Shown: positions 1 through 21,434 of the stretch, piece after piece | Layout of the letters: each line of letters starts with the position of its first letter | How positions within the stretch are numbered: the first letter of the stretch is position 1 | Virus record (IMG/VR): IMGVR_UViG_2695420514_000017 | Span: 1 to 21,434 of that record | Reading direction: 5' to 3' (one strand) | From: a virus | Lineage: Duplodnaviria > Heunggongvirae > Uroviricota > Caudoviricetes | DNA length: 21,434 nucleotides | Translations under genes and position numbers: made by a program | The notes under the pieces: model-generated | Told to the model about the DNA's origin: nothing | What the model saw: only the letters and a program-made list of their open reading frames with translations | Databases searched by the model: none

Positions 1-1944
1 ATGAGTAACGGAAATATTAAATATCGACCAGAGATTGACGGACTACGATCAATTGCAGTGTTATCAGTAATATTATTCCATGCAGGGATAACACAATTTT
101 CTGGCGGATTTATTGGCGTTGATGTTTTCTTTGTAATAAGTGGTTATCTTATAACCACTATACTTGTAAATGAGCAAGAAAAAGGATTCATAAGCATTTC
201 TAATTTTTACAGGAGAAGGGCCAAAAGAATAATTCCTGCACTTTTCTTGGTGATTGCGGTAACCACTCCAGCAGCGTATTTATATTTAGCACCAAAAGAA
301 CTTTCCTCATATATTTCTAGTATTTTATATACAGCCACATTCTCATCAAATTTTCTTTTTTGGCAGGAGTCTGGGTATTGGGATACTGCAACAGCGCTAA
401 AACCACTTATTCATACATGGAGTCTTGCGGTAGAAGAGCAATTTTATCTTATATTCCCATTCATTGTAATGATGTTTTGGAGATTCGGCGCAATACTGTT
501 TTCTTTGTTTCTTGCTATTCTTATGGCTGGTAGCCTCTGGCTTTCTCAAAACTCACTGCTTGATAACCCAATGTTTTCTTTCTACATGCTTCCTGCTAGA
601 GCATGGGAGCTATTTGCTGGTTCAATTATAGCTGTGCTGCTAAAGCGGAGTAACATATACAACAGTTCAGGAATATTCAACCAAGTGGCATCAATTGCTG
701 GTCTTTTGCTGATCGTGTTCCCTGTTTTTTATTATACAGGAAAAACAAAATTTCCAGGTATTTCAGCGATACCGCCAGTTCTTGGTGCGGGTCTAATTAT
801 AATCACATCAAACTCAAATACCATAGTTGGGCGCATTTTAGGATCCAAGCCTTTTGTTGCGGTTGGTCTAATAAGTTATAGCGCGTATTTATGGCATCAG
901 CCAGTACTTGCATTTCTAAAGATAATAACTTTAGGACGGATGGATGTTGTTGATTCTCTTTTAGCTGTTGGATTGATACTTATACTATCAACCATTACTT
1001 ATCATTTAGTTGAAAAGCCAGTGAGATTTGGTCATACATTTTTTGGCAAGTGGCCACTTTTAACTACAGGAATAGCCTCATGCTTAATCATCGTTGCCTC
1101 TTTTACAGCATCTAAAGGTAATGGATTCCCAGATAGAATCAACTCTGTATATAGCGCGAAAGCTCAGGCAGTTGAATTAAAGAATACTCAATCATTTGTT
1201 TCAGATACGGAACCAGGTGAAAATAAACCGATCATTCTCATCATTGGTGACTCCTACGTCAGAAACTGGTCTATAGGGCTAAGAGAAAAAATCAACACAT
1301 CTAAATACCGAGTTGTATCTTTGACTTATCGTGGATGTGATGTCGATGTAAAATCAGATTCAGTTTTTGCAAAGCCTATTGAAAGCGCCTATAAAGAAAA
1401 CTGCAAATACTTAACAGATATGTTGAACAATAAAAATATAACTTCTCATATTGATAAGGTATTCCTTACATCTCACAGGCCATTTGCATATATTGCAAAC
1501 AATTTCAGATTCAATCTATTGAAGTATATTTCTTCGCACTCAAATTCAAAACTATATATATTTGGAAATTATTTTCAATATCACCCTATGAAAACGCAGA
1601 CATGCCTAAGCTCTATGTTTATTGCAAAGAGAGATGCAAGAGTTTGCATAGATAGTTCAGAGTACAGTGGTAATGAAGGTAAGATCACCGATAAATTAGG
1701 ATTATATCGCCCAATGGACACCTTAGGTTTACCCTATACGTATATAGATATTAAAAGCATGATTTGTGATAAAAAATCTAAATCGTGCCCATATGAGTAC
1801 AATGGGGTTCCATTTATGATTGATACAAACCATTTAACTGCTACGTTCGCCAAATTCCTTATTAGAACTATCACAGATAAGAATGCCAGATACTTTTCAA
1901 AAATTGGTCTCTCAGATGTTTTTTCATTTGATAAACCTAATTGA
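1..1944 (+). CDS. O-antigen/LPS O-acetyltransferase: acyltransferase-3 (AT3) membrane domain fused to a C-terminal SGNH-type domain (OafA/Oac-like lysogenic-conversion protein)
   Basis: 647 aa ORF. N-terminus has the RPEIDGLRSIAV...FHAG motif typical of AT3 acyltransferases, followed by many hydrophobic segments over roughly the first 370 aa. The C-terminal soluble part carries GDSY (IILIIGDSYVRNW) and a D-x-x-H motif (MIDTNHL) as in SGNH hydrolases. Markedly AT-rich relative to the structural genes. ATG at window position 1, so the start cannot be confirmed against upstream sequence. Confidence 0.85.
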   Translation: MSNGNIKYRPEIDGLRSIAVLSVILFHAGITQFSGGFIGVDVFFVISGYLITTILVNEQEKGFISISNFYRRRAKRIIPALFLVIAVTTPAAYLYLAPKELSSYISSILYTATFSSNFLFWQESGYWDTATALKPLIHTWSLAVEEQFYLIFPFIVMMFWRFGAILFSLFLAILMAGSLWLSQNSLLDNPMFSFYMLPARAWELFAGSIIAVLLKRSNIYNSSGIFNQVASIAGLLLIVFPVFYYTGKTKFPGISAIPPVLGAGLIIITSNSNTIVGRILGSKPFVAVGLISYSAYLWHQPVLAFLKIITLGRMDVVDSLLAVGLILILSTITYHLVEKPVRFGHTFFGKWPLLTTGIASCLIIVASFTASKGNGFPDRINSVYSAKAQAVELKNTQSFVSDTEPGENKPIILIIGDSYVRNWSIGLREKINTSKYRVVSLTYRGCDVDVKSDSVFAKPIESAYKENCKYLTDMLNNKNITSHIDKVFLTSHRPFAYIANNFRFNLLKYISSHSNSKLYIFGNYFQYHPMKTQTCLSSMFIAKRDARVCIDSSEYSGNEGKITDKLGLYRPMDTLGLPYTYIDIKSMICDKKSKSCPYEYNGVPFMIDTNHLTATFAKFLIRTITDKNARYFSKIGLSDVFSFDKPN

Positions 1945-1975
1945 TATAATGATGTAAAAACTAGTGCAAATTCAT

Positions 1976-1995
1976 ACCGCGCAATTTTGCGCGGT
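1976..1995. terminator. GC-rich hairpin between the convergent acetyltransferase and tailspike genes; possible bidirectional terminator
   Basis: ACCGCGC-aatttt-GCGCGGT: 7 bp perfect GC-rich stem lying between the two stop codons (1942-1944 and 2001-2003). Flanking U-tracts are weak on both strands. Confidence 0.35.
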
Positions 1996-2000
1996 TATGA

Positions 2001-4241
2001 TTAATCGGCAAGACCAAAGTTTCCGCGTTTGATGACGCTTGTAGCAAACCCTAGTATGGCTGTTGTTACTGTTGAAGCATCAAAATGATTTCCGATAATA
2101 ATGGCGTTTTCTGTGTTGTTTCCACTAAACCCTCTGACAGCATTGTATATGGTATTACCATTAAACAACTTACTCCCTCCTAGTGTCGCGATATCAACGG
2201 CAGAGCCTTGAAGTCTTATAGTTGTCGATGTTCCTGATAATACACAGTTGCTTATTTTAAAACTCCTAAAGTCCTTGTTAGGCTTCTCCTGCTTTATTGC
2301 ATATGACAATGCAGTTGCCGCAGTTGTTCCAGTGTCCTGGATAGTTACTCCGTCAATGACTATCTCATCAAAATCTAGTATCCTTGCTCCTATTTTTGTT
2401 GTCCCAGAATTTAGGTTGCTTCCCTTTCTGTAGTTGATATCCTTGATAATCATCCTGTTTGTTGCGTACGTGACAGATTTTGCTTGAGAATAAATTAGAT
2501 TAGGTGCATCTCCAGTAAGGTAACCAGAGATGGAAAAGTCACCAACAGAACTTTGCACATAGAATACAAAGTCATATAGGCCTGATACATTAAATAATGT
2601 AATTCCGTTAATTCTGAAGTCCTGCGTCATTCCTATGCGCATTAGGGAGTCTGTAGTTCTGACTGTTGTATTTGGTATTCTGGCAGTCCCGTAACAGTCT
2701 ATATTATTAATTGAAAGGCCGACGACACCATTGGTTCCATCCAGAGAACGAGAGTGGATTGCTTCGCCGTAATTTCCATCTACTATACAATTTGATAAAA
2801 CTATATCGTTTATAGGGACACCAATCGCTCCAAAATAAAATCCACTGCATATCCCAGTTGGTGCTGTTTGACCAGTAGGAAGATTATCTATTGGAGGATT
2901 GTTCTTCGATGATGTGCACCTGTCGAAGTAAAATCCTCGTTGAACAAATCCTGAAGGTACAGATGTGTAATCGTGCCCATGTAAATTAAAACCAAAACCA
3001 CAGTTTGCTATAGCCTTGCAGTTCCTGAATGTGAGTCCAGATACCGGAACATCTGTAACTTTAAAACCACTGCAACTTTCAGTTGTCATCGTTCCTGGGC
3101 TAGGCATGAATGGTATCCCATTCTCTTCAGCGATGCATGATTCTAATAGAAGGTTGTCAATACCAAAATCCTCTGCGACACCACTTGTAACAGATGCGAT
3201 CCTAAATCCATCGTTATTTCTATATGAATAACAGTTTATTACTGTTGAGTCTTTAGCCCCTGTAATAAACAGCGGGTAAACCATTCCAAGACCTTTCATC
3301 CCTTCACAATAGAATCCAGATACCTGCCTGGTGGTACCAACCCTTATCCCTATAGCAATTTTAGGCTCCCTCTCTCCTTGGCTTCTAGACTCACCATCAA
3401 TAGTGAACTCTCCAAGTAATGACACGTTATCCTCATTAATTATGAAGTATTCGTGAGTATCAGCAGTTCCATCTGATTTGAATATGGCGTTATCGAACCT
3501 GAGTGACTGACCTTTCTTTAAAGAATGAAGACCCGTTGAAAGATATGTTCCGCTAGGAAAAAAAATTGAAGCATCATCTCCAGATGAGTTGATTAGGTTA
3601 TTAATTTCATTAGTGCTTGAGACGACACCGTGTGGATTGACTCCGAACCACAGAGCATTTATTTCTCCTTCATACAGCCTCTTCCAGCGTCTATTCAAGG
3701 AATCAACTAAAATTGTCCCATCGTTGTCAGCACTAACTGCATCTGAATCATCACGATAAAAGATGCCGTCAGCACCATCAAATGGCGATAATCGCCCGAA
3801 ACAATATATGTGGTCAAGTTGACCATTATACTCCCTTATTTGATTATATAATGCTCCACCTACATACCCAAAGCCATAGAAATCTCCTACTAATGTTCTA
3901 AACTGGTCTGGATTATACTTCAGAACATTCGGAAAATAGAACTGCTGCGCACCGTACGCATCATAAACAGCCATAGAGTGGCCTTGCACAGTTACGAACT
4001 TGGCAATCTGTCCGTTATATACCGGATATCCGGCAGCGTTAATGATGATTGGTTGCGAAACAGGAACGTGAGAACCGTCTTCGTTCTCCACATAAACCTG
4101 AATCTGGTTTTCAGGATTTACAGGGTCAGTGTCAATTTTACCGATATAAATTTTGCCATTGGCTACGGCTTTAAAAGAACGAGCCATAGTGAAGAGTTGC
4201 GAAGGCATGCTTACCACAACATTTGCGGTGATATCTGTCAT
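2001..4241 (-). CDS. Tailspike protein: P22 gp9-like N-terminal head-binding domain plus a divergent receptor-binding/depolymerase body
   Basis: 746 aa. The first ~115 aa ([34 protein letters not shown]...[13 protein letters not shown]...NVLKYNPDQ) closely match the P22/Sf6 tailspike head-binding domain as I recall it. The remainder is G/N/S/T-rich, typical of a beta-helix, and does not resemble the P22 endorhamnosidase body from memory. Minus-strand GGAG lies 9 nt upstream of the ATG. Confidence 0.9.
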
Positions 4242-4299
4242 TTAATTTGCTCCAGATACAAGGAATCGCCGCAGCATGGCTACGGTGAATTTTTGGCAT

Positions 4300-4322
4300 A
4301 AAAAAACCCAGCCGAAGCTGGG
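4300..4322 (-). terminator. Rho-independent terminator downstream of ant
   Basis: CCCAGC-cgaa-GCTGGG hairpin (4307-4322). The plus-strand A7 run at 4300-4306 gives a U-tract immediately after the hairpin on the minus-strand transcript. It lies about 20 bp past the ant stop codon. Confidence 0.7.
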
Positions 4323-4341
4323 TCATTGCGTTGGTTATCTG

Positions 4342-5220
4342 TCAGTAGTTATGTACTGAAGGAGGTAATTCTTTATTCTTAAGTCTCATCCATGCGGAAA
4401 GATTCGTTGGTCCGTCTGGCTCATTGATATCAACATCTCGTGTGTGATTGATTAAAACGTCCCTCGCCATTCCGATAACATACGAGAACTCATGACCGTA
4501 GTCGTAGCATCTGCCGGAATAGTTCGATTGAATTTGTTTTAATGCCGGATACAGTTCGCGGAATAATGCCTGTGAGCGATTGGCATAATCCCATAACCAT
4601 ACAAGGCTGTTTGCTTCTTTTGCAGAAAGCTCGTTGACTTTCCTCTCTTGTTTGCCGATAAACTCGCCTTCAAGCACTACCCTGTGGATGTACTCTACGG
4701 CCAGCGGGATTTGTTCAATTGAAAGTTCATCAATGCTGTCAATACCAAAACGCTGATGAACCATATTGTATGCATCGTCATAGCGAAGTCCTTTCTTTCC
4801 TACCAGCATGTTTACTGCATCGCGTAGCGGTGTTCTTTCCTCAACAGTGGTTTTCTTGCCTTTCACATACTCTCCATGTTTGCGAATCGAAGGCAGAACT
4901 TCTGCTGTTACCCACTTGCGGAATTTGTGCGGGACTGAACCTTTATTGACAGCATCGCGGCAGCGCAGAACCAATGTATACATACCTGATTCGCTAACAA
5001 TGCTTAGATTCTGCTCACCACCAAGGGTGTAACTTAAAGTTACTCCCTTTTCATCGTCATCAAGTGCAGTAAGCGCCTTGCGTGAGTTAGTCAAAGATAA
5101 AGCATCACAAACATCTTTAGCTACAAACCACGGCTCACCGCACTTGTTGATGACGCGGATTTCACTGTCGCCGAATTTGAAGATGGTGAAATCGTTTTGT
5201 GCCTTTGCTATACTTTTCAT
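4342..5220 (-). CDS. ant: Antirepressor Ant (Bro-N domain protein)
   Basis: 292 aa. N-terminal Bro-N-like motif ([28 protein letters not shown]...RLDDDEKG...[17 protein letters not shown]) resembles P22 Ant as recalled. Position directly downstream of arc matches immI. Confidence 0.85.
5186..5214 (+). promoter_or_regulatory. Candidate Psar: extended -10 promoter inside the 5' end of ant, reading antisense
   Basis: TGcTATACT at 5206-5214 fits the extended -10 pattern (TGnTATAAT). Weak -35-like GTGAAA at 5186-5191 with a 17 bp spacer. Predicted start near 5221-5223, just past the ant start codon on the opposite strand. Confidence 0.4.
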
Positions 5221-5292
5221 GTCAATATTTCCTAATCCGATTTGTTGATAACGAAGCCCTGACTGTTACCGCAGTTGGGGCTTCAACTTTTT
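5221..5292 (+). ncRNA. sar: Candidate sar-like antisense RNA complementary to the ant ribosome-binding region
   Basis: Plus-strand hairpin at 5253-5284 (GAAGCCC...GGGCTTC outer stem with an inner GACTG/CAGTT extension) followed by aac-TTTTT (5288-5292) is an intrinsic terminator on the strand opposite arc-ant. With the extended -10 at 5206-5214 this predicts a roughly 70 nt RNA covering the complement of the ant RBS and start codon, as described for P22 sar (68-69 nt). Confidence 0.45.
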
Positions 5293-5456
5293 GCTAGATT
5301 ACCTTTAGAACTATCCCGCCTTAAACTATCCACCAACCGCATTACCATCTCGGTATTTATTGAGCGGCCATTTTCTTTCGCTGACTTCTCGATTGCTAAC
5401 TTAACCTCTAATGGGATGCGCAAAGGGTACTTTGGTGCGTCTGACTTGACTATCAT
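5283..5456 (-). CDS. arc: Arc repressor (ribbon-helix-helix)
   Basis: 57 aa from the ATG at 5454-5456 with a GGAGG RBS 4 nt upstream on the minus strand. PKYPLRIPLEVKLAIEKSAKENGRSINTEMVMRLV aligns with P22 Arc (FNLRWPREVLDLVRKVAEENGRSVNSEIYQRV) as recalled. The ORF-track start at 5471 is a TTG extension. Confidence 0.85.
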   Translation of the reverse strand: MIVKSDAPKYPLRIPLEVKLAIEKSAKENGRSINTEMVMRLVDSLRRDSSKGNLAKS

Positions 5457-5474
5457 ATTACCTCCAATCAATTT

Positions 5475-5491
5475 GGTATAACCGTTATACC
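5475..5491. promoter_or_regulatory. Perfect 17 bp palindrome; candidate Mnt-type operator over the Pant -10 and start site
   Basis: GGTATAAC-C-GTTATACC is a perfect 8-1-8 inverted repeat. It overlaps the predicted Pant -10 (5484-5489) and transcription start. P22 Omnt is likewise a 17 bp near-symmetric site overlapping the Pant start, from memory. Confidence 0.55.
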
Positions 5492-5512
5492 ATTGTGATC
5501 GCAGTGATGCAA
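5484..5512 (-). promoter_or_regulatory. Candidate Pant (promoter of the arc-ant operon)
   Basis: On the minus strand, TTGCAT (plus 5507-5512), 17 bp spacer, TATAAC (plus 5484-5489). Correctly placed upstream of the arc RBS. Confidence 0.5.
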
Positions 5513-5521
5513 TAGTAATAT
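5493..5521 (+). promoter_or_regulatory. Candidate Pmnt (divergent promoter for mnt)
   Basis: TTGTGA (5493-5498), 17 bp spacer, TAATAT (5516-5521), about 24 bp upstream of the mnt ATG. Its -35 abuts the Pant -35, giving back-to-back divergent promoters as in P22 immI. The region between them (about 5491-5516) is the expected place for an Arc operator, but I could not define one confidently. Confidence 0.4.
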
Positions 5522-5544
5522 CACCAAAATGCTATGGAGGTGGT

Positions 5545-5781
5545 ATGTCACGCGAAGAGCCGCAAATAAATATCAGGATTTCCAAAGAGTTAAAGGCAAA
5601 GGTTAAAGCCAGGGCGCAACATAACAAGCGTTCCATGAATGCTGAAATAATACAGATTATCGAAGATGCTGTTTGTGGTAGATCGCTTAATAGCAATGAA
5701 TTTGCTCAGAAAGAGGCTGACAAATTCAGGGATGCGCTGCTTGAAACACTGAAAACCATGTATGGTAAGGATGCAAAATGA
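5545..5781 (+). CDS. mnt: Mnt repressor (ribbon-helix-helix maintenance repressor)
   Basis: 78 aa. INIRISKELKAKVKARAQHNKRSMNAEIIQIIEDAV aligns with P22 Mnt (FNFRMPMEVREKLKFRAEANGRSMNSELLQIVQDAL) as recalled. GGAGG RBS 4 nt before the ATG. Divergent from arc. Confidence 0.85.
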   Translation: MSREEPQINIRISKELKAKVKARAQHNKRSMNAEIIQIIEDAVCGRSLNSNEFAQKEADKFRDALLETLKTMYGKDAK

Positions 5782-5987
5782 ATAAAAAACAGTTTATTAA
5801 GTCAAAAACGTCAAGCAAGGAAGAGCTAGAGAAAGAGCTAAACTCCCTGAAATACGCTCTGTGTCTGGTTTACTCAAGACTGCCAATGGAAGATAAAAAC
5901 GCTATTTACAATGAAATGATTAGCAGCCTTGATTTTAACGATAGAGACCTTGCATCCCACCTCAACAGCTTCCGCGTCCCTGAGTAA
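5778..5987 (+). CDS. Hypothetical 69 aa protein translationally coupled to mnt
   Basis: The ATG at 5778-5780 overlaps the mnt stop (ATGA). Hydrophilic, predicted helical (KEELEKELNSLKYAL). No family recognised. Confidence 0.55.
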   Translation: MNKKQFIKSKTSSKEELEKELNSLKYALCLVYSRLPMEDKNAIYNEMISSLDFNDRDLASHLNSFRVPE

Positions 5988-6147
5988 TTCTGTTGCGGAT
6001 TTGCTTCTTGCGGTGGTTTAGGCTGGAGAGCTTGGCTTCTGCTTCCGATATTTGCGCATCTAGATCTTTAAGCTCAAGATCTGAAAGTCGCTGGTCAAGC
6101 AGGGTTTGGTTTAACTCAATGTTGTTCAGGCGTTCTTCTATGGTCAT
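5962..6147 (-). CDS. Hypothetical small coiled-coil protein (61 aa from the second ATG)
   Basis: MTIEERLNNIELNQTLLDQRLSDLELKDLDAQISEAEAKL shows heptad-like periodicity. AGGA lies about 8 nt upstream of the ATG at 6145-6147 on the minus strand. Convergent with, and overlapping by 26 bp, the 3' end of the preceding plus ORF, so it is uncertain. Confidence 0.4.
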   Translation of the reverse strand: MTIEERLNNIELNQTLLDQRLSDLELKDLDAQISEAEAKLSSLNHRKKQIRNRITQGRGSC

Positions 6148-6178
6148 AACTTTCATCCTATAACTATTTGGAATCAAA

Positions 6179-6361
6179 ATGAAAAATATATTAATTGGTT
6201 TCGTTTTTGGTGCAGCCTGCGCCGCCAGCATTAGCGTCATCGCCGCCCAGGTTGTTGGTGGTAACTCATATCTAATGGGCTATGACGTCATGATAAATGG
6301 AGAGGTTGTTTGCTCAGATCCTTATGTATGGACCTCGACAAAAGAAATAGAATGTGACTAA
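6179..6361 (+). CDS. Hypothetical small membrane-anchored or secreted peptide (60 aa) with two Cys in the C-terminal part
   Basis: Hydrophobic N-terminus [26 protein letters not shown] (signal peptide or single TM helix), then a 35 aa tail with two Cys (…[20 protein letters not shown]). Weak RBS (GGAA) but a clear intrinsic terminator immediately after the stop. Confidence 0.5.
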
Positions 6362-6363
6362 TA

Positions 6364-6389
6364 CCAGCCTGATGGCTGGTTAATTTTTT
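6364..6389 (+). terminator. Rho-independent terminator after the 60 aa peptide gene
   Basis: CCAGCC-tgat-GGCTGG hairpin (6364-6379) followed by TTAATTTTTT (6380-6389), 3 bp after the stop codon. Confidence 0.6.
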
Positions 6390-6406
6390 CATTTACCTGG
6401 GCCATA

Positions 6407-6437
6407 TTGACTACTTATAAAATGAGATCAATATTTA
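6407..6437 (+). promoter_or_regulatory. Possible promoter for the YjzC-like gene
   Basis: TTGACT at 6407-6412, with an AT-rich -10-like ATATTT/TATTTA about 18-19 bp downstream (6431-6437). The -10 assignment is weak. Confidence 0.3.
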
Positions 6438-6471
6438 ATCGCCCAATAACGGGTGTATGTTGAGGTATATC

Positions 6472-6651
6472 ATGGCGAAAAAACCAGGTGAAAACACAGG
6501 AAAAAACGGCGGAATATACCAAGAAGTTGGCCCGCGCGGCGGTAAGAAAGACAATTTTGCCACCGTCAAGGACAACGAAAGGCTTCCGCCAACAACAAAG
6601 CCAGGTCATGGCTGGGTATTAGATAAGCGAACTCCAGACAGCAAAAAGTAA
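6472..6651 (+). CDS. YjzC-like small protein (59 aa)
   Basis: MAKKPGENTGKNGGIYQEVGPRGGKKDNFATVKDNERLPPTTKPGHGWV follows the KPG...G.Y.E.G..G......V.....LP.T...G.W pattern I associate with the YjzC-like family. GAGG RBS 6 nt before the ATG at 6472. An upstream in-frame ATG at 6457 has a poorer RBS. Confidence 0.65.
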   Translation: MAKKPGENTGKNGGIYQEVGPRGGKKDNFATVKDNERLPPTTKPGHGWVLDKRTPDSKK

Positions 6652-6657
6652 TAATCA

Positions 6658-6680
6658 AGCCGGGTCACTCCGGCTTTTTG
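6658..6680 (+). terminator. Rho-independent terminator after the YjzC-like gene
   Basis: AGCCGG-gtcact-CCGGCT hairpin (6658-6675) followed by TTTT-G (6676-6680), 7 bp after the stop. The stop codon of the convergent minus-strand HExxH ORF lies inside the hairpin. Confidence 0.65.
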
Positions 6681-7030
6681 ATATGTCGCTCGCAGAACTC
6701 AACAAGCCTGCTCATTAAGTAGCAGTAAGTCTCGTTGGCTCTTCCTGGTTCAACATCAACACCGACCCTTGAGCAGATATCGAATGCCATGTGAGCGCAC
6801 TCATGGGCAATAGTAGATAGTTTGCCATTGAACACACCTATCACATGCAAAACACCATTCTCGCTGCTCATTGTATGAGACGCTCCGTTGGCATCCGAGT
6901 CCTGCACGTCCACGCCAAGTTTTTGATGCAGGCGTTGCCATTCTGGAAAGTCTCTGCAAAACACAATCGTACCGCTCTCAAAGAGCGGTACGAGCATCTT
7001 TGGTACGTTTCCAATGTTAACTTTTTTCAT
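6665..7030 (-). CDS. Hypothetical 121 aa protein with an HExxH motif (possible small zinc metallopeptidase-like or Zn-binding protein)
   Basis: From the ATG at 7028-7030 (AGGA 4 nt upstream on the minus strand): MKKVNIGNVPK...STIAHECAHMAFDICSRVGVDVEPGRANETYCYLMSRLVEF. HECAH with a downstream Glu and nearby Cys suggests metal binding. Sequence looks protein-like, unlike the overlapping N-terminal extension of the plus ORF. The ORF-track start at 7069 is a TTG. Confidence 0.5.
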   Translation of the reverse strand: MKKVNIGNVPKMLVPLFESGTIVFCRDFPEWQRLHQKLGVDVQDSDANGASHTMSSENGVLHVIGVFNGKLSTIAHECAHMAFDICSRVGVDVEPGRANETYCYLMSRLVEFCERHIKKPE

Positions 7031-7060
7031 GGTATCCTGCTCAAAACTAAGGAGGTTGGT

Positions 7061-7450
7061 GTGAAGCAATTTCTTGCTGCTATGTTCTTATTCATATCTT
7101 TTGGGGCTACAGCAGAGTGCTGGGTCGTTGGAGATATGCGCGGAATAAGCTATTCAGAACGCAATAATTTCCATCCGGTAGAAGATGGTTTTAGTGGAAC
7201 ATTCACCATTAAGACAAGCGGTGAAGATGCCAGCATCACATATTCTGGTACAGATGCGGGCGGCATGGCTTACAAAGCATTGTCTAAAAACTCCATCATA
7301 GGAATCGGCGCGAATGGCGAAACTCAACGCGTTATCGACTCATGGGTAATACATCCTACTGGAACAGTTTTAATGTCAAAAACCATTTCCGGTTATGGAA
7401 ATATGGATTCAACCAAAGCTTTTGTTGGAAAAGTAAAAAGAAAATGTTAG
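7061..7450 (+). CDS. Hypothetical secreted (periplasmic) protein, about 129 aa precursor, predicted Sec signal peptide
   Basis: Strong AAGGAGG RBS (7049-7055) 5 nt before an in-frame GTG at 7061. N-terminus MKQFLAAMFLFISFGATA|ECWVV has an n/h/c signal-peptide layout with an A-x-A cleavage site. Mature part is beta-rich (TFTIKTSGEDASITYSGTDAGG...) with Cys at both ends. The 72-codon upstream extension in the ORF track is antisense to the HExxH ORF and not credible. Confidence 0.6.
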   Translation: MKQFLAAMFLFISFGATAECWVVGDMRGISYSERNNFHPVEDGFSGTFTIKTSGEDASITYSGTDAGGMAYKALSKNSIIGIGANGETQRVIDSWVIHPTGTVLMSKTISGYGNMDSTKAFVGKVKRKC

Positions 7451-7474
7451 CGATTGAATCCAATTTCCCATACG

Positions 7475-9385
7475 TTACTGCTGTGTTGCCTCAGTAGCAA
7501 ACAGCGGCCTGACGGCATTTGCAGCGTTACTTAACGCTCTTTCATAGGCTGGTGTTCCAGCTTTAGTGTTTGCCAGACGTAAGAGCGCATTCCTTGCTGC
7601 TTTGGACTCGTACAAGCGCATGATTGCACCGAAACCAGCCTCAAGTCCCAGTGATACACCAAGGGTTGCAGTTGCGCCAATCGTTCTAATCCTGTTAGCT
7701 TGCGATTGTCCTGTCTGTGTTACTACATTTGCGGCGTCCGACCTTGCTGTTTGCTGTAGAACTTCATGAAGAGCATCAAGCTCTTTCATGTGTCTCCCAC
7801 TGAATATAGTGTTATAGATCTGACCGTCAGATTGCGACTTCAACTTATTTAACTCGGTAAGAAATTTTGTTGGCGAGTCTCCTGCTTTTTCTGCAATCTT
7901 GCTGATATAAGCAGCACGCATAGCGTTCTTTCCATCTTCACTAAGAGCAGGCCATATCCTCTTAATATCTGATGGTTTTCTGCTGAATACAACGCTGTTT
8001 ATTAGCTCTGGAGTAAACTCTTTTTTAGCTTTGTTGAGATTATTCGCAATCCTTTTATTGAGAACTTTATTGAAGACGTTGGAGTAGTCAGAGTTTGCTT
8101 TGACGTATCTGGCGGCCTCTCCAGCCCCCAAATACCGCGCTGCGTTATTCCTCAAATCTGCCCCCATTGCCCTCTCCACGGCATCAGTTGCGGCTTTCGC
8201 GCTATTAGGAAAAACCATGGCATCTCCCTGAATACTTTCCCTCAAGGCTGACCGCAACTCTCTCAATAGACCAAAATCTATATCTGGTTTAGCAAGTTCT
8301 TCTCGCAAATCGGATAACCCGCGAATCAAATCCTTATTTGCCACTTTCCCAAGCCTGTTAGCTCTGGTAAGTACGTTGTCGATAACCTTAATAGATTTTG
8401 ATGTGTCAACAGGTGTGTCTCCCATTTTGGTTGTAATGTCTTCAATAACGCTTCCGGCCGAATCCTTCCTTGACTTCAGAGAACCATACAGATCGTCAAC
8501 AACAACTGATGGGCTATATTCACCATATTTCTCAAGCTGTTTTTTAACTAGCTGACTTCTTTTTGCATATTGCTCAGCTCGCTTTGAGCCTGTTCCCAGC
8601 AAAGCCCCCTCAGCATCCTGAGTAAGACCACGAGTGAAAGCATTTTTCGGCGGGATTACATCAGATGTCATTGGTGTCACGCCCATCGATTCTGATGTGG
8701 CAATTTTCTTCGCCACTTCTGGTGCAATATCACCTTTAAAGGCAGTTATTCCACGCTCAAGCCCTTTTGCAACAGTATTAACAGCACCACCTGTTAGCAT
8801 GCCAACACCTATATCTGTTGCCAGTTTTCCCGCATCATTTTTCTCACTGTTTGCGGCGAGCGATCCGACTGCGTTTTCTGCCAGAAGACGGGCTGCGCCT
8901 TGAGTAATTCGACCAGCAAGTGTTGGCGCCTGAGTTGAAGCGCCGCCAACGCCAACAGTAGCCAGGTAAGGCAATGCCTCCGCAAACACCCTACCTTCTG
9001 TCGTTTGTGGAGTCAGAGCACCTTGCTGAAGTCCAAACGCCTGCTCTAATCCCTGAGTTGTTACTCGTGGCGCTGGTTGATATGTTCCATCGCCAATACC
9101 GAGTTTACCGCCAGCCCATGCCGCCGCGCTTGTTACAGCATCGGCAACTGATGCTGGTATATTTGCCACATTTACACCAGCCTGCACCAGTCCGCGACCA
9201 GTTTCTTTTACTGCTTCGCCGAGGTCAGACATAAATCCATCTTGCTGTTCTACAGGCTGCTTTTGGTTTTGAGTTGGTTGATTACTGGAGGACAGAATCT
9301 GAGCGATGCGACGTGCTCCCTCAGTATCACCAGCAGCATCAGCATTCCTTAACGCCGTCATCAATTGTTCACGACTATAAGCCAT
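7475..9385 (-). CDS. Ejection (E) protein, P22 gp16 homolog
   Basis: 636 aa. Position, size and N-terminus ([29 protein letters not shown]) are consistent with P22 gp16. Its ATG overlaps the gp20 stop (TAATG). Confidence 0.9.
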   Translation of the reverse strand: MAYSREQLMTALRNADAAGDTEGARRIAQILSSSNQPTQNQKQPVEQQDGFMSDLGEAVKETGRGLVQAGVNVANIPASVADAVTSAAAWAGGKLGIGDGTYQPAPRVTTQGLEQAFGLQQGALTPQTTEGRVFAEALPYLATVGVGGASTQAPTLAGRITQGAARLLAENAVGSLAANSEKNDAGKLATDIGVGMLTGGAVNTVAKGLERGITAFKGDIAPEVAKKIATSESMGVTPMTSDVIPPKNAFTRGLTQDAEGALLGTGSKRAEQYAKRSQLVKKQLEKYGEYSPSVVVDDLYGSLKSRKDSAGSVIEDITTKMGDTPVDTSKSIKVIDNVLTRANRLGKVANKDLIRGLSDLREELAKPDIDFGLLRELRSALRESIQGDAMVFPNSAKAATDAVERAMGADLRNNAARYLGAGEAARYVKANSDYSNVFNKVLNKRIANNLNKAKKEFTPELINSVVFSRKPSDIKRIWPALSEDGKNAMRAAYISKIAEKAGDSPTKFLTELNKLKSQSDGQIYNTIFSGRHMKELDALHEVLQQTARSDAANVVTQTGQSQANRIRTIGATATLGVSLGLEAGFGAIMRLYESKAARNALLRLANTKAGTPAYERALSNAANAVRPLFATEATQQ

Positions 9386-10770
9386 TACTGCCCTCCGAGA
9401 TATTTGCTAATTAATTCGTCATCGGACAATTGCTGTTGAGGTTGGCTATCGCCATAACTTGAGGAAAGAAAACGTTTTGCCGCAGAGTTCAATGATTCAC
9501 CCTTCTTAACATCCATCCCCATGATGTTTCGGTTGCGATCAGATTGTCCTGGGCTGCCGTTTGCACTCATCCACTCTGACCTAAACTCGTTGAACTTCGC
9601 GTTATTACTTTCCATTTTTGCCATACCCCTTAACCATCGAGCCATGACCATTGGATTATCCGTTTCGCTTGGAATACCTTTCCTTGCAAACTCAATATCC
9701 TTATCTGATGCAGGGCCTGGAGGGAGAAGCTTGGTTGCCTGCGCATTGGCTAGTTGGTTGAATCTAATCCGCATATCTCGGAGGTAGTTATCTTGCCCCG
9801 TAAGCTTAGAGAACATATTTTCAGCGTTACCGAACAAACCAGGAGTTGGCTTCTCCTTCTCCAGCGTGTCAGCGAGCGTTGTCATTGAATCGGCAGCATT
9901 ACGACTAGCTGCCGCATCACCTGCTGATTTTTCTATAGCCTTTTCCATGTTCACTGATAATTTTGGCGCAGCATTAATAAGTTCCTCGGCCTTTTTTTGT
10001 GCCTGTTGTACTTCAAAACCGAATTTCTGCTTATCAAGTGCCAGTCTTTCTGCTGCAAGTCCGTGTCCGGTCATTGCAGACTGATAGGAAAGGTTTTGCC
10101 CCCTAATAGCCCTCGCATTCGTCATGTCATTATTGCGAATGGTTTCGTTAATTCTTTGCTGCTCCTGCTGGCGACCAACCATCTTATCCTGAACAGCAAA
10201 CGCCTTTTCTGGTCCAAGCGCACCGAGAGACATAGTAGTCAGCATGTGTGATAGCTGCTCTGGATTCTGAATACCTGTCTGAATCATCCAGTCAGCATTA
10301 GCGCCAACGCGATTTAACCTGTCCTTGTTGTCAGTAATGAATTTACTGTAGGCTTCCGGTCCCTGAGAAAGAGCGACGTTAGCCCTCATGGCTAAATCGC
10401 CCATATCGTTGCGTTGCTGCTCATTAAGACCGGAAAATGCCTGTTGTGCCTGTGCAACAAACGCTGGATTTTCCTGGGCAAACTTAAATAGTCCCGATGG
10501 ATCACCAGAAGCCCATGCATCAGCATGAACCTTATTGAACGCATTAATCGCTTTCTGTTGCTGTTCCTGCTTATAAATATCAGCAACTCCAGCCAGACCA
10601 CGTAACGCGGTCAGACCAACGTTATTTGCACTTGAGCGAGCCAGTTCATTGTTTTCGCGGATCAGACCAAGCGTTGCGTTAATGTCGCTTGCCTTTGGCG
10701 CATTCTCGTTTTGCGCACCAATGCCAGCCAGAAAACCACCAGAATTAATACCCTGTTGCCACGTAGCCAT
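9385..10770 (-). CDS. Ejection (E) protein, P22 gp20 homolog
   Basis: 461 aa, helical and Q/A-rich, in the syntenic position between the gp7 and gp16 homologs. Confidence 0.9.
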
Positions 10771-10779
10771 GATTACCCC

Positions 10780-11475
10780 TTAAAACAACGAGCCAAGCAG
10801 ACCAAGACCGCCACCAACAGCGGCACCAATACCAGTACCAATACCAGGAACAATGCTGCCAAGTTGTGCTCCAGCAATTGCTCCAGAGGCAGCCCCGCCT
10901 ATTGCAGATTGAAGGCCGGAAGGTCTATTAGCGTTTGCCGCCGCCAGTGCCGCGCTTTGCTGTGAAATCTGGCTCATGTTGTTGGCATATGTTTGCCCGG
11001 CGTTTGCCTGTCCCTGAAGAGCGCCAAGACCAATATTTGCCAGATTCTGGTAGTTGTTCATTTGTCCAGATAGCCATTGCTGGCCAAGAGTTGGTGCGAT
11101 TGTTGCTAACTGATTACTGGTTGCGGTGGAACCCAATCCACCTGTTGCTTCCGCTGCCGCCAGACTCTGATAACGAGCCTGACTTGCAAGGTCTTTGTAC
11201 TGCTGAGAGTTGTAATACTGGTTAAGTGCCTGACCTTGCCCTTCCAGAGACGATAAGTTCTCGAGGCTGCCGACATACTTATCAGCCAGAGGAGTAAACG
11301 GCTTCAGGTTGTTCATGATGGTGTTGAACTGCTGATTTTGCAGGTCTGCTGCATACTTCTGAGCTTCTGCGGCATACTTTGCGCTTTTATCAGAGCTACC
11401 ACCTTTCCCGCCTTTTTCAGGGCACCAAGGTTCCTCGCCGCGCAGTTTTCTGCCCAGCTTAAATGCATATAACAT
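10780..11475 (-). CDS. Ejection (E) protein, P22 gp7 homolog
   Basis: 231 aa. N-terminus MLYAFKLGRKLRGEEP and the Gly/Ala-rich C-terminal tail match gp7 as recalled. Syntenic position. Confidence 0.9.
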   Translation of the reverse strand: MLYAFKLGRKLRGEEPWCPEKGGKGGSSDKSAKYAAEAQKYAADLQNQQFNTIMNNLKPFTPLADKYVGSLENLSSLEGQGQALNQYYNSQQYKDLASQARYQSLAAAEATGGLGSTATSNQLATIAPTLGQQWLSGQMNNYQNLANIGLGALQGQANAGQTYANNMSQISQQSAALAAANANRPSGLQSAIGGAASGAIAGAQLGSIVPGIGTGIGAAVGGGLGLLGSLF

Positions 11476-11477
11476 GG

Positions 11478-11933
11478 CTATCTCCCGTGATTCAGGAAGT
11501 CGATTAGTTCTTCGCGTGTGGCGCTGTAAAAAGTCACGTCATCCACGCCTTTGAAGTATTTCTTGATGGTTCCTACACGCTTAAGGCCAATCATTGCGCA
11601 GTACATCTGACCGTGGCGGAATTTGCGTGCAGCGAACGATGTTACGCACTGAACGGTGGTGTTAGTCAGAATGTATCGCCAGAACGCCATCCCGATTTCC
11701 TTGCTGAATCCACGAACCTCTGGCAGGTACATGGCGTGGCAATCGAATGTCAGCGGCTGAATCTCCTGATAGTAAACAATGCCGCCAAACTGACCGTGCA
11801 CGTTAACCTCAAAGTAACGGCATTCAGGCTTGTAGTCGTATCCATCACCGTTGTTGCTCCCGTCAATAATGTCAGGGTGATTTCCGACTGCTTCGATCAG
11901 GTCGATGTTTCGCGTTGGTTTGAACTGAATCAT
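11478..11933 (-). CDS. P22 gp14-like protein (assigned by position; function not established here)
   Basis: 151 aa ORF between the tail-needle and gp7 homologs, coupled to the tail-needle stop (TAATG). Assigned by synteny rather than by recognised sequence. Confidence 0.75.
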   Translation of the reverse strand: MIQFKPTRNIDLIEAVGNHPDIIDGSNNGDGYDYKPECRYFEVNVHGQFGGIVYYQEIQPLTFDCHAMYLPEVRGFSKEIGMAFWRYILTNTTVQCVTSFAARKFRHGQMYCAMIGLKRVGTIKKYFKGVDDVTFYSATREELIDFLNHGR

Positions 11934-12781
11934 TACTGCTCCGCGATTATCTTGATGGTTGTGGCAGTAAACGCCGCACCATTTGACTGAATGGTTAACG
12001 TGCTGCCATTTGTGGCAAGAAAGCCGTCTTTATCCACGCTGAAGAACGTAGCTAACAAGATGTTATCGGTTGTTGTCGCCGAGTTGCGACTGCTTACCAG
12101 TGTGTCAGGAACAGAGCCGGAAAAGGTTAGCTGCATTGACCTGTTGGCGGTTCCGCTGGGCCACGTCCCGACGATCGACAGCTTGAAGAACAAGGTTTTG
12201 TTCTCGTTGAACACAACCATCTTGTTGTTAACGGTGTCGAAGAATGGTGCCAACGTGCCGGATGACGGCGTGAGCGTTTTCAGCAGGCTAACAAGGTTGG
12301 TCGGCGCTGTCGGAATGGTTACAGATACGCCAGAGTAAACAACCTCTGACTTTTTTCGAGTAGTGGCATACTCCAGAGCATCAATGCGCGTTTCATGGTC
12401 TGAAAGCGTGTTTTGAATGGCGACAACTTCATCAGTCAGATAATCAATATCGTTTTCTGCTGTCGTTAATCGCGAATCAAGGCCGACTATCGCCGCTTCT
12501 GCGTTAGTGATCCTTGTTTCGTGGTCCTGAATCTTCGCTTCAGCTGATGCCAGTCGAATTTCGTGATCGACCAGAATCACATCCTGCGCATCGTTCCTGA
12601 CTTGTGCGTCATAAGCGCCCTGTCCGGCCTCGTTGGCCTTGTTCGCCACGTTACCAACATCAGTGCCCTGTGCGATAACGTAAAGCAGATACGACTGCGA
12701 GAAGATATTGCGTGGAAGGACTGATGTGTCGAGTCGTGTAGCCTGAATGATTACCGGCACATTGAGATTCGAATCCGCCAT
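11933..12781 (-). CDS. Tail needle protein (P22 gp26 homolog) with an extended C-terminal domain
   Basis: 282 aa. N-terminus [43 protein letters not shown] matches the gp26 plug domain as recalled, followed by a coiled-coil ([23 protein letters not shown]...). The C-terminal ~120 aa beta-rich region is longer than P22 gp26 (about 233 aa), suggesting an Sf6-type knob. Confidence 0.9.
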
Positions 12782-14199
12782 TACTCAATCCTTATCTGGC
12801 AGCCAGACAGAGTTACAGGTGACTTCGTGATAACGCGCAATTTGAAGCCAACATTTTTCCTGATGCGCCCTACTCGCTTCCACAAAACGCGTTTGTCGTA
12901 AACGAACGGTTCATTCTGCTCAATCATCTGCTCACGCCCGTAATTGATGCCGTCAGTGGTTGCAGAGAGGAACAGGCGGTCAGCGTACTGCGCAACGCCA
13001 GTTGAAGATTCAACCTCAAGGTCGAACACCCGGGCGTTATCCGCTTTGAACAACGGAGTAAACAGCAGGTGTTCCTGCTGCTTGTCGTACTGGCTGCTGA
13101 TATCGAACTGCAATTTCCCGGTCACGGATTCCAGCTTATCGCCGCACGTTATCTGATTGCCTTCGTAAATGAAGTCGATAGCGCGGTACACATCGTCATA
13201 CAGACCTGTTTTCAGCACACACCATTGCGGACCATTGGCGCTTGAAGATGCGTCGTACACGAGAACATGGCGCGGAAGATGGATAATCAGCAACTCATGA
13301 GCATCAAACCGCAACGATTCCATCACGCCATCAGCCAGTTCATCAGCAGTGTAGGAGCGGAGGATCTTCTCAATGCTCGCACTGGCGATTGGTGACACCT
13401 GACCGGAGCCGATGATGTACACAGACGGCGCACCTGTTGCCGGATTGCTGATGAACGCATATGAATCAGAGAATGGCGTTTTGCAGTAAGTCCCGGCAAT
13501 GCCTTTCTGCACCATCAGCGATGGCTGTGCGACATACAAAGCGGCACCAACAGTGGTTGCACCTGTCAGGGAAAAATATTCAATCGTCGATGAACCAAAG
13601 CAGACGATGAAGTCTCGCCATGTTCCGATGCCGAGGATACCGTCCGGCTGCGATTCTGCGCGATATTGTGCGCTGTAACGGTCAGGATGCGATTCGTCTT
13701 CAAGGTCAGTGATAAACCATGAATCCGTGCCGTCTTTTGACCACGCATAACGCCCACGTAAGCGTGTAATGTCGCGGACTGAACCTAACTCATACTGAGT
13801 GAATCCGCTGTCTGTAGGCCAGTTTGAGACTGTTTTAACCGTGCCATCATAGCGATACTCGACCAGTTGACCATTAACGCCTACCGCCTGAGATGTTCGA
13901 CCATGCGCCATTGATACGCGACCACTTCCGGCAACATCACCGACCTCGCTTTCGCCCTTATACAACTTGCCACCGCAAACGCGATAAACAGCATTCTGCG
14001 CCATGTTGTACTCGACACCGCGCGATACACCATTCACATCAGAACGTTTGGCAATGCCCGGGAATGAGCGAAGATATCCGCTGCTGTTCAGGATTTCTTT
14101 GGGCGTAGCCAGCATATTCACTGGCAGATAGTCGATATAGTCGGCGTTTCGAAAGTCTTTGCCGACACCTTTCATAAGCGGAAGTTGCTGAATCGGCAT
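12781..14199 (-). CDS. Head-completion / tail-hub protein, P22 gp10 homolog
   Basis: 472 aa, the same length as P22 gp10, in the syntenic position after the gp4 homolog. Confidence 0.9.
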
Positions 14200-14208
14200 T
14201 TATTCACC

Positions 14209-14670
14209 TCACGTACTCGGATCATCTTTCTCGATGTAAAACCGATTCCACGTAAACGCGCTTTTGTTACCACTACCGCGAGGCATGTCATTTCGCCGCT
14301 CAAGTGGTGGTATTTTGGTTAAAGCGATGCAGATTGTCTGATATGCGCTGTCAGCAGCGGTAAGGAGAGCATCTGACGGCTGAATGACGTTATCCATGCA
14401 CACTTGCACAGCGAGTTTCAAAGCGACGCCATCATTTGCCCATGCAGGGATACCTGAATCATCGTCAGGTAACGGCATGATGCCGTTTTCTGTATCAGCA
14501 AACTGATATCCAAGCTCGATACCTTTCGCCTGCCATGCTGCCATCATGTCTTCGAGGTCATTAATGGCATCTTCTATTGCCTGAGGATCGGCATCTGTCA
14601 ACGTGGCATTGGAATACAGCCCGGCTTTTCGTAAAGCCTTAAGAACGAGATCACCCTTCGTTTTCGCCAT
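14209..14670 (-). CDS. Head-to-tail adaptor protein, P22 gp4 homolog
   Basis: 153 aa. MAKTKGDLVLKALRKAGLYSNATLTDADPQAIEDAINDLEDMMAAW aligns with the P22 gp4 N-terminus ([44 protein letters not shown]) as recalled. Confidence 0.9.
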   Translation of the reverse strand: MAKTKGDLVLKALRKAGLYSNATLTDADPQAIEDAINDLEDMMAAWQAKGIELGYQFADTENGIMPLPDDDSGIPAWANDGVALKLAVQVCMDNVIQPSDALLTAADSAYQTICIALTKIPPLERRNDMPRGSGNKSAFTWNRFYIEKDDPST

Positions 14671-14839
14671 CTTCTTCCGCCTTAGCCACTTTATGCTTCG
14701 TTGCGGTTTCTTCAGGAGTTTTTACCCAGCCTTTTTTCAGGTGAGATTTAACTTCTTCGTCATCAACAATGATGTAATCGACAGCAAACTGACCACAGGT
14801 GATCATGTTGCCAGGCTTATAGAGCATTGTTCGTGCCAT
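14651..14839 (-). CDS. Hypothetical small protein (62 aa) between coat and gp4
   Basis: ATG at 14837-14839 with GGAG 6 nt upstream on the minus strand, directly after the coat terminator: MARTMLYKPGNMITCGQFAVDYIIVDDEEVKSHLKKGWVKTPEE. Its 3' end overlaps the gp4 start by 20 bp. The ORF-track start at 14878 is a TTG inside the terminator. Confidence 0.4.
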   Translation of the reverse strand: MARTMLYKPGNMITCGQFAVDYIIVDDEEVKSHLKKGWVKTPEETATKHKVAKAEEDGENEG

Positions 14840-14850
14840 TGTCTTCTCCA

Positions 14851-14874
14851 AATAAAAATGGGGCCGAAGCCCCA
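14851..14874 (-). terminator. Rho-independent terminator immediately downstream of the coat gene
   Basis: GGGGC-cgaa-GCCCC hairpin (14860-14873). The plus-strand AATAAAAA at 14851-14858 gives a U-rich tract after the hairpin on the minus-strand transcript. It sits 6 bp past the coat stop. Confidence 0.6.
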
Positions 14875-14880
14875 CCAAAA

Positions 14881-16134
14881 TTACTGCCCGGCAATAACGA
14901 TGCCCGTATATTCAGGAACAAGTACAGAGCAACCGTACAGGGTGGTGAAACGCGCAGTGGTTACACCTTTGATGTGGTCGAAGGCGTAAGACATGATCAG
15001 CGTAGCGCCCTGCTCGGTGGTTGCTGTCATTACCTGTGGACCCTGACCAGTCGGGAACGCCAGTTTGCCGTACATCAGTTCAACAGAACCATCAGCCCAG
15101 AACAGGTTAGCCGGTGCGGCATTTTTGTTGAGAATGGTGATTGCTGCGCTACTTGCCGCATTAGCATCAACGTTTGCATATGGACGGCTGGCGACATCCG
15201 CGTTGTCAGGCGGCAGAATTTTCGGGGATATAGTTACTGTCGTTCCGCTAACTGCCAGAACGCGGAATACCTGCGGCTGCCCAGTGGTATCTTTGGTGAT
15301 CTGGTGTACGGAATTCACCCCTGCGATGGTAAACGCATCGCCAACCTGCAAACCTTCAGCAGATACCGTAATGGTCCCCTGTCGGTTATCCACTGGCATA
15401 TCGTTAGCATCTTTCGCTTCAACCTTGTGCGCAGGTGCTGCTGCCAGCGTAATGGGAGTTGCTGTACCCTTCGGAACACGACCGGAAATATCGGTCTTGT
15501 AGCTATCGAAGGACGCAACCGGAGGGATCTGCGCTTTTTCGTATGCTGTCAGGGTTGCGCCCTGAGCATAAGCACGGTGACCAAGCTCGCCAGCAAGGTC
15601 TTTATAGTTGAAGGGATTCCAGAAAGAGCGGCGGTTGATACCCTGTGGTACACCAATCGCCGTCATGGTGGCATCAATACCTGCCGCACAGTTCCACAAA
15701 TCACGGCCCTGTGAACCAGTGGTTGAGTCAGCCATTGTGATCACGTTAGTAGCACGCTGCGTGACCATGGAAATCAGGTCAGAGTCAATCTGTGCAGCAA
15801 GGCGCATACCTGCGGCGCGACCAGCTTCAGTTTTATGCTCAGGGTCACGCATTTCACGCGCATCCAGAGTGTACAGAATGTTTTTCGGCTCCTTGAACAC
15901 AGAAGGAACAAGGCGCTGAACCAGTGCTGTTGGCGTTTTGCCGCTGAGGTCTAGGCCTTCCTCAATGTTCATGTGGTAATGCTGCGGACGATACAGAACA
16001 TCACCTGCTCGCTGCATTGCTGTATCACCGGGACGGAATTTTTTAGCGTTACGGGAAACTACGCAGGCGGCCTCAAAGCCTTCAACGTAGTTTTCGAACA
16101 TGATTTCAAGGTCTTTTGCTAATTGGTTAGCCAT
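14881..16134 (-). CDS. Major capsid (coat) protein, P22 gp5-like
   Basis: 417 aa in the position after scaffold. Motifs such as ...NLFWADGSVELMYG resemble P22 coat (NVFWADDAIRIV) as recalled. GGAG RBS 8 nt upstream. Confidence 0.9.
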   Translation of the reverse strand: MANQLAKDLEIMFENYVEGFEAACVVSRNAKKFRPGDTAMQRAGDVLYRPQHYHMNIEEGLDLSGKTPTALVQRLVPSVFKEPKNILYTLDAREMRDPEHKTEAGRAAGMRLAAQIDSDLISMVTQRATNVITMADSTTGSQGRDLWNCAAGIDATMTAIGVPQGINRRSFWNPFNYKDLAGELGHRAYAQGATLTAYEKAQIPPVASFDSYKTDISGRVPKGTATPITLAAAPAHKVEAKDANDMPVDNRQGTITVSAEGLQVGDAFTIAGVNSVHQITKDTTGQPQVFRVLAVSGTTVTISPKILPPDNADVASRPYANVDANAASSAAITILNKNAAPANLFWADGSVELMYGKLAFPTGQGPQVMTATTEQGATLIMSYAFDHIKGVTTARFTTLYGCSVLVPEYTGIVIAGQ

Positions 16135-16152
16135 GCTTAATGCTCCGATAGG

Positions 16153-17046
16153 TTATTTTTTTGCCTTTTTAGCGGCGAAATACGGCGTCCAGTCACCAGT
16201 TTCCAGCGCCTTGGCTTTCAATTTGTCGAGGTTGTTGATTACTGCGCCGTTGCTCCCCTTAACTGTCGGGGTTGTGGCTGCCGTGGTTTTTGCTTTTGGC
16301 ATGATTCTGGCCTTCGATTCGATACGTTCCAGCAGACGACCAATTGCTACGGGGTTGGTAGCTTCTGCCAGTTGCTTGCGCAGTTCAGCGTTGCGACCGA
16401 GTGCCAGAACAACGATTTCCGGCTTCTCTGACTCAAACAGGATCGCGTTTTGTGTCTCGATGGGGATTTCCTCGAGTACGACCTGTTCAGCTTCCTGATA
16501 GCCAGGAACTTTGAGAGCCTTAACACGTTGCTGATATTTGGATAATCGCTCTTGATAGGCAGCCTGAAGCTCCTGCTCCTTCTGCTTGCGAGCCATCTCC
16601 TGTTGCTGGTACTTGCCGTTATCCTCTGCCCACTTAGCCATGCGTTGCTGGTAGATTTCTTCATCGAAACCGATGTCCTCATCATCCAGTTTTGGCATTC
16701 GCGGTGGTTGAGTGATTACCGGCTGCTGCTCGACGGGTTTCTGAGACTGACGCATCAGCTCTTTCAGCTCACGGTCTTTCTCTTTAATCGTCTTGCGCAG
16801 GTGTTTTACCAGTCCATGCTCTGCGCCATCTTCGCTGGTTGGCGAATCCAGCTTTTCGTCACCAAAGTAGAATTCCTGTTCTGATTCGTCGGCATCAGTT
16901 TCAGTATCTTCCTCTACATCATTGCCGGAGGACTCACTGCCATCTTCTGTTTCGACTTCTTCAGCCAGTTCGACATCATCAGGAATCTGCTCTGACGCGT
17001 CGGTTTCGATTTCAACTTCTGGTGTGTTTTCTGCCATCTGGTCCAT
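16153..17046 (-). CDS. Scaffolding protein, P22 gp8-like
   Basis: 297 aa with a highly acidic N-terminus (D/E-rich), a long charged coiled-coil middle and a basic C-terminal helix-rich end. Lies between portal and coat. Confidence 0.85.
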   Translation of the reverse strand: MDQMAENTPEVEIETDASEQIPDDVELAEEVETEDGSESSGNDVEEDTETDADESEQEFYFGDEKLDSPTSEDGAEHGLVKHLRKTIKEKDRELKELMRQSQKPVEQQPVITQPPRMPKLDDEDIGFDEEIYQQRMAKWAEDNGKYQQQEMARKQKEQELQAAYQERLSKYQQRVKALKVPGYQEAEQVVLEEIPIETQNAILFESEKPEIVVLALGRNAELRKQLAEATNPVAIGRLLERIESKARIMPKAKTTAATTPTVKGSNGAVINNLDKLKAKALETGDWTPYFAAKKAKK

Positions 17047-17136
17047 TTGTTACCCCTGTTTACTCGATGTTCAGCCCATCGGAAGGCAATAGGGTGCCAG
17101 GCCTCATAAAGACAGCCATTGCACGTTATGGGTTAA

Positions 17137-19335
17137 TTACTGCTGTGGTTGTTGCTGAGTTGATTTTTGCAGGATGCTGCTGATGTCCATGCGCTGCGCA
17201 TGACCCTGTGTCTGACTTTTCAGGACAAGCTCTGCATCAGCACGGGCATTGTCTCCTTGCTGTTGCTGGAACTGTCCGAGCAGTTTCAGAGCCTCGCGGA
17301 TATCAGATTTCTGCTGACTATCGGCAGATGCGAGTATTTTCACAACATTTGCCGCTGCAACCTGAGCATCAGTCTGTGCCTGGAATGCTTTAACCTGAAT
17401 GGCTGCCTGTTCGTTCTGCGCTTTCTGCAATTCAGCCTGACCAGCAAGAAGCTGACCTTGCGCTGCAACCATAGCCGGATCTGGCTGACTGGCCTGTTGT
17501 TGTTTCGCCTGTTCAACCATCTGCTGTTCTTCAGGCGTTCTCGGCTTGATAACGCCAGACAGAAGCAACTGATTGCGGTTGTATTCTTTCAGGTCGTCCA
17601 TCCCTTCGCCGTCCATATTGTCGAGAATCATCGACGATACAAGGTCGTGCTTCGGCGTTCCTGGTGGGATAAGTGCCAGCATGGAAAGTAACGACTTAAC
17701 CGTTGCATCACGGCGAGTAGCGAACGACTGACCGACATCGACAGTCACTTCATAGTTACCCTGCGAAAGGTCGTTAAGCGCGATAACCTGCCCCGTCTGA
17801 CGGTCAACCACTTCACCAGTCATCAGCGCCACGTCATCGCTGCCGTCCTCATTAACGATACGCATCGGCGTATCGCTGCCATAGACTTCACGCGCCATAG
17901 AAAGCCACACAACGCCAGCGCGACGCATAGATTTAGCCATGTTGTCCATGTAGATATAGGACTGCGTATCCATCCGGTTAAAGATGCTATCAACGGTATC
18001 GGTAGCGACGTTGCTCGGCATGTTCTCAAGCTGCGACGCACCTGTAATTTGCTGAATAGCCGTTCCGGTGTACTGCAATAGCCCGGCAAGAGCAGGAGGC
18101 ATTTGTGTCGGAGGTGTATAACTGCTGACCTGAGCCTGCGCAGTAATATCTCCGTTTTTGTTTTTCAGACTGACCATCGGCAGGAACGCCGGGCGCTTTT
18201 TGTTGCGCTCCGCCCAATGAGTGGCGAGAGGACCAGGAATCATGTCAACATCAACTACAGGAATGCCATCACCGCCAGCCTGAGTAGCGTTATCTGCAAT
18301 CATGGAAACCATCAGGTTCTCAAGACGCTGTGCATCCATCGCTTTTGCTGCGTGGCCTTCGATTCGCTCCTGATTATCAACAAATGATCGACGCCCATAT
18401 ACCGGGATGAGAGGAATATGTTCGCCCGGAATACGCTTCGGTTCTTCCAGCCATTCAGCGCCAGACAGAAGACCGCAATAAACTCGGCGTTTCTTCACTG
18501 TCCGCTCGCCAATCAGTTCGAATGCGCCATCGGTCAGCTCGTCAACAATATCTTTGATTTGCTCTTCATCATAGATTGCCGTTTCTCCGCTGACAGGATT
18601 GCGCCACGCCGTGAGCTTCACCTTCTCTATGCGAACTTCGTAGTAGCGTCCAACATAGATGGCATCAGGTGTTGACCAGTCATATTGAGTACCAGTGTCA
18701 TCACGAGGAAGACTTGCCGCGATGGAATCAGGGTATTCAGCCTCGAACGCTTTAGGCGTCATGGAGAACATTTCCATAGCCCACATAGCATCAGAGCGGT
18801 CATATTGCTTGCTGTCCTGATCGAAGAAGACGCATGTCGCCGGGTCGTAAACAGGAAGAAGACTGATGCGTCGCTGCTCGTTACTCGGATCCATTTCATC
18901 TTCGTAATCGGCACACATGCGGAAACAACCGAATCCACCCGTTACGGCATCATCAAATGCGTTATCACACGCTTCGCCACCGGATGTTTCCTGATAGTCA
19001 GCGCGGAATTTGCCGTTCATTTTTTCGGCTAACGCTTCCGATGCCTTATCGTCCTTCGGCCTGAATTTAACGCTGATGCGATTCTGTCGATACTCGCCAA
19101 TGATGCGATCACATTCACGGGCAATCTTATTCAGTTCAAAGCGCGGGTAATGCTCAAACCTGCCTTCATCAAATGAGTAACCAGCGTTTGTGCTGCCTTC
19201 CCACTGTGCGCCGGATACCCGGACGAAACGTTGAGCCTCAATAATCTGCTCACGCATATCCTGCGTTGCTGACCAGGCATTATCAAAGTTGCACAGCACC
19301 TTGCGATGCCAGTCAGTCATCTTTTTTTCTGCCAT
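17137..19335 (-). CDS. Portal protein, P22 gp1-like
   Basis: 732 aa, directly downstream of TerL. Long C-terminal helical Q/A-rich tail (…QAQTDAQVAAANVV…QQQPQQ) typical of the P22-type portal barrel. Confidence 0.9.
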   Translation of the reverse strand: MAEKKMTDWHRKVLCNFDNAWSATQDMREQIIEAQRFVRVSGAQWEGSTNAGYSFDEGRFEHYPRFELNKIARECDRIIGEYRQNRISVKFRPKDDKASEALAEKMNGKFRADYQETSGGEACDNAFDDAVTGGFGCFRMCADYEDEMDPSNEQRRISLLPVYDPATCVFFDQDSKQYDRSDAMWAMEMFSMTPKAFEAEYPDSIAASLPRDDTGTQYDWSTPDAIYVGRYYEVRIEKVKLTAWRNPVSGETAIYDEEQIKDIVDELTDGAFELIGERTVKKRRVYCGLLSGAEWLEEPKRIPGEHIPLIPVYGRRSFVDNQERIEGHAAKAMDAQRLENLMVSMIADNATQAGGDGIPVVDVDMIPGPLATHWAERNKKRPAFLPMVSLKNKNGDITAQAQVSSYTPPTQMPPALAGLLQYTGTAIQQITGASQLENMPSNVATDTVDSIFNRMDTQSYIYMDNMAKSMRRAGVVWLSMAREVYGSDTPMRIVNEDGSDDVALMTGEVVDRQTGQVIALNDLSQGNYEVTVDVGQSFATRRDATVKSLLSMLALIPPGTPKHDLVSSMILDNMDGEGMDDLKEYNRNQLLLSGVIKPRTPEEQQMVEQAKQQQASQPDPAMVAAQGQLLAGQAELQKAQNEQAAIQVKAFQAQTDAQVAAANVVKILASADSQQKSDIREALKLLGQFQQQQGDNARADAELVLKSQTQGHAQRMDISSILQKSTQQQPQQ

Positions 19336-19336
19336 A

Positions 19337-20752
19337 TCAACCTACACCACAAGGAATTGAGTAACTGGAATAGTCGGGTTGCGCAGCCGACTCCGGGCAA
19401 TGCATACACATCATCAGCGCATCAGCCAGGTTAGGAGATGGAATCCCGAGCTTCTGTTTCATTTCGACCTTAGTCATAAGCTCCAGCTTCCCGTTGTTAT
19501 TGAATTTGCGCTGAATCTGCGTCAGTTCTGCAAACAGCTTCTCCAGCATCTTCTCGCCTATCGCTTCTTTGTCGAAACTCAGCATGTCGTCTGGGTCTGC
19601 ATACTCACCGTGAAAAACCGCCCGATATGTCAGATACAGCCTGTCAGCCAGCGCGTAATAGCATTGCGCTCGCTTATTGCGGAATACATCGCCAATAGTG
19701 CGAACGTTGTCGCCCTGTACGACTTCATCAGCCCATGCTCCGGCCTGATACGGTGCATCTTCATCGAATGGCGATTCGCTGCCCTTGAACATCGTGGCGG
19801 TGATTTTCTTGCCGGAGAACGCTTCCGTTGTCTGTCTGCGTAGCCCGGCACCAACACCATCACCATCCCACAGGTAATGGTCAGCGCCGTCTTCAATCGC
19901 CAGCGAAGTAGCCCAGTCAGCACCCTCGTTGATGTCCATCAGCAGACCTTCGGCAATGCGCTTAACAACCGAACCGTGACGCGATGCATAACCTTTAGCA
20001 TCCGGCCCTGTATCTGACGGGTCATGTGCAGAAACAACAGCGCCTTTCGCTTTCCATCCTAGTTTCTTGTGCGCATCGGTTGCGGCTTCAAGCCATTCAC
20101 GTTTGATGATTGCCATATCACTTGCGCTCACTGGCTCACCAAGCCAGATGTGACGATACAGGGTCGGATTTCTGCGTTTACACTCTTCCATCTCCAGACG
20201 GAGAACTTCAGGAAAGTGCGGGTTGTCGGTGTAGTTCACCGTCAGCAGGCAAATATCATCTGGAGGATTTACGACGAATCGCTGATAGGTATCGTCGAGG
20301 ATGTTTTTCGGGTTAAAGCTCACCCATATTTCGGAAAATGGCTTGCGGATGGTTGGTATCAGGATATCCCATGATTCCTTCGTTACCGCTTCCGCTTCCT
20401 CCACCCAGCAGATATCAATGCCTTCGAGCGATTTAATCTTCGTCGGGTTGTTTTTGATGCCGTAGAACATGAACTCAGCATTCGTTCCGAGATGACGAAT
20501 CATTGAACGCTGAATTTCAAACTCAGCCGAATACCCTTCCCGCTCTATGGTGTCTTCAAGCAACCGAATTACCGAATCGCTGATACTGTTTTGCAGCTCA
20601 CGAGCGCAAAGTATGCGCACAGGCTGCCTACGCGCCGCTTCAACAAGCAGCCTCGCAATTGCCCATGACTTACCGCTACCTCGACCGCCTTTGGCGACTT
20701 TGTAGCGATGCGCCTCAATGAACGGTTCAAAGATAGGATTGATCGTGGTCAT
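19337..20752 (-). CDS. Terminase large subunit
   Basis: 471 aa. Walker A motif VAKGGRGSGKSW near the N-terminus. Overall sequence closely matches the Sf6-type large terminase as recalled. Start overlaps the TerS stop (ATGA). Confidence 0.95.
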   Translation of the reverse strand: MTTINPIFEPFIEAHRYKVAKGGRGSGKSWAIARLLVEAARRQPVRILCARELQNSISDSVIRLLEDTIEREGYSAEFEIQRSMIRHLGTNAEFMFYGIKNNPTKIKSLEGIDICWVEEAEAVTKESWDILIPTIRKPFSEIWVSFNPKNILDDTYQRFVVNPPDDICLLTVNYTDNPHFPEVLRLEMEECKRRNPTLYRHIWLGEPVSASDMAIIKREWLEAATDAHKKLGWKAKGAVVSAHDPSDTGPDAKGYASRHGSVVKRIAEGLLMDINEGADWATSLAIEDGADHYLWDGDGVGAGLRRQTTEAFSGKKITATMFKGSESPFDEDAPYQAGAWADEVVQGDNVRTIGDVFRNKRAQCYYALADRLYLTYRAVFHGEYADPDDMLSFDKEAIGEKMLEKLFAELTQIQRKFNNNGKLELMTKVEMKQKLGIPSPNLADALMMCMHCPESAAQPDYSSYSIPCGVG

Positions 20753-21189
20753 TTTCCGAATAGAGTGCTCATCGGTGATGTTTCAATCTGAATTGCGCCG
20801 CCGTCTTTGCCTGTTAGCTCATGATCAACCTTGTCGCGCCATTTATCCTTCTGTCGGTTCTTAAGCCAGAAGATGGCAGCTGTTGTATCAGGCGGGTAAT
20901 ACTTCTCAAGCGGAGTTTCGACAATTCTGTTTTCAATAACACGAATATCGATGTCTGGAGCCACGAAGCCCATAGCGCGTTGATAAAGACGATCACTAAC
21001 TTCTGCATCAGCGACGGCCTTACCCTTTTTTATGGACTCCGAAAACTTAGGATAATCAAGCTTCCACTTGTTAATAGTTGACTCACTGACTTCGAAGAAA
21101 TCAGCAAGCTCTGCATCGGTGTAGCCCAGCAAGCACAGTTTGCGTGCCTGTTCGGCATACGCCTCTTGATACTTTGTTGGGCGCGCCAT
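20749..21189 (-). CDS. Terminase small subunit
   Basis: 146 aa immediately upstream of TerL. The C-terminal ELTGKDGGAIQIETSPMSTLFGK matches the Sf6-type TerS tail as recalled. The N-terminal region (MARPTKYQEAYAEQARKLCLLGYTDAELADFFEVSESTINKW) looks like a helix-turn-helix. Confidence 0.85.
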   Translation of the reverse strand: MARPTKYQEAYAEQARKLCLLGYTDAELADFFEVSESTINKWKLDYPKFSESIKKGKAVADAEVSDRLYQRAMGFVAPDIDIRVIENRIVETPLEKYYPPDTTAAIFWLKNRQKDKWRDKVDHELTGKDGGAIQIETSPMSTLFGK

Positions 21190-21191
21190 GT

Positions 21192-21434
21192 TTATGCTCC
21201 GGTAGTGAACAGGTCTAACGCTTCCTTCGATTTACGCACCGCTTCGAATGTGCGGATCGTGATATCTGAATTAGCGCCGCCTGACTGGAAGTGAATTTTG
21301 AATAGCTCAAGCTTCAACTCGTCAGTGCCAATGAACTGAAATGCTTCTTCTGCGGCTGCGTTCTGGTTCATGACCAGTTTGTAAATCTCTAACTGGAATT
21401 TCTGTTCTTCAGTCATGGGAATAATCTCTGCCAT
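21192..21434 (-). CDS. Hypothetical protein upstream of TerS; possibly 5'-truncated by the window edge
   Basis: 80-codon ORF ending 2 bp before the TerS start. An ATG sits exactly at the window boundary, so the true start cannot be determined. No family recognised. Confidence 0.45.
   Translation of the reverse strand: MAEIIPMTEEQKFQLEIYKLVMNQNAAAEEAFQFIGTDELKLELFKIHFQSGGANSDITIRTFEAVRKSKEALDLFTTGA

Follow-up and report, generated by a model that had tools for sequence, protein, structure and literature searches.

The window analysed here, a stretch of 21,434 nt, is a P22-like (Lederbergvirus) prophage of Escherichia albertii. It starts exactly at the ATG of a gene for a fused AT3-SGNH acyltransferase, whose frame is intact through 647 codons to a stop at 1942–1944, and which converges across a 56 bp spacer on a P22-type tailspike gene, in the tail-to-tail position that an earlier note on this DNA had described. 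The remainder of the window consists of P22-like morphogenesis genes and an immI region (Table 1). The promoter region of the acyltransferase gene was read in L001, a public contig that carries an identical gene and in which position 10001 corresponds to window position 1.

Table 1. Features of the acyltransferase–tailspike region and the adjoining immI region (window coordinates)
Feature	Position	Strand	Basis or remark
AT3-SGNH fused acyltransferase gene, putative O-antigen O-acetyltransferase (lysogenic conversion)	1..1944	+	ORF, Pfam, PHROG 6705
AT3 transmembrane domain, residues 10–334, 10 TM helices	28..1002	+	
11th TM helix (residues 352–372) and helical linker/SGNH extension (about 373–405)	1054..1215	+	AF2
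SGNH domain (predicted periplasmic), residues 406–623	1216..1869	+	PF19040
GC-rich hairpin ACCGCGCA-AUUU-UGCGCGGU	1976..1995	.	In the 56 bp spacer between the convergent genes
Tailspike gene, 746 aa	2001–4241	-	
Tailspike receptor-binding part, residues about 114–746	2001..3902	-	GC 40.1%
Tailspike N-terminal head-binding domain, residues 1–113	3903..4241	-	Pfam Head_binding, E 1.3e-66
Antirepressor (Bro-N + P22_AR_C)	4342–5220	-	P22-type immI region, window 4342–5781
Arc-like repressor	5283–5471	-	P22-type immI region
Divergent Arc/Mnt-like ribbon-helix-helix gene	5545–5781	+	P22-type immI region

The acyltransferase gene is AT-rich, as had been claimed for it, with a GC content of 35.6% (GC3 28.5%) against 47–52% in the ejection-protein (gp16, gp20 and gp7) and head genes and about 50% in phage structural genes. 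A chance ORF is excluded by the occurrence of a 647-codon frame in 35% GC DNA together with two above-threshold domain matches. The identical protein is present on 13 public contigs, and the DNA of the gene is 100% identical across five independent public contigs or assemblies; carrier strains include SRR14038770, SRR13494845, DRR017172, SRR35744853 and GCA_032537085.1. Shorter copies of 473 and 419 aa also occur within the cluster of this protein and represent either contig ends or decay; the 473 aa copy sits on a 460 kb contig labelled E. coli and is thus probably a real truncation rather than a contig end, and the shorter copies hint at decay of the gene in some lineages. A megablast search with window 1–2000 gave no match in 50,697 phage records or 5,426 complete E. 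coli genomes, sensitive blastn with the acyltransferase gene against the complete E. coli genomes returned only a 117 bp AT3 fragment in one genome, and a peptide-pattern scan of the GTDB species-representative genomes found no relative of the protein.

Both halves of the protein score well above threshold in Pfam, Acyl_transf_3 (PF01757) at 107 bits (curated cut-off 31) and PF19040, SGNH (fused to AT3 domains), at 71 bits (cut-off 27), over the spans given in Table 1. The two motifs that the earlier note had picked out can be read as G416-D417-S418-Y419 (nt 1246–1257) and D608-T609-N610-H611 (nt 1822–1833), so that its description of a 647 aa protein with AT3 and SGNH domains holds; the predicted SGNH catalytic triad consists of the serine of the block I GDS, S418 (nt 1252–1254), and the Asp-x-x-His residues of block V, D608 (1822–1824) and H611 (1831–1833). 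In the membrane domain, the R/K-x10-H motif of TMH1 is R16-x10-H27, which is invariant among 54 sequences, the GG-F/Y-xGV-D loop motif of the fused type is G35-G36-F37-I38-G39-V40-D41, and the FFxISG motif is F43-F44-V45-I46-S47-G48, with I46 present in at least 90% of the aligned sequences. The RxxR motif is R73-A-K-R76, to which R72 is added, the TMH3–4 loop serine is that of S116-N117, and E338 is invariant just past TMH10, outside the Pfam AT3 span. Invariant positions in alignments of 51–54 homologues comprise R16, H27, G35, G36, G39, V40, D41, F43, F44, V45, S47 and G48 of the AT3 domain, and likewise R72, R73, R76, S116, N117, E338, G416, D417, S418, D608 and H611. In the same alignments the cysteine pair C446/C468 is invariant and C589/C596 nearly so, and both pairs would fit periplasmic disulfides.

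The reference enzyme of the AT3-SGNH class is Salmonella OafA, the abequose O-acetyltransferase responsible for the O:5 factor, which is chromosomal, whereas the window gene is phage-borne. Pearson et al. report that OafA residues R14, H25, G34, D39, R69, R72, S112, E325, S412, D587 and H590 are essential or important (PMC7448272). Each of these published activity-critical residues has an invariant counterpart in the window protein, in which the conserved disulfide pairs of OafA also have counterparts (PMC7448272). The homologue alignment gave a confident AlphaFold2 model (pLDDT 91, pTM 0.88), in which ten TM helices are followed by an 11th helix at 352–372, a pair of linker helices and, at 411–634, an alpha/beta domain, the helices at 352–372, 377–382 and 386–396 all having pLDDT values above 90. 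In this model the 11th helix and linker are predicted to put the C-terminal SGNH domain in the periplasm, and OafA and OafB have been described as having the same 11th-helix and linker architecture (PMC7448272). With both domains, their motifs, the 11th helix and linker, and the triad residues all present, the protein has the make-up of a fused AT3-SGNH carbohydrate O-acetyltransferase of the OafA/OafB type.

Family searches gave a full-length match to PHROG 6705, 'O-antigen acetylase' (E 2.3e-183), whereas the AT3-only PHROG 3333 matches the N-terminal half only, and much less well. Homologues are abundant, and both domains are present in all of the best 120 listed; among the matches listed, identity is at most 55% outside the protein's own cluster and one 83% relative, that of L011, and none of the characterized relatives is more than 35% identical to the window protein. 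When the PDB was searched with a family sequence profile, the SGNH domain of OafB (6SE1, E 2.9e-13) was the sole significant hit, and a single-sequence phmmer search of the PDB with the protein gave no match. The best NCBIfam hit is SucT, which falls far under its cut-off, and the AT3 family takes in succinyl- and other acyltransferases, so that acetyl is the assumed acyl group.

The product of 2001–4241 is identified as the tailspike by its first 113 residues, which match the P22 Head_binding domain and, in the PDB, the N-terminal structures solved for the tailspikes of Sf6 and P22. Among 50,697 phage records, the receptor-binding part has its closest relative in Proteus phage PM 116, at 40% identity; in the 5,426 complete E. 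coli genomes this part went unmatched, sensitive blastn included, and comparison of the receptor-binding domain with the PDB and the phage records found no characterized relative. Weak matches, all in the N-terminal third of the tailspike, are to WceF (6TGF, E 4e-9), an exopolysaccharide-related tailspike-like protein, to an Acinetobacter-type tail fibre (5W5P) and to a colanic-acid-degradation PHROG. The hairpin in the spacer between the two genes folds as RNA with energies of -18.7 and -19.7 kcal/mol on the two strands (z scores of -2.3 and -3.5 against shuffled sequences) and is a possible bidirectional terminator. The scan for canonical intrinsic terminators called none downstream of the acyltransferase gene, and passed over this hairpin because a T-run is absent. 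A sigma-70 consensus scan of the 705 bp preceding the gene found no promoter; weak promoter-like hexamers that fall outside the scan rules can be read by eye in the conserved 107 bp upstream, at L001 9894–10000. Signs of phase variation were looked for and not found: there is one GATC in the 705 bp, so that the gtr-type Dam/OxyR signature is absent, and the 5' coding region has no tandem or simple repeat.

In megablast the best match of the prophage backbone is Escherichia phage Kapi1, at 95.9% identity, with similar values for CUS-3 and Sf101; the alignment sets in at about window position 3903, where the tailspike head-binding domain ends. The source name of the identical protein is 'acyltransferase family protein [Escherichia albertii]', with a few drafts labelled E. 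coli, and the chromosomal DNA upstream on those contigs, which runs from the end of the pdu operon through tmaR, yeeA, sbmC and dacD, is 87% identical to that of E. coli, as fits an E. albertii host. Codons 1–16 of sbcB (MMNNGKHQPTFLFHDY) are found at L001 9505–9552 and are followed abruptly by phage DNA, which places the prophage in the 5' end of sbcB. Since this host–prophage junction is 450 bp upstream of the acetyltransferase gene, the latter is the outermost gene at that end of the prophage; the O-antigen gene cluster of the host is situated past the opposite end. Carried by a temperate phage and situated between the tailspike and att/int, it thus occupies the outermost att-side position next to the tailspike, which is the classical serotype-conversion slot.

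The possibility that an integrase gene is hidden in the upstream 450 bp was considered and rejected, as none of the six frames is open and the match to an int 3' end is confined to approximately the final 50 bp. This vestige of a Kapi1/Sf6-type integrase (...RREMMQWWADWLDEKD and stop; L001 9885–9937) is directly upstream of the acetyltransferase gene, about 64–116 bp before window position 1, and shares 96% identity with the end of Kapi1 int and 99% with the intact int of L011. It marks a past recombination event that grafted the cassette described below onto a different att arm.

Several further observations concern the surroundings of the locus. E. coli MS1657 carries an unrelated lambdoid prophage, with different tail fibres, at the same sbcB site, and shares with L001 the adjacent arm of approximately 380 bp at about 91% identity. 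Within the non-coding att-proximal arm, L001 9639–9856 is 71% identical to the BTP1_017 region between int and gtrA, and a 12 bp direct repeat, TTTGGTACACAA, is present twice at L001 9607–9630; the repeat pair may be candidate arm-binding sites for a recombinase. On the chromosomal side, pduV, which ends the pdu operon, has a called product of 76 aa in the E. albertii contigs (L001 5222–5452; L002 4058–4489), with a separate extra piece of 56 aa in L002, and is intact in E. coli MS1657 at 147 aa; the difference in product length suggests that pduV may be disrupted in these E. albertii strains. On the phage side, window 5778–7450, between immI and the ejection-protein genes, contains six small ORFs on both strands, which match one each of the unknown-function PHROGs 16466, 7586, 37095, 3202, 1365 and 2651; a Pfam scan of two of them, 6665–7069 and 6845–7450, gave no match. 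The slot between immI and the ejection genes in P22-like phages is often the site of superinfection-exclusion or moron genes.

As judged by sequence comparison, the acetylase gene and the receptor-binding domain of the tailspike form a divergent, low-GC cassette of approximately 3.9 kb whose parts move together. In L011, the partner of the 83%-identical acetylase is a tailspike with 66% identity along its whole length. At the DNA level the window prophage and L011 are 99% identical in the 107 bp upstream, 80.6% in the acetylase gene (375 substitutions and no indels in 1,929 aligned bases) and 77% in the spike where alignable. It is the conservation of the upstream 107 bp and the flanks, while acetylase and spike have diverged, that defines the cassette; its flanks are conserved P22-like backbone, namely the integrase 3' end before the acetylase gene and the tailspike head-binding domain at the opposite end, and a cassette bracketed in this way is the expected substrate for exchange by homologous recombination. 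Acetylases more distant than that of L011 are partnered with spikes unrelated to the window tailspike. The layout of att/int, acetylase and convergent receptor-binding protein gene is found in BTP1, Ab31, PAJU2 and L011, in SPN1S, where the acetylase is annotated as two pieces, and in a myovirus-like prophage (metagenomic, as is L011) with a 55% acetylase relative; an exception is the D3-like phage PMG1, in which the acetylase follows same-strand tail genes and converges on wzy-beta.

The family II GtrC of BTP1, renamed OafB, resembles the window protein in being a fused AT3-SGNH protein of approximately 640 aa encoded by a P22-like (Lederbergvirus) prophage, and its gene likewise lies between att/int and the tailspike gene, on which it converges. 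The earlier note was therefore right about the fused form but not in regarding it as unusual here, since BTP1 GtrC/OafB occupies the same slot at 640 aa. OafB and the window protein are 35% identical through the AT3 domain into the GDS block, with all functional motifs in common, and show no pairwise BLAST similarity in the SGNH domain past the GDS block; the OafB SGNH domain, solved for the S. Paratyphi A homologue (PDB 6SE1), is the nearest solved SGNH structure. Unlike BTP1, the window locus is without an upstream gtrA remnant and a Dam/OxyR-type signature, and the acceptor sugar is probably a different one too, given that the host is E. albertii and the tailspike is unrelated. In BTP1 and Sf6, modifying the O-antigen shields the lysogen against the tailspike of its own phage, and there is experimental proof for BTP1 GtrC/OafB. 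As far as computation can tell, the interpretation of the window genes as a serotype-conversion pair, first put forward from the sequence, is supported.

The closest full-length phage relatives, SGNH domain included, are in the Pseudomonas aeruginosa temperate phages YA3, Ab31 (52%) and PAJU2 (44%), which also fall in PHROG 6705 and have an integrase/lysis module, the acetylase and a convergent tail fibre or structural gene. These phages differ in host order and in backbone, their tail fibres are unrelated to the window tailspike, and the acetylases (44–52%) are named by homology only. Oac of Sf6 and OacB of Sf101, from serotype-converting P22-like phages of Shigella flexneri, are in the same slot next to the tailspike and int/att, and the O-acetylation that they perform alters the serotype and impedes the endorhamnosidase of the phage itself. 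They share R/K-x10-H, FFxISG and RxxR with the window protein but are AT3-only, without its 11th helix and SGNH domain (motifs and architecture according to PMC7448272). The human lysosomal heparan-alpha-glucosaminide N-acetyltransferase HGSNAT, of the TmAT superfamily, is 16% identical to the window protein, and differs from it in being eukaryotic, in having no SGNH partner domain and in carrying out N- rather than O-acetylation.

We consider it likely that the product of the gene is a two-domain O-acyltransferase of the OafA/OafB type located in the inner membrane, and that the gene serves as a lysogenic-conversion gene of this P22-like E. albertii prophage. The observations behind this assignment are the domain architecture, the conservation of experimentally tested residues, the predicted fold, the nearest solved relative, the prophage context and the co-inheritance with the tailspike. 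By analogy with the characterized systems, the acceptor would be the O-antigen and the transferred group acetyl, and the gene would be expressed in the lysogen and protect it against the cognate phage. In such a scheme acetyl-CoA from the cytoplasm would bind in a cavity of the ten-helix AT3 domain whose lining includes R16, H27 and the arginines of RxxR, and the domain would offer the acetyl group at the periplasmic face, where the 11th helix and linker would tether the SGNH domain; Ser418-Asp608-His611 could then receive the acetyl group and attach it to a hydroxyl on a sugar of the O-antigen repeat. If the prophage expresses the enzyme, the O-antigen epitope of the lysogen would change, and the co-inherited tailspike would most likely act poorly on the acetylated polysaccharide, so that there could be less superinfection and fewer progeny lost to the debris of lysogens.

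The enzyme could instead acylate another polysaccharide that acts as the tailspike receptor, be it a K-antigen or group 4 capsule, colanic acid or enterobacterial common antigen. A precedent is CUS-3, a related P22-like phage that targets a capsule and whose adjoining gene acetylates that capsule, and the window tailspike's only informative weak matches, to WceF and the colanic-acid-degradation PHROG, point the same way. We nevertheless think a non-O-antigen acceptor unlikely, because the nearest solved and characterized relatives, OafB (6SE1) and BTP1 GtrC, act on O-antigen, the phage family annotation of PHROG 6705 is that of an O-antigen acetylase, and the acetyltransferases for enterobacterial common antigen, colanic acid and K1 are, to our knowledge, AT3-only or cytoplasmic hexapeptide-repeat proteins, none of them AT3-SGNH. 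Peptidoglycan is a much less credible acceptor again. Two homologues do bear source names that suggest it, 'Putative peptidoglycan O-acetyltransferase' in Ab31 and 'O-acetyltransferase OatA' for P0007 from a compost metagenome, and OatA has the same AT3-SGNH architecture (PMC7448272); homology to peptidoglycan O-acetyltransferases, the outcome that the earlier note had held would speak against its proposal, was looked for and not found, as the profile search that returned OafB gave PatB at E 0.24 and no OatA chain, and the window protein does not have an SGNH domain of the OatA type, which acts on MurNAc. An OatA-type function thus appears highly improbable.

It could also be argued that the prophage carries the gene along, inactive or silent, as a relic of recombination without effect on the lysogen, given that a consensus promoter was not found in the 705 bp upstream, that the gene begins about 64–68 bp past the integrase vestige of approximately 50 bp, itself a sign of past rearrangement, and that shortened copies exist in the cluster. 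We regard this as quite improbable for a 647-codon frame that has stayed intact in AT-rich DNA with all of its catalytic and structural residues conserved, and that is identical in sequence in five assemblies; the accumulation of 375 substitutions without indels relative to L011 is consistent with purifying selection, and the conserved 107 bp upstream does contain weak promoter-like hexamers.

The assignment of the gene as a probable O-antigen-modifying conversion gene extends a well-understood class by an example from E. albertii and by a divergent subfamily (identity of at most 55% outside its cluster, among the matches listed). The arrangement itself is already well known from other phages, and what is new here is modest, namely a divergent subfamily member, the E. 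albertii host and a novel partner tailspike; the gene leaves the accepted working of such systems unchanged and raises no new question. A broader proposal, which we put forward tentatively and consider doubtful, is that acetylase and tailspike constitute a co-diverging 'modify-and-recognise' cassette specific to an E. albertii O-antigen, with an unrecognized O-factor and a history of transfer between phages of different bacterial orders. The new O-factor would then be an acetylated sugar or position in an emerging pathogen, and an acetylase lineage common to temperate Pseudomonas phages (44–52%) would imply that conversion genes have been transferred between the phages of different bacterial orders; that the acceptor sugar is also common to the acetylases of the Pseudomonas phages is speculation.

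If the enzyme is active, E. albertii lysogens would be expected to show an acetylated O-antigen variant, and the tailspike linked to the enzyme could be used directly to probe for the unmodified receptor. Such a variant could affect the serotyping of E. albertii, its recognition by antibodies and its susceptibility to phages.

What the first reader, a model, noticed from the sequence alone, without database searches (positions are those of the whole stretch)
2001..4241. Mosaic tailspike: conserved head-binding domain joined to a divergent receptor-binding body
Residues 1 to about 115 (nt about 3897-4241) are near-identical to the P22-type head-binding domain. The remaining ~630 aa form a G/N/S/T-rich probable beta-helix that I cannot match to the P22 endorhamnosidase, and the region is AT-richer than the head genes. 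This is the classic recombination joint where P22-like phages swap host range. At 746 aa the protein is longer than the P22 tailspike (667 aa), suggesting a different polysaccharide specificity and possibly an unusual enzymatic activity.
Basis: partly seen in the sequence, partly recalled or inferred. Interest (0 to 1): 0.6.

Follow-up and report, generated by a model that had tools for sequence, protein, structure and literature searches.

The report
Mosaic tailspike of an Escherichia albertii prophage
This is the receptor-binding tailspike of a P22-like prophage of Escherichia albertii: a standard virion-attachment domain is joined to a rare, uncharacterised sugar-binding beta-helix, which is an ordinary kind of phage mosaic with an unknown host-sugar specificity.

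Summary
Window 2001-4241 (-) is an intact 746-aa gene. Residues 1-113 are a P22-type head-binding domain: Pfam E 1e-66, 91-97% identical to Sf6, HK620 and CUS-3, 75% to P22 itself.

DNA identity to HK620 and CUS-3 collapses at gene nt ~335-350 (window ~3900). Matches from 1,577 E. coli records stop at the same place. The body is AT-richer (GC 0.40 against 0.50).

The gene has three modules, not two:
- the head-binding domain;
- a ~75-aa neck found in thousands of tailspikes;
- a ~555-aa right-handed beta-helix that is rare, with five clusters among 1.84 billion representatives.

No characterised or solved relative of the helix exists. The closest phage protein is a hypothetical protein of Proteus phage PM116 (41%).

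The host is E. albertii. The exact protein is already in NCBI as WP_059274406.1. The tailspike and the adjacent AT3-SGNH O-antigen acetylase occur as one ~4.25-kb cassette in a second, divergent P22-like backbone.

Best reading: an O-polysaccharide-specific, probably depolymerising tailspike paired with a lysogenic-conversion acetylase. The chemistry (hydrolase or lyase) and the target sugar remain unknown. The length of 746 aa is not unusual. Verdict: a new member of a known kind, of modest interest.

The parts
3897..4241 (-). Module 1: P22-type head-binding (virion attachment) domain, aa 1-115
   Evidence: Pfam PF09008 covers aa 1-113, E 1.3e-66. It is 93-97% identical to HK620, CUS-3 and other E. 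coli P22-like tailspikes, 91% to Sf6 and 74.6% to P22. It matches PDB chains 7sg7 and 8tvr over residues 1-115.
3891..3906 (-). Recombination joint 1, where similarity to HK620, CUS-3 and E. coli prophage tailspikes ends (gene nt ~335-350, codons ~112-117)
   Evidence: The 30-nt identity profile drops from 0.90-0.97 to 0.63-0.73 and then to ~0.4. Megablast matches from 1,577 E. coli records end at window 3893-3903.
3672..3896 (-). Module 2: neck/linker module, aa ~116-190, ending in the conserved [14 protein letters not shown] motif just before the helix cap (WFG...)
   Evidence: A profile search of 1.84 billion representatives gave 7,283 hits, nearly all confined to profile positions ~2-120. 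The module aligns to Acinetobacter phage AM24 tailspike 5w5p residues 41-132, E 1.9e-15, to WceF 6tgf and to Salmonella phage SEN22 tailspike over aa 1-273 at 46%. The precomputed Pfam family is PF27114 Phage_tail_beta. The model is of low confidence here (pLDDT below 50).
3682..3742 (-). Recombination joint 2, seen against the sister E. albertii tailspike P0002 (gene nt ~500-560, codons ~167-187)
   Evidence: The proteins are identical except at one residue over aa 1-157, then 40-60% identical. DNA identity is 0.9-1.0 up to nt ~500, 0.7-0.8 in nt 501-560 and ~0.5 after. The blastn match between the two genes ends 565 nt into the gene.
2001..3671 (-). Module 3: rare right-handed parallel beta-helix, aa ~191-746, the presumed polysaccharide-binding and depolymerising body (the stop codon is included)
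1..1944 (+). Convergent neighbour: AT3 + SGNH two-domain acyltransferase (O-antigen acetylase type), part of the same mobile cassette
   Evidence: Pfam Acyl_transf_3 E 1.3e-30 and SGNH (fused to AT3) E 1.5e-19. PHROG 6705 'O-antigen acetylase' E 2e-183. It is 52% identical to Pseudomonas phage O-antigen acetylases. Its GC of 0.356 is the lowest in the window. It travels with the tailspike in L005.
1..4256 (.). Tailspike plus acetylase cassette shared with a second, divergent P22-like backbone (L005)
   Evidence: The stretch is 98.1% identical over 4,256 nt, with only ~21 differences between window 400 and 4000. The rest of L005 is 76-85% identical or does not match. The sister prophage L006 carries a different body and lacks the acetylase.
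1969..1996 (.). GC-rich hairpin in the 56-nt gap between the convergent tailspike and acetylase genes; a possible terminator
   Evidence: RNA fold -17.5 kcal/mol, z -4.6 against shuffles. Sequence shown. The consensus terminator scan did not call it because the T-tract is weak.
4305..4324 (-). Terminator-like hairpin between ant and the tailspike gene (the position of tANT in HK620)
   Evidence: Stem of 8 pairs followed by TTTTTAT. HK620 annotates tANT at the equivalent place.

Best explanation
Window 2001-4241 (-) encodes the tailspike (gene 9 equivalent) of a P22-like (Lederbergvirus-type) prophage integrated beside dacD in Escherichia albertii.

It is built from three exchangeable modules:
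1. The N-terminal head-binding domain (aa 1-115) docks the protein, presumably as a trimer, onto the tail hub. It is kept nearly identical to that of E. coli and Shigella P22-like phages because it must fit the conserved tail machine.
2. A widespread neck module (aa ~116-190) links it to the body.
3. A rare ~555-aa right-handed beta-helix recognises a surface polysaccharide of the host and very probably cleaves it. The target is most likely the O-antigen of a particular E. albertii / E. coli O-type. This lets the virion work its way down to the outer membrane, as shown for P22, Sf6 and HK620.

The low-GC body and the convergent AT3-SGNH acetylase form one host-range / lysogenic-conversion cassette that moves between P22-like backbones. 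The tailspike sets which O-antigen is recognised. The acetylase, expressed from the prophage, is inferred to O-acetylate that same polysaccharide so that the lysogen is no longer adsorbed to.

Shown here: the domain architecture, the joints, the fold class, the rarity, the host and the cassette linkage. Inferred: trimer formation, the O-antigen as receptor, glycosidase activity and the role of the acetylase.
For: - Gene order in the window is that of P22: terminase, portal, scaffold, coat, gp4, gp10, gp26, gp14, gp7, gp20, gp16, immI with arc/ant, then tailspike. The virion genes are ~95% identical to Kapi1 and CUS-3. sar RNA is present.
- Head_binding domain, E 1e-66.
- Two joints mapped by DNA identity profiles.
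- The neck is widespread and the helix is rare.
- Two of eight relatives hit Pfam Beta_helix/NosD, and four hit Pect-lyase_RHGA_epim weakly.
- The same helix family is fused to at least three other virion adaptors: Tail_spike_N, T7 tail-fibre N-terminus and the short PM116 N-terminus. This is the signature of a receptor-binding module.
- Host: the chromosomal flank is 99.9% identical to an E. albertii assembly and 88% to E. coli. NCBI names the exact protein as E. albertii.
- The cassette is 98% identical in a divergent backbone.
- The acetylase is of the O-antigen acetylase type.
- A second family member in E. albertii is also followed by a convergent AT3 acyltransferase.
Against: - No biochemical data exist for any member of the helix family.
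- The window protein's body gives no Pfam, NCBIfam or PHROG family hit of its own beyond the neck.
- The O-type of the carrier strains could not be determined, so 'O-antigen' rests on analogy with P22-like phages and on the neighbouring acetylase.
- The monomer model says nothing about trimerisation.
Confidence: 0.8

Rival explanations
1. The beta-helix is a polysaccharide lyase (or epimerase-like enzyme) working by beta-elimination on a uronic-acid-containing polysaccharide, rather than a glycoside hydrolase like P22, Sf6 and HK620.
Confidence: 0.12
2. The target is not the O-antigen but another surface polysaccharide, such as a capsule, an O-antigen capsule or colanic acid.
For: The CUS-3 tailspike shows that P22-like phages can target capsule (K1 endosialidase). 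Salmonella phage SEN22's tailspike, which shares the head-binding and neck part at 46%, is annotated 'colanic acid degradation activity'. WceF, an exopolysaccharide-modifying enzyme, shares the N-terminal part.
Against: Those similarities involve only the head-binding and neck modules, not the helix. The linked gene is of the O-antigen acetylase type (PHROG 6705, E 2e-183). Most P22-like tailspikes target O-antigen (established knowledge).
Confidence: 0.12
3. The helix only binds its polysaccharide and has lost, or never had, depolymerase activity.
For: No catalytic residues were identified. The window protein lacks the Tyr/Asp of the AlgE-like motif that some relatives keep.
Against: About 90 positions are invariant across relatives of 40-56% identity. 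These include stacked acidic and histidine residues in consecutive rungs (D344, E373, H421, H423, E493), which is typical of an active site. Characterised P22-like tailspikes are all enzymes (established knowledge).
Confidence: 0.06

Closest known systems
Tailspikes of P22-like phages HK620 (gp9), Sf6 (gp14), CUS-3 (endosialidase) and P22 (gp9)
   Same: Same gene position, after immI/ant at the end of the virion module. Same N-terminal head-binding domain (91-97% identical; 75% to P22). Same joint position at about aa 113-117. Same overall plan of an adaptor followed by a right-handed beta-helix.
Proteus phage PM116 (Acadevirus, Autographiviridae) hypothetical protein ANU80130.1 / A0A2D0VK16
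   Same: Closest phage-encoded relative of the helix: 40.5% identity over aa 176-746. Predicted structures superpose with TM 0.84 and rmsd 2.0 A.
   Different: A different virion adaptor (614 aa, short N-terminus), a lytic T7-like/SP6-like phage and a different host genus. It is uncharacterised, so it gives no functional information.
E. albertii prophage tailspike P0002 (NCBI 'phage tailspike protein [Escherichia albertii]', 744 aa)
   Same: Same prophage type and same integration site beside dacD. Only one difference over aa 1-157. Same helix family.
   Different: The helix is only ~50-56% identical with no DNA similarity after gene nt ~565, implying a different specificity. No acetylase lies downstream.
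AlgE4 A-module (2pyg) and RbmB lyase (9ozd)
   Different: 13-18% identity and no sequence-level match. The AlgE catalytic Tyr and Asp are not conserved at the positions with matching spacing. These are not phage proteins and are not trimeric tailspikes.
Tailspike plus O-antigen modification gene pairs of P22 (gene 9 with gtrABC) and Sf6 (gene 14 with oac)
   Same: A conversion gene lies directly downstream of the tailspike at the prophage end. Here it is an AT3-SGNH acetylase. The P22 and Sf6 layouts are from established knowledge.
   Different: Here the pair is shown to move as one 4.25-kb unit between divergent backbones. The acetylase's closest phage relatives are in Pseudomonas phages (52%).

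Membership tests
P22-like (Lederbergvirus) tailspike, gene 9 family | N-terminal head-binding domain (Pfam PF09008) | tested here: met
   E 1.3e-66, aa 1-113 over the full model. 93-97% identical to HK620 and CUS-3.
P22-like (Lederbergvirus) tailspike, gene 9 family | Location downstream of the immI region (arc, ant, sar) at the end of a P22-type virion gene block | tested here: met
   Gene order and Pfam families of the neighbours. sar RNA at 69.4 bits. Virion genes ~95% identical to Kapi1 and CUS-3.
P22-like (Lederbergvirus) tailspike, gene 9 family | Right-handed parallel beta-helix receptor-binding body | tested here: met
P22-like (Lederbergvirus) tailspike, gene 9 family | Homotrimer with endoglycosidase activity on the host O-antigen | not testable with these tools
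   This needs protein expression, or at least a multimer model with coordinates, plus assays on LPS.
Characterised specificities: P22/Sf6 endorhamnosidase, HK620 endo-N-acetylglucosaminidase, CUS-3 endosialidase | Sequence homology of the body (after aa ~115) to one of these | tested here: not met
   tblastn and phmmer matches to these proteins stop at aa 113-117. DNA identity is random after gene nt ~350.
AlgE-type mannuronan C5-epimerase/lyase A-module | Beta-helix fold similar to the AlgE4 A-module | tested here: met
AlgE-type mannuronan C5-epimerase/lyase A-module | Catalytic residues Tyr149, Asp152, His154 and Asp178 (PMC7385640) | tested here: inconclusive
   A motif with the same spacing exists (F416, N419, H421), but only the His is invariant in the family (F/H/Y, N/D/K, H). 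No residue-level structural alignment was available, and no sequence-level match to AlgE4 was found.
Pfam pectate-lyase-like beta-helix families (PF13229 Beta_helix, PF12708 Pect-lyase_RHGA_epim) | A significant profile match | tested here: inconclusive
   The window protein's body has no Pfam hit even at E <= 1. Two of eight relatives hit PF13229 (best 5.6e-12) and four of eight hit PF12708 weakly.
AT3-SGNH fused O-antigen acetyltransferases (OafA/OafB type), for the neighbouring gene 1-1944 | N-terminal Acyl_transf_3 membrane domain fused to a C-terminal SGNH domain | tested here: met
   PF01757 covers aa 10-334, E 1.3e-30. PF19040 covers aa 406-623, E 1.5e-19. PHROG 6705 O-antigen acetylase, E 2e-183.
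AT3-SGNH fused O-antigen acetyltransferases (OafA/OafB type), for the neighbouring gene 1-1944 | O-acetylation of the O-antigen in the lysogen | not testable with these tools
   This needs LPS chemistry on lysogenic against cured strains.

The most novel reading that the evidence does not exclude
The rare beta-helix is the founding member of a new depolymerase family. It might use AlgE4/RbmB-like beta-elimination chemistry rather than hydrolysis, and it might target an acidic O-antigen shared by certain E. albertii and E. coli strains. It would then be the first lyase-type tailspike among P22-like phages. Its tight pairing with an acetylase would define a portable 'recognise and then mask' cassette.
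Probability: 0.12. Interest if true: 0.5.

Novelty: new member of a known kind. Interest (0 to 1): 0.3.

Why it matters
- It adds an uncharacterised receptor specificity to the well-studied P22-like tailspike system, in E. albertii, an emerging enteropathogen whose phages are barely described. A full-text search found no paper on E. albertii tailspikes.
- Near-identical copies occur in both E. albertii and E. coli drafts, so the tailspike could serve as a typing or detection reagent for a shared O-type.
- The mapped module boundaries (aa ~115 and ~167-187) give practical splice points for engineering chimeric tailspikes.
- It does not change how tailspike mosaicism is understood.

Tried and rejected
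1. Scan of one genome per species (genome contigs) with the body alignment: 45 pattern matches, none confirmed. The family is absent from species-representative genomes.
2. Sequence and profile searches of the PDB: only the head-binding and neck parts match.
3. A recurrent weak match of aa 248-310 ([22 protein letters not shown]) to a serine acetyltransferase CysE loop, E 0.004-0.1. I treat it as a chance similarity between beta-helical repeats, because CysE is a left-handed helix and the model here is right-handed.
4. The AlgE4 catalytic motif comparison was inconclusive.
5. I tried to infer the active site from the stacking of conserved residues after the second strand of successive rungs (D344, E373, N413, N447/N448, E493). 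I dropped this as proof because that turn is also where structural asparagine ladders sit in pectate-lyase-like helices. Without coordinates the two cannot be told apart.
6. I tried to reach the O-antigen gene cluster of carrier strains. A paper search for run DRR017172 found nothing.
7. No complete E. coli genome (5,426) carries the body or the acetylase at megablast level.
8. The acyltransferase next to the E. albertii relative P0006 is not a homologue of the window's acetylase at BLASTP level. That pairing arose independently and is not the same cassette.

Full report
**1. The observation**

The window has an intact ORF at 2001..4241 on the minus strand, with an ATG start and 746 aa. Pfam's Head_binding model (PF09008) matches residues 1-113 end to end with E 1.3e-66.

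A translated search of 50,697 phage records shows residues 1-115 to be 93-97% identical to tailspikes of E. coli P22-like phages: HK620 94.9%, CUS-3 96.5%, vB_EcoP-611R6 97.4%. Identity is 91% to Sf6 and 74.6% to P22 gp9 itself (using the PDB alignments printed). None of these proteins aligns beyond residue ~117.

GC content is 0.435 in the head-binding part, 0.40 in the rest of the gene, 0.356 in the neighbouring gene 1-1944 and 0.497 in the virion genes. G+N+S+T make up 37% of the body.

**2. The recombination joint is real and sharp**

Megablast of window 1-5300 against 5,426 complete E. coli genomes found 1,577 records. All their matches cover ant plus the 5' end of the tailspike gene and end at window 3893-3903. 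No genome matched the body or the acyltransferase.

A 30-nt identity profile against CUS-3 and HK620 gives 0.90-0.97 from 100 nt upstream to gene nt ~320. It then gives 0.63-0.73 in nt 321-350 and ~0.4 afterwards. That places joint 1 at codons ~112-117, about window 3900.

**3. Three modules, not two**

The closest full-length relative outside the protein's own 90% cluster is P0002, a tailspike of an E. albertii prophage. It differs at only one residue over positions 1-157 and then drops to 40-60% identity. At the DNA level identity is 0.9-1.0 up to gene nt ~500, 0.7-0.8 in nt 501-560 and ~0.5 thereafter. The blastn match ends 565 nt into the gene. This second joint (codons ~167-187, window ~3682-3742) lies at the motif [14 protein letters not shown], which is highly conserved across the family, just before the helix cap (WFG...).

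I built a profile from the body of eight family members (A2) and searched it against 1.84 billion cluster representatives. It returned 7,283 hits. Only five clusters (P0004, P0007, P0009, P0012, P0013) match along the whole body (E <= 1e-185). The next hit is at 1e-40, and it and most of the rest cover mainly profile positions ~2-120.

So residues ~116-190, plus the first rungs, are a widespread neck/cap module. The same module aligns to Acinetobacter phage AM24 tailspike 5w5p residues 41-132 (E 1.9e-15), to WceF 6tgf and to Salmonella phage SEN22 tailspike (46% over aa 1-273). The remaining ~555 residues are a rare family. The word-indexed search of 5.8 billion clusters found only 11 relatives.

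**4. What the body is**

AlphaFold2, run on the nine-sequence alignment, gives pLDDT ~85-98 from residue ~190 to the C-terminus, as an all-beta repetitive structure. The N-terminal 170 residues are poorly modelled in this monomer run.

All are at 7-18% identity. Foldseek gives the same picture. In BFVD only the Proteus phage PM116 protein is close (TM 0.84, rmsd 2.0, 41% id), and it is annotated as hypothetical.

The body of the window protein has no Pfam hit even at E <= 1. Two of eight relatives hit Beta_helix/NosD, and four hit Pect-lyase_RHGA_epim weakly. PHROGs and NCBIfam give nothing beyond the neck.

The body is therefore a right-handed parallel beta-helix of the pectate-lyase-like class, with no characterised relative.

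The same helix family is fused to other virion adaptors: Tail_spike_N (P0004, P0012), a T7-tail-fibre-like N-terminus (P0006-P0008) and a short N-terminus in the lytic phage PM116. This is the behaviour expected of a receptor-binding module.

**5. Host and context**

The exact protein occurs on eight Logan contigs. There the prophage ends beside dacD-sbmC-yeeA-yeeX-pdu. That chromosomal flank is 99.9% identical to an E. albertii assembly (GCA_027565995.1, L006) and only ~88% identical to E. coli.

NCBI holds the exact sequence as WP_059274406.1, 'phage head-binding domain-containing protein [Escherichia albertii]'. Copies at >=90% identity are annotated 'phage tailspike protein [Escherichia coli]' in draft genomes.

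The remainder of the window is a P22-order virion module ~95% identical to Kapi1 and CUS-3. It carries the immI region, including sar RNA, and an Ant antirepressor.

**6. A tailspike plus acetylase cassette**

Gene 1-1944 (+), convergent with the tailspike, is an AT3 + SGNH acyltransferase. It matches PHROG 'O-antigen acetylase' with E 2e-183 and is 52% identical to Pseudomonas phage O-antigen acetylases.

Window 1-4256 is 98.1% identical to contig L005. This stretch runs from the acetylase start to 15 nt upstream of the tailspike ATG. Only ~21 differences fall between window 400 and 4000. The other genes of L005 (gp7, gp20, gp16, mnt) are 76-85% identical or do not match.

The sister prophage with the P0002 body lacks the acetylase. 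A third E. albertii family member, P0006, sits in a different prophage type. It too is followed by a convergent AT3 acyltransferase that is unrelated in sequence. The body and the acetylase thus behave as one mobile host-range / conversion unit.

**7. How it most likely works**

The steps below follow the established P22, Sf6 and HK620 paradigm.
- The head-binding domain anchors trimers to the tail hub.
- The helix binds and cleaves O-antigen repeats, bringing the particle to the membrane.
- In the lysogen the acetylase modifies the same O-antigen and blocks re-adsorption.

Shown here are the architecture, the joints, the fold class, the rarity, the host and the linkage. Inferred are trimerisation, the O-antigen as receptor, the enzymatic activity and the acetylase's role.

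Candidate functional residues, all conserved across 40-56% identical relatives, are D282, D344, R347, E373 (E/D), K394, H421, H423, N447, N448 and E493. Their placement could not be checked because no coordinates were available.

**8. Rivals**

- **Capsule or exopolysaccharide target.** This is possible, but the supporting similarities concern only the head-binding and neck modules.
- **Binding-only spike.** This is unlikely given the pattern of invariant charged residues.

**9. Comparison and novelty**

This is a member of the P22-like tailspike family by adaptor domain, gene position and fold. It is not a member of any characterised specificity group (P22/Sf6 endorhamnosidase, HK620, CUS-3).

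The length of 746 aa is within the normal range of the group: Sf6 623 aa, HK620 710 aa, CUS-3 981 aa. Most of the excess over P22 is explained by the neck module. Nothing indicates an unusual activity.

The protein is already in public databases with a generic tailspike annotation. I rate it a new member of a known kind, with interest 0.3. Its value lies in an untested specificity for E. albertii / E. coli, and in clean module boundaries and cassette behaviour. It does not reveal a new principle.

Noticed in passing
window 5222-5288 (+): sar RNA (Rfam RF00262, 69.4 bits, E 8.5e-13). This is the P22 immI antisense RNA, and it overlaps the start of ant. The immunity I region is therefore complete (arc, mnt-like, ant, sar).
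   Followed up: partly
window 1-1944 (+): AT3 + SGNH acyltransferase (O-antigen acetylase type) with the lowest GC in the window (0.356). Its closest phage relatives are Pseudomonas phage acetylases (52%), not enterobacterial ones. The window begins exactly at its ATG.
   Followed up: partly
window 1-4256 against L005 4947-9201: Tailspike plus acetylase is 98.1% identical in a second P22-like backbone that is otherwise 76-85% identical or unrelated. Differences cluster at the two edges: 46 of 80 lie in window 1-400 and 12 of 80 in 4001-4256. L005 carries a further 415-aa AT3 acyltransferase next to it.
   Followed up: partly
window ~3312-3500 (-), aa 248-310: A recurrent weak similarity of the loop [22 protein letters not shown] to the GDRHPKI loop region of serine acetyltransferases (CysE), E 0.004-0.1 in three separate searches. 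It is probably chance, but it was seen with the single sequence, the profile and a relative.
   Followed up: no
window 1969-1996: A GC-rich hairpin (-17.5 kcal/mol, z -4.6) sits in the 56-nt gap between the convergent tailspike and acetylase genes. It may be a bidirectional terminator with weak T-tracts.
   Followed up: partly
L013 8001-11700 (E. albertii GCA_039862125.1): A 47%-identical helix with a T7-fibre-like adaptor sits at the end of a different prophage type (T7_gp14-like internal proteins) beside mlaA/fadL. It is also followed by a convergent AT3 acyltransferase that is unrelated in sequence to the window's. The tailspike-acyltransferase pairing recurs in this family.
   Followed up: partly
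window 5290-7470: Several small ORFs and two larger ones of unknown function (6665-7069 minus strand, 134 aa; 6845-7450 plus strand, 201 aa, overlapping) lie between the immI genes and gp16. This is where P22 carries sieA and other moron genes. The called genes on the matching contigs have no Pfam hits.
   Followed up: no
L001 14947-22241: The prophage end abuts dacD-sbmC-yeeA-yeeX, followed directly by pduV-U-T-S-Q. This is the same attachment region as the sister E. albertii prophage L006, so two prophages with different tailspike bodies occupy one site in different strains.
   Followed up: partly

Follow-up and report, generated by a model that had tools for sequence, protein, structure and literature searches.

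The window analysed here, meaning the whole stretch of 21,434 nucleotides, contains on its plus strand, from 5221 to approximately 5290, what is very probably (a probability of roughly 0.9) the sar gene of a P22-like E. coli phage (Lederbergvirus, Kapi1-type). The basis for this assignment is homology in sequence and structure, positional identity with P22, covariation in both stems, the better folding of the plus strand, and the neighbouring arc, ant and mnt-like genes. The window sar is an ordinary copy of a long-known family curated in Rfam, and in that sense it is already known; the new part is bookkeeping only, namely that the gene is unannotated in Kapi1 and in RefSeq. The value of the assignment therefore lies mainly in annotation and in the reading of existing data, and the known workings of sar-type RNAs are unchanged by it.

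Genomic context and features of the element

The immI region of the window is of the P22 type and lies inside the Lederbergvirus late operon, which is co-oriented with arc–ant. The nearest phage is E. coli phage Kapi1, which is 98.4% identical. The features of the region are the following:

4342–5220, minus strand: ant, the target gene of sar, an antirepressor of 292 aa (Pfam Bro-N and P22_AR_C)
5186–5191, plus strand: -35-like hexamer GTGAAA (consensus scan; 17-nt spacer to the -10)
5206–5214, plus strand: extended -10 TGcTATACT (TGCTATACT) of a predicted promoter of the Psar type, in ant codons 3–5
5221–5292, plus strand: predicted sar RNA, approximately 68–72 nt (5' end by P22 homology; 3' end in the T5 tract)
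5221–5249, plus strand: hairpin 1, stem 5221–5227 with 5243–5249 and loop 5228–5242 (MFE fold)
5230–5233, plus strand: anti-Shine–Dalgarno UCCU in the loop of hairpin 1, complement of the ant AGGA
5233–5230, minus strand: Shine–Dalgarno sequence (SD) of ant, AGGA, 9 nt upstream of the ATG
5253–5292, plus strand: hairpin 2, predicted intrinsic terminator of sar, with stem-loop 5253–5284, AAC and T5 at 5288–5292 (terminator scan)
5283–5456, minus strand: arc, 57 aa (Pfam Arc, E 2e-12; GGAGG before the ATG at 5456)
5545–5781, plus strand: mnt-like repressor gene, divergent from arc–ant (Pfam Arc/RHH domain)

The ant gene is the same 879-nt CDS that RefSeq calls in the prophage of E. coli CFSAN018748 (99.4% identical), and arc is the same 174-nt CDS in RefSeq for that strain; the stop codon and the last three codons of arc lie under the sar terminator. 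Identity to the P22 counterparts is 40% for Arc and 35% for the Mnt-like protein. Concerning Ant, the C-terminal 171 aa share 84% identity with the P22 protein, whereas BLASTP gave no match between residues 1–121 (window 4857–5220, minus strand), which hold the Bro-N domain, and the N-terminus of P22 Ant; the contrast between the two ends of the protein is that of a domain swap.

Rfam match and chance expectation

When the whole window was searched against all 4227 Rfam families, the only family above threshold was sar RNA (RF00262), which the covariance model places at 5222–5288 on the plus strand with 69.4 bits (gathering score 43; E 8.5e-13). The match spans model positions 1–68 of 68; P22 sar itself scores 97.8 bits with the same model. 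A homologue of P22 sar had been proposed in an earlier note made from the sequence, and the end-to-end Rfam match, the offsets shared with P22 and the Arc-, Ant- and Mnt-like neighbours all agree with that proposal.

The sar element as a whole is far beyond chance, whereas the promoter motif alone is within it. In the window TGNTANNNT is observed 36 times against 43 expected, and a consensus scan of 4300–6300 returned one promoter-like site against 4.1 expected. Significance was for these counts not claimed from the motif, a line of evidence that was tried and dropped, and the promoter call therefore rests on homology and not on the motif.

Predicted promoter inside ant

The one promoter-like site found in 4300–6300 is GTGAAA-17-TGcTATACT, which spans 5186–5214, has TG upstream of the -10 and matches the consensus at nine of 12 positions. 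The earlier note had placed the extended -10 inside the first codons of ant, on the opposite strand, and this is confirmed: the element occupies codons 3–5 (AGT ATA GCA), the ant ATG being at 5220–5218 on the minus strand. The -35-like GTGAAA is a poor match to TTGACA. Its position is that at which the annotated Psar of P22 begins, with GTGTTA as the hexamer in P22, and the -35 of P22's own Psar is equally poor. The weakness of the consensus match (9/12, with its poor -35) and the chance frequency of the motif class in the window do count against the sar assignment.

Comparison with other phages gives firmer ground. The stretch TTGCTATACT is identical to P22 and sits at the same offset as the annotated Psar in an ungapped alignment, and the -10 TGcTATACT is identical in P22, epsilon34 and Kapi1. 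The pattern TGnTAnnnT is kept in 14 out of 14 homologues although the overlapping Ant residues vary (SIA, SLA, IVA, TIA and ILT), which argues for selection on the promoter and not on the protein alone. Also, the first residues of Ant (M-x-S-I-A) are common to the window and P22 despite the unalignable N-terminal domain, apparently because those codons encode the -10 of Psar.

Predicted RNA structure, terminator and correspondence with P22

The 72 nt from 5221 to 5292 fold into two hairpins at -29.7 kcal/mol (MFE; z = -6.9), and none of 200 shuffled sequences folds as well. Hairpin 2 has a stem of 14 pairs, seven of them G-C, and a loop of 4 nt. The strong hairpin and T5 tract described in the earlier note are both present (14 pairs, then AAC and T5), while their stated distance of about 70 nt from the -10 does not hold, as the hairpin starts 39 nt after it; a length of about 68–72 nt belongs to the predicted transcript. 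The AAC between the stem and the T-tract is not ideal for an intrinsic terminator and is a point against the assignment; the P22 sar terminator has the same AAC arrangement, followed by only T3.

A transcript with its 5' end at 5221 would be complementary to the 62-nt arc–ant spacer over its full length, including the ant SD, and would also cover the last arc codons. It abuts the ant start codon (5218–5220) and is one base short of covering it, as in P22, where the annotated sar misc_RNA begins immediately past the start codon of ant. The predicted complementarity to the ribosome-binding site thus stands and takes in the whole spacer, whereas complementarity to the start codon, which had also been expected, does not.

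The P22 record BK000583 carries annotations for Psar, for sar as an antisense RNA of 70 nt and for the sar terminator; sar is annotated in P22 NC_002371 as well, and epsilon34 carries the same annotated features. In an ungapped alignment with BK000583, the window -10, the ant start, the RNA start at 5221 and the hairpin at 5253–5284 fall at the offsets of P22 Psar, ant, sar and terminator. This alignment is the comparison with P22 sar that the earlier note had called for, and the promoter and terminator, besides being at the same positions, prove to be the best-conserved bases of the region. The hairpin 2 region (5251–5290, 40 nt) is 100% identical to P22. BLASTN homology to P22 around the site is limited to 5205–5290, from the -10 through the terminator, and the flanking genes are far more diverged, so that sar appears as a conserved island between diverged modules. 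Sliding identity taken from a global alignment with P22 was also tried and was uninformative, as gap optimisation inflates unrelated stretches to 0.5–0.7.

The window element thus resembles P22 sar in its locus (antisense to the arc–ant spacer), in the position of the promoter, in the start, in the two-hairpin fold and in the anti-SD of loop 1. The two differ in the stem of hairpin 1, where five of the six pairs are changed and all are compensated, with the 3' arm shifted by one base; in the anti-SD (UCCU in the window, CUCC in P22); in the tail (T5 against T3); and in how far they overlap arc at its 3' end (approximately 8–10 nt against 2 nt). The genes on either side are strongly diverged from those of P22, and the Bro-N domain at the N-terminus of Ant is unrelated.

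Conservation and covariation among homologues

The comparison set consisted of 13 fetched loci from related phages and the window (14 sequences). A match to the Rfam sar family is found in 12 of the 13 fetched loci, ten of them above the gathering score; the RF00262 scores of GF-2 and the Klebsiella phage are below this threshold. The Edwardsiella phage Edno5 gave no Rfam match at E up to 0.01, yet it has the same fold. Edno5, GF-2 and the Klebsiella phage were treated as distant relatives only. Folded each on its own, all 14 sequences (the window among them) give two hairpins, and loop 1 holds the complement of the ant SD.

In stem 2, all 14 pairs are kept, with 100% of cells paired across 13 sequences, and three of the pairs are changed on both sides. 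None of 500 shuffles reaches the observed values, and when the partner columns are slid only 32–51% of cells are paired. The formal pair count covers stem 2 only, because MAFFT sets the P22-type and window-type 3' arms of stem 1 one column apart; stem 1 was tabulated from the MFE partners of each sequence. Its pairs are G-U, U-A, C-G, A-U, A-U and U-G in the window, and G-C, U-A, U-G, G-U, G-C and U-A in P22; five of the six differ and every pair is kept. Further combinations are found in CUS-3 and SPN3UB.

Looking at individual phages, sar is intact (62–88 bits) in CUS-3, Emek, phiv205-1 and 611R6, all of which have a different arc side. An additional small ORF separates arc from sar in Emek, phiv205-1 and 611R6, and CUS-3 has no annotated arc, only a ‘boundary sequence’.

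A wider set of 117 IMG/VR instances was retrieved with the sequence of hairpin 2 itself. These share hairpin 2 and contain 29 distinct 5' parts, at least eight classes of hairpin 1 with the ant side, and about seven arc-side tails; the tails assort independently of the hairpin-1 classes. This free combination suggests that hairpin 2 doubles as a mosaic or recombination junction between modules. The extreme conservation of hairpin 2 could then partly reflect recombination at a mosaic junction and not selection on the RNA, which weighs against the sar assignment to that extent.

Taken further, the conserved island could be nothing other than such an arc-side/ant-side junction, or a cis-acting element of the arc–ant mRNA on the minus strand, or both, with no functional plus-strand RNA. 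We consider this very unlikely. The independent assortment of the two sides around an invariant hairpin 2 speaks for it, as does the CUS-3 ‘boundary sequence’ bsq2, which starts approximately 9 nt downstream of the ant start and crosses the sar match; a hairpin also forms on the minus strand. The minus-strand fold is, however, much weaker (-18.1 kcal/mol, z -2.65, against -29.7 kcal/mol, z -6.9, on the plus strand), because three G-U pairs become A-C mismatches, and the T-tract and the conserved TGnTAnnnT promoter are present on the plus strand only. Furthermore, hairpin 1 is maintained by compensatory changes, which a junction does not require, and the homologous RNA of P22 (69 nt) has been detected experimentally, by small-RNA-seq of infected cells. 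Such a junction may well exist alongside sar, but not in its place.

Even less probable, in our judgement, is a decayed or silent remnant, that is, a homologous sar that is no longer transcribed or regulatory in this phage. The poor -35 would fit such a remnant, and so would the immI of Kapi1, which does not behave like that of P22, its mnt being undetected in lysogens. As already seen, though, the -35 of P22 Psar is no better, the -10 is identical to that of P22, and the terminator is identical with a longer T-tract; the stem of hairpin 1 is intact through compensatory changes. The element is also found in 527 of 5426 complete E. coli genomes (approximately 10%), mostly at 95–99% identity.

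A small plus-strand protein gene in place of the RNA, at 5199–5297 (32 aa) or 5275–5481 (68 aa), was rejected and its probability is negligible: both ORFs are in the mechanical ORF list, but Pfam gave no match for the 68-aa ORF, which is wholly antisense to arc (in the earlier note it only overlaps the terminator), neither ORF is annotated in the RefSeq, Kapi1 or P22 records, the variation is paired-stem covariation and not codon-like, and past the hairpin the homologues have unrelated sequences.

Proposed mechanism

The sar gene of the window most likely works by the mechanism established for P22. Transcription of sar, its pairing with ant mRNA and the repression of Ant in the phage of the window are proposed by analogy with P22, following work on P22 that is cited in later papers (Liao et al. 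1987; Wu et al. 1987; Schaefer and McClure 1997). A sigma-70 promoter with an extended -10, located in ant codons 3–5, would fire towards arc and give an RNA of approximately 70 nt. Transcription would end at an intrinsic terminator, the stem of which overlaps the stop codon of arc. The transcript would form two hairpins, the 5' one displaying in its loop the UCCU that is complementary to the ant SD. As a cis-antisense RNA, sar is perfectly complementary to the whole arc–ant intercistronic spacer, and its target would be any arc–ant mRNA, whether made from Pant or by read-through of the co-oriented late operon. Pairing would hide the SD and block Ant translation, and the antirepressor could therefore not inactivate the prophage repressor. 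Since the late operon is co-oriented with arc–ant, sar could silence ant on late read-through transcripts too; these would be beyond stopping by operator-bound repressors.

The kinetics of sar–ant pairing in P22 have reportedly been described, and P22 Psar is said to be activated by convergent transcription from Pant; neither is used as evidence here.

A more speculative extension, to which we give low odds, is that sar is modular and is the main brake on Ant in Kapi1-type lysogens. Hairpin 1, which covers the SD and occurs in at least eight sequence classes, could be the specificity determinant. Hairpin 2 does not vary in the set that was retrieved with the hairpin itself as query; it could serve at once as a common recombination junction and as a common pairing segment of 40 nt. 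If this modular arrangement is true, the 40-nt segment could allow cross-reaction between the sar RNA of one P22-like prophage and the ant mRNA of another in the same cell. During lysogeny of Kapi1-type phages, for which mnt was reported as undetectable, sar rather than Mnt might also be the main brake on Ant.

Comparison with other small RNA systems

RNA-OUT of IS10 resembles sar in that it is a short cis-antisense RNA with a stable hairpin, which pairs across the ribosome-binding site of its target, the transposase RNA-IN, and blocks translation. It belongs to a different genetic element and also covers the start codon; we know of no sequence relationship between the two. In the immI region of phages P1 and P7, c4 RNA is likewise a small RNA that keeps an antirepressor, Ant, unmade by occlusion of the ribosome-binding site. 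Its gene, unlike sar, has the sense orientation and lies upstream of its target within one operon, and the RNA acts through short complementary boxes. It is not a cis-antisense transcript, and to our knowledge it has no homology to sar. The OOP RNA of lambda and P22 is, like sar, a small cis-antisense RNA of lambdoid phages that feeds into the lysis–lysogeny decision. Unlike sar, it is a member of another Rfam family and its overlap is with cII/c1 at the 3' end; according to the title of a cited paper, it acts by RNase III-dependent mRNA decay, and so not by hiding an SD.

Annotation of Kapi1 and neighbouring sequences

The sar gene is not annotated in the Kapi1 GenBank record (MT813197), and neither of the two Kapi1 papers searched mentions it, a point against the assignment; in the E. 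coli prophages that carry the element, the RefSeq annotation contains only the flanking CDSs and sar is absent. In MT813197 the antirepressor gene Kapi1_065 (663–1607 of the fetched locus) is 22 codons longer than the window ant and overlaps arc. It is longer because Kapi1 has C in place of the A found at window 5268, in the hairpin 2 loop, and so lacks the in-frame TAA of window 5268–5266. The conservation of the SD and of the ATG (window 5220), together with the RefSeq call in a near-identical prophage, indicates that the annotated Kapi1 start is over-extended across the sar gene, and recognising sar would correct it.

Also, expression of Kapi1_063, the homologue of the window mnt-like gene, reportedly could not be detected in lysogens, a result that its authors found surprising; their study did not take sar into account. 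A sar gene would add a post-transcriptional layer to this unexpected absence of mnt expression in Kapi1 lysogens.

Three further observations concern the sequences around arc, ant and the mnt-like gene. An ORF of 69 aa (5778–5987, plus strand) overlaps the stop of the mnt-like gene by 4 nt (ATGA); Pfam gave no match for it, and its Kapi1 counterpart (Kapi1_062) is listed as hypothetical. At 5474–5492, in the interval that separates arc from the mnt-like gene, there is a perfect 9-1-9 palindrome (TGGTATAAC-C-GTTATACCA), which overlaps a possible Pant (TTGCAT-17-TATAAC, minus strand). It is a candidate operator for Arc or Mnt and is unlike the P22 operators. Just downstream of ant, at 4305–4324 on the minus strand, a strong terminator-like hairpin (GACCCAGCTTCGGCTGGGTT) followed by T5 is found at the same position as the annotated ant terminator of P22.

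Follow-up and report, generated by a model that had tools for sequence, protein, structure and literature searches.

The window, that is the whole 21,434-nucleotide stretch of DNA analysed here, is part of a P22-like (Lederbergvirus) prophage and carries a complete P22-type immI locus, composed of the antirepressor gene ant, the sar RNA, and the regulatory genes arc and mnt (Table 1). The immI region is 100% identical to that of E. coli A28. The mnt and arc-ant units diverge and sit within the late operon, flanked by the gene 16 homologue and the tailspike gene, and in P22 the same gene order, mnt and arc-ant plus sar, is found at the same site. The sar RNA, spanning the arc-ant junction, matches RF00262 at 69.4 bits (gathering score 43; E 8.5e-13), and the terminator-like hairpin at sar was found by a separate scan too. 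The candidate Psar stops 7 nt short of the stretch matched by sar and is the counterpart of the Psar annotated in P22, with the TATACT -10 common to both. Like the members of the Arc family, which have about 53 aa, Arc is a ribbon-helix-helix (RHH) protein encoded first in the predicted Pant transcript; it carries Lys9 and Pro11 where P22 Arc has Gln9 and Asn11.

The Mnt protein aligns with P22 Mnt at 35% identity over residues 1-75 (BLASTP, E 2e-18), and P22 Mnt, PDB 1MNT, is also its sole solved relative (E 8.7e-9). It resembles P22 Mnt in being an RHH protein with a probably helical C-terminal domain: hhalign relates its C-terminal region to the P22 type over 30 columns (89.6% probability, E 1.9e-6), and a single-sequence AF2 model, of low confidence (pLDDT 61), places a helix at residues 52-73. 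However, the 28-residue Pfam model of the Mnt C-terminus, PF11423, has no match in the window protein even at E<=1, while P22 Mnt matches it at 1.6e-20; because of this missing match, tetramer formation, although likely, is something we infer. Downstream, orf69 is probably co-transcribed with mnt; it has no Pfam family, and its homologue in the phage Kapi1 is annotated as Kapi1_062.

Table 1. Features of the immI locus in the window and their P22 counterparts (curated record BK000583; P22 coordinates of locus L002)
Feature	Window position	Strand	Evidence	P22 position
ant, antirepressor, 292 aa	4342..5220	-	Pfam Bro-N 4.9e-20, P22_AR_C 1.2e-28; same position as P22 ant	
Candidate Psar, GTGAAA, 17-nt spacer, (TG)TATACT	5186..5214	+	Sole match of the built-in promoter scan	
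sar antisense RNA and intrinsic terminator (stem 5253-5284)	5222..5288	+	Rfam RF00262, full length	
arc, 57 aa (ATG at 5456)	5283..5456	-	Pfam Arc 2e-12; 40% identical to P22 Arc	1746 (ATG)
arc Shine-Dalgarno, GGAGGT	5465-5460	-	With arc start at 5456	
Proposed operator of Mnt; perfect 9-1-9 dyad, TGGTATAAC-C-GTTATACCA	5474-5492, centre 5483	.	Dyad, conservation, position	1763-1779, centre 1771 (AGGTCCACCGTGGACCT)
Predicted Pant extended -10, TGG-TATAAC	5484..5492 (hexamer 5489->5484, TG 5492-5491)	-	Top minus-strand PWM candidate	1786-1791 (-10)
Predicted Pmnt -35, TTGTGA	5493..5498	+	Top plus-strand PWM match; TTGT invariant in relatives	1781-1786
Predicted Pant -35, TTGCAT	5507..5512 (5512->5507)	-	PWM scan; TGCAA invariant in 10 diverged sequences	1809-1814
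Conserved block ATGCAATAGTAATATCACCA, putative Arc operator zone	5507..5526	.	19/20 positions identical, E. coli and Klebsiella	
Annotated arc operator of P22	No counterpart recognised			1789-1809
Predicted Pmnt -10, TAATAT	5516..5521	+	17 nt from -35; TA-TAT conserved in all relatives	1804-1809
mnt Shine-Dalgarno, GGAGGTGG	5536..5543	+	Read from sequence; conserved in relatives	
mnt, 78 aa, N-terminus SREEPQINIRIS	5545..5781	+	Pfam Arc/RHH 6.8e-13	
orf69, overlapping the mnt stop codon (ATGA)	5778..5987	+	ORF list	

Palindrome and predicted promoters in the arc–mnt spacer

The arc and mnt start codons (ATG at 5456 on the minus strand and at 5545) enclose an 88-bp spacer, 5457-5544, whose coordinates and sequence are as the preliminary description gave them; RefSeq/PGAP places both starts identically in five E. 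coli genomes. That description had also reported a perfect palindrome within the spacer, the 17-mer GGTATAACCGTTATACC at 5475-5491, which is indeed perfect and is actually one pair longer, a 9-1-9 dyad. It is the sole palindrome with arms of at least 9 (gap 0-1) in the 21.4-kb window, against 0.23 expected per window and about 0.001 per 88 bp in first-order Markov random sequences, and the 17-mer has no second match in the window at up to 3 mismatches (0.02 expected). In an alignment of ten diverged spacers the core GTATAAC-N-GTTAT is invariant while positions 5499-5506 and 5527-5533 vary freely, and the 15-bp operator core is unchanged in eight of the ten relatives; a number of E. coli prophages carry single-base variants inside it, and natural variants include A5489G, T5479C, and G5475A. 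The dyad is thus kept across phages of E. coli, Klebsiella, and Cronobacter despite their diverging flanks. That it arose by chance or plays a purely structural part, for instance as a hairpin or a recombination scar with no repressor role, is exceedingly improbable: its single strand is capable of folding (-5.6 kcal/mol, z = -2.6), but a palindrome this rare by chance has been conserved between diverged flanks and is strictly tied to one class of Mnt (see below), and it is not a terminator, because no T-run follows it on either strand, as found both by inspecting the sequence and by the built-in scan.

Around and within the dyad, back-to-back promoters had been proposed, a leftward Pant (TTGCAT-17-TATAAC) and a rightward Pmnt (TTGTGA-17-TAATAT), and a hand-made sigma-70 position weight matrix (PWM), scanned over 5440-5560 on both strands, places its best candidate of each strand at exactly these positions, with 8.0 bits for Pant and 10.5 bits for Pmnt; the same scan ranks the annotated P22 Pant (16.7 bits) and Pmnt (14.3 bits) top. 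Both predicted promoters have a 17-nt spacer, and as overlapping divergent promoters with 17-nt spacers they resemble those of P22. A stricter built-in promoter scan, which demands no fewer than 9 of 12 matches and a T as the sixth base of the -10, for that reason reported neither of them. In sigma-70 promoters the final T of the -10 hardly varies, so that Pant, whose -10 ends in C, is a poor consensus match, and by consensus it is predicted to be weak (8.0 against 16.7 bits for P22 Pant). To the earlier picture we add the TG directly upstream of the Pant -10 (5492-5491), which makes it an extended -10. The relatives from E. coli, Klebsiella, and Cronobacter retain the hexamers of both promoters with their spacing unchanged; TTGCA(T/C) and TGGTATAAC are kept at exactly 17-nt spacing in 10/10, and TATAAC, which belongs to the right arm of the palindrome, is conserved with it.

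The P22 immI region, its Mnt, and the 17-bp mnt operator with Pant and Pmnt were reportedly described by Sauer et al. in 1983 and by Vershon et al. in 1987. Compared with that region, the window palindrome is likewise a perfect dyad of 17-19 bp with a central AC-N-GT, and, just as in P22, exactly 10 bp separate its centre from the initial T of the Pmnt -35 downstream. Because this spacing matches exactly, the palindrome is, as its geometry had first suggested, the positional homologue of the mnt operator that experiments defined in P22. The Pmnt -35 itself, TTGTGA, occupies the same position as TTGAGA in P22, 1 nt past the 17-bp operator, and between the dyad centre and the arc ATG there are 27 bp in the window and 25 bp in P22. 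The operator sequence does differ from that of P22, as the preliminary description had stated: 7/17 positions are identical, mainly the central ACCGT, and the half-sites GGTATAAC and AGGTCCAC agree at 3/8 positions.

The position of Pant also differs, as the predicted window Pant lies 14 bp nearer the operator, towards arc, than the P22 Pant. The operator is therefore predicted to cover the -10 and +1 of Pant, versus roughly +1 to +17 in P22. The earlier proposal that the palindrome overlies the Pant -10 and start site is thus predicted here as well, but the arrangement is not P22-like, since the P22 operator is downstream of the Pant -10. It could alternatively be considered that the palindrome is the Mnt operator with the promoters lying elsewhere, for example with Pant at the P22-homologous position (-35 at 5526->5521, -10 at 5503->5498) and the operator downstream of the start, which would keep the P22 architecture and would avoid a Pant whose -10 ends in C and whose -35 retains only TTG. 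We regard this as improbable. The P22-homologous hexamers, TGGTGA-17-TGCGAT, are outside the top four minus-strand PWM candidates, TGCGAT is without the A expected as the second base of a -10 and belongs to the part of the spacer that is conserved least, whereas the Pant predicted here retains its 17-nt spacing throughout the relatives. A Pant at the P22-homologous position was rejected because its hexamers are poor and lie in the variable block.

Covariation of operator and Mnt

Relatives of the window Mnt were collected by tblastn against phage records and by two protein-based IMG/VR scans, giving about 130 loci; from each we took the N-terminal sequence of Mnt together with 100-140 bp upstream for comparison. 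A scan of the genome collection for the Mnt protein yielded nothing beyond two irrelevant loci (Chryseobacterium and Chloroflexota), and the comparative set is made up of IMG/VR, phage records, and E. coli genomes. Across some 50 distinct upstream sequences but only 4-5 independent classes, the operator tracks the Mnt N-terminus with no cross-class exception (Table 2), and in the four tabulated classes the class dyad is missing only from loci that carry an obvious deletion or rearrangement or whose site has degenerated. All four Mnt classes share a distance of 10 bp between the dyad centre and the TTG of the Pmnt -35. At position 5 from the dyad centre, His6 pairs with T and Gln6 with A, the window class included, and the altered-specificity genetics of His6 by Youderian, Knight and Sauer reportedly agree with this position-5 rule.

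Table 2. Mnt N-termini and associated operator dyads
Mnt N-terminus	Members	Operator dyad
A-R-D/N-D-P-H-F-N-F-R	P22, UPF_BP1; 17 distinct upstream sequences	(A/G)GGTCCAC-N-GTGGACCT
G/T-R-D/E-D-P-Q-F-N-L-R	L, ST64T, ST160; 22 distinct	AGACCAC-N-GTGGTCT
S-R-E-Y-P-Q-F-K-L-R	L056-L059	AAACCAC-C-GTGGTT
S-R-E-E-P-Q-I-N-I-R	Window, ST899-OXA48phi17.1, ES2; 13 distinct	(G/A)(G/A)TATAAC-(C/G)-GTTATACC

The reverse search, carried out in IMG/VR with the operator sequence TATAACSGTTATACCATTG, found 21 contigs, every one of which had already been recovered through the Mnt protein, and in 21/21 the window operator adjoins an mnt gene of the SREEPQINIR type. Members of this class include the Klebsiella phage ST899-OXA48phi17.1 (Mnt 81% identical) and the Cronobacter phage ES2 (60% identical), both with the N-terminus SREEPQINIR, the same dyad, and the same promoter hexamers; their genes are annotated just as 'Arc family' or 'regulatory protein'. 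In ES2-like phages there is a second operator-like site, over the -10 and +1 of Pmnt. The features of the P22 class, namely the operator AGGTCCAC-N-GTGGACCT and the N-terminus ARDDPHFNFR, are absent from the window, whose Mnt begins with SREEPQINIR and differs from P22 Mnt by His6 to Gln, Phe7 and Phe9 to Ile, and NKRS in place of NGRS in the loop between helices A and B. The positional homology, the covariation, and the exclusive adjacency to SREEPQINIR-type mnt genes together support the reading that the palindrome marks a distinct, non-P22 class of immI specificity; the altered Mnt specificity suggested by the preliminary description likewise gains support from the covariation and the reverse DNA search. 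Because the half-sites are identical at only 3/8 positions and the two Mnt proteins at only 35%, the window element would be expected to be heteroimmune to P22 at immI.

As to the residues responsible, the beta-strand base contacts of Mnt are reported, in the work of Knight and Sauer, to be made by residues 2, 6, 8, and 10 (Arg2, His6, Asn8, Arg10). Comparison of these contact positions with P22, which had been put forward earlier as a check, shows that His6 to Gln is the only difference among the four; residue 6 alone is insufficient to explain the new specificity, because Gln6 also occurs in the L/ST64T Mnt together with another operator. The 'ant morons' of L, ST64T, and ST104 carry the dyad AAGACCAC-G-GTGGTCTT, which resembles the window dyad in being perfect, in lying 10 bp upstream of the Pmnt -35, and in having A at position 5. 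The window and L/ST64T classes are identical in Arg2, Gln6, Asn8, and Arg10, yet their half-sites differ at 5/8 positions (GGTATAAC versus AAGACCAC), and thus residues outside these four should contribute: Ser1, Glu3, Glu4, Ile7, and Ile9 in the N-terminal region, or the Lys that takes the place of Gly in the NGRS loop. We tentatively consider it possible, though rather unlikely, that the specificity of the window-class Mnt is set by non-contact residues and that its operator has been re-positioned over the -10 of a relocated Pant; if so, candidate specificity residues would be Glu3/Glu4, Ile7/Ile9 in the core of the sheet, and this Lys between helices A and B, where Gly is otherwise conserved. 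If this were true, the four or five natural operator classes would form a natural series for the RHH recognition code. The 'ant morons' of L, ST64T, and ST104 contain mnt only, with no arc, ant, or sar, and the authors of these studies suggested that such an mnt could be a remnant or serve another function (PMC2629481, Villafane et al. 2008; PMC8022706, Zaworski et al. 2020).

The place of Arc and the proposed switch

Repressors of the Arc family have a 21-bp pseudo-symmetric operator that lies between the -35 and -10 of Pant, but the sequence of the P22 Arc operator is not recognisable in the window. A scan of the ten relatives for conserved 21-bp symmetry found only the Mnt-type dyad, with a mean of 8.4/10 symmetric pairs; the next-best centres, 5519.5, 5498.5, and 5514, reach 5.3-5.7/10 and are indistinguishable from background, because the P22 Arc operator itself scores only 6/10. 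The repeats formerly suggested to mark the Arc site, GTGAT at 5495 and 5504 and the inverted repeat CATTG/CAATA, are present, but they are not conserved in relatives, where GTAAT, GTGGT, GTGGG, GTGAG, or GTGAC stands at 5495 and GTAGT, CTGGT, or GTAAT at 5504, and for this lack of conservation we rejected them as an Arc site. Our best guess for the Arc operator zone is the block at 5507-5526, which is conserved while the neighbouring 5499-5506 varies, which shares the motif ATAGTA with the left half of the P22 arc operator, and of which the promoter hexamers account for just 12 of the 20 positions.

It could also be argued that the palindrome is itself the operator of Arc, or a site shared by Arc and Mnt, so that Arc would autoregulate Pant over the -10 while Mnt acts elsewhere. 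Arc is an RHH protein too, the spacer has no separate conserved dyad for it, the overlap of the dyad with the predicted Pant -10 would suit autoregulation, and in the L056-L059 class a near-palindrome at the Arc-operator position, CTATCACCGTTATAG, shares ACCGTTATA with the window dyad. This alternative is nevertheless unlikely in light of position, distribution, and covariation. The dyad stands exactly where the Mnt operator, not the Arc operator, is annotated in P22, whose Arc operator is a weak 21-bp pseudo-dyad rather than a perfect palindrome of 17-19 bp, and the dyad class changes together with the Mnt N-terminus. Within the window class, moreover, the dyad and the Mnt beta-strand are constant, whereas position 11 of Arc is Pro in E. 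coli and Asn in the Klebsiella and Cronobacter phages (Asn11 in both ST899-OXA48phi17.1 and ES2). Dyads at the operator position also persist in mnt-only loci that have no arc, as in the perfect 9-1-9 of L/ST64T (PMC8022706).

Judging from the genes present, the sar RNA, the conserved palindrome, the positional homology with P22, and the operator–Mnt covariation, we propose, with a probability of about 0.8, that the palindrome at 5474-5492 is the operator of the prophage's own Mnt in a complete P22-type immI (secondary immunity) switch. First, in the lysogen, Mnt would be made from Pmnt (5493-5521) and would bind the dyad, each half-site probably taking up one ribbon-helix-helix dimer of an Mnt tetramer. 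The dyad would span the extended -10 and the start site of the leftward Pant (5512-5484); because it covers these elements, bound Mnt could exclude RNA polymerase and keep arc and ant silent, and because Pant and Pmnt overlap, the shut-off of Pant should favour Pmnt. Upon infection, before Mnt has accumulated, Pant would fire, Arc would then shut it down, and the sar RNA (5222-5288) would limit the translation of ant. The binding of Mnt to the dyad and the repression of Pant are here deduced from sequence, as are the positions and start sites of the two promoters.

Kapi1, distribution, and significance

The nearest sequenced phage is Escherichia phage vB_EcoP_Kapi1 (MT813197), whose Mnt is 98.7% identical to that of the window, whose ant, sar, and orf69 are the same, and whose virion genes show about 96% identity across 58% of the window. 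In alignment, however, Kapi1 lacks the 65 bp corresponding to 5446-5510 of the window, as does one IMG/VR contig, so that the control region of Kapi1 derives by deletion from that of the window. The deletion takes the first four codons and the ribosome-binding site of arc, the operator, the Pant -10 with most of the Pant -35, and the Pmnt -35. Among the complete E. coli genomes with this region, the deletion is found only in MP1, the host of Kapi1. A 2026 transcriptome paper reported that mnt of Kapi1 is, surprisingly, not expressed in lysogens and ascribed this to unspecified differences from P22 (PMC12922286). The 65-bp deletion probably explains this absence of mnt expression, and since Kapi1 is without the Pmnt -35, the reported lack of expression indirectly supports the predicted placement of Pmnt.

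The intact control region is present at no less than 99% identity in 43 of 5426 complete E. coli genomes (about 0.8%), which annotate the genes only as 'Arc family DNA-binding protein'. The 'ant moron' has been described as highly variable, with 'ten types in sixteen genomes', of which only the P22 version had been studied (PMC2629481), and in the searchable literature we found no published description of the operator classes, that of the window included. The window locus represents a specificity class that had not been described before but is an ordinary one for this well-understood switch, not a new mechanism, and the accepted view of how immI works is unchanged. What the comparison does provide, through the clean covariation of operator and Mnt and the fixed 10-bp spacing, is a natural data set on ribbon-helix-helix specificity. 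The immI region controls the expression of the antirepressor, which inactivates prophage repressors, by superinfecting or resident P22-like phages. Therefore, the operator/Mnt class sets which of these phages are mutually immune at the second level.

Operator spacing and a second operator-like site

The Mnt-type operator is centred exactly 10 bp from the T that opens the Pmnt -35 in four operator classes, represented by P22 (L002), ST64T (L008), L056 and the window, despite the operator sequences differing among them. The constant spacing may reflect a functional coupling of bound Mnt with RNA polymerase at Pmnt. Additionally, the Cronobacter-group relatives carry an extra operator-like site, AGTATTAC-G-GTTACACC in Cronobacter phage ES2 (L004), that agrees at 14 of 17 positions with the main palindrome in reverse complement. 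The site also occurs in four further loci (L037, L039, L040 and L041), and is retained in part in L038, from which arc, ant and the main dyad are all gone. Because it overlaps the Pmnt -10 and start, the extra site suggests a direct autorepression by Mnt in the Cronobacter subgroup; the window has no counterpart of it.

Natural variants and deletion of the control region

Single-base variants of the palindrome occur in other E. coli prophages, and a difference within the 19-bp dyad was present in three of the five near-identical spacers sampled. With A5489G, seen in strain K71-77, L020 and L026, the dyad is no longer perfect and the Pant -10 reads CATAAC instead of TATAAC. T5479C (strain UTME-12) and G5475A (strain GPEC349-628) also fall within the palindrome. 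These differences could be natural variants of the operator or the promoter.

A larger change, a 65-bp deletion, was found in Kapi1 (L001, MT813197, at about 2745) and in one IMG/VR contig (L028). Besides the palindrome itself, it takes out the start and ribosome-binding site of arc, the Pant -10 with most of its -35, and the Pmnt -35. Among the E. coli complete genomes having the control region, strain MP1 is the sole carrier. The deletion leaves the Kapi1 ant outside immI control, and the loss probably accounts for the report that mnt is not transcribed in Kapi1 lysogens (PMC12922286).

Accessory ORFs and a further palindrome

The small ORFs that separate orf69 from the gene 16 homologue all lack a confident Pfam family, and Kapi1 is without part of this stretch; the variable 'ant moron' likely carries it as accessory cargo. 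Elsewhere, another perfect 8-1-8 palindrome, AACGGCATGATGCCGTT, lies among the virion genes, and is probably not significant, since about 0.8 are expected per window by chance.

Coordinates of the features discussed (window positions unless stated)
Feature	Position	Strand	Remark
Arc codon 11	5424-5426
65-bp deletion (equivalent)	5446-5510
Mnt C-terminal third	5677-5778
92-aa ORF	within 5962-7450	-	weak XhlA-like match
60-aa ORF	within 5962-7450		no confident Pfam family
64-aa ORF	within 5962-7450		weak YjzC-like match
134-aa ORF	within 5962-7450	-	no confident Pfam family
201-aa ORF	within 5962-7450		no confident Pfam family
Further 8-1-8 palindrome	14471-14487
Extra operator-like site	1475-1491 of L004

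Divergence of Arc and Mnt

At position 11 of Arc the E. coli group has Pro (PKYPLRIP), and P22 and the Klebsiella and Cronobacter relatives have Asn; Asn11 of P22 Arc contacts DNA bases from the centre of the beta-ribbon. At position 9, Lys replaces Gln. Since Pro11 is kept in L032 and L036, two relatives that have diverged at other positions, a sequencing error or a recently acquired defect seems unlikely.

The C-terminal domain of the window Mnt (FAQKEADKFRDALLETLKTMYGKD) recurs almost unchanged in the PhiR12-, phiv205-1- and 611R6-type phage regulators (L005, L006, L007). Their N-terminal RHH sequence is unrelated, and their control region differs in having four CTACACNGTG-like repeats and an additional small gene. 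This joining of a near-identical C-terminus to an unrelated N-terminus and a different control region indicates that immI classes are mosaic with one another at the domain level.

Follow-up and report, generated by a model that had tools for sequence, protein, structure and literature searches.

A mosaic accessory region between mnt and gene 16 of a P22-like prophage, with a homologue of 434 Hex in the place of sieA

The variable region next to gene 16 of P22-like phages has been described under the name 'ant moron' (Villafane, Casjens et al. 2008, PMC2629481); hkcC and 59a were listed there in P22 without assigned function, the HK620 genes hkcB, hkcC and hkcD belong to the same region, and late transcription was reported to cross the moron and to read through into gene 9. 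The mechanism of SieA, the exclusion protein of P22, is partly established as a block of the gp16/gp20 DNA-delivery conduit (bioRxiv 10.1101/2023.08.15.553423). The name of the phage 434 gene hex stands for 'heterologous exclusion', directed at P22: Salmonella lysogenic for lambda-imm434 needs it in order to exclude P22 (PMC3564112). Only 434 hex is reported to have this phenotype, in work by Susskind and Botstein that the paper cites. The sole biochemical paper on Hex describes a cytoplasmic role in which RecA-stimulated repressor cleavage is blocked (PMC3564112).

A stretch of 21,434 nucleotides of viral DNA (IMGVR_UViG_2695420514_000017; the window) was analysed. The interval between mnt and gp16 (the island; Table 1) is, in a P22-like (Lederbergvirus) prophage, that half of the ant moron which lies toward the sieA position: O4 corresponds to P22 orf59a, O1-O3 are added to the published region as in Kapi1 and Emek, and O6 replaces sieA or hkcB, which makes a rare combination. 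A reading made earlier from the sequence alone had proposed six small ORFs here, and all six were recovered, spanning together 1489 of the 1697 bases. They are more than chance ORFs, because each matches a PHROG family (E 1e-31 to 1e-60), all are under purifying selection (dN/dS 0.03-0.3 against diverged copies, with synonymous change in excess), and homologues of O3, O5 and O6 down to 27-55% identity are unchanged in length. The island is also AT-richer than the late genes as proposed, if modestly (GC 43.3% versus 47.2% in gp16 and 50.1% in the other late genes). Two of three proposed flanking terminators were confirmed (Table 1), whereas the third (5253-5292) belongs to the sar antisense RNA (Rfam RF00262, 5222-5288, 69.4 bits), of which it forms the 3' hairpin, and is not an island feature. 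On the left, mnt diverges from arc across an operator inverted repeat at 5462-5504; on the right, gp16 is the last late gene before the island and forms its border, with Pfam matches for gp20 and gp7 upstream of it. The genes for gp7, gp20, gp16, arc, ant and the tailspike all lie on the minus strand.

Table 1. Features of the island and its borders (window coordinates; strand + is the strand presented)
Feature	Position	Strand	Basis or remark
mnt-type Arc/ribbon-helix-helix repressor	5545-5781	+	Pfam Arc domain, E 6.8e-13
O1, 69 aa, predicted cytoplasmic helical protein	5778-5987	+	phrog_16466, E 4.6e-51
O2, 61-aa coiled-coil protein	5962-6147	- (late-operon strand)	phrog_7586, E 1.3e-43
O3, 60-aa peptide, predicted to be exported or membrane-anchored	6179-6361	+	phrog_37095
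Intrinsic terminator, predicted end of the mnt-O1-(antisense O2)-O3 transcript	~6363-6390	+	7-bp GC-rich stem, T-run
Predicted O4 promoter, sigma-70-type: TTGACT, 17-nt spacer, AATATT	6407-6435	+	consensus scan
O4, 59-aa Gly/Lys-rich protein, YjzC-like	6472-6651	+	phrog_3202, E 7e-31
Bidirectional terminator between convergent O4 and O5	~6657-6676	both	'tORF59A' in HK620, 'mnt terminator' in P22
O5, 121 aa, HECAH, HExxH family	6665-7030	- (late-operon strand)	100% amino-acid identity to P22 and HK620
Strong hairpin with U-rich tail in O5 codons 13-21	6967-6993	-	12-bp stem
Shared signals: annotated sieA promoter (7000-7030), then 5' leader and AAGGAGG (7047-7053)	7000-7060	+	
O6, 129 aa, predicted to be exported	7061-7450	+	GTG start after AAGGAGG
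P22 gp16-type DNA ejection protein	7475-9385	-	RefSeq annotation of 99%-identical copies

Recombination has made the island a mosaic in which at least three accessory modules assort independently; it is not one system. Among 5426 complete E. coli genomes the whole island was found in 4, at least 80% of it in 8 and some part of it in 420. Presence/absence matrices were compiled for 133 loci in two sets (53 + 80): O4 and O5 were always present together, and O6 was the sole island ORF in 60 of the 80 loci of the second set, gp16 being detected in 56 of those. Kapi1 has O1-O3 in common with the window and ST-35 has O4-O6, and in Emek O1, O2 and O6 are present with different cargo in between. The cassettes are separable and do not travel as one, and the view of the island as moron-type accessory cargo in a variable slot is supported. 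That the six ORFs act together as a single undescribed defence or anti-defence system, the prospect which had first drawn attention to a region that in fact was already published, is highly improbable. They are contiguous, compact, AT-richer than the late genes and situated in a known cargo hotspot, and a few E. coli prophages and one IMG/VR contig keep all six in the same order, but the distribution data largely refute joint function: modules assort independently, O4-O5 occurring with sieA in P22 and alone in siphovirus tail clusters, Kapi1 has O1-O3 without O4-O6, the full set occurs in no more than 4 of the 5426 E. coli genomes, and the ORFs lie on both strands with differing predicted timing. 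No defence model of PADLOC-DB v2 matched O1, O3, O4, O5 or O6, and O2 gave only weak coiled-coil noise (PbeC and JetC, E 1e-3 to 4e-3). We regard as the best explanation, and as rather probable overall, a set of mosaic modules with strand-split expression, in which O6 would serve exclusion and O5 is a putative peptidase.

The sequence-only reading had assigned the whole island to the position that P22 uses for sieA. This is correct for O6 and not for the rest, because P22 itself carries O4 and O5 beside sieA. O6 replaces sieA from codon 2, with the annotated sieA promoter of P22, the Shine-Dalgarno sequence and the GTG kept: positions 7001-7063, which end with the GTG, differ from P22 by a single base. 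The same signal stretch is found in E. coli ETEC1747, upstream of a 109-aa transmembrane/coiled-coil gene. O6 would accordingly be expressed from the promoter stretch, leader, Shine-Dalgarno sequence and start codon of P22 sieA, a promoter assignment made from annotation and consensus only; the P22 RefSeq entry places its 'sieA promoter' over the opening 31 nt of the O5 reading frame, a consensus scan of 6676-7061 returned no strong promoter, and O6 in other contexts has no promoter of its own conserved beyond ~35 nt upstream. In the loci examined O6 and sieA never co-occur, no match to P22 SieA was obtained by tblastn in O6-bearing loci, and all other occupants of the gene-16 slot are envelope proteins; O6 is probably an envelope-located exclusion factor as well, like SieA. 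Its dN/dS is the highest among the six ORFs. The two genes share position, orientation and expression signals and are mutually exclusive, but the proteins do not resemble each other in sequence, and the 164-aa SieA spans the inner membrane several times, against a soluble, exported beta-barrel predicted for O6. As a candidate SieA-type protein O6 was rejected, agreeing with SieA only in its promoter, its ribosome-binding site and its position convergent with gene 16 and failing on sequence match and multi-pass membrane topology; the FnRYPnEAnnFNK motif of SieA types A-C is absent from it.

Although none of the island proteins had been thought to match a function that could be named, O6 belongs to the family of 434 Hex. 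It matches phrog_2651 with E 3.3e-60 and 434 Hex matches the same family with E 1.4e-58; BLASTP aligns the two far-diverged proteins over their full length at 27% identity (E 2e-12), and tblastn of O6 against a 2.3-Gb database returned full-length matches to Hex, Sf6 gp38, HK446 and HK633 (E 1e-5 to 6e-5; 434 Hex 4e-5) and to Chlobot, Huey and Sf101 (2e-4 to 4e-4). C20, W21 and C129 are invariant in the alignment that includes Hex, in which the signal-peptide cleavage motif, ECW and the C-terminal Cys are conserved. Judged from sequence and from a low-pLDDT N-terminal helix, the signal peptide ends in ATA directly before ECW, and behind this single hydrophobic segment the model is all-beta, a predicted 8-stranded barrel. 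Hex, annotated as 'repressor protection protein', and its relatives Sf6 gp38, HK446 and HK633 resemble O6 in length (134 versus 129 aa), in the signal peptide with ECW and in the C-terminal ..FVG..C, and both Hex and O6 lie on the prophage-expressed strand. They differ in location: in the lambdoid immC region hex follows cI within the PRM operon, and the Sf6 gene and the Hex-type copies of two further loci (L139 and L140, just downstream of a 434-like cI) have this position too, whereas O6 of the window lies among late genes, between O5 and gene 16. In one locus (L138) a 31%-identity homologue of O6 is the only gene called between tailspike and gp16 (ORFs of at least 50 aa).

As O6 is a homologue of 434 Hex, its most likely function is superinfection exclusion of P22-like phages. 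The proposal that the slot adjoining gene 16 holds exclusion-type cargo is supported, O6 being an exact exchange for sieA and a member of the Hex family; that O6 itself is a prophage-expressed periplasmic exclusion protein we put at about even chances. O6 would be exported through its Sec signal peptide, would fold in the periplasm into the 8-stranded barrel, probably closed by a Cys20-Cys129 disulfide, and would act at or just after formation of the gp7/gp20/gp16 conduit, as an alternative to SieA.

The biochemical work on Hex suggests a different role, in which O6 would remain in the cytoplasm, shield the prophage repressor from RecA-stimulated autocleavage and so stabilize lysogeny instead of excluding phages. 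In recA+ cells spontaneous induction rose ~30-fold when hex was deleted, and in vitro a Hex fragment protected the 434 and P22 repressors from cleavage (PMC3564112); in addition, the gene directly before one O6 copy (L116) encodes a cI-like S24 repressor. We nevertheless consider this role improbable for O6, which like Hex begins with a canonical Sec signal peptide, has an N-/C-terminal pair of cysteines typical of the periplasm, is modelled, after an N-terminal helix of low confidence, as a barrel of beta-strands only, and adjoins an ejection gene in the sieA slot of the window and not an immC repressor; the biochemistry, moreover, was performed with a 6-kDa fragment, full-length Hex being lethal on overexpression. 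On a further reading O6, together with O3, would be a periplasmic host-fitness or immunity factor, such as an inhibitor of lysozymes or of type VI amidase effectors, and lysogenic-conversion cargo without any part in exclusion. This reading has likewise a low probability: searches of O6 against Pfam and NCBIfam gave no match to MliC/PliC, to Rap1a or to another immunity family, its expression signals are common to sieA, and Hex, the only experimentally tagged relative, has a phage-exclusion phenotype.

Returning to exclusion by a periplasmic O6, a more far-reaching form can be offered tentatively, as one that we would sooner doubt than adopt: Hex and O6 might constitute a second, periplasmic class of exclusion proteins against P22-like phages, soluble beta-barrels closed by a disulfide which intercept either the ejection proteins or the trans-periplasmic conduit as it forms, accompanied on the island by an antagonistic O4-O5 cassette. 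If so, Hex/O6 and SieA would be exchangeable at one fixed 'plug-in' site, where promoter, Shine-Dalgarno sequence and start codon are provided, and the RecA-related role in the cytoplasm that has been published for 434 Hex would be an artefact or of secondary importance.

O5, identical to HkcC of HK620 and to an unannotated ORF of P22, carries HExxH and a Glu 20 residues past the second His. This distance is the thermolysin spacing. The protein belongs to a large, unnamed HExxH...E family (526 cluster representatives), and in an alignment of 107 sequences at 22-73% identity only H76, E77, H80 and E100 are invariant. An AF2 model (pLDDT 88.6) has the topology beta-beta-alpha-beta-beta-alpha-alpha. 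Profile matches in the PDB were weak, 13 of 14 being zinc metallopeptidases, and two family members match Pfam SprT-like at 1e-4; structure comparison gave no significant fold match and O5 has no Pfam membership. It thus shares HExxH + Glu and a predicted sheet-helix-helix topology with the gluzincins (thermolysin-like HExxH + E) and the SprT-like minimal zincins, but at ~120 aa it has no accessory domains. We interpret O5 as a putative small zinc peptidase with a gluzincin signature that would act in lytic growth. Co-oriented relatives lie inside late operons in siphoviruses, in mEp phages, in the Schitoviridae phage phCDa and, near the lysis genes, in P22-like phages. Schitoviridae are lytic N4-like phages. 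O2 and O5 both lie on the late-operon strand and O5 has a relative in phCDa, so that they are better regarded as lytic-cycle accessory genes than as prophage-expressed cargo. On this strand O5 and O2 would be transcribed by read-through from gene 16 toward arc, ant and tailspike. The hairpin inside O5 is strong (dG -23.6 kcal/mol, z -5.07; none of 200 shuffled sequences folded equally well) and may attenuate late read-through.

O4, which is 98% identical to P22 orf59a and corresponds to HkcD of HK620, is the sole true promoter-gene-terminator moron in the island. The island had been described as made of self-contained cassettes, and this applies to O4, with its conserved -35 and -10 elements and a terminator on both sides, but not to the other ORFs. 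The -35 TTGA and the -10 AATATTT are invariant in the copies from P22, Klebsiella, Rosenbergiella and metagenomes, and the spacer differs. Against Pfam YjzC (PF14168) O4 scored 19.4 bits and three diverged homologues 17.1-18.6, below the gathering cut-off of 25 bits, with an alignment that covers nearly the whole model (positions 8-54 of 55); tblastn also found annotated YjzC proteins in Gram-positive phages, including one of a Clostridium phage (E 4e-4), whose gene is also inserted in antisense among late (head) genes. We know of no function for the YjzC family.

With O5 in the opposite orientation, O4 forms a mobile convergent two-gene cassette that is also found in siphovirus tail clusters, where the hairpin between the genes is kept and its sequence changed. 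It is conceivable, though on balance unlikely, that the two form an antagonistic pair, in which O4 made by the prophage is neutralized or processed by the late mini-metalloprotease O5, or the reverse, in the manner of a toxin-antitoxin pair, or of a defence module that brings its own immunity, with the lysis-lysogeny state as the switch. The two were strictly paired in 29 of 29 loci with the close subfamily; convergence, a gap of 13-14 nt, the bidirectional terminator and the O4 promoter are kept across podovirus and siphovirus contexts; and in every case O5 runs with the late genes and O4 against them. However, distant O5 homologues (35-40% identity: g341c, mEp554 and phCDa) have no O4-like neighbour, the YjzC-like gene of the Clostridium phage has no HExxH partner, and the pairing may reflect recent common descent of one cassette.

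The remaining ORFs, O1-O3, lie on the mnt side. The prophage-direction transcript would start at Pmnt with mnt as its first gene, carry O1 and, through read-through, probably O3, and stop at the 6363 terminator (dG -12.9, z -4.0); O1 and O3 appear to depend on Pmnt, and neither O2 nor O5 has a promoter of its own that could be recognised. The 3' ends of O2 and O1 overlap by 26 nt. The phrog_7586 alignment covers residues 32-92 of a 92-aa ORF; homology of O2 starts exactly at ATG 6147 in 12 different contexts, each with its own Shine-Dalgarno sequence, and the hydrophobic N-terminal extension of the 92-aa gene call falls outside the conserved gene, for which dN/dS is 0.04-0.27. The PGAP name of O2, haemolysin XhlA (PF10779), was rejected at 12.3 bits against a cut-off of 34.7. 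The O1 ATG overlaps the mnt stop codon (ATGA), an arrangement indicative of translational coupling to mnt, and O1 has a dN/dS of ~0.04 (6 synonymous versus 1 non-synonymous change). This mnt-coupled slot is variable and holds, in other prophages, a Rap1a/Tai immunity protein, a ClpP-like protein, a secreted 105-aa protein or a homologue of O3. O3 has a variable hydrophobic N-terminus, annotated in Kapi1 by its authors as a signal peptide (residues 1-22), and a C-terminus with an invariant 13-residue motif that includes two Cys; its homologues at 50-75% identity are all 60-61 aa long. Compared with the Citrobacter copy its dN/dS is 0.06, and in Citrobacter P22-like prophages O3 is itself joined to mnt in an operon through an ATGA overlap.

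The window represents a portion of a P22-like (Lederbergvirus-type) phage or prophage, in which the late genes gp7, gp20 and gp16 lie on the minus strand (Pfam P22_gp7 and Inj_translocase; RefSeq 'P22-gp16 family') and are followed on that strand by arc, ant and a tailspike gene with a P22 head-binding domain. The flagged interval, 5778-7474, is bounded by mnt and gene 16. Six small ORFs (O1-O6) had been proposed for it in the sequence-only reading and were borne out by their coordinates, which together span 1489 of the island's 1697 bases, by matches of every one to a PHROG family of unknown function (E 1e-31 to 1e-60) and by substitution patterns. dN/dS, obtained by Nei-Gojobori counting against all diverged DNA copies collected, was about 0.04 for O1, 0.04-0.27 for O2, 0.06-0.18 for O3, at most 0.14 for O4, 0.03-0.12 for O5 and about 0.13-0.4 for O6, values that mark all six ORFs as coding and subject to purifying selection. 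Scans of the six proteins with Pfam, NCBIfam and PADLOC gave no match above threshold. The island was also AT-richer than the late genes, as had been stated (GC 43.3%; gp16 47.2%, remaining late genes 50.1%). Three terminators had been described as flanking the cassettes; those at 6363-6380 and 6657-6676 were recovered as hairpins with a T-run, but 5253-5292 was rejected because it forms the 3' end of the antisense RNA sar, whose terminator hairpin is part of ant regulation and not of the island. sar was the sole RNA family detected in the interval, and no notable repeats were found besides the arc/mnt operator palindrome and a long-range inverted repeat at the O6/gp16 junction. The latter (19 nt, 7394-7412/7454-7472, 84% complementary, 41-nt loop) spans the O6 3' end and the spacer before the gp16 stop codon, with no T-run after it on either strand.

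Features in and around the island
Feature	Position	Strand	Remarks
sar antisense RNA of the ant leader	5222-5288	+	Rfam RF00262, 69.4 bits, E 1.4e-13
mnt	5545-5781	+	
O1	5778-5987	+	69 aa
O2	5962-6147	-	61 aa
O3	6179-6361	+	60 aa
O4	6472-6651	+	59 aa
O5	6665-7030	-	121 aa
Hairpin inside O5 codons 13-21	6967-6993	- (late strand)	12-bp perfect stem, U-rich tail, dG -23.6 kcal/mol, z -5.1
O6	7061-7450	+	129 aa

The proposed comparison of the interval across P22-like phages was carried out and resolved it into separable modules, different parts of which are carried by related phages: Kapi1 shares ant through O3 with the window, ST-35 shares O4 through gp16, and Emek has O1, O2 and O6 with another insert between them. 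The Emek insert (comparison locus L003, 1924-2797, between O2 and O6) comprises orf161 and a gene with a DUF4065 (SocA/Panacea-type antitoxin) domain, which may form a toxin-antitoxin pair as alternative cargo. With 5200-7600 as megablast query, no phage record or E. coli genome matched at least 80% in one piece; with the island alone as query, some part of it was found in 420 of 5426 complete E. coli genomes, at least 80% in eight and all of it in four. O6 occurred without the other five ORFs in 60 of 80 O6-anchored IMG/VR loci (gp16 was detected in 56 of the 60), and O4 and O5 always co-occurred, both in these 80 loci and in a 53-locus sample. In a local tblastn matrix of the latter (loci gp16-anchored or from annotated records), two of the ORFs turned up in P22 itself, between mnt and sieA: O4 as orf59a (98%) and O5 with 100% amino-acid identity, the latter lacking annotation in the P22 records examined. 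The placement of the island at the P22 sieA position thus held for O6, for which sieA is exactly substituted in P22, but not for O4 and O5, which P22 already carries beside sieA. In HK620, O5 is hkcC and O4 is HkcD, and the hairpin separating the two bears the annotation tORF59A, a bidirectional terminator. The whole gene16-to-gene9 interval was named the 'ant moron' in the epsilon34 genome paper, where sieA, hkcC and 59a are listed as its contents in P22, hkcC and 59a being of unknown function (PMC2629481). The island is accordingly a mosaic in an already known hotspot, this combination being rare and each part common, and the idea of one undescribed six-gene system was abandoned; the results refine a known hotspot without revealing a system of a new type. 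What the analysis usefully adds is that sieA and a Hex-family gene are exchanged exactly at the start codon, that Hex-family proteins carry predicted export signals, and that a large HExxH...E family can be defined together with its O4-O5 cassette. The plus-strand ORFs O1, O3, O4 and O6, oriented as mnt, orf59a and sieA are in P22, are candidates for prophage expression.

The start of O6 was placed at GTG 7061 behind AAGGAGG, giving 129 aa as in all homologues; a 201-aa ORF (6845-7450) was rejected as an alternative on this uniform length and on the conservation of the Shine-Dalgarno sequence and GTG. From the O5 start codon to this GTG, including the 30-nt spacer and AAGGAGG, the window, P22 and E. 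coli ETEC1747 show a one-base difference, and from codon 2 on the coding sequences diverge into O6, sieA and a 109-aa transmembrane/coiled-coil gene, respectively. In the P22 RefSeq record, the annotated 'sieA promoter' coincides with the opening 31 nt of the O5 ORF (window 7000-7030); given this annotation and the near-identical leader, O6 therefore inherits the sieA expression signals. No conserved promoter of its own was found upstream of O6, where homology across contexts starts only about 35 nt before the start codon. sieA and O6 were never found in the same locus among the 53 and 80 loci examined. A tie of O6 to one gp16 type was rejected, as O6 occurred with gp16 homologues of 37-100% identity. 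sieA is carried by 22 of 66 sequenced P22-like phages, about a third, and the gp16/gp20 conduit was shown by the SieA study to be the relevant target in this system (bioRxiv 10.1101/2023.08.15.553423). O6 was the commonest alternative occupant of the slot in this survey (77 IMG/VR contigs); the others (SieA, a multi-TM 109-aa protein, a TM-coiled-coil protein and secreted Kapi1_059) are all predicted envelope proteins. In ETEC1747 (comparison locus L141, 1793-2128 and 2219-2533), a Rap1a/Tai type VI immunity protein fills the slot coupled to mnt, and a copy of O6 comes next; this copy has no signal peptide, starts MRGISYSE... and is probably a decayed duplicate.

A tblastn search of 50,697 phage records with O6 returned near-identical copies and full-length matches at 27-28% identity, among them the phage 434 'repressor protection protein' (Hex), Sf6 gp38, HK446 and HK633 (E 1e-5 to 6e-5) and Chlobot, Huey and Sf101 (E 2e-4 to 4e-4). 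O6 (3.3e-60) and 434 Hex (1.4e-58) matched one and the same PHROG and align end to end, with matching signal-peptide cleavage contexts (..A.A|ECW and ..ANS|ECW, respectively) and a C-terminal Cys in both; no PDB relatives of O6 were found with a narrow sequence profile. The products of 434 hex (L054, 2001-2405) and Sf6 gene 38 (L055, 2001-2405) start with a predicted, typical Sec signal peptide (MIRIAALLSILLTTSANS|ECW) and have Cys as their last residue, as in O6. Most of the relatives at 27-28% identity lie just downstream of a cI-type repressor. A Hex-family gene likewise follows a 434-like cI in loci L139 and L140, a 213-aa cI/LexA-like repressor (HTH and S24 peptidase) is directly upstream of O6 in L116 (4299-4940), and in L138 the tailspike gene and gp16 have a single called gene between them (among ORFs of at least 50 aa), a copy with 31% identity; diverged members keep to what would be prophage-expressed positions. 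In some P22-like contigs mnt is replaced by a cI/LexA-like repressor, reproducing the 434 cI-hex order inside the ant moron. According to PMC3564112, Hex stands for 'heterologous exclusion', lambda-imm434 lysogenic Salmonella excluding P22 and hex mutants failing to do so (Susskind and Botstein); the same paper gives Hex a cytoplasmic role, blocking RecA-stimulated repressor cleavage, with a 6-kDa fragment used in that work and full-length Hex lethal on overexpression. An exported beta-barrel Hex, as predicted, would be hard to reconcile with this role, and the results make it worthwhile to revisit the mode of action of 434 Hex. From the Hex family, the prophage positions of its members and the envelope-type occupants of the slot, we infer that O6 may be expressed from the prophage and act in the periplasm to exclude P22-like phages; as a Hex-family protein with predicted export that uses the sieA expression signals, it offers a concrete, testable hypothesis of a periplasmic exclusion mechanism.

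Homologues of O5 at 57-63% identity were found in Klebsiella, Rosenbergiella and a metagenomic siphovirus, lying between tail-assembly genes and the tape-measure gene in the same orientation as both. A 59-aa O4 homologue (76-81% identity) converges on each of them across a gap of 13-14 nt, and the O4 promoter (-35 TTGA, -10 AATATTT) and bidirectional hairpin are kept, which makes O4-O5 a mobile two-gene cassette, O5 being always co-oriented with late genes and O4, with its own promoter, always opposed. Obligatory pairing throughout the O5 family was rejected, since distant relatives have no O4 partner (g341c gene 66, near lysis genes; mEp554; Schitoviridae phage phCDa) and a Clostridium phage YjzC-like gene is a lone antisense insert in a head module; pairing is therefore a property of the cassette and not of the family. 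O4 itself is YjzC-like below the Pfam cut-off (17-19 bits versus 25).

A profile search of 1.8 billion representatives with O5 (E at most 1e-3) gave 526 clusters, nearly all stand-alone proteins of 110-130 aa. O5 belongs to this large unnamed HExxH...E family, which is present in late operons of phages of several morphotypes. In a 107-sequence alignment (22-73% identity) only H76, E77, H80 and E100 were invariant, HExxH with a Glu 20 residues on being the gluzincin signature; the cysteines of the close subfamily were not conserved family-wide. The AF2 model (pLDDT 88.6) shows beta-beta-alpha-beta-beta, then the HExxH helix and a second helix from N99-E100-T101. O5 had no Pfam family match and no PDB relatives by narrow profile; two family members touched SprT-like at 1e-4, and a broad profile gave weak PDB matches (E 0.05-1.6), 13 of 14 to zinc peptidases, one of them thermolysin, which was matched over its HExxH...E166 region. 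The putative zincin assignment rests on motif and modelled topology, not on a fold match. The hairpin inside O5 is identical in P22, and siphovirus O5 homologues have weaker hairpins, with UUUUCUG after them, at the same codons; the O5 hairpin may act internally to attenuate late transcription reading through toward the tailspike gene.

O1 is coupled to mnt via an ATGA overlap, and in other prophages this slot is taken by a membrane peptide, a ClpP-like protein, a secreted 105-aa relative of Kapi1_059 or a Rap1a/Tai immunity protein (Pfam 9.7e-15 for the last). In the window, the stretch from mnt through O1 to O3 is free of terminators, the first one lying after O3. O3 has a hydrophobic, variable N-terminus and an invariant C-terminal motif of 13 residues; P22-like prophages of Citrobacter have O3 itself coupled to mnt, which argues that it would be made in the lysogen. 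The late-strand ORF O2 encodes a 61-aa coiled coil and has a terminator and Shine-Dalgarno sequence upstream in several contexts. Its homology in 12 genomic contexts begins exactly at ATG 6147, each with its own Shine-Dalgarno sequence, and the 92-aa PGAP call ('XhlA family') is therefore an over-extension; the call was also rejected on its Pfam XhlA score (12.3 bits versus a cut-off of 34.7). Just past the tailspike gene and on the opposite strand, a 647-aa AT3 acyltransferase-SGNH fusion is encoded at 1-1944 on the plus strand (Pfam E 1.3e-30 and 1.5e-19), which looks like an O-antigen acetylase-type lysogenic-conversion gene.

What the first reader, a model, noticed from the sequence alone, without database searches (positions are those of the whole stretch)
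5778..6147. Small ORF co-translated with the Mnt repressor, and a convergent coiled-coil ORF
The 69 aa ORF starts with an ATGA overlap on the mnt stop codon, so it should be made whenever Mnt is made, that is in the lysogen. A function tied to lysogenic maintenance or immunity is plausible but unknown. The convergent 61 aa heptad-repeat ORF overlaps its 3' end by 26 bp; one of the two may be spurious, or they may regulate each other by antisense overlap.
Basis: partly seen in the sequence, partly recalled or inferred. Interest (0 to 1): 0.45.

Follow-up and report, generated by a model that had tools for sequence, protein, structure and literature searches.

The report
Conserved convergent small-gene pair beside mnt
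Both small overlapping reading frames next to the Mnt repressor gene of this P22-like prophage are real, selected protein genes that travel together in related phages, one on the prophage-expressed strand and one on the late (lytic) strand, but what they do is still unknown.

Summary
A 69-aa ORF (5778-5987, +) starts with an ATGA overlap on the stop codon of an Mnt-like repressor gene. A 61-aa all-helical ORF (5962-6147, -) overlaps its 3' end by 26 nt.

Neither ORF is spurious. In each true frame dN/dS is 0.03-0.15, and the other frames fail the same test. The pair recurs in P22-like prophages of Escherichia, Salmonella, Serratia and Providencia, down to about 30-45% identity. In every case the orf69 homologue follows mnt or one intervening gene, usually with ATGA, and faces a 60-61-aa 'MTIEERL...' gene.

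The overlap itself varies: 26, 23 or 10 nt, or a 10-nt gap.

orf69 lies on the Pmnt (prophage) strand. orf61 lies on the late-operon strand, the same strand as gp20 and the tailspike. It always has a Shine-Dalgarno sequence but no conserved promoter, and often sits directly after an intrinsic terminator. I infer that it is read from antiterminated late transcripts.

No known family, fold or defence model matches either protein. RefSeq's 'XhlA' name is unsupported.

This is a real, previously uncharacterised two-gene cassette in the known hypervariable 'ant moron'. Interest is modest.

The parts
5545..5781 (+). mnt-like ribbon-helix-helix repressor gene (78 aa), the cistron upstream of orf69
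   Evidence: Pfam Arc E=6.8e-13. 35% identity to P22 Mnt over the full length. Divergent from the arc-ant genes, with sar RNA nearby.
5767..5781 (+). Translation-coupling junction: AAGGA Shine-Dalgarno (5767-5771), 6-nt spacer, ATGA (orf69 ATG 5778-5780 overlapping the mnt TGA 5779-5781)
   Evidence: Read from the sequence. The same (A/G)AAGGA-N6-ATGA junction is found in L106, L107, L109, Emek, L113, L114 and L120.
5778..5987 (+). orf69, a 69-aa three-helix protein of unknown function (phrog_16466), on the prophage (Pmnt) strand
   Evidence: phrog_16466 E=4.6e-51. Allele survey gives 14 synonymous, 4 nonsynonymous and 0 stop changes. dN/dS 0.04-0.15. Remote homologues P0090, P0091 and P0093. 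AF2 predicts 3 helices at pLDDT 77.
5962..5987 (.). 26-nt dual-coding 3' overlap of orf69 and orf61
   Evidence: 2 of 26 sites segregate when orf69 is intact, against 12 of 26 when orf69 is absent (Fisher p=0.004). The rest of orf61 is equally variable in both groups. The overlap stays near-identical in diverged pairs.
5962..6147 (-). orf61, a 61-aa single-helix (coiled-coil-like) protein of unknown function (phrog_7586), on the late-operon strand
   Evidence: phrog_7586 E=3.3e-44. 32 synonymous, 19 nonsynonymous and 0 stop changes in this frame, against 9-20 synonymous in the other frames. dN/dS 0.03-0.15. Mosaic breakpoints fall exactly at its stop and start codons. AF2 helix 3-60 at pLDDT 94.
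6148..6159 (-). orf61 ribosome-binding site (AGGA at 6159-6156, 8 nt before the ATG)
   Evidence: Read from the sequence. A Shine-Dalgarno sequence is present in every one of the many different upstream contexts.
6179..6380 (+). orf60 (60-aa signal-peptide protein, phrog_37095) plus an intrinsic terminator at 6363-6380. Inferred to be the distal end of the Pmnt-strand unit, which would read antisense through orf61.
   Evidence: Kapi1 annotation gives signal residues 1-22.
5474..5492 (.). 19-bp perfect palindrome TGGTATAAC-c-GTTATACCA between arc and mnt. Putative Mnt operator; a putative weak Pmnt (TTGTGA 5493-5498, 17-nt spacer, TAATAT 5516-5521) lies next to it.
   Evidence: The palindrome lies within inverted repeat I1. 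The promoter was read from the sequence and is an inference. The position parallels the P22 mnt operator annotation.

Best explanation
orf69 and orf61 are two genuine small protein-coding genes. They form a conserved, convergently arranged cassette just after mnt, in the hypervariable 'ant moron' (immI region) of P22-like phages.

orf69 encodes a three-helix protein. It is the cistron distal to mnt on the prophage-expressed strand, and its ribosome-binding site and ATGA start are embedded in the 3' end of the upstream gene. Its translation is therefore coupled to whatever lies upstream.

orf61 encodes a single long helix and probably oligomerises as a coiled coil. It lies on the opposite strand, which is the strand of the late operon (gp7-gp20-gp16 ... 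arc-ant-tailspike). It carries its own Shine-Dalgarno sequence but no recognisable promoter. I infer that it is made from Q/gp23-antiterminated late transcripts that read through this region on the way to the tailspike gene.

Because no terminator separates the two genes, each transcript runs antisense through the other gene. This would make their expression mutually exclusive: orf69 in the prophage state and orf61 in lytic growth. The 26-nt overlap itself is a dual-coding by-product of tight packing, not the regulatory element.

Shown here: gene reality, the conserved pairing, the coupling signals, the strand assignment and the dual-coding constraint.
Inferred: which promoters drive each gene, and the mutual exclusivity.
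Unknown: the biochemical function. My best guess is small protein-binding accessory factors, not structural or enzymatic proteins.
For: Purifying selection in both true frames only:
- Allele surveys give orf61 32 synonymous / 19 nonsynonymous / 0 stop changes and orf69 14 / 4 / 0.
- Nei-Gojobori dN/dS is 0.03-0.15 with saturated dS in the true frames, against 0.17 to more than 2 in the control frames.

Dual-coding constraint:
- The overlap is about 13-fold less diverse when orf69 is intact.

The pair is conserved:
- The same 26-nt overlap occurs at about 75-80% amino-acid identity in L106-L109, including Serratia.
- Homologues at about 30-45% identity occur in Providencia prophages (L111-L114) and in L120. 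Each has mnt, then an ATGA-coupled orf63/64, then a convergent 60-aa 'MTIEERL...' gene.
- Pairwise identities of the two proteins co-vary (Spearman 0.92).
- All 37 IMG/VR orf69 loci carry orf61.

Coupling signals are conserved behind different upstream genes.

Strand assignment:
- The tailspike (Head_binding) and gp20 (Inj_translocase) genes are on the minus strand, like orf61.
[quoted passage not shown] The region lies 'inside the late operon' (PMC8022706).

No dedicated orf61 promoter is apparent:
- The upstream sequence differs among contexts but always has a Shine-Dalgarno sequence.
- In about a quarter of the loci listed the terminator AACCCACCGTCAGGTGGGTTTTTT ends about 14 nt before the ATG.
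- In other loci sieA or a secreted-protein gene starts divergently 25-31 nt away.
- No consistent sigma-70 match was found.

The P22 mnt operon is annotated to extend past mnt to a terminator after orf59a. The window has the equivalent terminators at 6363-6380 and 6657-6676.
Against: - There is no direct expression or protein data for either gene.
- In the near-identical phage Kapi1, lysogen RNA-seq did not detect mnt above threshold. Kapi1_061 and Kapi1_062 were not on the undetected list, but those cultures contain spontaneously induced cells (PMC12922286). Co-expression with mnt in lysogens is therefore unproven.
- A consensus scan is a weak negative for promoters. Weak 8/12 matches do exist, for example TGCACC-18-TATATT 37 nt upstream of orf61 in the window's context.
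- orf61 persists at 93-100% identity without orf69, next to a 105-aa secreted protein, a ClpP-like protease or a 122-aa protein. The two genes are therefore not strictly interdependent, and adjacency could be historical.
- An orf69-family member (P0093) sits alone in a siphovirus tail region with no orf61-like partner.
Confidence: 0.6

Rival explanations
1. The two genes are unrelated small accessory genes that are neighbours only by history. Convergence and overlap have no functional meaning, and each acts alone.
For: - Recombination breakpoints fall exactly at the orf61 stop (5962) and start (6147). orf61 occurs next to at least four different convergent neighbours.
- P0093 occurs without a partner.
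- The overlap length varies, and a recombinant with a 10-nt gap exists.
Against: - The pairing survives divergence to about 30-45% identity in three lineages, while both flanks change (Mnt type, downstream cargo).
- All 37 IMG/VR orf69 loci carry orf61, and so do the diverged and Providencia-type P22-like loci examined.
- orf69 remnants remain next to orf61 where orf69 was replaced: the ClpP context and L110.
Confidence: 0.25
2. The pair is a two-component system split between life-cycle states. orf69 would be a prophage-expressed effector (toxin, exclusion or abortive-infection factor). orf61 would be its late-expressed antagonist or self-immunity factor, or the roles are reversed.
For: - The strand partition between prophage and late strands is conserved.
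- The two proteins co-diverge.
- orf69 shares its slot with lysogen-type cargo such as SieA, secreted proteins and a Rap1a-like immunity protein.
- Anecdote: a Kapi1 deletion construct carrying flanks of 'hyp19' was toxic in non-lysogens, and the authors blamed a flanking hypothetical gene (PMC8787464). By my count of the annotation, hyp19 is Kapi1_058. The flank lengths and the responsible gene are unknown.
Against: - Neither protein matches a PADLOC, Pfam or NCBIfam model.
- orf61 is kept without orf69.
- There is no toxicity or interaction data for either protein.
- The Kapi1 anecdote could equally involve Kapi1_059 or Kapi1_060.
Confidence: 0.1
3. mnt-orf69 is a type II toxin-antitoxin-like operon: an RHH antitoxin followed by a small overlapping toxin.
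For: - The RHH protein hits FitA-like and HicB models.
- The ATGA-overlapped downstream small ORF is the classic toxin-antitoxin layout.
Against: - orf69 is coupled to at least three Mnt types at about 35% identity. It also sits behind unrelated genes: orf77 in Emek and a 92-aa ORF in L111.
- The same Mnt is followed by a ClpP-like protease instead in L006.
- The locus carries the sar RNA (Rfam match), arc, ant and a palindrome in the operator position, so this Mnt is the immI repressor.
- No toxin family matches orf69.
Confidence: 0.03
4. orf61 is not a gene. The 186-nt module is conserved for a plus-strand RNA or DNA function, such as a 3' UTR or a promoter for the downstream gene.
For: - The Pmnt-strand transcript is inferred to cross it.
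- A weak plus-strand promoter-like motif (TTCTAT-17-TATAAC, 6136-6164) overlaps its start. The TATAGGAT motif is conserved in Providencia.
Against: - The substitution pattern is that of a minus-strand coding frame.
- The plus-strand frames contain stops.
- The ORF length of 60-61 codons and the N-terminal MTIEERL are kept at about 30% identity.
- A Shine-Dalgarno sequence is present in all contexts.
- There is no significant RNA structure and no Rfam hit.
Confidence: 0.02

Closest known systems
P22 immI / 'ant moron' accessory genes (mnt-orf59a operon, sieA, hkc genes) between gene 16 and gene 9
   Same: - Same genomic slot between the ejection-protein genes and the tailspike gene.
- Same mnt-arc-ant-sar core. 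orf69 takes the place directly after mnt, upstream of the orf59a homologue (6472-6651).
- The region is known to be hypervariable and crossed by late transcription.
   Different: - P22 itself has neither gene. Only Kapi1, Emek and S.Kent among 50,697 phage records do, and all annotate them as hypothetical.
- A conserved convergent pair with one member on the late strand has not been described for this region in the papers I could read.
Lambdoid 'ATGA' translationally coupled gene strings (e.g. the nin region)
   Same: A stop-start ATGA overlap with a Shine-Dalgarno sequence inside the upstream gene, a motif noted for lambdoid phages in PMC8022706.
   Different: Here the junction travels with the downstream gene as part of its mosaic module. 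It is re-used behind different upstream genes.
XhlA (PF10779), the name RefSeq gives the 89-92-aa version of orf61
   Same: Weak similarity of the N-terminal coiled-coil part, aligned from residue 3 to profile position 2 in all three lineages.
   Different: - Scores are 10.6-14.1 bits against a 34.7-bit cut-off.
- There is no transmembrane segment (maximum Kyte-Doolittle 0.07).
- The gene is not in the lysis cassette.
- The 89-92-aa form depends on an unconserved upstream start.
Convergent 3'-overlapping sense/antisense pairs (type I toxin-antitoxin loci such as fst/RNAII or txpA/ratA; P22 sar/ant)
   Same: Convergent transcription units overlap at their 3' ends with no terminator between them, in a locus that already uses an antisense RNA (sar).
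   Different: - Both partners here encode proteins under purifying selection.
- The overlap length is not conserved.
- No RNA structure was detected.

Membership tests
P22-type immI region (mnt-arc-ant-sar) in a Lederbergvirus late operon | sar antisense RNA between arc and ant | tested here: met
   Rfam RF00262 sar at 5222-5288 (+), 69.4 bits against a gathering score of 43.
P22-type immI region (mnt-arc-ant-sar) in a Lederbergvirus late operon | Divergent Arc-family RHH genes (arc, mnt) with ant downstream of arc, placed between the ejection-protein genes and the tailspike gene | tested here: met
   - Arc domain in 5283-5456 (-) and 5545-5781 (+).
- Bro-N and P22_AR_C domains in 4342-5220 (-).
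- Head_binding tailspike at 2001-4241 (-) and Inj_translocase at 9385-10770 (-).
P22-type immI region (mnt-arc-ant-sar) in a Lederbergvirus late operon | Palindromic Mnt operator overlapping the divergent promoters | tested here: inconclusive
   A perfect 19-bp palindrome lies at 5474-5492 in the right place. Binding was not testable.
PHROG phrog_16466 (orf69) and phrog_7586 (orf61), both of unknown function | Full-length significant match to the family profile | tested here: met
   E=4.6e-51 over 1-69 of 69 positions, and E=3.3e-44 over 1-61 of 61 positions.
XhlA haemolysin family (PF10779) | Score above the Pfam gathering threshold | tested here: not met
   14.1 bits for the 61-aa form and 12.3 bits for the 92-aa form, against a 34.7-bit cut-off. 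The Providencia and L120 homologues score 11.7 and 10.6 bits.
XhlA haemolysin family (PF10779) | C-terminal membrane anchor and a location in a lysis cassette (from established knowledge of PBSX xhlA-xhlB-xlyA) | tested here: not met
   - No hydrophobic segment: maximum Kyte-Doolittle over a 15-residue window is 0.07.
- The gene lies in the immI region, far from the holin and endolysin genes (for Kapi1).
Type II toxin-antitoxin operon (RHH antitoxin plus toxin) | A cognate, co-inherited antitoxin-toxin pair with a recognisable toxin | tested here: not met
   - orf69 follows several Mnt types and also unrelated genes.
- The same Mnt precedes a ClpP-like gene in L006.
- No toxin model matches orf69.
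Moron (independently expressed insert with its own promoter and terminator) | Own promoter upstream and terminator downstream of the gene | tested here: not met
   - orf61 has no consistent promoter-like site in any context and no terminator after its stop.
- orf69 has no promoter of its own, because its start lies inside mnt.
- The scans are consensus-based, so this is a weak negative.
Known anti-phage defence proteins (PADLOC-DB) | Significant match to a defence-system model | tested here: not met
   orf69 has no hits. orf61 has only coiled-coil noise: PbeC at E=7e-4 over 43 residues of a 652-position model, and JetC.

The most novel reading that the evidence does not exclude
The cassette is a switch split between life-cycle states. 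orf69 would be a prophage-strand effector, such as an exclusion, abortive-infection or toxic factor, made with Mnt. orf61 would be a late-strand coiled-coil antagonist made only once antiterminated late transcription crosses the region. Convergent transcription would enforce the either/or choice. This would be a protein-level self-immunity pair analogous in logic to prophage defence systems with cognate self-immunity.
Probability: 0.1. Interest if true: 0.65.

Novelty: new member of a known kind. Interest (0 to 1): 0.3.

Why it matters
The region between the ejection-protein genes and the tailspike gene of P22-like phages is a known hot-spot for prophage-expressed accessory genes such as sieA and mnt.

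This work shows that two of its smallest 'hypothetical' ORFs are real and under selection. They are linked as a convergent pair across four enterobacterial genera. They sit on opposite 'lifestyle' strands. Together these results give two concrete, cheap targets for deletion and expression experiments in a tractable phage (Kapi1 in E. coli MP1).

It also corrects two database problems. RefSeq's 89-92-aa 'hemolysin XhlA family protein' is an over-extended start with an unsupported name. Several gene callers skip one of the two genes because of the overlap.

If the pair turns out to be an effector and antagonist, it would add a new small-protein module to prophage immunity. If not, it remains a tidy example of dual-coding constraint at a 3' gene overlap.

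Tried and rejected
Family and structure searches
- Pfam, NCBIfam, PADLOC and PHROG scans gave no functional assignment for either protein.
- PDB sequence-profile searches gave only noise: eIF4A at E=0.44, and the HY5 coiled coil at E=0.017.

Homologue searches
- An exhaustive profile search of 1.84 billion representatives with orf69 found only 7 proteins. Two of them (P0089, P0092) are repetitive chance matches.
- The genome-contig scan with the orf61 profile confirmed nothing.

RNA-level explanations
- There is no Rfam family in 5778-6147.
- Folding energy at the convergence point is not significant: z = 0.07 and -0.84.
- No terminator-like site lies between the genes.

orf61 start codon
- The 92-aa start at 6240 and the MKV start at 6156 were rejected. 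Mosaic breakpoints and all other contexts begin at the ATG at 6147.

Other ideas
- An 'anti-Mnt' role for orf61 was considered and set aside. The same orf61 (98-100% identical) sits beside Mnt proteins that share only about 35% identity.
- Supplementary expression tables of the Kapi1 RNA-seq paper are not held, so per-gene values for Kapi1_061 and Kapi1_062 could not be read.

Full report
**Context**

The window is a P22-like (Lederbergvirus) prophage or phage segment.
- The minus strand carries the late genes. These include an Inj_translocase (gp20-like) gene at 9385-10770 and a Head_binding tailspike gene at 2001-4241.
- Between them lies the immI region, also called the 'ant moron'.
- ant is at 4342-5220 (-) with Bro-N and P22_AR_C domains. 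arc is at 5283-5456 (-). An Mnt-like RHH gene is at 5545-5781 (+).
- The sar antisense RNA is found by Rfam at 5222-5288 (69.4 bits).
- A perfect 19-bp palindrome lies at 5474-5492, where P22 has its mnt operator.
- The best phage matches are Kapi1 (98%) and Emek.

- The mnt TGA (5779-5781) overlaps the orf69 ATG (5778-5780).
- AAGGA lies 6 nt upstream of that ATG.
- orf69 ends at 5987.
- orf61 runs from 6147 to 5962 on the minus strand, with AGGA 8 nt upstream.
- The two genes share 26 nt.

**Both ORFs are real genes**

I oriented 104 related loci from IMG/VR, phage records and E. coli genomes on the window.

*orf61*
- The 186-nt orf61 module has 48 distinct DNA alleles, and most encode the same protein.
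- Changes are 32 synonymous, 19 nonsynonymous and 0 stop in the orf61 frame. The other five frames show 9-20 synonymous changes and 3-7 stops.

*orf69*
- It shows 14 synonymous, 4 nonsynonymous and 0 stop changes.
- The antisense frame that shares its wobble positions scores similarly, but it is broken into ORFs of 30 aa or fewer.

*dN/dS*
- I compared the window with diverged copies: L106, L107, Serratia L109 and Emek.
- Nei-Gojobori dN/dS is 0.03-0.15 in both true frames, with dS at or near saturation.
- Control frames give 0.17 to more than 2.

Neither ORF is spurious.

**The overlap is dual-coding**

A natural experiment supports this.
- orf61 also occurs where orf69 has been replaced.
- With orf69 intact, 2 of 26 overlap sites segregate (pi = 0.009).
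- Without orf69, 12 of 26 segregate (pi = 0.11; Fisher p = 0.004).
- The remaining 160 nt of orf61 are similarly variable in both sets (22 against 28 sites).

The extra constraint on the overlap therefore comes from orf69. The last eight residues of orf61 are only weakly constrained.

This agrees with remote orf69 homologues, which conserve D-x-D-x-[AG]-[ST]-x-[LI]-N-x-[FY] up to the overlap.

**The pair is a conserved cassette**

- Copies at about 75-80% identity in other E. coli-type prophages and in Serratia keep the same 26-nt overlap.
- An exhaustive profile search found only a handful of orf69 relatives.
- Two of these (P0090 and P0091; 50% identity over 54 residues for P0090) lie in Providencia and metagenomic P22-like prophages. 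There they follow mnt with an ATGA overlap (L113, L114, L120), or follow one intervening gene (L111).
- Each is faced by a convergent 60-aa gene that begins MTIEERL like orf61 (40% identity over 43 residues, ungapped from residue 1).
- The overlaps there are 10 and 23 nt. A recombinant (L122) has a 10-nt gap.
- Pairwise identities of the two proteins co-vary (Spearman 0.92 over 15 pairs).
- All 37 IMG/VR orf69 loci also carry orf61.

The reverse does not hold.
- orf61, at 93-100% identity, also faces a 105-aa secreted protein, a ClpP-like protease (with a degraded orf69 3' remnant) or a 122-aa protein.
- E. coli matches break exactly at the orf61 stop (5962) and start (6147).
- One orf69-family member (P0093) sits alone in a siphovirus tail region.

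**Expression logic (partly inferred)**

*orf69*
- In P22 the mnt transcript is annotated to continue through orf59a to a terminator.
- In the window the plus strand carries mnt, orf69, orf60 and a terminator (6363-6380), then the orf59a homologue and a second terminator (6657-6676).
- The orf69 Shine-Dalgarno sequence and ATGA travel with orf69 behind different upstream genes. Coupling is therefore a built-in feature.

*orf61*
- It is on the late strand.
- Its upstream sequence differs between contexts but always supplies a Shine-Dalgarno sequence.
- In about a quarter of the loci listed, a strong intrinsic terminator ends about 14 nt before the ATG.
- In other loci sieA or a secreted-protein gene starts divergently only 25-31 nt away.
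- No consistent promoter-like site is found.
- Late-promoter RNA polymerase is known to read through this region into the tailspike gene in P22 (PMC2629481; PMC8022706).

The simplest reading is that orf61 is translated from antiterminated late transcripts, while orf69 belongs to the prophage-strand unit. No terminator or stable structure separates them. Each transcript is therefore antisense to the whole of the other gene.

**Published data**

RNA-seq of Kapi1 lysogen cultures (PMC12922286):
- mnt (Kapi1_063) was below the detection threshold.
- Kapi1_061 and Kapi1_062 were not listed as undetected.
- Late genes were abundant because of spontaneous induction.
[quoted passage not shown] That is the late strand in that record.

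This is compatible with late read-through. It also warns against assuming strong mnt-orf69 expression in lysogens. Per-gene values were not available.

**Function**

Nothing known matches either protein.
- AlphaFold2 predicts orf69 as three helices (pLDDT 77) and orf61 as one 58-residue helix (pLDDT 94).
- Neither is hydrophobic.
- The RefSeq name 'hemolysin XhlA family protein' rests on a sub-threshold coiled-coil similarity and an over-extended start. The defining membrane anchor is absent.
- A toxin-antitoxin reading of mnt-orf69 is contradicted by the many different upstream partners.
- An effector-antagonist reading of orf69-orf61 is not excluded. It has only circumstantial support, including an anecdote of a toxic cloned flank in Kapi1 (PMC8787464; my gene mapping is).

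**Verdict**

The 'spurious ORF' worry is removed. The feature is best described as a conserved convergent two-gene cassette of unknown function in a known hypervariable accessory region. It is present in about 2.4% of complete E. coli genomes (130 of 5,426). It is a useful annotation and experimental lead, but not a surprising one.

Noticed in passing
window 5222-5288 (+): A clear sar antisense RNA (Rfam RF00262, 69.4 bits) lies between ant and arc. It coincides with the terminator-like hairpin at 5253-5284 found by the scan.
   Followed up: partly
window 5474-5492 and 5493-5521: A perfect 19-bp palindrome TGGTATAAC-c-GTTATACCA lies in the arc-mnt intergenic region. It is a likely Mnt operator of a specificity different from P22. 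Next to it is a weak promoter-like TTGTGA-17-TAATAT facing mnt. Providencia locus L113 has TGAACCACCGTGGTTCA at the same place.
   Followed up: partly
window 6136-6164 (+); L113 2290-2340: A weak plus-strand promoter-like motif TTCTAT-17-TATAAC overlaps the start codon and Shine-Dalgarno sequence of orf61 and faces orf60. The shared TATAGGAT/ATCCTATA motif is conserved in Providencia, where it reads TATAAT. One short sequence may therefore serve as the Shine-Dalgarno sequence on one strand and the -10 element on the other.
   Followed up: partly
window 6179-6361 (+), terminator 6363-6380: orf60 is a 60-aa protein with a signal peptide and four cysteines (phrog_37095, unknown function). It is divergent from orf61 and followed by a good intrinsic terminator.
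   Followed up: no
window 6472-6651 (+), terminator 6657-6676: This is a homologue of P22 orf59a (phrog_3202). It has a sub-threshold YjzC-like Pfam match (E=0.0013) and a hairpin that reads as a terminator on both strands.
   Followed up: no
window 6665-7030 (-): A 121-aa protein on the late strand carries an HECAH (HExxH-like) motif (phrog_1365, unknown function). It could be a small metallopeptidase-like accessory protein.
   Followed up: no
window 7085-7450 (+); L044, L066: A 122-aa signal-peptide protein with no family match. In some prophages orf61 sits immediately after this gene instead of after orf69, so orf61 moves as an independent module.
   Followed up: partly
L006 2434-2970; L005 2674-2991; L002 2287-2520; L113 2354-2701: The position just after mnt is a cargo slot. 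It can hold a ClpP-like protease (PF00574, E=4.8e-12), a 105-aa secreted protein, Emek orf77 or orf69. Further downstream in the Providencia prophage is a Rap1a-like (type VI immunity) protein.
   Followed up: partly
L044, L063, L081, L086, L095 and others, about 14-40 nt upstream of orf61: A nearly identical strong terminator, AACCCACCGTCAGGTGGGTTTTTT, is fused directly to the orf61 Shine-Dalgarno sequence behind several unrelated upstream genes. It appears to be a mobile terminator-plus-gene unit.
   Followed up: partly
window 1-1944 (+): A 647-aa ORF that begins at the window's left edge, so it may continue upstream, carries Acyl_transf_3 and SGNH domains. It lies beyond the tailspike gene and is likely an O-antigen acetyltransferase for lysogenic conversion.
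   Followed up: no
window 5962-6240 (-); RefSeq E. coli records: RefSeq and Kapi1 annotate an 89-92-aa version of orf61 that starts inside orf60 on the opposite strand. Some records name it 'hemolysin XhlA family protein'. Both the start and the name look wrong. Conversely, some gene callers omit orf61 or orf69 altogether (L106, L107, L109).
   Followed up: yes
Kapi1 MT813197 30414-33571 (L123): The Kapi1 authors could not delete 'hyp19' because the construct was toxic in non-lysogens, and double-crossover screening gave an unusually high rate of prophage loss. They blamed a flanking hypothetical gene. By my count hyp19 is Kapi1_058 (gp16-like). Its downstream flank holds Kapi1_059 to Kapi1_062, which include the orf61 and orf69 homologues.
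   Followed up: no

What the first reader, a model, noticed from the sequence alone, without database searches (positions are those of the whole stretch)
6665..7030. Small HExxH-motif protein divergent from the secreted-protein gene
The 121 aa protein contains ...TIAHECAHMAFDICSRVGVDVEPGRANETYCYL, an HExxH motif with a downstream Glu and flanking Cys, suggesting a compact zincin-like or zinc-binding fold. Small metallopeptidase-like proteins in mobile elements include ImmA/IrrE-type repressor-cleaving proteases and SprT-like proteins. Its start codon is only about 30 bp from the divergent secreted-protein gene, and its stop lies inside the YjzC terminator hairpin. Given the nearby Mnt/Arc/Ant circuit, a protease acting on a repressor or on a host factor is a testable idea.
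Basis: partly seen in the sequence, partly recalled or inferred. Interest (0 to 1): 0.6.

Follow-up and report, generated by a model that had tools for sequence, protein, structure and literature searches.

The report
P22 hkcC: small zincin-like phage protein
The ORF is the long-known but uncharacterised gene hkcC of phage P22/HK620, and it belongs to a large, unclassified family of about 120-residue phage proteins that keep a thermolysin-style zinc-protease motif, so it is probably a tiny late-expressed metallopeptidase whose target is unknown.

Summary
Window 6665..7030 (-) encodes a 121-aa protein with HECAH (residues 76-80) and E100. It is 100% identical to hkcC of P22 and HK620, a gene of unknown function in the 'ant moron'. 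It is a real gene: the family has at least 551 clusters at 50% identity, synonymous sites are saturated while dN is 0.30-0.66, and homologues sit in unrelated phage contexts.

HExxH is present in 170 of 177 homologues and E100 in 135 of 136. The His-to-Glu spacing of 20 and the GxxNE motif copy thermolysin. A confident AlphaFold model (pLDDT 93.8) has the zincin element order, with HExxH and Glu on the last two helices. No curated family or solved structure matches significantly, so metallopeptidase is a strong inference and not proven.

It is not an ImmA/IrrE or SprT member. The repressor-protease idea is poorly supported: HK620 keeps hkcC with only remnants of mnt and ant, and most relatives sit just upstream of terminase genes. 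hkcC is co-oriented with the late operon and has no detected promoter of its own.

The close subfamily travels with the convergent gene orf59a as a two-gene cassette. Verdict: new member of a known kind, with modest interest.

The parts
6665..7030 (-). hkcC coding sequence (121 aa, ATG 7030 to TGA 6665..6667)
   Evidence: 100% aa identity to HK620 hkcC (NP_112089.1) and to P22. phrog_1365 at E=1.4e-39. Synonymous sites are saturated with dN 0.30-0.66 against 46-63% identical homologues.
7035..7038 (-). Shine-Dalgarno-like AGGA, 4 nt before the ATG
   Evidence: Read from the sequence.
6791..6805 (-). Codons for H76-E77-C78-A79-H80. Predicted: two zinc ligands and the general base.
   Evidence: CAT GAG TGC GCT CAC on the minus strand. 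HE..H in 170/177 homologues. Lies in predicted helix 71-88.
6719..6745 (-). Codons for G96-R-A-N99-E100-T-Y-C103-Y104: a GxxNE motif carrying the predicted third zinc ligand E100, plus Y104
   Evidence: E100 135/136, Y104 129/136, N99 104/136, C103 112/136. E100 opens predicted helix 100-117. Ungapped profile matches to thermolysin 135-180/181 put N99/E100 on N165/E166 (thermolysin numbering from my own knowledge).
6657..6676 (.). Bidirectional terminator hairpin shared by hkcC and orf59a. Its stem encodes the hkcC C-terminus KKPE*.
   Evidence: Terminator scan on both strands. Annotated as a bidirectional terminator in HK620 and as t mnt in P22-pbi. The same hairpin is present in L086 and a variant in L105.
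6472..6651 (+). orf59a (59 aa, weak YjzC-like match), the convergent partner of hkcC in a conserved two-gene cassette
   Evidence: phrog_3202 at E=7e-31; PF14168 at E=0.0013, below the cut-off. Found convergent and adjacent to hkcC homologues of 46-63% identity in five other contexts.
6407..6435 (+). Sigma-70-like promoter TTGACT-17-AATATT upstream of orf59a
   Evidence: The same hexamers lie upstream of the orf59a homologues in L105 and L086, and a close variant in L103.
6967..6993 (.). 27-nt perfect palindrome (12-bp stem) inside hkcC codons 13-21. On the hkcC sense strand it is followed by UUGUGUUUUG.
   Evidence: RNA fold -23.6 kcal/mol in the window against 0 to -12.6 in 15 diverged homologues, including one with the same VPLFESG peptide. 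Weaker palindromes occur at the same place in L103 and L105.
7000..7060 (+). Region equivalent to the putative P22 PsieA promoter and leader, lying in the first 31 nt of hkcC plus the 30-bp gap. It would drive whatever gene sits in the sieA slot.
   Evidence: The P22-pbi record places PsieA on the first 31 nt of hkcC. 85 bp upstream of sieA suffice for exclusion (PMC10883804). The block shared with P22 at 98% covers window 6363..7063.
7061..7450 (+). Divergent gene in the sieA slot (129 aa, phrog_2651, N-terminal hydrophobic signal-like segment). A neighbour, not part of hkcC.
   Evidence: phrog_2651 at E=3e-60. Unrelated to HK620 hkcB. The slot holds sieA, hkcB, this gene or nothing recognised in 80 related loci.

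Best explanation
The ORF is gene hkcC, an accessory gene of P22-like phages. It encodes a soluble, single-domain, zincin-type metalloenzyme of about 14 kDa, most probably a peptidase.

Inferred mechanism:
- H76 and H80 on the penultimate helix, and E100 at the start of the last helix, hold a zinc ion.
- E77 is the general base.
- The near-invariant Y104 occupies the position that Asp170 occupies in thermolysin.
- The beta-hairpin before the active-site helix (residues 49-66) offers the edge strand on which a substrate would lie.

Expression: the gene has no detected promoter of its own and points the same way as the late operon. It should therefore be made late in lytic growth by antiterminated P-late transcripts that read through the ant moron.

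Context: in the P22-type subfamily hkcC moves together with the convergent, separately promoted small gene orf59a, as a two-gene cassette sharing one bidirectional terminator. In this block the 5' end of hkcC also carries the putative promoter for the variable divergent gene (the sieA slot).

The substrate is unknown. Shown: gene identity, conservation, motif, predicted fold order, and context. Inferred: zinc binding, catalysis, and late-only expression.
For: Identity and reality of the gene:
- 100% identical to HK620 hkcC and to P22.
- 551 family clusters at E<=1e-3.
- dN 0.30-0.66 with saturated dS.

Motif:
- HE..H in 170/177 homologues, with a His-to-NE spacing of 20 in 108.
- E100 135/136, Y104 129/136, G49 135/136.
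- Conservation of E77, and not only of the two histidines, argues for catalysis rather than a purely structural metal site.

Fold:
- AlphaFold2 with 136 sequences gives pLDDT 93.8 and pTM 0.87, and all five models agree. The elements are E11-13, E21-25, H28-37, E49-56, E59-66, H71-88, H100-117.

Similarity to known zincins:
- With the full-length family profile, all 11 weak PDB matches are zinc peptidases.
- With the C-terminal sub-profile, 13 of 17 are zinc peptidases: neurolysin, thermolysin, HtpX, thimet oligopeptidase and peptidyl-Lys endopeptidase.
- Both profiles match thermolysin 135-180/181 without gaps.
- 33 of 136 members give sub-threshold SprT-like hits.

Late expression:
- hkcC always follows gene 16 and points the same way in 80 loci.
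- No sigma-70-like site lies upstream, and a terminator precedes it in L103.
- P-late polymerase transcribes through the ant moron (PMC2629481).
- Relatives lie immediately upstream of terminase genes.

Cassette.
Against: - No statistically significant match to any peptidase family or structure. Pfam, NCBIfam and PADLOC give nothing. The best PDB sequence E-value is 0.06. Foldseek finds nothing.
- I could not read model coordinates, so the His-His-Glu geometry is untested.
- DSSP puts E100 at the very first residue of its helix and H80 eight residues from the end of the previous one. This differs from thermolysin and could place the Glu off the metal site.
- Late-only expression is inferred from orientation and simple promoter scans, not from transcript data.
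- No substrate is indicated by any result.
Confidence: 0.6

Rival explanations
1. SprT/Wss1/Spartan-like DNA-associated protease. HkcC would be a remote member of the SprT-like group that cleaves DNA-bound proteins, perhaps around genome packaging.
For: - SprT-like (PF10263) is the most frequent weak Pfam hit: 33/136 members, best E=1e-4.
- hhalign against an E. coli SprT profile aligns 84 columns in the same order of elements.
- Several longer homologues carry lysine/arginine-rich C-terminal tails.
- The commonest family position is beside terminase genes.
Against: - All hits are below the Pfam cut-off of 25.6 bits.
- The hhalign probability is only 11.7%.
- The SprT alignment keeps a His (H95) after HExxH, which I take to be the third metal ligand (own knowledge). 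This family instead keeps a Glu at +20 and has no conserved downstream His.
- There is no zinc ribbon (PF17283), and the P22 protein has no basic tail.
Confidence: 0.12
2. ImmA/IrrE-type anti-repressor protease that cleaves Mnt, Arc, C2 or a host LexA/CI-like repressor.
For: - Small HExxH-plus-Glu proteins of this kind exist in mobile elements.
- In P22 the gene lies 0.3 kb from mnt.
- Ant/Rha-like genes are neighbours in L086 and L098.
Against: - PF06114 does not appear among the families matched by the 136 members. The only trace is E=0.099 in one homologue.
- HK620 has an identical hkcC but only remnants of mnt and ant.
- The cassette occurs between tail genes and after replication genes with no adjacent repressor.
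- The family also occurs in an N4-like Schitoviridae phage, a group I know as virulent (own knowledge).
- The orientation is that of the late operon, which is too late for a lysis-lysogeny switch.
Confidence: 0.05
3. Non-catalytic small protein. The zincin-like scaffold would be used only to bind a partner, for example as an inhibitor, an adaptor, or a partner of Orf59a, with no hydrolysis.
For: - No significant enzyme-family match.
- Conserved linkage to orf59a.
Against: The general-base Glu of HExxH and the distal Glu are as conserved as the histidines over 24-77% identity. This is hard to explain without catalysis.
Confidence: 0.1
4. Not a gene. The reading frame would be a by-product of the sieA-slot promoter, the terminator, or an overlapping plus-strand ORF (6845..7450).
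For: - The P22-pbi record leaves it unannotated and places PsieA and t mnt on it.
- A 201-aa plus-strand ORF overlaps its 5' third.
Against: - 551 homologous clusters, many in unrelated genomic contexts.
- Saturated dS with limited dN.
- A confident fold prediction.
- The plus-strand gene plausibly starts at GTG 7061 behind a strong SD, outside hkcC.
Confidence: 0.01

Closest known systems
hkcC of coliphage HK620 (NP_112089.1) and the same gene in Salmonella phage P22
   Same: Identical 121-aa protein. Same position after gene 16, same bidirectional terminator, same orf59a neighbour.
   Different: Nothing in the protein. In this window the divergent slot holds a phrog_2651 gene instead of sieA (P22) or hkcB (HK620), and the head genes are of the Sf101/Huey type. 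Both papers that name hkcC together with sieA list its function as unknown.
Thermolysin-type gluzincin active site (HExxH ... GxxNExxSD)
   Same: HExxH, then Glu exactly 20 residues after the second His and preceded by GxxN. The profile aligns without gaps to thermolysin 135-180/181. Both motifs lie on consecutive helices.
   Different: E-values are only 0.6-1.6. The domain is about 120 residues against 316. The position Glu+4 is Tyr and not Asp. Helix boundaries differ. There is no significant 3D match.
Zincin-like metallopeptidase (MPTase) domains of phage and plasmid polyvalent proteins (Iyer et al. 2017, PMC5512222)
   Same: [quoted passage not shown] Phage-borne, often among late or virion genes.
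   Different: HkcC is a stand-alone protein and is not fused to effector domains. No sequence link to those domains was tested here.
SprT-like family (PF10263; E. coli SprT/YggI)
   Same: Size of the catalytic core and order of elements. The most frequent weak Pfam hit.
   Different: SprT keeps a His (H95) after HExxH where this family keeps Glu at +20. SprT has a C-terminal zinc ribbon. All scores are below the family threshold.
ImmA/IrrE (Peptidase_M78, PF06114)
   Same: Small HExxH-plus-Glu metallopeptidases of mobile elements.
   Different: No profile match. There is no adjacent cognate repressor. The late-operon orientation is wrong for a switch protease.

Membership tests
Zincin-like metallopeptidase superfamily (gluzincin type) | HExxH conserved across the family | tested here: met
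   170/177 homologues. The exceptions are six truncated, frameshifted or chimeric sequences and one HKAAH.
Zincin-like metallopeptidase superfamily (gluzincin type) | Conserved Glu on the helix after the HExxH helix (third metal ligand) | tested here: met
   E100 135/136. It opens predicted helix 100-117. The spacing of 20 is as in thermolysin. That it actually reaches the metal was not testable.
Zincin-like metallopeptidase superfamily (gluzincin type) | Core fold: beta-sheet, N-terminal helix, two C-terminal helices (definition from PMC5512222) | tested here: inconclusive
Zincin-like metallopeptidase superfamily (gluzincin type) | Significant sequence similarity to a curated peptidase family | tested here: not met
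   No Pfam or NCBIfam hit. Best PDB profile E-value 0.06. SprT-like hits are sub-threshold only.
Zincin-like metallopeptidase superfamily (gluzincin type) | Zinc binding and peptide-bond hydrolysis | not testable with these tools
   Needs purified protein.
ImmA/IrrE (Peptidase_M78) | Match to PF06114 | tested here: not met
   Absent from the families matched by the 136 members. One homologue gives E=0.099, 12.9 bits against a cut-off of 22.
ImmA/IrrE (Peptidase_M78) | Encoded next to its cognate HTH repressor | tested here: not met
   The neighbours are gene 16, the sieA-slot gene, orf59a, terminase, tail or replication genes. HK620 lacks intact mnt and ant.
SprT-like (PF10263) | Score above the Pfam gathering cut-off | tested here: not met
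   33/136 weak hits, best E=1e-4. For example, 15.7 bits against a cut-off of 25.6.
SprT-like (PF10263) | Conserved His after HExxH (H95 in E. coli SprT; taken as the third ligand from my own knowledge) and a C-terminal zinc ribbon | tested here: not met
   The SprT alignment keeps H95 and a Cys cluster. The hkcC family keeps Glu at +20, has no conserved downstream His, and ends at residue 121.
SprT-like (PF10263) | Profile-profile similarity | tested here: inconclusive
   hhalign probability 11.7%, pairwise E=0.0026, 84 columns. The SprT profile was shallow (74-88% identity to the first sequence).
PHROG 1365 (phage proteins of unknown function) | Full-length profile match | tested here: met
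   E=1.4e-39, residues 1-121 on profile positions 3-120 of 127.

The most novel reading that the evidence does not exclude
HkcC and Orf59a form a mobile two-gene conflict module with opposite expression programmes. Orf59a would be made from its own promoter in the lysogen. The HkcC zincin would be made only by antiterminated late transcription, and would cleave Orf59a, or a host or rival-prophage defence protein that senses late phage proteins. This would make the hkcC family (at least 551 clusters, typically beside terminase genes) a new class of phage counter-defence or self-immunity proteases.
Probability: 0.12. Interest if true: 0.7.

Novelty: new member of a known kind. Interest (0 to 1): 0.35.

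Why it matters
P22 is one of the best-studied phages, yet hkcC has been listed as function unknown since it was named.

- Assigning it to a large, uncurated family of minimal zincin-like enzymes gives a concrete, mutable active site to test: H76, E77, H80, E100.
- The block is carried by about 5% of complete E. coli genomes, and the exact protein is seen on more than 1000 contigs.
- If the enzyme has a defined target, either a host defence factor or the linked Orf59a, it would add a protease to the list of late-acting phage accessory functions.
- If it does not, it remains an ordinary moron gene.

Tried and rejected
- Pfam, NCBIfam and PADLOC scans of the protein gave nothing meaningful. The lantibiotic 'hits' are noise on the HEC string.
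- A PDB sequence search with the shallow 19-sequence profile gave no hits.
- The first AlphaFold model from 19 sequences was unstable: two models at pLDDT 83 and three near 53. It was replaced by the 136-sequence model.
- Foldseek against the PDB found nothing.
- The AFDB50 library was unavailable.
- Model coordinates are not exposed to scripts, so the metal-site geometry could not be measured.
- The search for related loci in IMG/VR returned only 99-100% identical copies. These were useful for mosaicism but not for function.
- The deep alignment was too diverse for a genome scan. A 31-sequence alignment worked.
- The divergent secreted-protein gene is not an hkcB homologue.
- Domain fusions in longer homologues gave no Pfam clue, only acidic or basic low-complexity tails.
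- Literature searches for hkcC, phrog_1365, YjzC and phage zincins gave no functional study.
- I considered peptide deformylase (HExxH plus Cys) and rejected it. The cysteines are not family-wide, and the deformylase motifs I know (GxGxAAxQ, EGCLS) are not visible in the sequence.

Full report
**What is there.** The minus strand of window 6665..7030 carries an ORF. The mechanical ORF list extends it to a TTG at 7069. The ATG is the better start because it has an AGGA four bases upstream and homologues begin there. HECAH is residues 76-80 and the downstream Glu is E100. The divergent gene starts at GTG 7061 behind TAAGGAGG, which leaves a 30-bp gap. The hkcC stop and its last codons lie in the hairpin 6657..6676 that also ends orf59a. 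All the factual statements of the finding are correct.

**Identity.** The protein is 100% identical to gene hkcC of coliphage HK620 and to the same reading frame in P22 and dozens of P22-like Salmonella and E. coli phages. HK620 annotates it as hkcC, a hypothetical protein, followed by a bidirectional terminator. The P22-pbi record leaves it unannotated and instead marks PsieA on its first 31 nt and t mnt at its end. The epsilon34 genome paper lists hkcC and 59a as the two genes of unknown function in the P22 'ant moron' (PMC2629481). A later P22-like genome paper also lists it as unknown (PMC4837284). RefSeq annotates it as a hypothetical protein. The 701-bp block is found in 284 of 5426 complete E. 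coli genomes, and the exact protein is seen on at least 1000 contigs. The window itself is a P22-like late operon on the minus strand, with Sf101/Huey-type head genes (portal 99%), gene 16 at 7475..9385, ant at 4342..5220 and a tailspike at 2001..4241.

**It is a real gene.**
- A profile search of 1.84 billion representative proteins found 551 clusters at E<=1e-3. Nearly all are stand-alone proteins of 110-130 residues.
- Against homologues of 46-63% identity, synonymous sites are saturated while dN is 0.30-0.66.
- Homologues occur in unrelated genomic settings (see the context sections below).
- The overlapping plus-strand ORF (6845..7450) is best read from GTG 7061, outside hkcC.

The antisense-artefact alternative is excluded.

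**The motif.** HE..H is present in 170 of 177 fetched family proteins. Of the seven exceptions, six are truncated, frameshifted or chimeric and one reads HKAAH. Conservation in a 136-sequence alignment at 24-77% identity to the window protein:

| Residue | Count (of 136) |
|---|---|
| E100 | 135 |
| G49 | 135 |
| Y104 | 129 |
| F67 | 123 |
| G90 | 123 |
| C103 | 112 |
| N99 | 104 |
| C86 | 47 |
| C78 | 45 |

The second His and the Glu are 20 residues apart in most members, and the Glu sits in a GxxNE context. From my own knowledge of thermolysin (H142, E143, H146, N165, E166), this is exactly the thermolysin arrangement. The tools agree: the family profile aligns to thermolysin residues 135-180 over 46 profile positions, and a C-terminal sub-profile aligns to 135-181 over 47. 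Both matches are ungapped, which superposes H/E/H and N/E on those residues. These matches are not significant on their own (E 0.6-1.6).

With the full-length profile, all 11 PDB sequences with E<=10 are zinc peptidases: myroilysin, BMP1/tolloid, peptidyl-Lys endopeptidase and thermolysin. With the sub-profile, 13 of 17 are: neurolysin, thermolysin, HtpX, thimet oligopeptidase and peptidyl-Lys endopeptidase. The other four are three engineered RNase A tandems and one hypothetical hydrolase.

**Family membership.** Pfam, NCBIfam and PADLOC have no model for the protein. PHROGs has phrog_1365, function unknown.
- ImmA/IrrE: across 136 members PF06114 does not appear among the matched families. 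One homologue gives E=0.099.
- SprT-like: this is the most frequent weak hit (33/136, best E=1e-4), but always below the cut-off.
- I built an E. coli SprT profile. hhalign aligns 84 columns in congruent order but with a probability of only 11.7%.
- SprT keeps a His (H95) after HExxH and a C-terminal Cys cluster. This family keeps a Glu at +20 and has neither.

HkcC is therefore best described as an unclassified minimal zincin with a gluzincin-type motif. It is not a member of M78 or SprT-like.

**Context in P22-like phages.** In 80 IMG/VR loci the protein is 99-100% identical. It always follows gene 16 in the same orientation. The divergent gene between them varies: sieA, hkcB, the phrog_2651 gene of this window, or nothing recognised. 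The immI genes downstream also vary. The DNA shared with P22 at 98% runs from 6363 to 7063. It includes orf59a, hkcC, the 30-bp gap, and the SD and start codon of the divergent gene. P22 annotation puts PsieA in the first 31 nt of hkcC, and 85 bp upstream of sieA are enough for exclusion (PMC10883804). The hkcC 5' end therefore doubles as the promoter region for whatever cargo sits in the sieA slot. This helps to explain the extreme DNA conservation of the block.

No sigma-70-like site precedes hkcC. [quoted passage not shown] HK620 keeps an identical hkcC although mnt and ant are only remnants. This argues against a dedicated role on Mnt, Arc or Ant.

**Context elsewhere.**
- The about 38%-identical paralogue (Orf129 of ST64T, L, epsilon34 and others) lies between the lysis cassette and the small terminase gene.
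- In species-representative genomes and metagenomic contigs, relatives most often lie immediately upstream of terS or terL, sometimes overlapping its start (L088, L090-L094, L100, L107, L110).
- Others lie between the major head and virion structural genes (L095), or after a MuF-like head-morphogenesis gene (L097).
- Others follow a helicase loader (L087), a DNA methyltransferase (L089) or ParB-like genes (L108).
- One is in an N4-like Pseudomonas phage.

About 82 of roughly 182 P22-like phage records carry a family member, so the gene is accessory and not core.

**A two-gene cassette.** Every hkcC homologue of 46-63% identity that I could inspect has an orf59a homologue (64-78% identical) convergent and within about 20 bp. 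These are:
- a Klebsiella oxytoca prophage, a Rosenbergiella prophage and a Xenorhabdus prophage, where the pair sits between the tail-chaperone region and the tape-measure gene;
- an Enterobacter locus;
- a Pasteurellaceae prophage.

The orf59a promoter-like TTGACT-17-AATATT and the shared hairpin are conserved too. In L103 a terminator lies just upstream of hkcC. The Orf129 subfamily lacks orf59a. About 15 of the 80 P22-like loci have another gene in its place, so the linkage is strong but not obligatory. This suggests, but does not show, a functional link between the late-transcribed zincin and the independently promoted small protein.

**Mechanism and confidence.** I put 0.6 on the statement that HkcC is a late-made, stand-alone zinc metallopeptidase-like enzyme with H76/H80/E100 as ligands and E77 as base. 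The strongest single argument is that both glutamates are as conserved as the histidines across a very diverse family. The substrate is unknown. Orf59a, host or prophage defence proteins, and DNA-bound proteins at packaging are guesses. The last is suggested by the weak SprT resemblance, the basic tails in some homologues and the position next to terminase genes.

**Novelty.** The gene is known, and the kind of protein (a minimal zincin) is known. What is new is the assignment of hkcC/phrog_1365 to that kind, the size of the family, and the hkcC-orf59a cassette. Interest is modest (0.35) unless a specific target is found.

Noticed in passing
window 6472..7030; L086, L087, L099, L103, L105 around 6000..6600: hkcC and the convergent orf59a (YjzC-like, 59 aa) form a conserved two-gene cassette with one bidirectional terminator. 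It is found in P22-likes and also between tail-chaperone and tape-measure genes of siphovirus-type prophages. orf59a is more conserved (64-78%) than hkcC (46-63%).
   Followed up: partly
window 6967..6993: A perfect 27-nt palindrome (12-bp stem, -23.6 kcal/mol) lies inside hkcC codons 13-21, just upstream of the putative PsieA region. On the hkcC sense strand it is followed by a U-rich tract. It is absent from diverged homologues, even one with the same VPLFESG peptide. It could be an attenuator for non-antiterminated transcripts or a protein-binding site.
   Followed up: partly
window 7000..7063 and 7061..7450: The block shared with P22 ends just after the SD and start codon of the divergent gene. 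sieA, hkcB and the phrog_2651 signal-peptide protein therefore appear to be interchangeable cargo behind one promoter and translation start that lie in or next to hkcC.
   Followed up: partly
window 6657..6676: The hkcC C-terminus KKPE* is encoded by the terminator stem. KKPE/KKPA-like endings recur in many homologues, so this tail may be shaped by the RNA hairpin and not by protein function.
   Followed up: no
window 6407..6435; L105 6591..6619; L086 6599..6627; L103 6601..6629: A promoter-like TTGACT-17-AATATT is conserved upstream of orf59a in four diverged contexts. This suggests that orf59a is an independently expressed moron gene, not only a passenger of the P22 mnt transcript.
   Followed up: partly
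P0065, P0068, P0116, P0133, P0149; L004 3001..3585: Longer family members (173-194 aa, e.g. coliphage mEp044) add an acidic stretch and a Lys/Arg-rich C-terminal tail, some ending in a VPRxxxFKRG-like motif. This may be nucleic-acid binding or a targeting signal.
   Followed up: no
window 5778..6361: Three more tiny ORFs with their own PHROGs lie between mnt and orf59a: 5778..5987 (+, 69 aa), 5962..6156 (-, 64 aa, coiled-coil-like, phrog_7586) and 6179..6361 (+, 60 aa, hydrophobic N-terminus, phrog_37095). They come and go among related loci.
   Followed up: no
window 14881..21189: The structural genes are of the Sf101/Huey/E212 type (portal 99% identical) and only about 35% identical to the P22 portal, while the hkcC-orf59a block is 98% identical to P22. 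This is a sharp mosaic boundary.
   Followed up: no
phage record AF217253.1 (original P22 sequence): tblastn gives only 71.9% identity to hkcC in the first P22 record, against 100% in later P22 records. This is probably due to sequence errors in the old entry, and may explain why hkcC was not annotated in P22 at first.
   Followed up: no

Follow-up and report, generated by a model that had tools for sequence, protein, structure and literature searches.

A Hex-family gene with a predicted export signal replaces sieA in a P22-like prophage or phage: a candidate periplasmic superinfection-exclusion factor

The window (the whole stretch of DNA analysed here, 21,434 bp) comes from a P22-like (Lederbergvirus-type) prophage or phage and covers its late and immI region; the late genes are encoded on the minus strand. 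It begins with an AT3+SGNH acyltransferase gene (bp 1-1944), followed by a tailspike gene that encodes a P22 head-binding domain (bp 2001-4241) and by the genes for Ant (bp 4342-5220), Arc (bp 5283-5471) and Mnt (bp 5545-5781). An hkcC-like gene (bp 6665-7030, minus strand, 121 aa; phrog_1365, E-value: 1.4e-39) encodes a protein with 100% identity to the corresponding P22 region, and its coding sequence spans the stretch that is homologous to PsieA of P22. Matches of this protein to lantibiotics (E-values: 0.025-0.14) were weak and were taken as chance. Farther along are two ejection-protein genes on the minus strand: a homologue of gene 16 (bp 7475-9385, 636 aa; phrog_770 "DNA transfer protein", E-value: 1.6e-211), whose product has 52% identity to P22 gp16 over 575 BLASTP columns, and a homologue of gene 20 (bp 9385-10770; Pfam PF16928 Inj_translocase, E-value: 6e-109). 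An earlier note on this DNA, made from the letters alone, had placed a secreted, candidate superinfection-exclusion protein next to the ejection-protein genes; these two assignments bear out the placement.

The gene in question occupies the interval between the hkcC-like gene, from which it diverges, and gene 16, on which it converges. It is a plus-strand ORF of 129 codons (bp 7061-7450). Both of the initiation signals described earlier are present: a Shine-Dalgarno sequence, AAGGAGG (bp 7049-7055), lies five bases ahead of a GTG start codon at bp 7061. The start codon opens an 18-codon predicted Sec (signal peptidase I) signal peptide, MKQFLAAMFLFISFGATA (bp 7061-7114), with cleavage predicted between A18 and E19. 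The 111 codons of the mature protein (bp 7115-7447) include those of Cys20 (bp 7118-7120) and Cys129 (bp 7445-7447), and the TAG stop codon (bp 7448-7450) is separated by 24 bases from the stop codon of the convergent gene 16.

The start codon at bp 7061 is supported for three reasons. First, the alternative ATG at bp 7082 has no Shine-Dalgarno sequence upstream and its use would remove the signal-peptide n-region. Second, the position equivalent to the GTG is an ATG elsewhere, as in the allele of E. coli C (MKLIIAM...), a further relative (L007, MKRLIVG...) and Hex of phage 434. Third, P22 sieA starts at the same base, behind an identical ribosome-binding site. The start assigned by PGAP, ATG 7082, was therefore rejected. 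RefSeq annotations of E. coli use this ATG and so give a 122 aa product (104 aa in E. coli C).

The ORF is a real gene that is under purifying selection. For the mature part, dN/dS values of 0.09 and 0.15 were obtained against two moderately diverged alleles, and the possibility of a chance ORF was rejected on the basis of these values and of the conservation of the gene. At a threshold of at least 95% nucleotide identity, it is found in 147 of 5426 complete E. coli genomes and is chromosomal in every one. Its GC content is 41.5%, compared with approximately 47% for the flanking genes and 50.6% for the late region; the difference from the flanks is what would be expected of an imported accessory cassette.

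Alignment with P22 indicates what this cassette has replaced. Of the 464 bases at bp 6600-7063 of the window, 457 are the same as in P22; the match takes in the sieA start codon and ends there. The counterpart of this segment in P22-pbi contains the end of orf59a, the mnt terminator, the annotated PsieA and the start of sieA, a gene that also converges on gene 16. In a three-way alignment, identity continues through GGTGTG and is lost at the second codon. The coding sequence has thus been exchanged from codon 2, with the sieA control region, ribosome-binding site and start codon retained. Like sieA, the gene is situated between genes 16 and 9 of a P22-like element and behind PsieA-like sequence, in the same orientation. 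With P22 SieA as the tblastn query, P22-type SieA was absent from all eight carrier loci tested and also from the window, and no Hex-like gene is present at the sieA slot of P22.

The upstream control region (bp 6976-7060, plus strand) is identical at 83 of 85 bases to the putative PsieA fragment of P22, and the PsieA annotation of P22-pbi falls at bp 7000-7030. Leavitt et al. (2024, PMC10883804) found that sieA with 85 bp of upstream sequence (putative PsieA) is sufficient for exclusion from a single chromosomal copy. We infer by homology that bp 6976-7060 has promoter activity and that the gene is transcribed in the lysogen. A simple sigma-70 scan identified no consensus promoter within this region; the sequence TGGTATCCT (bp 7030-7038) is only a suggestion for an extended -10 element. 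P22 sieA and all five close alleles aligned share the module AAAACTAAGGAGGTT[GA]G[TC]GTG, which includes the Shine-Dalgarno sequence, and diverge farther upstream. The alleles of E. coli C and APEC O2-211 come after other genes of the same strand that lie downstream of mnt, so these two alleles may use a different prophage promoter. In the E. coli C prophage, the gene directly upstream on the same strand is annotated as encoding a Rap1a/Tai family immunity protein.

The encoded protein was said in the earlier note to belong to no recognised family. This statement was wrong: residues 14-129 match PHROG 2651 (E-value: 3.3e-60), as does Hex of phage 434 (E-value: 1.4e-58). The two proteins are 27% identical over their full length (pairwise BLASTP E-value: 2e-12), Hex is also recovered by tblastn from a phage genome collection (E-value: 4e-5), and both contain the motifs ECW[IV]V, TW.I and STK[AS]FVG.V..C. 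Based on these results, the protein is a member of the Hex family, together with 434 Hex and Sf6 gp38. A translated search of phage genomes identified close relatives in phages Emek (orf129) and ST-35 (96-97% identity) and full-length relatives at 27% identity in phages 434, lambda imm434, HK446, HK633, Sf6, Sf101, Huey and Chlobot. For Emek orf129, a similarity to Sf6 gene 38 had been noted by the depositors. Sf6 gp38 is identical to Hex at 132 of 134 positions, which means that Hex itself is carried by a P22-like phage.

In the 434 and Sf6 genomes the Hex-family gene directly follows the cI repressor gene, and in the records of HK446, Sf101, Huey and lambda imm434 a repressor is annotated under the same match. 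The 434 gene is annotated as encoding a "repressor protection protein" (OL657227), and its start codon and the cI stop codon overlap in the sequence ATGA. This position downstream of cI, on the PRM transcript, is a feature of the 434/Sf6/HK446 subgroup and not of the whole family; the gene in the window instead lies in the hkcC-gene 16 interval behind PsieA-like sequence. Both are genes of temperate enterobacterial phages at sites where transcription in the lysogen is expected. The two proteins are of similar build (134 aa for Hex and 129 aa here, with signal peptides of 17-18 residues and x-C-W at the mature N-terminus). They differ in what is known of them: a reported exclusion of P22 and a claimed RecA/repressor activity in the case of 434 Hex, and sequence in the case of the protein described here.

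Little else has been attached to this family, which is itself known although barely characterised; what is new here is that a Hex homologue replaces sieA from codon 2 and that the family appears, from its sequences, to be secreted. Scans of the protein with Pfam, NCBIfam and PADLOC gave nothing usable (no match in PADLOC; none at E ≤ 1 in Pfam), no Pfam match was obtained for 66 family members at E ≤ 0.01, and a comparison of the family profile with PDB sequences found no solved structure related by sequence. Named relatives in Serratia, Pantoea, Pectobacterium and Lelliottia are all annotated as "hypothetical". We found no literature on the family beyond the 2013 Hex paper, and a 2024 review of exclusion makes no mention of Hex.

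The proposed Sec signal peptide, MKQFLAAMFLFISFGATA followed by EC, was assessed by rules and by conservation rather than with SignalP, and it held up on both counts. The n-region (MKQ) has a charge of +1, the best eight-residue Kyte-Doolittle mean of the h-region is 2.9, and alanine occupies positions -3 and -1 of the predicted signal peptidase site (ATA/EC, A18/E19). The signal peptides of five diverged relatives have the same layout in spite of different sequences, and each is followed by an invariant Cys-Trp. A HMMER search of 1.84 billion representative sequences returned 125 clusters at E ≤ 1e-3, approximately 110 of them full length; in nearly all of the full-length representatives a signal peptide is followed by x-C-[WYF] and, within the last six residues, by a cysteine. 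In a 66-sequence alignment Cys20 never varies, and conservation is 90% or higher at W95, G123 and C129. The protein from the window has the same construction as the rest of the family: a signal peptide, a Cys-aromatic pair beginning at mature position +2, a C-terminal cysteine and a single domain of 120-140 aa. The cysteines are located as first described, one at the new N-terminus (Cys20, mature +2) and one at the extreme C-terminus (Cys129, the last residue). We infer from these features that the protein is exported and cleaved after A18. A lipoprotein was considered and rejected, as glutamate precedes the cysteine and there is no lipobox. A few distant family members have A-G-C at this site and might be lipoproteins.

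The mature protein (111 aa, 11.9 kDa, pI 8.0) contains no transmembrane-like segment (best 19-residue hydropathy mean: 0.77). The AlphaFold2 model (pLDDT 86.4, pTM 0.76) contains nine beta strands of 14, 4, 6, 6, 6, 8, 9, 11 and 14 residues and no helix longer than three residues, in agreement with the earlier expectation of a beta-rich protein of about 110 aa. Based on this model, the mature protein is predicted to fold as a small, soluble up-and-down beta barrel of 8-9 strands, soluble rather than embedded in a membrane. Because the first strand (residues 19-32) and the last (residues 115-128) bear the cysteine pair, a barrel-closing Cys20-Cys129 disulfide is plausible and probably ties these two strands together; the conserved cysteines suggest DsbA-dependent folding. 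Of the structure prediction and fold search that had been proposed for this protein, the prediction yielded this all-beta model and the search was less informative: Foldseek comparison with the PDB and with viral models returned only weak matches to generic barrels (TM-score ≤ 0.5) and provided no functional lead. The resemblance is to eight-stranded up-and-down barrels in general, such as the Cap15 barrel, the NHBA C-domain, avidins, calycins, the PliC-like PhiA and small outer-membrane proteins, with sequence identities of 3-14% and no single functional family prominent among them. The terminal cysteine pair and the sequence motifs distinguish the Hex family from these barrels.

The association of such genes with gene 16 is recurrent. 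Each close-allele context examined (CUPS04, O111:H8, E. coli C, APEC O2-211 and Emek) is a P22-like prophage or phage in which the gene converges on gene 16. A 66% identical relative has the same arrangement beside an 800-aa gp16, and in another P22-like element a 25% identical relative has a gp16 homologue of 753 aa on one side and the tailspike gene on the other. The gp16 partners are 99%, ~59%, 40% and 34% identical to gp16 of the window. Linkage to a single type of gp16 was therefore rejected, and the range suggests that the cassette is tied to the slot and not to one ejection-protein type. In the case of a 24% identical relative (L014), the adjoining 755- and 611-aa genes could not be identified as ejection-protein genes. 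Relatives also occur outside obvious phage settings, next to a transposase in a Pectobacterium chromosome, on a Lelliottia IncFII plasmid and, in a further case, beside a resolvase, which suggests that the fold may have a more general periplasmic function. One Symbiopectobacterium locus from the search of the close set has no P22-like genes within 6 kb, and ATT takes the place of its start codon. Accessory genes of many kinds are found between gene 16 and the tailspike gene, so that the position by itself is weak evidence of function.

P22 is a model for the DNA conduit that short-tailed phages build across the Gram-negative envelope, and to our knowledge SieA is the only exclusion protein so far shown to act on the P22 conduit. 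The most likely role of the Hex-family protein is that of SieA, because its gene stands where the sieA coding sequence would be, preceded by the control region and ribosome-binding site of sieA and opened at the same start codon. The two proteins are unrelated in sequence. SieA (types A, B and C) is a 162-164 aa protein of the inner membrane that is predicted to have three transmembrane helices and lacks an obvious signal sequence (PMC10883804), whereas the protein described here has a cleavable predicted signal peptide, an all-beta model and no transmembrane segment in its mature part. It also lacks the SieA motif FxRYPxEAxxFNK. What they share is the slot, orientation, control region, ribosome-binding site and start-codon position and, judging from the predicted export signal, an envelope location for a prophage product that is encoded beside the ejection-protein genes. 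The protein is thus a positional analogue of SieA and not a member of its family. Based on these comparisons, we consider the protein a candidate prophage-expressed periplasmic exclusion factor against P22-like phages, and give phage exclusion about an even chance of being its function. The earlier proposal of an exclusion factor stands in part: the protein looks secreted and soluble, its gene replaces sieA and it is a homologue of Hex. The statement regarding its family has had to be abandoned, and the one biochemical study of the family assigns Hex a different, cytoplasmic role.

Small envelope proteins that stop DNA entry after adsorption are also encoded by phage T4 (Imm and Sp) and provide a mechanistic precedent; in phage P1, Sim is a processed, exported exclusion protein of the periplasm. 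By the mechanism that we propose, the Hex-family protein would be expressed by the prophage and exported through Sec, and signal peptidase I would remove its signal peptide after Ala18. Once in the periplasm it would fold into a small soluble beta barrel, probably clamped by Cys20-Cys129, and protect the lysogen against superinfecting P22-like phages from there and not from the inner membrane. It would do so by binding a delivery component that enters the periplasm (gp7, gp20, gp16 or the tail needle); the trans-envelope conduit would then fail and the DNA would be kept out. Binding to an ejection protein or the needle is proposed because the mutations by which P22 escapes SieA map to gp16 and gp20, and because the periplasm is the sole place in which a soluble secreted protein and these components would meet. 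We offer this part of the mechanism, in which formation of the gp7-gp20-gp16 conduit is prevented, tentatively and by analogy; it is possible but rather less than probable.

The protein might instead exclude phages by acting on a host component of the periplasm or inner membrane that the conduit needs, rather than on the ejection proteins. A host factor, YajC, was raised as an alternative in the case of SieA by Leavitt et al. (PMC10883804). This explanation shares the evidence for exclusion given above and would more easily account for the occurrence of the gene with very different gp16/gp20 types, if the protein acts on a conserved host component. No result obtained here suggests a host partner, however, and the location of P22 mutations that escape SieA in gp16 and gp20 points to phage targets for the other occupant of the slot. 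We therefore regard a host target as unlikely.

A role that is directed at something other than phage DNA entry appears similarly improbable. The protein could be a periplasmic inhibitor of, or immunity protein against, a foreign enzyme or toxin, and so benefit the host by lysogenic conversion; lysozyme inhibitors of the MliC/PliC type, immunity proteins against T6SS effectors and bacteriocin immunity proteins are examples. The Rap1a/Tai family gene that directly precedes the E. coli C allele on the same strand and the occurrence of the Hex family outside phages fit such a role. In contrast, neither MliC, PliC nor any other Pfam family was matched by the protein (E ≤ 1) or by the 66 members (E ≤ 0.01), and even deeply diverged relatives of the gene are found next to gene 16. 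Furthermore, the sole characterised homologue has a phage-exclusion phenotype, as recounted in PMC3564112. One variant of this explanation, in which the protein inhibits a cell-wall hydrolase borne by the virion, would still count as exclusion.

That phenotype is the origin of the name hex, for heterologous exclusion (PMC3564112): Salmonella lysogenic for lambda imm434 excludes P22, while hex- lysogens do not (Susskind and Botstein 1980, as cited in PMC3564112). A different activity was later proposed by Shkilnyj et al. (2013, PMC3564112), and the corresponding role for the protein described here would be that of a cytoplasmic stabiliser of lysogeny, which keeps the prophage repressor from RecA-stimulated autocleavage and thereby reduces spontaneous induction. 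In that study, hex- lambda-imm434 lysogens released approximately 30-fold more phage, only in recA+ cells, and a fragment termed sHex complemented this defect approximately 7-fold. In vitro, purified sHex inhibited the cleavage that RecA stimulates in the repressors of 434 and P22, and overproduction of full-length Hex stopped culture growth (PMC3564112).

These results can be set against the features of the family described above. The fragment sHex corresponds to E43-N103 of a 158-aa ORF (PMC3564112). E43 is the glutamate immediately after the predicted signal peptidase site (ANS/ECW) of the 134-aa Hex, and N103 is about halfway through the barrel. Because sHex starts at the signal peptidase site and ends in mid-barrel, it would represent approximately half of the fold, and GuHCl is listed among the steps of its purification (PMC3564112, Figure 5 legend). 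The paper makes no mention of a signal sequence, membrane or periplasm. The growth arrest, the boundaries of sHex and the GuHCl step fit a secreted protein better. A cytoplasmic role is doubtful because the export signal and cysteine pair are conserved across approximately 110 representatives, which indicates export from the compartment of RecA and the repressor; a RecA/repressor role thus seems unlikely as the primary function of Hex. In the window, moreover, the gene is in the sieA slot and is unlinked to a repressor gene, and relatives are found on a plasmid and beside a transposase. Stabilisation of lysogeny is accordingly a very unlikely function of the protein described here.

An eight-stranded outer-membrane barrel of the Lom/Ail/OmpX/PagP kind, serving as a virulence or serum-resistance factor or as a receptor-masking surface protein, is the least probable explanation: the resemblance is in general fold class only and no Pfam outer-membrane family is matched, the mature protein has only 111 aa and six of its nine modelled strands (4-9 residues) are too short to span the membrane, charges are found in mid-strand on both faces of the terminal strands, the C-terminus (...KVKRKC) lacks the terminal aromatic residue that is typically the BAM signal of such barrels, and conserved cysteines are unusual in them.

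Superinfection exclusion by this protein would have consequences beyond the window. A second, unrelated and soluble protein in the sieA slot would be a periplasmic probe of conduit assembly, since escape mutants should map to a component that is exposed to the periplasm. That the slot can hold alternatives would also explain why a search of 66 sequenced P22-like phages found sieA in only 22 of them (PMC10883804). As the gene is widely carried in E. coli (147 of the 5426 complete genomes), exclusion by its product could alter the phage susceptibility of clinical and livestock strains.

It is conceivable, although we would not favour it at present, that Hex-family proteins in general are widespread, unrecognised, soluble periplasmic exclusion factors that intercept the conduit or needle of P22-like phages and are swapped between two prophage-expressed slots. 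If so, the mechanism of the family would operate between the two membranes and be distinct from that of SieA in the inner membrane, and the two slots would be the position after cI and the position in which sieA is replaced. The hex phenotype of 1980 would then gain a molecular explanation, and the RecA/repressor function published for 434 Hex would come down to an artefact of a half-barrel fragment without its signal peptide. The conserved export signal and cysteine pair, which were overlooked in PMC3564112, mean that the role of Hex needs re-examination. Both features are also hidden by the RefSeq start calls, which give products of 122 or 104 aa in place of 129 aa. Some E. coli alleles encode the same mature part behind a different signal peptide, with nucleotide homology starting at base 50 of the gene.

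The start of the Hex-like gene is placed at least 21 bases too late by the NCBI pipeline in four RefSeq E. coli loci (L003:4483-4851, L009:3522-3890, L010:3527-3841 and L011:3522-3890), giving proteins of 122 aa, or 104 aa in the case of E. coli C (L010). As the late start removes the signal peptide partly or wholly at these loci, their public annotation conceals the protein's secreted character, and the same masking probably affects many of the 147 carrier genomes.

A related question of gene boundaries concerns phage 434 hex (L004:2429-2905). The published "active fragment" of Hex, sHex, comprises residues E43-N103 of a 158-aa ORF (PMC3564112). The N-terminus of this fragment coincides exactly with the predicted signal-peptidase cleavage site of a 134-aa Hex, while its C-terminal end (N103) falls in the middle of the barrel. 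In phage 434, the ATG of hex overlaps the cI stop codon (ATGA), and the 134-aa form is therefore the likely Hex product. This overlap also suggests that hex is translationally coupled to cI.

The mature coding part of the Hex-like gene in the window shows approximately 95% nucleotide identity to some E. coli alleles (H103-H108, and the E. coli C prophage locus L010), but the signal-peptide sequence of these alleles (MKLIIAMAFLVFSFSVSA) is unrelated to that at window 7061-7114. Because homology begins only at base 50 of the gene, a mosaic joint is placed at the boundary between the signal and mature parts. This joint is additional to that seen at the start codon in comparison with P22. A more distant homologue (57% identity) is found in Candidatus Symbiopectobacterium (L012:6001-6390). 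Where the others start with ATG or GTG, this homologue has ATT, and its surroundings out to 6 kb contain no P22-like genes. It is possibly a copy undergoing decay in the genome of a symbiont.

The accessory cassettes in the interval from mnt to the Hex-like gene differ among prophages. In its behaviour, the immI region resembles a small defence and accessory hotspot. In the E. coli C prophage, this interval contains a gene annotated as encoding a Rap1a/Tai family immunity protein (L010:3101-3436). Phage Emek carries a DUF4065 protein gene and orf161 (L002:1290-2163), possibly a toxin-antitoxin-like pair, where hkcC would be. In the window, an hkcC-like gene (6665-7030, minus strand; 121 aa; phrog_1365, function unknown) starts 31 bases from the Hex-like start codon; its product is 100% identical to the P22 region, although the gene is not annotated in the P22-pbi record. 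In an O111:H8 prophage, a different divergent gene starts at the same ATG. Three small immI ORFs had no Pfam match: 5778-5987 (plus strand, 69 aa), 5962-6240 (minus strand, 92 aa) and 6457-6651 (plus strand, 64 aa), the last being the positional counterpart of P22 orf59a.

Residues 136-356 of gp16 (window 7475-9385, minus strand) match phrog_29864, labelled "transglycosylase" (E-value: 2.7e-40), and relatives match "lytic tail fiber protein". Pfam identified no domain, and the label may be a simple carry-over between annotations. If real, a cell wall-cutting activity of gp16 would be relevant to a model in which the Hex-like protein is a periplasmic inhibitor.

Just past the tailspike gene, window 1-1944 (plus strand) encodes a 647-aa fusion of AT3 acyltransferase and SGNH domains (Pfam E-values: 1e-30 and 1.5e-19, respectively), with a GC content of 35.6% compared to 46.5% for the whole window. 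The product looks like an O-antigen acetyltransferase encoded by a conversion gene; if so, the same element would carry a second exclusion route, acting via receptor modification.

What the first reader, a model, noticed from the sequence alone, without database searches (positions are those of the whole stretch)
14651..14878. Intrinsic terminator directly after the coat gene, then a small ORF overlapping the gp4 start
A GGGGC-cgaa-GCCCC hairpin with a U-tract lies 6 bp after the coat stop inside the late operon. It would act as an attenuator, giving more coat/scaffold message than downstream head-completion message. A 62 aa ORF with a GGAG RBS begins right after it and overlaps the gp4 start by 20 bp in another frame; either it is a small late protein, or translation through it couples to gp4 initiation.
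Basis: seen in the sequence. Interest (0 to 1): 0.35.

Follow-up and report, generated by a model that had tools for sequence, protein, structure and literature searches.

The report
Known post-coat terminator hairpin and small gene
This is the terminator-like RNA hairpin and small conserved gene of unknown function that P22-like phages carry between the coat gene and the head-completion genes; both are real and under selection, but both are already annotated in HK620, Sf6 and P22, so the finding is ordinary.

Summary
On the minus strand, the coat gene (PF11651) ends at 14881. A GGGGC-UUCG-GCCCC hairpin (core 14873-14860) and a U-rich tract follow it. Next come a GGAG ribosome-binding site and a 62-aa ORF (14839-14651), which overlaps the gp4-homologue start (14670) by 20 nt.

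The window is a CUS-3/Sf101/JEP4-type P22-like phage (95-98.5% identical). The same layout is already annotated in relatives: HK620 ("terminator tGP5" + hkbT), Sf6 ("t coat" + gene 6) and P22 ("RNA stem-loop" + orf69). A hairpin motif lies in the expected place upstream of the gp10 gene in 77 of 80 related IMG/VR loci. More distant genera have a different stem in the same place, with a few compensatory changes.

The small ORF is a real gene. dN/dS is 0.16-0.28 in frame and about 0.8-3.5 out of frame. It matches PHROG 1175, and 424 homologues are all named "hypothetical". It has no Pfam domain and no solved-structure match.

gp4 has its own conserved Shine-Dalgarno sequence, so translational coupling is not required. 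CUS-3 has a Q antiterminator upstream of the late operon, so the hairpin is at most a leaky terminator or an RNA 3'-end protector. The literature says the role of such terminators is "not known". Novelty: already known. Interest: low.

The parts
14881..16134 (-). Coat (major capsid) protein gene, 417 aa; stop codon TAA at 14883-14881
   Evidence: PF11651 P22_CoatProtein E=1.8e-75; PHROG 283 major head protein; ORF list.
14857..14876 (-). Terminator-type hairpin. Core GGGGC-UUCG-GCCCC at 14873-14860, a C(UUCG)G tetraloop; it can extend to 8 pairs.
   Evidence: Terminator scan hit. MFE -13.6 kcal/mol. Core invariant while flanks diverge. Same position annotated as terminator or stem-loop in HK620, Sf6 and P22. 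Modest covariation.
14850..14859 (-). U-rich tract AUUUUUAUUU following the hairpin
   Evidence: Sequence. Relatives have UCUUUUUUUUU or UUUUUUAU at the same place. The plus strand has no T-run after the hairpin, so it is unidirectional.
14846..14849 (-). Shine-Dalgarno GGAG of the small ORF, 6 nt before the ATG
   Evidence: Sequence. GGAG or GAGG is kept in nearly all of the 13 lineages compared; Sf6 has AAGGA and C130_2 GAGGA.
14651..14839 (-). Small late gene, 62 aa. Family of P22 orf69 and epsilon34 gene 6; positional equivalent of Sf6 gene 6 and HK620 hkbT. Function unknown.
   Evidence: Translation. PHROG 1175 E=2.3e-28. dN/dS 0.16-0.28 in frame against 0.8-3.5 out of frame. 46 close and 424 profile homologues, all 'hypothetical'. 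Annotated CDS in CUS-3 and Sf101. AF2 model: beta-hairpin plus helix, pLDDT 75.5.
14677..14684 (-). Shine-Dalgarno-like UAAGGCGG for the gp4 homologue, embedded in the Lys-Ala codons of the small ORF
   Evidence: Conserved upstream of the gp4 ATG in the CUS-3-type, Sf6, P22, epsilon34 and NM-3 lineages; duplex energy with the anti-SD -7.1 to -8.8 kcal/mol.
14209..14670 (-). gp4 homologue (head-tail adaptor / tail accessory factor), 153 aa; its start overlaps the small ORF by 20 nt
   Evidence: PF11650 P22_Tail-4 E=7e-41; PHROG 637 head-tail adaptor Ad3.

Best explanation
**Identity (about 0.9).** This is the conserved boundary between the procapsid module and the head-completion module of the P22-like late operon. 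It has two parts. The first is an intra-operon hairpin of the Rho-independent-terminator type, placed directly after the coat gene. It is the same element annotated tGP5 in HK620, 't coat' in Sf6 and 'RNA stem-loop' in P22. The second is a small, genuinely protein-coding, dispensable late gene: the P22 orf69 / epsilon34 gene 6 family, PHROG 1175. Its 3' end overlaps the gp4-homologue start.

**Mechanism (inferred, about 0.5).** Late transcription comes from the Q-dependent late promoter, and most polymerases read through the hairpin. The very stable C(UUCG)G hairpin with its U-tract then acts in two ways. It stops a minority of polymerases. It also protects from 3' exonucleases any RNA 3' end created there by termination or by decay from downstream. 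Either way, messages that end after the coat gene accumulate relative to those for gp4, gp10, gp26 and the ejection proteins. This fits the need for hundreds of coat and scaffold copies against about a dozen or fewer of the downstream proteins.

The small ORF is translated from its own GGAG. gp4 initiates from its own UAAGG Shine-Dalgarno sequence inside the small ORF. The overlap is therefore ordinary tight gene packing, with at most a modest coupling contribution.
For: **Anatomy and gene identities:**

**Same layout already annotated:** HK620, Sf6, P22, CUS-3 and Sf101.

**Hairpin conservation.**
- The core is identical while both flanks diverge in E. coli prophage variants.
- Different stems with stable UUCG or GUAA loops and U-tails sit at the same site in IME10, phiSG1, APSE-1, sortkaff, IME_EC2 and C130_2.
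- 77 of 80 IMG/VR loci carry a hairpin motif in the expected place upstream of gp10.
- Two stem pairs show double-sided changes; covariation score 0.26 against 0.10 in shuffles, with 0 of 500 shuffles as high.

**No new transcription unit:** the scan found no promoter-like site on the sense strand between the hairpin and the small ORF.

**Upstream genes are not all set at RNA level:** terL and portal have weak Shine-Dalgarno sequences (-2.6 and -3.9 kcal/mol), so the low-copy upstream genes are plausibly held down at translation.

**Small ORF is coding:** dN/dS, PHROG 1175, family of 424 proteins, confident small fold.

**gp4 has its own conserved Shine-Dalgarno sequence and an unstructured start**.

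**Literature:** partial termination is one of two roles proposed for this terminator in phage L (PMC8022706, section 24). The gene 6 homologue is not essential in P22 (PMC2629481).
Against: - No transcript, 3'-end or half-life data were available, so termination or stabilisation at this site is not shown.
- CUS-3, 95% identical here, has a Q antiterminator gene upstream of the late operon. It is established that Q-modified RNA polymerase resists intrinsic terminators, so attenuation during lytic growth could be negligible.
- A terminator after the coat gene would raise terminase and portal mRNA as well as coat and scaffold mRNA, so it cannot set stoichiometry alone.
- The U-tract in this window is interrupted (AUUUUUAUUU) and weaker than in relatives.
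- Single-sequence fold statistics are not significant.
- The covariation is modest, and stems in distant genera may be independent acquisitions rather than homologues.
Confidence: 0.6

Rival explanations
1. Fail-safe insulator. The hairpin is silent during Q-driven late transcription. It exists to stop polymerases that were not antiterminated, such as spurious starts inside the procapsid genes or leaky transcription in the lysogen, from reaching the head-completion, ejection and tailspike genes.
For: This is the alternative role proposed in the phage L genome paper (PMC8022706, section 24). A Q antiterminator gene lies upstream of the late operon in CUS-3. [quoted passage not shown] The hairpin has full terminator anatomy.
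Against: It does not explain why the site is so consistently the coat stop codon rather than other gene junctions. Virulent relatives (sortkaff, IME_EC2, C130_2) keep a strong terminator at the same place. Expressing gp4 or gp10 in a lysogen has no obvious cost.
Confidence: 0.28
2. True operon end. Late transcription stops after the coat gene, and gp4 and the genes after it are expressed from their own promoter.
For: In sortkaff and IME_EC2 the post-coat terminator is followed by a TATACT box that resembles a -10 element.
Against: The scan found no promoter-like site on the sense strand between the hairpin and the small ORF; only 20 nt (U-tract, GGAG and spacer) separate them. P22 is described as having a single late promoter (PMC8022706). 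The downstream genes are essential virion genes.
Confidence: 0.03
3. The small ORF is not a functional protein. It is only a stretch translated to deliver ribosomes to, or unfold, the gp4 start (translational coupling).
For: The 3' overlap or abutment with the gp4 start is kept in every lineage: 20, 26, 17 or 1 nt of overlap, or a 2-nt gap. The C-terminal half is low-complexity and variable in length.
Against: The N-terminal 45 residues are conserved across genera, with invariant G, W and P and the pattern MLYKxG...IVD..E...L..GW..P. dN/dS is 0.16-0.28. The domain folds confidently. gp4 has its own conserved Shine-Dalgarno sequence and an unstructured start.
Confidence: 0.06
4. Chance hairpin and chance ORF with no function.
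For: Fold z-score -0.79. Terminator-like matches are common: 28 found against 16 expected.
Against: Positional conservation in 77 of 80 loci and across genera. Invariant core with diverged flanks. Purifying selection on the ORF.
Confidence: 0.01

Closest known systems
HK620 'tGP5' terminator + hkbT, and Sf6 't coat' terminator + gene 6 (GenBank annotations NC_002730, NC_005344)
   Same: The layout is the same: coat stop, GC-rich hairpin with a 4-nt loop and U-tract, then a small ORF of about 61 aa whose 3' end overlaps the gp4-homologue start by 26 nt (20 nt here). The hairpin core GGGGC-NNNN-GCCCC is shared.
   Different: The Sf6 and HK620 small protein (MDRMSVFLAADNE...) is only 15-18% identical to the window's protein, so homology is uncertain. 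The loop is UUAC rather than UUCG.
P22 'RNA stem-loop' + orf69, and epsilon34 / L / ST64T gene 6 (orf186)
   Same: Same position. The hairpin is GGGGC-UGCG/UUCG-GCCCC. The small protein shares the N-terminal motif (xIYKPG..WG...V[IV]D..[ED]...[HY][LV].DGW..HP) and overlaps gene 4 by 17 nt. It is reported as of unknown role and non-essential in P22 (PMC2629481).
   Different: Lengths are 69 or 186 aa. The epsilon34/L form carries an inserted WDGH domain, PF25311. These proteins have a KPGRKPKA-type basic motif that the window's 62-aa form lacks.
Terminators placed directly after the major capsid gene in other phages: T7 T-phi after gene 10, and the filamentous-phage terminator after gene VIII (from my own knowledge, not tested here)
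   Same: A partly efficient intrinsic terminator right after the most abundantly needed structural gene, giving more message for that gene than for downstream genes.
   Different: Those operate on T7 RNA polymerase or on unmodified host polymerase. Here the polymerase is expected to be Q-antiterminated, so efficiency is probably much lower.
C(UUCG)G hairpins in phage T4 intercistronic regions, and intercistronic stabiliser hairpins such as REP elements in malE-malF (from my own knowledge, not tested here)
   Same: An unusually stable tetraloop hairpin between cistrons that can block 3' exonucleases and so raise upstream-segment mRNA levels.
   Different: No decay or processing data exist for this element. 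It also has a U-tract, which pure stabilisers do not need.

Membership tests
Rho-independent (intrinsic) terminator | GC-rich stem-loop on the transcribed strand | tested here: met
   5 G-C pairs plus 3 extra pairs, 4-nt UUCG loop, -13.6 kcal/mol.
Rho-independent (intrinsic) terminator | U-rich tract immediately 3' of the stem | tested here: met
   AUUUUUAUUU, 8 U in 10, interrupted by A. Relatives have 7-9 U. There is no T-run on the opposite strand.
Rho-independent (intrinsic) terminator | Produces RNA 3' ends (termination) in vivo or in vitro | not testable with these tools
   No transcript data were available. The Q antiterminator upstream in CUS-3 predicts low efficiency.
P22-like post-coat terminator (HK620 tGP5 / Sf6 t coat / P22 stem-loop) | Lies between the stop of a PF11651 coat gene and the small ORF / PF11650 gp4 homologue | tested here: met
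   77 of 80 related loci.
P22-like post-coat terminator (HK620 tGP5 / Sf6 t coat / P22 stem-loop) | Alignable hairpin core with pairing preserved | tested here: met
   A5: 93.5% of cells paired; 2 pairs with compensatory changes; slid controls 32-74% paired.
P22 orf69 / epsilon34 gene 6 small-protein family (PHROG 1175) | Significant profile match | tested here: met
   PHROG 1175 E=2.3e-28; PHROG 3769 E=1.1e-5. The motif is shared with P22 orf69, epsilon34 gp6, IME10, C130_2 and RSK1 ORF6.
P22 orf69 / epsilon34 gene 6 small-protein family (PHROG 1175) | Coding-type selection in this frame | tested here: met
   dN/dS 0.16-0.28 (window against divergent prophages), compared with 0.8-3.5 in the other two frames.
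P22 orf69 / epsilon34 gene 6 small-protein family (PHROG 1175) | Homology to Sf6 gene 6 / HK620 hkbT | tested here: inconclusive
   15-18% identity in A1, with a similar hydrophobic/Gly pattern and the same position. No direct profile comparison was done.
P22 orf69 / epsilon34 gene 6 small-protein family (PHROG 1175) | The protein is made during infection | not testable with these tools
   No Ribo-seq or proteome data were found. The supplement of the phage L virion proteome paper is not held.
Translational coupling (termination-reinitiation) pair | Upstream stop close to or overlapping the downstream start | tested here: met
   20-nt overlap here; 26, 17 or 1 nt of overlap, or a 2-nt gap, in relatives.
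Translational coupling (termination-reinitiation) pair | Downstream start lacks its own Shine-Dalgarno sequence or is sequestered in structure | tested here: not met
   Conserved UAAGGCGG 9 nt upstream of the ATG, -7.5 kcal/mol, as good as the other late genes. Fold z-score +0.51.
Moron (independently expressed insert: promoter-gene-terminator) | Own promoter upstream and own terminator downstream of the small gene | tested here: not met
   The scan found no promoter-like site on the sense strand between hairpin and ATG. The gene runs into gp4 with no terminator after it.

The most novel reading that the evidence does not exclude
In every Lederbergvirus lineage examined the stem begins only about 2-7 nt after the coat stop codon. 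A ribosome terminating on the coat gene would therefore cover the 5' arm of the hairpin. The hairpin could be a ribosome-gated attenuator: it would terminate only on transcripts whose coat cistron is not being closely translated. That would tie transcription of the head-completion genes to coat translation. In addition, the N-terminal third of the small protein lies in the same mosaic patch as the coat allele in one comparison, so it could be a coat-specific assembly or regulatory factor rather than a passenger.
Probability: 0.08. Interest if true: 0.45.

Novelty: already known. Interest (0 to 1): 0.1.

Why it matters
It matters little as a discovery. Phage genomicists have annotated this terminator and this small ORF since 2001-2004, and the window is 95-98.5% identical to sequenced phages in which the ORF is already an annotated CDS.

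Two questions do remain open, and both could be answered with standard experiments:
- What does an intrinsic terminator do inside a Q-antiterminated late operon? The literature says the roles "are not known".
- What does the conserved orf69 / gene 6 protein do?

The answers would clarify how P22-like phages set the roughly 400:12 coat-to-adaptor ratio.

Tried and rejected
- **Rfam scan** of 14100-15400 at E<=1: only a sub-threshold MicA-like hit on the plus strand at 14252-14316 (23 bits against a gathering score of 41), taken as chance.
- **Single-sequence fold statistics:** not informative for the hairpin (z -0.79) or for the gp4 start (z +0.51).
- **Pfam and NCBIfam** on the 62-aa protein: nothing.
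- **tblastn of the 62-aa protein against phage genomes:** only the 11 near-identical records.
- **AlphaFold model and Foldseek:** no PDB match with E<1. BFVD returned only uncharacterised phage proteins, so no functional lead.
- **The search for related loci with a gp4 alignment:** failed for lack of a conserved block. The gp10 protein was used instead.
- **Literature searches.** No data on transcripts across the hairpin in P22-like phages were found. The searches for 'orf69' and 'hkbT' were unproductive. Casjens & Thuman-Commike 2011 and Adams et al. 1985 are not held. Prophage Pas sRNAs are described mainly next to Q and the lysis genes; nothing in the text read places one at the coat 3' end.
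- **The TTG-started 75-aa version of the ORF:** rejected. Its extension is the hairpin itself, and the spacer length varies by non-multiples of 3.
- **The hairpin as a recombination junction between modules:** rejected. The mosaic junction lies inside the small ORF, not at the hairpin.

Full report
**What is in the sequence.** The late operon of this window runs on the minus strand. The 417-aa ORF at 16134-14881 is a P22-type coat protein (PF11651, E=1.8e-75; PHROG 283). Its TAA stop is at 14883-14881. Reading on, the minus strand is UUUUGGU-GGGGC-UUCG-GCCCC-AUUUUUAUUU-GGAG-AAGACA-AUG.
- The hairpin core is 14873-14860 and can extend to eight pairs at 14876-14857. The terminator scan reports it, and it folds at -13.6 kcal/mol.
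- The ATG at 14839 opens a 62-aa ORF that ends with TGA at 14653-14651.
- The next gene, 14670-14209, is a P22 gp4-type head-tail adaptor (PF11650, E=7e-41; PHROG 637). Its ATG lies 20 nt inside the small ORF, in another frame.

Two corrections are minor. The core stem begins 7 nt after the stop (4 nt for the extended stem), not 6.

**Is it more than chance?** From this sequence alone the case is weak. The fold z-score against dinucleotide shuffles is -0.79. Terminator-like matches are frequent, with 28 found where 16 +/- 4.2 are expected over 16 kb on both strands. The strength comes from comparison.
- The window is 95-98.5% identical here to phages JEP4, Kapi1, Sf101, Huey and CUS-3.
- In more divergent E. 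coli prophage variants the 14-nt core GGGGCUUCGGCCCC is unchanged. The 5' flank (UUUUGGU, UCCAA or UCACAA), the U-tract (AUUUUUAUUU or UCUUUUUUUUU) and the spacer length (41, 40 or 39 nt) all differ.
- In 80 IMG/VR loci retrieved with the neighbouring gp10 protein, 77 carry a hairpin motif in the expected place upstream of the gp10 gene. One of the other three contigs lacks that region.
- In other lineages and genera the same site holds a hairpin with a different stem or loop, each followed by a U-run:
  - P22: GGGGC-UGCG-GCCCC
  - Sf6: GGGGC-UUAC-GCCCC
  - IME10: GGGAGC-UUCG-GCUCCC
  - phiSG1: GGGGC-GUAA-GCCCC
  - APSE-1: GGGCGC-UUUA-GUGCCC
  - sortkaff: GGGGGCC-UUUGU-GGCCCCC
  - IME_EC2: GGGGAGCC-AUU-GGCUCCUC
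- On an 11-sequence alignment, 93.5% of cells pair and two pairs show double-sided changes. The covariation score is 0.26 against 0.10 in shuffles (0 of 500 as high). Slid controls pair at 32-74%.

The loops are mostly the exceptionally stable UUCG, with one GNRA loop. That points to selection for stability.

**It is already annotated.**
- HK620 (NC_002730) carries a regulatory feature at this site: [quoted passage not shown]. It is followed by hkbT and gene 4.
- Sf6 (NC_005344) has [quoted passage not shown], followed by gene 6 and gene 7.
- P22-pbi (AF527608) has "RNA stem-loop", then orf69, then gene 4.
- CUS-3 and Sf101 annotate the identical 62-aa CDS.
- The phage L genome paper describes a putative terminator at the end of the procapsid module, inside the single-promoter late operon. 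[quoted passage not shown] It offers two roles: partial termination, or stopping spurious transcription that lacks gp23/gp24 antitermination (PMC8022706).
[quoted passage not shown] 1991).

**The small ORF is a real gene.** Over the first 44 codons, comparing the window with divergent prophage alleles, dN/dS is 0.16-0.28 in the ORF frame. It is about 0.8-3.5 in the other two frames, which also contain stop codons.
- The protein matches PHROG 1175 (E=2.3e-28, function unknown).
- It has 46 close homologues and 424 profile homologues among enterobacterial prophages. All are named "hypothetical" and none has a Pfam domain.
- The conserved part is the N-terminal 45 residues, with the pattern MLYKxG....G....IVD..E...L..GW..P. 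This is shared with P22 orf69, epsilon34 gp6, IME10, C130_2 and Ralstonia phage RSK1 ORF6.
- The rest is a variable linker and a charged tail.
- AlphaFold gives a confident beta-hairpin plus helix for residues 3-35 (mean pLDDT 75.5).
- Foldseek finds nothing in the PDB and only uncharacterised phage proteins in BFVD.

The function therefore remains unknown.

**Translational coupling.** The 3' overlap or abutment with gp4 is kept everywhere: 20, 26, 17 or 1 nt of overlap, or a 2-nt gap. However, the gp4 start has its own Shine-Dalgarno-like UAAGGCGG at 14684-14677. This is conserved in the CUS-3-type, Sf6, P22, epsilon34 and NM-3 lineages. Its predicted anti-SD pairing (-7.5 kcal/mol) is as good as for the other late genes. 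The region has no significant structure (z +0.51). Coupling is therefore not required. It cannot be excluded as a minor contribution.

**How the hairpin most likely works.** Two facts bear on this.
- In CUS-3 a Q antiterminator gene lies upstream of the lysis and late genes.
- The scan found no promoter-like site on the sense strand between the hairpin and the small ORF.

The essential downstream genes must therefore be transcribed through the hairpin, by polymerase that is expected to resist intrinsic terminators. That last point is established knowledge of lambda Q and P22 gp23. The hairpin cannot be an efficient stop.

My preferred reading (about 0.5) is a leaky terminator that also caps RNA 3' ends. 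This would enrich messages ending after the coat gene relative to the messages for the low-copy head-completion and ejection proteins. The upstream low-copy genes, terL and portal, would be held down by their weak Shine-Dalgarno sequences.

The main rival (about 0.3) is a fail-safe that acts only on polymerases that were not antiterminated. Both readings are already in the literature, and neither can be tested with sequence tools.

**Verdict.** The novelty category is "already known", and interest is low. The open biological question is why P22-like phages keep an intrinsic terminator inside an antiterminated operon and what the orf69 / gene 6 protein does. That question is real but long recognised.

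Noticed in passing
window ~16250 to ~14790 (minus strand), compared with locus L016: Against an E. coli prophage (L016), the scaffold gene is 98-100% identical and gp4 is 98-100% identical. The coat gene, the hairpin flanks and roughly the first 15-20 codons of the small ORF are only 58-82% identical. This is a coat-allele mosaic patch whose downstream junction lies inside the small ORF.
   Followed up: partly
IMG/VR loci L025, L031, L033, L043 and others; alignment A3: The IME10-type homologues of the small ORF range from 74 to 98 aa in steps of 2 aa. The cause is copy-number variation of a Pro-Glu repeat in the linker.
   Followed up: partly
L005 1448-2008 (epsilon34 gene 6); 195-199-aa forms in IMG/VR loci: Long forms of the small gene keep the N-terminal motif. 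The epsilon34 form carries an inserted WDGH domain (PF25311, E=1.7e-40); the 195-199-aa IMG/VR forms were not scanned. The gene seems to tolerate insertions, like an accessory slot.
   Followed up: partly
window 14677-14684 (minus strand): The gp4 Shine-Dalgarno sequence UAAGGCGG coincides with the Lys-Ala codons of the conserved '...KPKA' C-terminal motif of the small-ORF family. Part of that protein-level conservation may therefore reflect the embedded ribosome-binding site.
   Followed up: partly
L019 3141-3866: In one metagenomic relative, an HNH/NUMOD4 homing-endonuclease-like gene (194 aa) sits between a 34-aa gp10 N-terminal fragment and a full-length gp10 gene.
   Followed up: no
L010 about 1357-1446 (sortkaff) and L011 about 1364-1452 (IME_EC2): In these more distant relatives the post-coat terminator, with a U7-8 tract, is followed about 5-10 nt later by a shared TATACT box. 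This suggests a terminator-promoter junction rather than an intra-operon hairpin.
   Followed up: no
window 6967-6993 (minus strand) and 6657-6676 (both strands): Downstream of the gp16 homologue there is a 12-pair terminator-like hairpin on the late-operon strand, and a further hairpin that scores as terminator-like on both strands. Late transcription would have to pass these to reach the tailspike gene at 4241-2001.
   Followed up: no
window 17047-17136 (minus strand): The 90-nt gap between the portal and scaffold genes is the largest in the late operon. It shows no significant RNA structure (z +0.98).
   Followed up: partly
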